Positions 1 through 11,360 of a DNA stretch of 11,360 bases are shown here, one piece after another (the first letter of the stretch is position 1; each line of letters begins with the position of its first letter). Source of the DNA: Verrucomicrobiota bacterium (GTDB lineage: Bacteria; Verrucomicrobiota; Verrucomicrobiia; Limisphaerales; CANJXF01); NCBI GenBank assembly GCA_038214755.1, contig JBBQRQ010000129.1, positions 1-11,360 on the forward strand, given 5' to 3'. The notes beneath the pieces were generated by a model. It was given only the letters and a program-made list of their open reading frames with translations, was not told the origin of the DNA and did no database searches. The position numbers and the translations under genes were made by a program.

Positions 1-80
1 GCGCCGCTGCGTTTGTCCGCGCCGCACCGCCAACACCATCGCCTGCCGATCTTTTTCAGAGAGTTTTTCATGCTCAAAAC

Positions 81-137
81 TGTAGCAGACTGACCTAGAT
101 CAGATGACACTTCCCTGACCAACATCAGATGACACTT
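81..137. mobile_element. Solitary transposon/IS terminal sequence (TGT-type end with two tandem putative transposase-binding repeats; IS481/Tn7/Mu-like DDE superfamily architecture)
   Basis: Begins TGT at 81, followed by two 23-bp imperfect direct repeats CTGACC-N3-ATCAGATGACACTT at 90-112 and 115-137 (25-bp period). The adjacent ORF loses its family pattern exactly at this repeat. No transposase or partner end seen in the window. Confidence 0.6.
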
Positions 138-564
138 GCCCACTGGTGTCGTACTTAGCTAGAAAAAATCCTGATCTGTTAGTAAGGTTGGTGTTTCCGA
201 TTGTTAAGGGACCAGTGAATTTTCCAACTAAATAAATACTTCCGTTGCTAAAAACTGCAGCTCCTCCTTGTGCCCCTGTTCCTGTCCCTCCGCTTGTGTT
301 TCTTACCCACTGAAAGTTGCCTTGGGAATCATACTTCGCCAAAAAAGCTGCGCTGTTCCCTCCATTGGTTACTGTAGTTCCTCCAAACGTTGCGGCGGTA
401 CCAAAATATCCACAAACATAAGTGTTTTTTAATCCGTCGATCGTTAATCCGTATGGAACACCGCCGGATGCTCCCTGTGCCCAAACGAAATTATAAGGCT
501 GTTCGGCTACGACGATGTTTAGCGAAAACAGCAAGAGAATTGATATCCAAGGGAAGACATTCAT
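100..564 (-). pseudogene. 3'-truncated secreted beta-propeller repeat protein (SBBP-repeat-like)
   Basis: N-terminal signal peptide and two repeats of the type 'N.Y..G.F.G..T.G.T.LTN....FLAKYD..G'. The first repeat continues 'NFQWVR'; the second is cut after 'KYDTSG', and the last 12 aa come from the repeat at 100-138. Visibly AT-richer than the backbone. Confidence 0.7.
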
Positions 565-602
565 GTCGCGAAACTAAGTGGTTTTTATCAAGTTACAAGT
601 CG

Positions 603-678
603 TGAAATATACTGCTTCAGTTCCCTTATGGATGGCGTGGATAATATGTAGGGTCGGGAGGCTGAAGCAGTAATCTCA
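603..678. other. Long imperfect hairpin upstream of the truncated gene
   Basis: Perfect 11-bp inverted repeat TACTGCTTCAG (610-620) / CTGAAGCAGTA (662-672), extendable on both sides with G-U pairs and bulges. Confidence 0.6.
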
Positions 679-733
679 AGCGTGACTGCCGGTTCGAATC
701 CATCCGTCGAAGATTCCGCTTGCGTGCCAGACA

Positions 734-783
734 AAATTATTTTTTCAGATGCTCGTTGGGGAATGCCTCAGCGACCGGGCGCG
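734..783 (-). repeat. Displaced, decayed copy of the hydrolase gene 3' end (direct repeat of 1482-1531)
   Basis: 46/50 identity by manual alignment, including the stop codon. It reads RPVAEAFPNEHLKK* versus RQVAETFLDEHLKK* in the intact gene. Confidence 0.9.
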
Positions 784-850
784 TTTTTATTTTCTGGGAG
801 AGTGATTTGAACCACTTTTTCGTTTTACAAAATGACAAGATTTGAATTTT

Positions 851-950
851 CACACAGACTCTCACTGGAGCCAACGCCGCTTACGCCTTCCGTTCCGATT
901 TCGCGGTTGACATCGGAGTTCTAGCGCGGCTCAGTTCTTGGCAGCTAGTG
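851..950 (+). mobile_element. Degenerate integron attC-like site
   Basis: ACTGGAGCC (864-872) pairs with GGCTCAGT (928-935) with one extrahelical base, as in attC L boxes. Inner stem TCCGAT/ATCGGA (894-899/912-917). GCTAGTG at 944-950 is a decayed GTTRRRY, and the RYYYAAC box is also decayed. A short gene starts about 30 bp downstream. Confidence 0.55.
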
Positions 951-977
951 GCGTCGCATCACGCGCATAAAAAATCT

Positions 978-1433
978 ATGAAAACGATAAACAATAAATG
1001 GTTAATCGGATTGATCGCCCTGGCGGTTACCACCGCTTGGGCAGAAGACAATGCAGCAGTCAAGAAGGACAAAGCGCAGTTACAAGGCGAGTGGACAATG
1101 GTATCAGGCGAACGGGATGGCCAGGCATTTTCGGCTGACTTCATGAAAGATTCCAAGCGCGTTGCTAAAGAAGATGAGGTGACGGTGACGATCCAAGGCC
1201 AACTTTTCATGAAGGCGAAGTTTACCATCGACCCATCCAAGAATCCCAAGACGATTGATTATGCCGTCAGTGGCGGACGTTACGCGGGAAGCACCCAGCT
1301 TGGCATTTATGAACTCGACGGAGACAAAGTGAAGTATTGCTTTTCGAGCCCCGACAAAGAGCGACCGACCGACTTCACGACAAAGCCGGATGACGGACGC
1401 ACTCTTTCGGTCTGGCAAAGGAAGAAGAAGTAG
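978..1433 (+). CDS. Secreted TIGR03067 (Planctomycetes uncharacterized domain) family protein, probable integron cassette gene
   Basis: Signal peptide ending 'TAWA', plus the family motifs 'LQGEWTMVSGERDG', 'IDPSKNPKTID', 'LGIYELDGD..KYCF..P..ERPTDF'. ATG at 978 is preferred to GTG at 948, which lies inside the attC-like site. Confidence 0.85.
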   Translation: MKTINNKWLIGLIALAVTTAWAEDNAAVKKDKAQLQGEWTMVSGERDGQAFSADFMKDSKRVAKEDEVTVTIQGQLFMKAKFTIDPSKNPKTIDYAVSGGRYAGSTQLGIYELDGDKVKYCFSSPDKERPTDFTTKPDDGRTLSVWQRKKK

Positions 1434-1484
1434 CCACATATTTTTCCCGCCCATTGAGCGGGCGTGACGCGCGTTGATGCGAAA

Positions 1485-2591
1485 TTATTTTTTCAGATGC
1501 TCGTCGAGGAATGTCTCAGCGACCTGGCGCGCTTCGGGCGAATAGCGATGGCCTTGATGATGATTGAACCAGCCGAGATTTTCCGCCGCGCTAAAAAGTT
1601 TGTAAACGGGCATCGCCGCTTCGATGAACGCCCAACTCTTATCGCCGTCAACGGAGTCTCCGACGAGTAAAAGAAAAGCGCGCGGCGCGATCAATGCAAG
1701 GACCTGGTGATTCTCCAAATGAAAATTCGCTTCCTTGATCTCAGGCCCGAAATACCACGGCGCATCCCAGTTGCTGAATTTCAATCCGATACCGCCTTCG
1801 CTGGAAACGGCGGCGCGATAACGTTCATCAAATGCCGCGGCGTAAAGCGCAACTTTTCCGCCGAGAGAATGACCGATGCAGCCGATTCTATTTTTGTCAA
1901 TGTTCGGAAGTGATTCTAAAAAATCGGCGGCGCGTATCGCATCAAAAGTCATGCGCGTCATCGCTCGCCAATCCGGATGTTGCTTTCGGATTTTCTCCGC
2001 GTTGAGTGTCCAGAGTTTGGCGTTGGCTTTCACGCCGCTCTGATCGTCGAAAATAAAATTGCGCGGACACCAAACCACATAACCGCGTTGAACGAGTTGA
2101 ACTCCCTGCCATTTTTCCTCGGCATATTCGGAAGACAAACCGGCGACTCCTTTTGCCTGGAGCGGCGTGGTCGGATGAAACACCACAATGGCTGGAAATT
2201 TCTTTTGCCGGATTTTAGGCGTGAGCAAATAGCCGTCTGTAAAAACGCCGTCTTCAATTTGATATTTTAAATATTCTCGCGTGAACTGCGGCAACTCCTC
2301 CTTCGATAGAATTTTCGTTTTCAGCGGCGCTCTTTGTTTTGGAAATGCGCCCATGAATTTGTCCCATTCGGCTTTAAAAGCTTCGCGCTGCGCCAGCCAT
2401 TCTTTTTTTGTCGTGATGGTTTCGCTGTCCGACGTTTTCAACAACGGTTGCAGCGCGGGAGAATTTTTGGGCGATCCGGCAGGAGGAATTTGGATTTTTT
2501 CAGTGAGATCGTTTTCGGCAAAAACGAAATTTCCCGCCACTGAAAAAGCGAGGATAAGCGGCAGGAACTTTCTGGCGGCGCGTGGTTTCAC
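1485..2591 (-). CDS. Secreted alpha/beta hydrolase (dienelactone hydrolase / acetyl xylan esterase-like)
   Basis: 368-aa ORF with signal peptide, 'RAADFLESLPNIDKNRIGCIGHSLGG' nucleophile elbow (GxSxG), 'ALIAPRAFL..GD..D' and C-terminal 'GH'. Confidence 0.9.
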   Translation of the reverse strand: MKPRAARKFLPLILAFSVAGNFVFAENDLTEKIQIPPAGSPKNSPALQPLLKTSDSETITTKKEWLAQREAFKAEWDKFMGAFPKQRAPLKTKILSKEELPQFTREYLKYQIEDGVFTDGYLLTPKIRQKKFPAIVVFHPTTPLQAKGVAGLSSEYAEEKWQGVQLVQRGYVVWCPRNFIFDDQSGVKANAKLWTLNAEKIRKQHPDWRAMTRMTFDAIRAADFLESLPNIDKNRIGCIGHSLGGKVALYAAAFDERYRAAVSSEGGIGLKFSNWDAPWYFGPEIKEANFHLENHQVLALIAPRAFLLLVGDSVDGDKSWAFIEAAMPVYKLFSAAENLGWFNHHQGHRYSPEARQVAETFLDEHLKK

Positions 2592-2599
2592 AAAGGCAA

Positions 2600-2706
2600 A
2601 TCGGAGCGGGGACGTTCTCGTCCGCGAGTTCCATTGAAACGTGCGGGAGCGGTCCCTGTCCGCACTTGAATTAACAACTCGCGGACGAGAACGTCCGCGC
2701 TCCGAT
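2600..2706. repeat. REP/BIME-like intergenic palindrome
   Basis: 31-bp arms at 2600-2630 and 2676-2706 are complementary at 30/31 positions. Each arm is itself palindromic (GCGGAC..GTCCGC type), and a third related hairpin GTGCGGGA..TCCGCAC lies in the loop (2641-2665). Confidence 0.85.
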
Positions 2707-2708
2707 GA

Positions 2709-3584
2709 TCAAAGTTTTTTTCCGAAGCCCGATTTTGGTTTGCCATCTTTATCGAGTTTGTTGCAGGTCCAAAGCAGGCCGCGCGTGACGAGATCGAGGT
2801 ATTCGTCAGTTTTCATTATCGCATCGAGGTGGCCAAGGGTCGTGCCGAAAACGCGGGACTTGCCGTACGTGTTCACCCAAATGCACGCGTGCTCGTCGGT
2901 TTCATTTTTTGGCGTGAGACTTTTCGCCAGCGGAATGCAGTTCGGCCAAACTTTTTTGATCTCGTAAAGTTCATCTTCGGGATCGTGAAATTTCGCCGGC
3001 CAACCTTTCATGACGGGATGTTCCGGTTTCACGTTGATCACGACAAAAGCGCGTTTGGGCTGGTGACGATACGAACTGACGCCCAGCAGTTTTCGCCATT
3101 CGTCGGTCTCCGCGTCACGATAGCTGTGGATCGAGCAGTGAATCATGACCACGCCGATGCCGTTGGTTTGCGCGCGAGCCATCGCCTCGATGAATGGAAC
3201 GTCAATCACTTTCCCGGAGCATTCGTTATGCACGATCACGTCGTAGCCTTTTGTCCAATCCGGTTTTTCGTAAATGCTGAATTTATGTTCTTTGGCGTCG
3301 TTGTCGCCTTCGTGAATAATTGTCCAGACAACATTGCCATTGGCGCGAGCGCTGATGCCTTCGGTCAAAGTTTTCTTTTGCGCTTCGTAATCGTGACAAC
3401 AACCGCCGGTGATGAGGAGGGCGCGCAGTGGCTCGGCGGATTGGGCGCAGAGTATTGAAAAAAGGAAAAACATCGAACATCCAACATCGAACATCCAACG
3501 CTGAAGTTTTCTGCGCCGAAGCGAGTTTCCCAATTCGATGTTCAGTGTTCGGTGTTCGATGTTCGATGTTGGTTTTTTTTTCAT
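2709..3584 (-). CDS. Secreted ThuA-domain (class I glutamine amidotransferase-like fold) protein
   Basis: 'LRALLITGGCCHDY', 'YDVIVHNEC', 'HCSIHSYR', 'HPVMKG', 'DELY', 'WVNTYGKSRVFGTTLGH'. The ATG overlaps the upstream TGA (ATGA), implying translational coupling. Confidence 0.88.
   Translation of the reverse strand: MKKKPTSNIEHRTLNIELGNSLRRRKLQRWMFDVGCSMFFLFSILCAQSAEPLRALLITGGCCHDYEAQKKTLTEGISARANGNVVWTIIHEGDNDAKEHKFSIYEKPDWTKGYDVIVHNECSGKVIDVPFIEAMARAQTNGIGVVMIHCSIHSYRDAETDEWRKLLGVSSYRHQPKRAFVVINVKPEHPVMKGWPAKFHDPEDELYEIKKVWPNCIPLAKSLTPKNETDEHACIWVNTYGKSRVFGTTLGHLDAIMKTDEYLDLVTRGLLWTCNKLDKDGKPKSGFGKKL
3469..3572. repeat. Two inverted arrays of 7-bp tandem repeats (AACATCG/C x5 and TTCGATG-like x5) in the 5' coding region of the ThuA gene
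   Basis: AACATCG AACATCC AACATCG AACATCC AACGCTG at 3469-3503 and TTCGATG TTCAGTG TTCGGTG TTCGATG TTCGATG at 3534-3568, separated by a 30-bp spacer. Confidence 0.9.
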
Positions 3585-4498
3585 ACGTCACAAATTTTTA
3601 CCGCCTGACTGAGCGACGCAATTTTGTCCCGCGTCGGAATAAATTCCTGGCCGACAAATCCTTGGTAGCCGGTTTCCAGGATCGCTTTCATGACCGGGGG
3701 ATAATTGATTTCCTGGGTGTCGTCAATCTCTCCGCGCCCCGGATTTCCGGCGGTGTGATAATGCGCGATGTAAGGATAATGCTGGCGAATTCGCGCAATG
3801 ACATCGCCGTGCATGATCTGGACGTGATAAATATCGAACAAAAGTTTCATCCGCTCGGAACCAATTTGTTTGCAGATGTCCACGGCCATTTCGATGTTGT
3901 CGCAAAAATAATCGGGATGGCCTTTCATCTCGATGTTGACTCGCGAGTTGAGCATTTCGAGACAGAGATTCACTTTGCGTTTCTCAGCGAGGCCGACGAT
4001 TTTTTTCAAGCCTTCCACCATATTCTTGATTCCTTCCTCGGTGGAAAGGCCGCGGCGAAATCCGGAAAAAGTAATCACGTTGGAAAATCCCGCATCCGCC
4101 GTTTGGTTGATTCGCTCTTCCAAAACTTTCAAACACTCTGCGTGCTCTTCCCTGTGCGCAAAACCTTTGGCAAATCCGTGACTCGGCGTGATGGCGCAGG
4201 CCAGCCCCAATTTTTTTAACAGCGGCCAATGTTCAGGCGCGACAAGTTCCACTGACTGCATCCCGAGTCTCACGGCATTTCGAGCCAGTTCTTCCACGGA
4301 CATCGGTTTGAAACACCAAAGGACGACCGATTGCCGGATGCGGTTAGCCTTTGCTTTATAAAAGTTTTCTTCTGCCGCTGGCTTTGCGATTCGCGGTAAT
4401 GTCATCGCCGCGCCAAAGAGGAAACCTGTTTTGAGGATGCTGCGACGACTTACGACAGTAAGGGGAGCTGGATTCGCGGAATGAGTTTTCAGCTTCAT
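3581..4498 (-). CDS. Hydroxypyruvate isomerase (Hyi)-family / xylose-isomerase-like TIM barrel protein with Tat signal
   Basis: 'SRRSILK' twin-arginine motif, plus 'LEMLNS', 'KLLFDIYHVQIMHGD', 'HYHTAGNPGRGE', 'GYQGFVGQEF'. ATG at 4498 chosen; TTG at 4507 is possible. Confidence 0.88.
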   Translation of the reverse strand: MKLKTHSANPAPLTVVSRRSILKTGFLFGAAMTLPRIAKPAAEENFYKAKANRIRQSVVLWCFKPMSVEELARNAVRLGMQSVELVAPEHWPLLKKLGLACAITPSHGFAKGFAHREEHAECLKVLEERINQTADAGFSNVITFSGFRRGLSTEEGIKNMVEGLKKIVGLAEKRKVNLCLEMLNSRVNIEMKGHPDYFCDNIEMAVDICKQIGSERMKLLFDIYHVQIMHGDVIARIRQHYPYIAHYHTAGNPGRGEIDDTQEINYPPVMKAILETGYQGFVGQEFIPTRDKIASLSQAVKICDV

Positions 4499-4595
4499 AG
4501 ATTTCAAAGTTTTCCGGAGGCGACAACTGAAATATCATGGCCCGTATGGAATTCGCTATGAAATTCTGGGTGTGGGCAGCGAACGGGATGACTTA

Positions 4596-4624
4596 TTGAC
4601 CATTTCCACAAATCGGATTATTTC
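4596..4624 (+). promoter_or_regulatory. Possible sigma70-type promoter for hicBA
   Basis: TTGACC (4596-4601), 17 bp, TATTTC (4619-4624), 7 nt before the ATG. The -10 box is imperfect. Confidence 0.35.
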
Positions 4625-4631
4625 TTTGCCA

Positions 4632-4880
4632 ATGAATTTCGGTATTTTGTTCGAGAAGGTTCAGGATAAGGATTTCCCGCCCGAATATTTTTACGCGCAC
4701 ATTCCAAGTCTGGGGTTGACGACGCACGGTTTAGGAGTTGACGGTGCGCGACAAGCCGCTTTCGATCTGGCGCGACTATGGCTCACCGAAAAAAAAATCA
4801 ATGGCGAATTGGTTCCATCCTCGTCGGAAATTCTTTTTTCAACCCTCGACATTCCTGACGATGCCTTACAAAGCGCGTGA
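4632..4880 (+). CDS. hicB: HicB-family antitoxin (short form, no C-terminal DNA-binding domain)
   Basis: 82 aa; the pattern '[15 protein letters not shown]...D.AR..A.D...LWL......GE.VP' matches the HicB partial RNase H fold. Overlaps hicA by 20 bp. Confidence 0.8.
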
Positions 4881-5067
4881 GGTGCTCAAAAAATTGCAGC
4901 ACGCGGGCTTTGTCATTAAACGACAATCTGGTTCCCACATTATCTTGCGACACAGCGATGGGCGACAAACCTATGTGGCCATGCATCCAGGCGACATTCC
5001 TACCGGAACTTTTCGCGCGATTTTAAAACAAGCCAATCTTAGCGAAGAAGAATTTCGCAATTTGTAA
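4861..5067 (+). CDS. hicA: HicA-family mRNA interferase toxin
   Basis: 68 aa from ATG 4861: '[12 protein letters not shown]...[14 protein letters not shown]...V.MH..DIP.GT.RAILKQA', with the catalytic GSH His intact. Confidence 0.92.
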
Positions 5068-5093
5068 CTTACAGAAGGCGCGGCGAATTCGGG

Positions 5094-5125
5094 AAATAAA
5101 AACCGGGCCTCTCGTGAAGAGCGGC
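5094..5125 (-). terminator. Possible intrinsic terminator on the minus strand, between convergent pheA and hicA
   Basis: Minus strand reads CCG-CTCT-tcacg-AGAG-gcc-CGG followed by TTTTTATTT; the stem has a bulge. Confidence 0.4.
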
Positions 5126-5361
5126 AACGATTCCAATAGTCCACGGCCATCAGCGGCGCTTGCTCGGCTGATTTGACCACGTTATCAGATTTTCGTTCTT
5201 TGGTATTCTTTGGCCTTGCCCGGATTTGGGGAATAGGAGAAACACAAAAAATTCTTTCGGGCACACTATCTGAAATGTTTTCACGCGTTGCATTTTATCA
5301 AAGCGCCTGAAGCAAAAAACGGGTCTGACGGGTTTTGGTGAAAAGAGGATTACGCCGCACA

Positions 5362-6423
5362 CTAATCCGTGTTTGGATACGATCCGAGGACTTTGACGAA
5401 ATTGCATTGCCGTTCCAGATCGGCAATCGCTCTGGCAACTTTTTTGTCATTCACGTGTCCATCACAATCGACAAAGAAAAAATATTCCCACGCTTTGCGT
5501 TTGCTGGGACGCGACTCGATTTTGGTCATGTTCAATTTGTAACGGCGAAAGGCATTCAGCGCCGAGTGCAATGCGCCGACTTCGTGCGCGATGCTGATCA
5601 TCAAACTCGTCCGGTCTTTGCCCGTGGGCGGACTACACTGGCGTCCCAGCACAAGGAATCGCGTGGCATTGGCGGAATTGTCCTGCACAGCATGTTCCAA
5701 AATGGGGAGATGATATTTTTCGGCGGCAAGTTCCCCGGCGATGGCGGCGGAATTTTTTTCGCGCGCGGCAAATTCCGCGGAGCGCGCGTTGGAAGAAGTT
5801 TCGATGACTTCCGCGCTCGGGAAATTTTTCTGCAACCAAAGCCGGCACTGCGCGAGCGTTTGCGGATGGATATAAAACTTTTTGATTTGCGTTTTCTTGA
5901 AGCGGCTCAAAAGGCATTGCTGAATTCGCAAAATAATTTGGGCAACTATTTTTAAATCGCTTTCCACAAACATATCGAGCGTGTGGGTGACCACGCCTTC
6001 TGTGGAATTTTCCACCGGCACGACCCCGTAATCCGCGCGACGCTGGCTGACTTCGGCGAAAACATCCGCGATCGTTTTCTGGGCGGCGTAGCGAAGACTG
6101 GCGCCAAATTTTTGAATGGCGGCCTGATGAGTAAACGTGGCTTCCGGGCCGAGGTAAGCAATCGTCATCGACTTTTCCAGCGAGAGAGCGCTCGACATGA
6201 CTTCGCGGTAAATGGCGCGAAGCGAATCATTGGTGATGGGGCCATCATTGATTTTGCCAAGTCGATTGAAGACCGCTTGCTCGCGATGGGGCGCATAAAT
6301 TTCTTCGCCGGCCTTAAGTTTGATTTCGCCAATTTCCAGAACATGCTTGGTGCGCTCGTTGAGTAGCTTGACGATTTGCGCGTCAAGTTTGTCAATGGAC
6401 TTGCGGTGCTGCGGGATGTTCAT
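5362..6423 (-). CDS. pheA: Bifunctional chorismate mutase / prephenate dehydratase (P-protein)
   Basis: AroQ domain 'R..IDKLD..IV.LLNER', PDT motifs 'IAYLGPEATFT', 'GVVPVENSTEG', 'NATRFLVLG', and ACT domain 'NMTKIESRPS...WEY.FFVD'. ATG at 6423 is preferred because the longer start overlaps the promoter. Confidence 0.97.
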   Translation of the reverse strand: MNIPQHRKSIDKLDAQIVKLLNERTKHVLEIGEIKLKAGEEIYAPHREQAVFNRLGKINDGPITNDSLRAIYREVMSSALSLEKSMTIAYLGPEATFTHQAAIQKFGASLRYAAQKTIADVFAEVSQRRADYGVVPVENSTEGVVTHTLDMFVESDLKIVAQIILRIQQCLLSRFKKTQIKKFYIHPQTLAQCRLWLQKNFPSAEVIETSSNARSAEFAAREKNSAAIAGELAAEKYHLPILEHAVQDNSANATRFLVLGRQCSPPTGKDRTSLMISIAHEVGALHSALNAFRRYKLNMTKIESRPSKRKAWEYFFFVDCDGHVNDKKVARAIADLERQCNFVKVLGSYPNTD

Positions 6424-6433
6424 TGGTGAGCAG

Positions 6434-6463
6434 AGAATAGATAAACAGTAATCCAAGCGTCAA
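6434..6463 (-). promoter_or_regulatory. sigma70-type promoter of pheA
   Basis: Minus strand TTGACG (6463-6458), 18 bp, TATTCT (6439-6434), 10 nt before the ATG. Confidence 0.6.
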
Positions 6464-6478
6464 ATTTCATGACGATTT

Positions 6479-7249
6479 TCAGGATGCGAAAGCGGCAAGT
6501 TCTCTCTCGCGATTGCTCCACAAAATTGGCTTGATGCCATAAGCGGTTAGCGCGGATAGATTTTCCGAGTTCACGTCATTTTCTGCATCGTTAATAAATG
6601 CATAAGCAGCCAAACGTCCCTTGCCCCGTTCCCTTTCAACATCTGAAACCATGAAAGCCAAACTGGCTGCCCTTTCTTTCGTCAGCCGATTTATCGCCTG
6701 AACCACTCCTTCCGGCTTGTTACCGCGCGGGGGCACGGCCATGTCGAACTTGTGATCAAACCCGCTGTAGCCACTCAATTTTACGTCTCTGATAAGAGGA
6801 ACATCTTTCGAACGAAGAAACTTTTCCACGTCTTCTTTAAATAATTGCAGGACTGATTCTTCGCCCATAACAAACATGTCGTTTACTGCGAGAATTGCCT
6901 GAATGAGGTTGTGTTTTCGCTGGGGAAAATCTTCGGGCGTAGTTGCAACACAAAGCTCATCTCCTTCATTACGCACACCAAAACCTTGAAGGATGCTTCG
7001 CAAATGAGCGCGCCGTTTATCAGTATCAAGCGCCACTGAAGAATGACGGAGATCGGTCAAAGTATATCCATCATCTGTGAGCCAAAGCTGATCGTCTCGC
7101 TTCTCGACATAAATTTCTATTTCATCGTTATGACGATCCAAAAAGGGAGTGGCAACCACGCATCCAGCGTCAATTTGTTCAATACGCAAACTTTCTTTGA
7201 GCCACGCAATATAGCCATTAACGAGTTGCTTGCATTCGGCAGTTGTCAT
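6479..7249 (-). CDS. DUF1828 + DUF1829-like protein (C-terminal restriction-endonuclease-like fold)
   Basis: N-terminal 'TPFLDRHNDEIEIYV......LTDDGYTL.DL' and 'KHNLIQAILAVNDMF' (DUF1828-like). C-terminal 'F.EDV..FL....V......LSGYSGFDHKFD' and 'AFIND......S....AL..YGI.PI.WS' (DUF1829-like). Confidence 0.8.
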   Translation of the reverse strand: MTTAECKQLVNGYIAWLKESLRIEQIDAGCVVATPFLDRHNDEIEIYVEKRDDQLWLTDDGYTLTDLRHSSVALDTDKRRAHLRSILQGFGVRNEGDELCVATTPEDFPQRKHNLIQAILAVNDMFVMGEESVLQLFKEDVEKFLRSKDVPLIRDVKLSGYSGFDHKFDMAVPPRGNKPEGVVQAINRLTKERAASLAFMVSDVERERGKGRLAAYAFINDAENDVNSENLSALTAYGIKPILWSNRERELAAFAS

Positions 7250-7252
7250 GAG

Positions 7253-7720
7253 TCAAAGAGTGGTTTGGATTGGTGGCACATTCTGAACGTGGCAGAAATT
7301 TAGAAAATCCACCAGCCACGCCAGCCCATTTGTGTGGTTAGAAACAATGAATTCAGAAACATCCGGTACCAAGTATGCGATGCGATCTTCAAAACCTTCC
7401 CGGTAAAGATGAAGATGAGGGCATGGAAGGCGCTCATTTGGTCGATGAGGAGAGTCCGGTGGGTTCCTATGCGCTGGACCGTCTAAATCCAACCGGGCCA
7501 AAATAACGATTTTGCGCGCGCGAGTTTGATACTTGAGACGAATGCGCTTCCGATTACCGCGTTCAATCGTCAGCAAAAACTCCTCTCGACGATCCTCTGA
7601 AAGTAACACTCGTTCATAGTCCATCGGAGTTGTATTCGTGAATTCCAAGGGAGAATCGTCTCTAAAAAATTTCGGCACGCTCAGTAGCGCGTCAGATTCC
7701 GATTGGGAGATTGCGCTCAT
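7253..7720 (-). CDS. DUF6978-like hypothetical protein (His-rich motif)
   Basis: 155 aa; 'SQSE.DALL...K', 'EEFLL.I.RG', 'KYQTRAR....LARLDL.G..HRNP', 'PHLHLYREGF.D..AY', 'FL.FC.V'. Its stop lies 3 nt before the DUF1828/1829 ATG. Confidence 0.75.
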   Translation of the reverse strand: MSAISQSESDALLSVPKFFRDDSPLEFTNTTPMDYERVLLSEDRREEFLLTIERGNRKRIRLKYQTRARKIVILARLDLDGPAHRNPPDSPHRPNERLPCPHLHLYREGFEDRIAYLVPDVSEFIVSNHTNGLAWLVDFLNFCHVQNVPPIQTTL

Positions 7721-7899
7721 TGTGATTTCGTCTCAGTTACATTTCCCGAATCGTCTTCCAACGCCAATCGTTCCGGCGGTGTAGTACCCAAATCCGCGTC
7801 AACAGTCAAAAGTGTTTCCGGTTTTTTGTCACGATGCGGCGGAGTTTCATCGGTGGCGGGCAAAACGTCCATCCATTCAAAATCCCGAGGCTCAATCAA
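7717..7899 (-). CDS. Small acidic hypothetical ORF or 3' remnant of a lost gene
   Basis: Its TGA overlaps the DUF6978-like ATG (ATGA). Start is TTG 7899 or ATG 7872. No recognisable domain. Confidence 0.3.
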   Translation of the reverse strand: MIEPRDFEWMDVLPATDETPPHRDKKPETLLTVDADLGTTPPERLALEDDSGNVTETKSQ

Positions 7900-7998
7900 A
7901 TCGCCTTTATGCTCTTGGGAGCCGCAATGTCTTTTTTGATGAGTTGCGAGCGGGAGCGGTGGCAGCGAAAAGAATATTGGAATCGACGGAGTTGTTCG

Positions 7999-10900
7999 TT
8001 ATCTCGAAACTTTCAACACGCCATAATCACCCAGCGGAGACCATAATCCGCGATCAACCGAGCCGTCGGCATGTTCGAGATTGGGCCACAAACAATTTTC
8101 TGCCGAGCCGCTGCCGAGAAGTTTTAAAGCCAATGGATTTGAAGCGTCGAACAGTTGCAAATGACTTTCGGTTTGCGCGACGAAAAGTCCGCCGAACAAC
8201 GCGAACGAATCCGCCGCCTCGGCGAGCTTCGTTGAACTGGCGCGAATAAATTTTCCAGAGACGGAAAAATTCCAGGTTTCAATTGCGCCGCTGGAATTCG
8301 CGCCCGGCACGCCAAGAAAAATATTGGTTTCCGCAATCAGCGTCGGGTGCGGCCAATCGGAAGGAAGCGCCAGTGAACTGATGAGCGAGGCGCGCACACC
8401 GTCGTAGGCCAGCGCATCAATCCAAGTGTGATCATCCTGCGCGACGTGCGAGGAAATAGTGTAGAGAATATTTCCTTCGTGCGAAATTCCGGCGAGTGAA
8501 CCGGAAATATTCACGGGATCGCGCAAGGTCGGATTCGTCGCGTCGGTGTAATCAATCACGTCCAGGTAATAACTCTCCATCCAGAGATTGTGACGCGGCC
8601 CGTCATCGAATCCGGTGTGGCTGACATAGACCAGACCGTTGGTGGCGAACGCGGCGTTGTGCGCGCTCCATCCGGCGGAATTTAAATTAAATTCTGAAAC
8701 GAATTTGGGGTTGGCGCTGTCGCTCACGTTGAACGCAACCAGTTCTGTTCCCGCGCCCCCTCCATAAAACCACGGCGGTAAAAAACGGTTCGCTGCAATT
8801 CCAAGAGGAGAAACGGAAGTTCTCACCGTGCCCGACTCAGAAGAAGCAAAGCCTGTGGCCGCCTGTGGCTGCGCGGCGAGCAACATTGGAAAAAACCAAA
8901 ATGAATTCGCGCTTTCCCAAACAAGCAAATCATCGCGCACCCAGAGCGGCGTGAGGTTCCACGCGCTCAACGAATTCGAAAGCGTCGCATCGGTCCGGCC
9001 AAGGATTTCAAGGTTGGGCAGTTTTGTTAGATCGATCACGGTCAGCGCAGCGGAATTGGTTTCCGGGAGCGGATTTCCTGACAGATCAAAACGATAACCG
9101 CTGCTCTGACTTTGCAGCAGATAAAGCAAATCGTTTTTGACGGTGGCTCCGAGAACTGGGAGACCGCCCAAAGACCATTGCGTGACAATCTCGTTGGGCG
9201 ACTCCGCGCGCGCCACGCGAATGGCCACACCATTTTCTCCAGAGCCAAATCCGCGCGCGCCAAATTCCAGAACATAATCGCCGGAGAGAATAACTCGATC
9301 CACCGGCCACGCGAGCGTCAGGTCGCGGGTGATGACGGGATGATCGCGGTCGTCGGCATTGACCGCTAAAAATTCCCAGCCGGAAACAGAAATGATCCGG
9401 TTCTGCGCGAGGGCGGCGCGACGCGGTTGCAGTTTGTGTTCGATGGCGCCGCGAAGTTGCAGGGAATCATTTTTCCAATCGATGAGTTGCACGCGCGAGG
9501 CGTACCCGTTTGAGAAGTCACCTTGATACGGCAATAAAATCAAACCCGCGTCGGGCAGGACGTTGAACGCTTTTTCGTCAGATAGCGCCTCGCTCCACGA
9601 ATAATTTTCGCCCCAAGAAACTCTGCTCAACAACCGTGGTTGCGAGACGTCGCTGACATCGAACAATGAAACGGCCACGCGCCACCCGTTGCTGCTGTCC
9701 TGGCCAATGGTGACGAGGCGATTTCCGACAGGTTCAATAAAAGTAGAATAGCCCGGCACTGCGACGCTGCCTTTGATCGCGGGATGTGATGGGTCAGACA
9801 AGTCAATGATCCAGAGCGGATCGACTTGCTCAAACGTCACGGCGTAAACGCGATTGCCGTCGAAGCGCGTGGCAAAGAGCCGTTCGCCGTTCGCGAAATT
9901 AAGTTCGCCCAATTGATTGGCGCTAAAATGTTGGCCAGTGAAAACGTTTCCAAAATCGTTCCTGCGCCGCCGCCGCGCCCACTATCAACTTCGGAAATCA
10001 CCGTGAGCACGCCGCTTGCGAAATTAATTTTGAATTTATCGGCGACCCGCCCGGCGACTTCCGCCGCGCCGCCGAGACGCATTGTTCCATTCGGGGACGA
10101 TATATCAATGAGGTTGACCCGCGATTGCGAACCAACGTCCCCACCCTGCACCGCGACGAACAAAAAATTTTCCGTGGCGGAAATGACATTGCCATAACCG
10201 TTGAGCCAAATGGTTTCGCGAGCAATGGGCGCAAATGGATTCGACAAATCAAAACTGGAGACGAGCGTGCCCCATTCTCCTATTTTTCCAGCAACCGTGT
10301 TCTGCGCCTGTGAGGCCACGTAAAGTGCGCTGCCCACCAATCGGCTTTCTGCGATCGATCCGCGAACCGAAACGCGAGCGACGATCGCGGGAGTTGTCGC
10401 GGCGACATCAATGACGACCAGTTCACTGTTGCCCGCGCGGTCGCAATCGTTTCGCGCCAGGAGAACAACGTAATTTCCGAGCAGATACATCTGTTCGCCC
10501 GCCGCTGGAAAATTCACGGTGCCGAGCAATGAGGCCGAATCAGGATTGCTGACGTCGAGAATTTGTAATCCGCGATACTGATTGAAATAATAGAGGCGGT
10601 TGCCGCTGATTTTCCAAACGTCAGATTCGACCACGGCGCGAACTGGCGGCAAACCGTTGCCCTGCCCGGCGAGCAGACTCAGGTCGCCAAAACCGGAGCG
10701 AGCCGTCTCCGCGCCGAAAACGCCGGGGACGCGAGAGGCCTTGCTGCGCACGCGCGCAAAAGATTTTTTTCCGCGATAAAATTTGGCGGGCAGTTTATCT
10801 GAGGCGCTGGCGATGAGGCGAAAATTCTGAGGCGTGGCGGATTGCCGGACGCGAAAAACAATCGTCGCTTTGTTTCGATTGAGTCGGCGGAGGTCACGCG

Positions 10901-11123
10901 GTTTCCACGCGCCGAGTTCGTTGGTCCCTCTTGATTCCAGTGTGACCGAGGTGAACCCGGCGGGGATTGACGCGGTGAGGTGGAGATTTGTTCCGACGGC
11001 ACGGATCCGCGTGATGGTGGGCGTTGTCACTCGTTGCGCGGAAGCGGTGAGCGCTGGAACCAACGCCAATGCGAAGAATGCGAGGGGAAACCGGAGGGAG
11101 GAAAATAGATGCGTCCACATCAT
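7999..11123 (-). pseudogene. Large secreted beta-propeller domain protein (COG4880 / Beta_propel-like), frameshifted near 9913-9917; may instead be an intact gene with a sequencing error
   Basis: ORF 9837-11123 has a signal peptide, 'VVESDVWKISGNRLYYFNQYRGLQILDVSNP' and 'VADKFKI...GVLTV'. ORF 7999-9912 continues 'GERLFATRFDGNRVYAVTFEQVDPLWIIDLSDP..P.IKG.V.VPGYS'. Adding one base at CCA ATC AA^ TTG GGC joins them into about 1041 aa. Confidence 0.85.
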
Positions 11124-11230
11124 AACATAAAAGTCCTAGTCATCGAAAAGCTGAAGCTGAGGGAGCTTCGTCAGTCTGCTGGGGAATGGCAAACGAAAAT
11201 GAACTCTGCCCACAGGAGTGCACGGCCAAT

Positions 11231-11359
11231 TCATGAAGATGATTGAAAGCTTGGCTGGCGGGCATGAAGGCAGCGGATGGCGTAGCGATGATGTTCGGCG
11301 TTCATGGCGGTGAAAAAGTCGGTGGTGGTTTTGTGCTGCGGTTTTTTCTGCCGGTTGCG
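11231..11359 (-). CDS. Possible 3' end of an upstream gene running off the window
   Basis: Open frame RNRQKKPQHKTTTDFFTAMNAEHHRYAIRCLHARQPSFQSSS*, co-oriented with the downstream gene. No family recognised. Confidence 0.3.
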   Translation of the reverse strand, partial: RNRQKKPQHKTTTDFFTAMNAEHHRYAIRCLHARQPSFQSSS

Positions 11360-11360
11360 C

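Follow-up and report, generated by a model that had tools for sequence, protein, structure and literature searches.

The cassette at positions 6,479 to 7,720 of the window (the whole 11,360-nucleotide stretch of DNA analysed here) is an ordinary copy of a catalogued, widespread mobile gene pair, in which the second gene (gene B) likely restrains a toxin encoded by the first (gene A), to judge from which of the two is lost in related loci. Gene A matches DUF6978 (Pfam E 7.5e-28) and gene B matches DUF1828 (E 4.6e-28, residues 34-122) and DUF1829 (E 8.7e-21, residues 160-247), in agreement with the families proposed in a preliminary description of this DNA. That description had taken the pair to be uncharacterised. 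However, the pair is already catalogued, as PADLOC candidate PDC-M24, since gene A aligns with PDC-M24A (E 9e-38, residues 1-153 on positions 1-142 of the 146 in the profile) and gene B with PDC-M24B (E 6.6e-85, residues 3-253), both matches being full length. The composition is the same as that of PDC-M24, and here too the genes are adjacent and co-oriented; unlike the systems of the PDC set, the window copy lies outside restriction-modification (RM), BREX and DISARM loci, between an scpB remnant and pheA. The PDC set comprises 145 untested candidates embedded in BREX, DISARM and RM loci (Payne et al. 2024, bioRxiv 10.1101/2024.01.29.577857), and the main text of that preprint does not contain the name 'M24', giving there neither a mechanism nor an assay. 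The suggestion that the pair is a defence candidate agrees with both this catalogue entry and DefensePredictor, which counts DUF1828 genes among its predicted novel defence genes, at log-odds of 5.6-6.6 (Tables S4, S5 and S10 of PMC13092281); its table of tested units (Table S6) holds 0 DUF1828 matches. Our literature search for functional work on the DUF6978 plus DUF1828/DUF1829 pair found none. New here are the indications of which gene is toxin and which antitoxin, and the predicted domain folds of gene B; together they suggest which gene may be toxic and which residues to mutate. The family's importance lies in its wide spread and in a predicted structure of gene A without a solved match.

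The features of the locus are the following:

7253..7720, minus strand: gene A (DUF6978 / PDC-M24A), 155 aa, predicted toxin; a beta-sheet protein with K17, R76, H84, N86, H102 and H104.
6479..7249, minus strand: gene B (DUF1828+DUF1829 / PDC-M24B), 256 aa, predicted antitoxin with two fold domains.
Gene B residues 13-131: N-domain, predicted T3SS-chaperone/YbjN fold.
Gene B residues 129-256: C-domain, predicted PD-(D/E)xK fold without the motif-III lysine.
7717..7899, minus strand: remnant of 60 codons from the 3' end of scpB, with a stop codon overlapping the start codon (ATG) of gene A; left boundary of the insertion slot.
5362..6456, minus strand: pheA (chorismate mutase / prephenate dehydratase), with a probable start near 6423; conserved right flank of the slot.

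The two co-oriented genes are separated by a 3-nt gap (7250-7252) and are AT-richer than their surroundings, as originally noted. The GC content of the cassette is 0.471, versus a genome mean of 0.527 (sd 0.025), and just 1.9% of 4022 equal-size genome windows lie at or below that value; its GC3 is 0.43-0.46, compared with 0.54-0.62 for neighbouring housekeeping genes. Purifying selection acts on the two genes of the cassette (pN 0.12-0.16 versus pS 0.73-0.91, measured against four close loci). In sequencing run X1, possibly the source sample, one contig covers the cassette and the neighbouring beta-propeller gene with zero differences. The pair had been placed between this propeller gene and pheA; the pheA flank stands, and the scpB remnant at 7717-7899 had been overlooked.

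The cassette is mobile cargo filling a variable slot between scpB and pheA. In congeners the gene order is scpA-scpB-pheA. Two of them (G001 and G005) have nothing in the scpB-pheA spacer; judged by sequence appearance, G004 has a subtilase-like gene there and G006 two small PIN-like genes (without a Pfam match at 1e-14), and in G003 another gene lies ahead of pheA. Of 41 related genomes, 2 had a match to the DUF6978 profile and 38 a match to pheA; none of the 8 congeners matched DUF6978, and DUF1828 was found in 19 of 401 genomes of the phylum, so the genes are not a syntenic core of the lineage, and the mobility proposed initially agrees with this patchiness, the low GC and the variable slot. 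Another verrucomicrobial genome (locus L034) carries an intact scpA-scpB-A-B-pheA order with the same overlap of scpB stop and gene A start. The closest clade lies mostly behind housekeeping genes rather than in defence islands, six of its eight closest loci being behind aconitase. Among relatives of two aconitase-type carriers, 1 of 40 and 1 of 31 had a match, indicating a patchily distributed cargo of recurring slots and not a core gene. Neither tblastn nor profile searches found scpA or scpB in the window's genome (G000, 97% complete) beyond the scpB tail, which reflects either loss or an assembly gap; a gene with an SMC hinge is present in the same genome.

For the polarity of the pair we relied on which gene is lost. 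We classified 184 loci by hand (30 + 80 + 1 found through gene A, 19 + 54 through gene B) and dereplicated them into 155 clusters; L195 was reassigned manually, out of the intact class into the broken one. Intact pairs accounted for 115 clusters, 14 lay at contig edges and one was ambiguous. Gene A was broken in 11 and absent in 3 with gene B intact, and carried a point change at an invariant residue in 3 more; gene B was broken beside an intact gene A in two (L170 and L159), both genes were damaged in three, and a DUF1828-only gene stood without gene A in three. With the provisos that these are hand calls open to assembly errors, that related loci are not independent and that 'absent' may hide a very divergent gene A, single losses numbered 14 for A versus 2 for B (p 6e-5), or 11 versus 2 (p 7e-4), though gene B is the longer. 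Because gene A is lost far more often than gene B, we take A as the likely toxin and B as its antitoxin, the direction anticipated in the preliminary description, which also allowed B to be a sensor. The window's genome itself contains a second, divergent PDC-M24-type cassette (L078:1096-2366, contig C50) with a frameshifted A and an intact B. Furthermore, gene A was damaged in 3 of 5 loci in which gene B is lost (by an IS truncation, a change of H104 and a change of R76), compared with 17 of the 132 whose gene B is intact (Fisher p 0.02). Against this polarity, the A-anchored loci taken by themselves do not show a significant asymmetry (5 versus 2, p 0.08), the classification was made by hand, and L170 and L159 do keep an intact A beside a broken B.

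The explanation that we favour, tentatively and at a little under even confidence, is that the pair is a candidate type II toxin-antitoxin system with an anti-phage role, gene A being the enzyme toxin and gene B the antitoxin and possible sensor. As far as sequence can suggest, gene A would be a histidine-dependent enzyme, most likely an RNase, which gene B would bind and silence, probably through its chaperone-fold domain. Release of A by a phage product or by host shut-off would then arrest the infected cell.

The wider context of the homologues bears on the anti-phage part of this proposal. In all 30 A-anchored genome loci, gene B follows gene A. Gene B is also carried by 19 phage records; in the five that we opened it sits behind a repressor in all five and before an integrase in four, with an upstream A-type ORF confirmed in four. 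Of 40 dereplicated viral loci, 18 had an integrase or repressor as a neighbour (62 of the 119 neighbours were submitted). The statement that such pairs occur in prophages and islands agrees with these repressor-integrase regions and with RM neighbours, and positions behind housekeeping genes have to be added to it. Counting against the anti-phage role, a credible defence neighbour lay at most 3 ORFs away in only 7 of the 30 genome loci (5 of them RM; the background rate is unmeasured), in addition to the aconitase setting of most of the closest loci. The position of the closest clade behind aconitase or scpB, the PIN-like pair in the scpB-pheA slot of G006 and hicA across pheA would also suit a selfish addiction module, in which toxin A and antitoxin B are kept by post-segregational killing or by stabilisation of a prophage or island, without phage defence, and which predicts the same excess of A losses. 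We regard this as unlikely, although it is the strongest of the alternatives: the pair recurs in prophage repressor-integrase regions and beside RM genes, PDC systems were picked for their embedding in BREX, DISARM and RM loci (10.1101/2024.01.29.577857), and the DefensePredictor scores of DUF1828 genes point to defence.

Reading gene A as an RNase follows from its histidine motif and from weak family hints. The motif, R76-L-D78-x5-H84-R-N86-P87 ... P101-H102-L-H104-L-Y106, is the one first described, and the nearly invariant residues of the family are K/R/H/N/H/H. Exceptions exist: one phage clade has E in place of R76, clade 3 lacks H84 and the Javan249 protein has no HxH motif, and this variation of supposed catalytic residues in divergent clades weakens the toxin-antitoxin explanation. 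The predicted structure of gene A matched no solved structure. Gene A itself had no match to Pfam TumE (DUF6516, PF20126); among 119 family members, TumE gave one sub-threshold match (E 5e-4; best 20.4 bits versus a cut-off of 23.4) and Ntox24 (PF15529) matched seven at E<=1 (best E 0.003); those of the seven that were scored singly reached 17.2 bits or less, below the cut-off of 24. These sub-threshold matches fall on the D..H..HxH region, and the one to TumE is no more than a hint of the resemblance to TumE-type toxins suggested in the preliminary description. Comparison with TumE by hhalign gave a probability of 0.2% (with a TumE alignment of 6 sequences only), the motifs being in register nonetheless, and profile comparison gave nothing above shuffles, which again tells against the favoured explanation. 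Like the toxins of TumE-TumA and Ntox24, gene A is a small beta-sheet protein with a D..H..HxH motif region, and Ntox24 has been described as part of type II toxin-antitoxin systems (PMC3482391). However, TumE is described as mostly downstream of a small antitoxin (PMC10584680), whereas gene A is the upstream gene of its pair and its partner has 256 aa and two domains. The window's genome also has a TumE-family gene with a small upstream partner (L084:1082-1773, contig C89).

Gene B is predicted, from structure models, to join a chaperone-fold domain to a nuclease-fold domain that has no catalytic lysine. The predicted structure of its C-domain has a restriction-endonuclease-like fold, whose best matches include the signal-activated nucleases Can2, Card1 and Cdn1. 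The motifs are G160-x-S-G-x-x-H166-x-F-D169 and Q184-A-I186, and the canonical (D/E)xK motif is missing, position 184 being mostly Q and 186 hydrophobic in 68 of 68 rows, as assigned via secondary structure rather than by residue-level superposition. The degenerate fold, with QAI at the (D/E)xK position, had been recognised correctly from the sequence. Nevertheless 67 of 68 rows retain E139, D140 and D169, and 65 retain D221, so that gene B could be an active, non-canonical nuclease. The first three of these residues speak against the toxin-antitoxin explanation. Together with the fold matches to signal-activated nucleases and two loci that have A without a whole B, all four are what would be expected of a two-component defence system other than a toxin-antitoxin, in which B would be the effector, a non-canonical PD-(D/E)xK nuclease controlled by its chaperone-fold domain, with A serving as activator or as an enzyme that makes a signal, and neither protein being toxic alone. 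We give this proposal slightly less weight than the addiction module. Motif III is without lysine in every row, and if both genes were harmless alone, lesions should track gene length and hit B more often, whereas 14 versus 2 losses in the opposite direction were seen.

For the favoured toxin-antitoxin explanation, the nearest working model, by analogy, is HipAD (DS-6, PDC-M66), a validated two-gene defence system made of a HipA kinase and a DUF3037-DUF1829 protein. Its second gene, annotated as containing DUF3037 and DUF1829 (PMC13092281), shares DUF1829 with gene B and has been proposed or shown to neutralise the first, and toxicity upon deletion of the DUF3037 gene is reported for a HipA-type pair (PMC12548924). 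The systems differ in that the HipAD toxin is a kinase and the N-domain of its partner DUF3037, instead of DUF1828. Neither HipA kinase nor DUF3037 matched gene A or B in Pfam, and gene B resembled two DUF3037 proteins no more closely than shuffled sequences did, so the kinship rests on the annotation in PMC13092281. If the DUF1829 parallel holds, two defence families would be joined through one antitoxin domain. A bolder version, which we consider doubtful, would make DUF6978 a histidine RNase toxin with a new fold, belonging to a broader TumE/Ntox24-like superfamily and gripped by the T3SS-chaperone fold of gene B, with the dead restriction-endonuclease fold as a phage sensor shared with HipAD and the phage DUF1828-only genes as antitoxin mimics.

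Least probable is a non-toxic accessory pair, with a role such as prophage regulation or nucleic-acid processing, where B can work alone and A is dispensable: orphan intact B in L070, L120 and L123, DUF1828-only genes without A in three viral clusters and the varying catalytic positions of divergent clades would fit it, but the damage to A in loci in which B is lost and the strong purifying selection on A argue against it.

Several further observations were made among the homologues and in the window. The viral contigs with a short DUF1828-only gene and no gene A are L132, where the gene sits among recombination genes, L133/L134 and L139 (near 3000-3450); these genes are possibly antitoxin mimics or remnants. 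A third, very divergent clade of the pair occurs in L074-L077, with a gene A without Pfam match, and in L076 a DUF3037 gene lies immediately downstream of B. Beyond pheA, positions 4572-5067 hold a HicA gene and an upstream 102-aa partner (4572-4880); of the second toxin-antitoxin module proposed there, HicA is borne out (E 2e-19) and the partner has no Pfam match. The content downstream of pheA varies among congeners, and the window's genome has about a dozen hicA-like matches. On the other side, the beta-propeller gene consists of two overlapping frames (7999-9912 and 9837-11123) that match opposite ends of one Pfam profile, suggesting a single frameshifted gene; run X1 shows no variant in this region. 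Finally, positions 11221-11360 are a 140-bp repeat common to the ends of seven other contigs, at about ten-fold depth, and likely the end of an insertion sequence.
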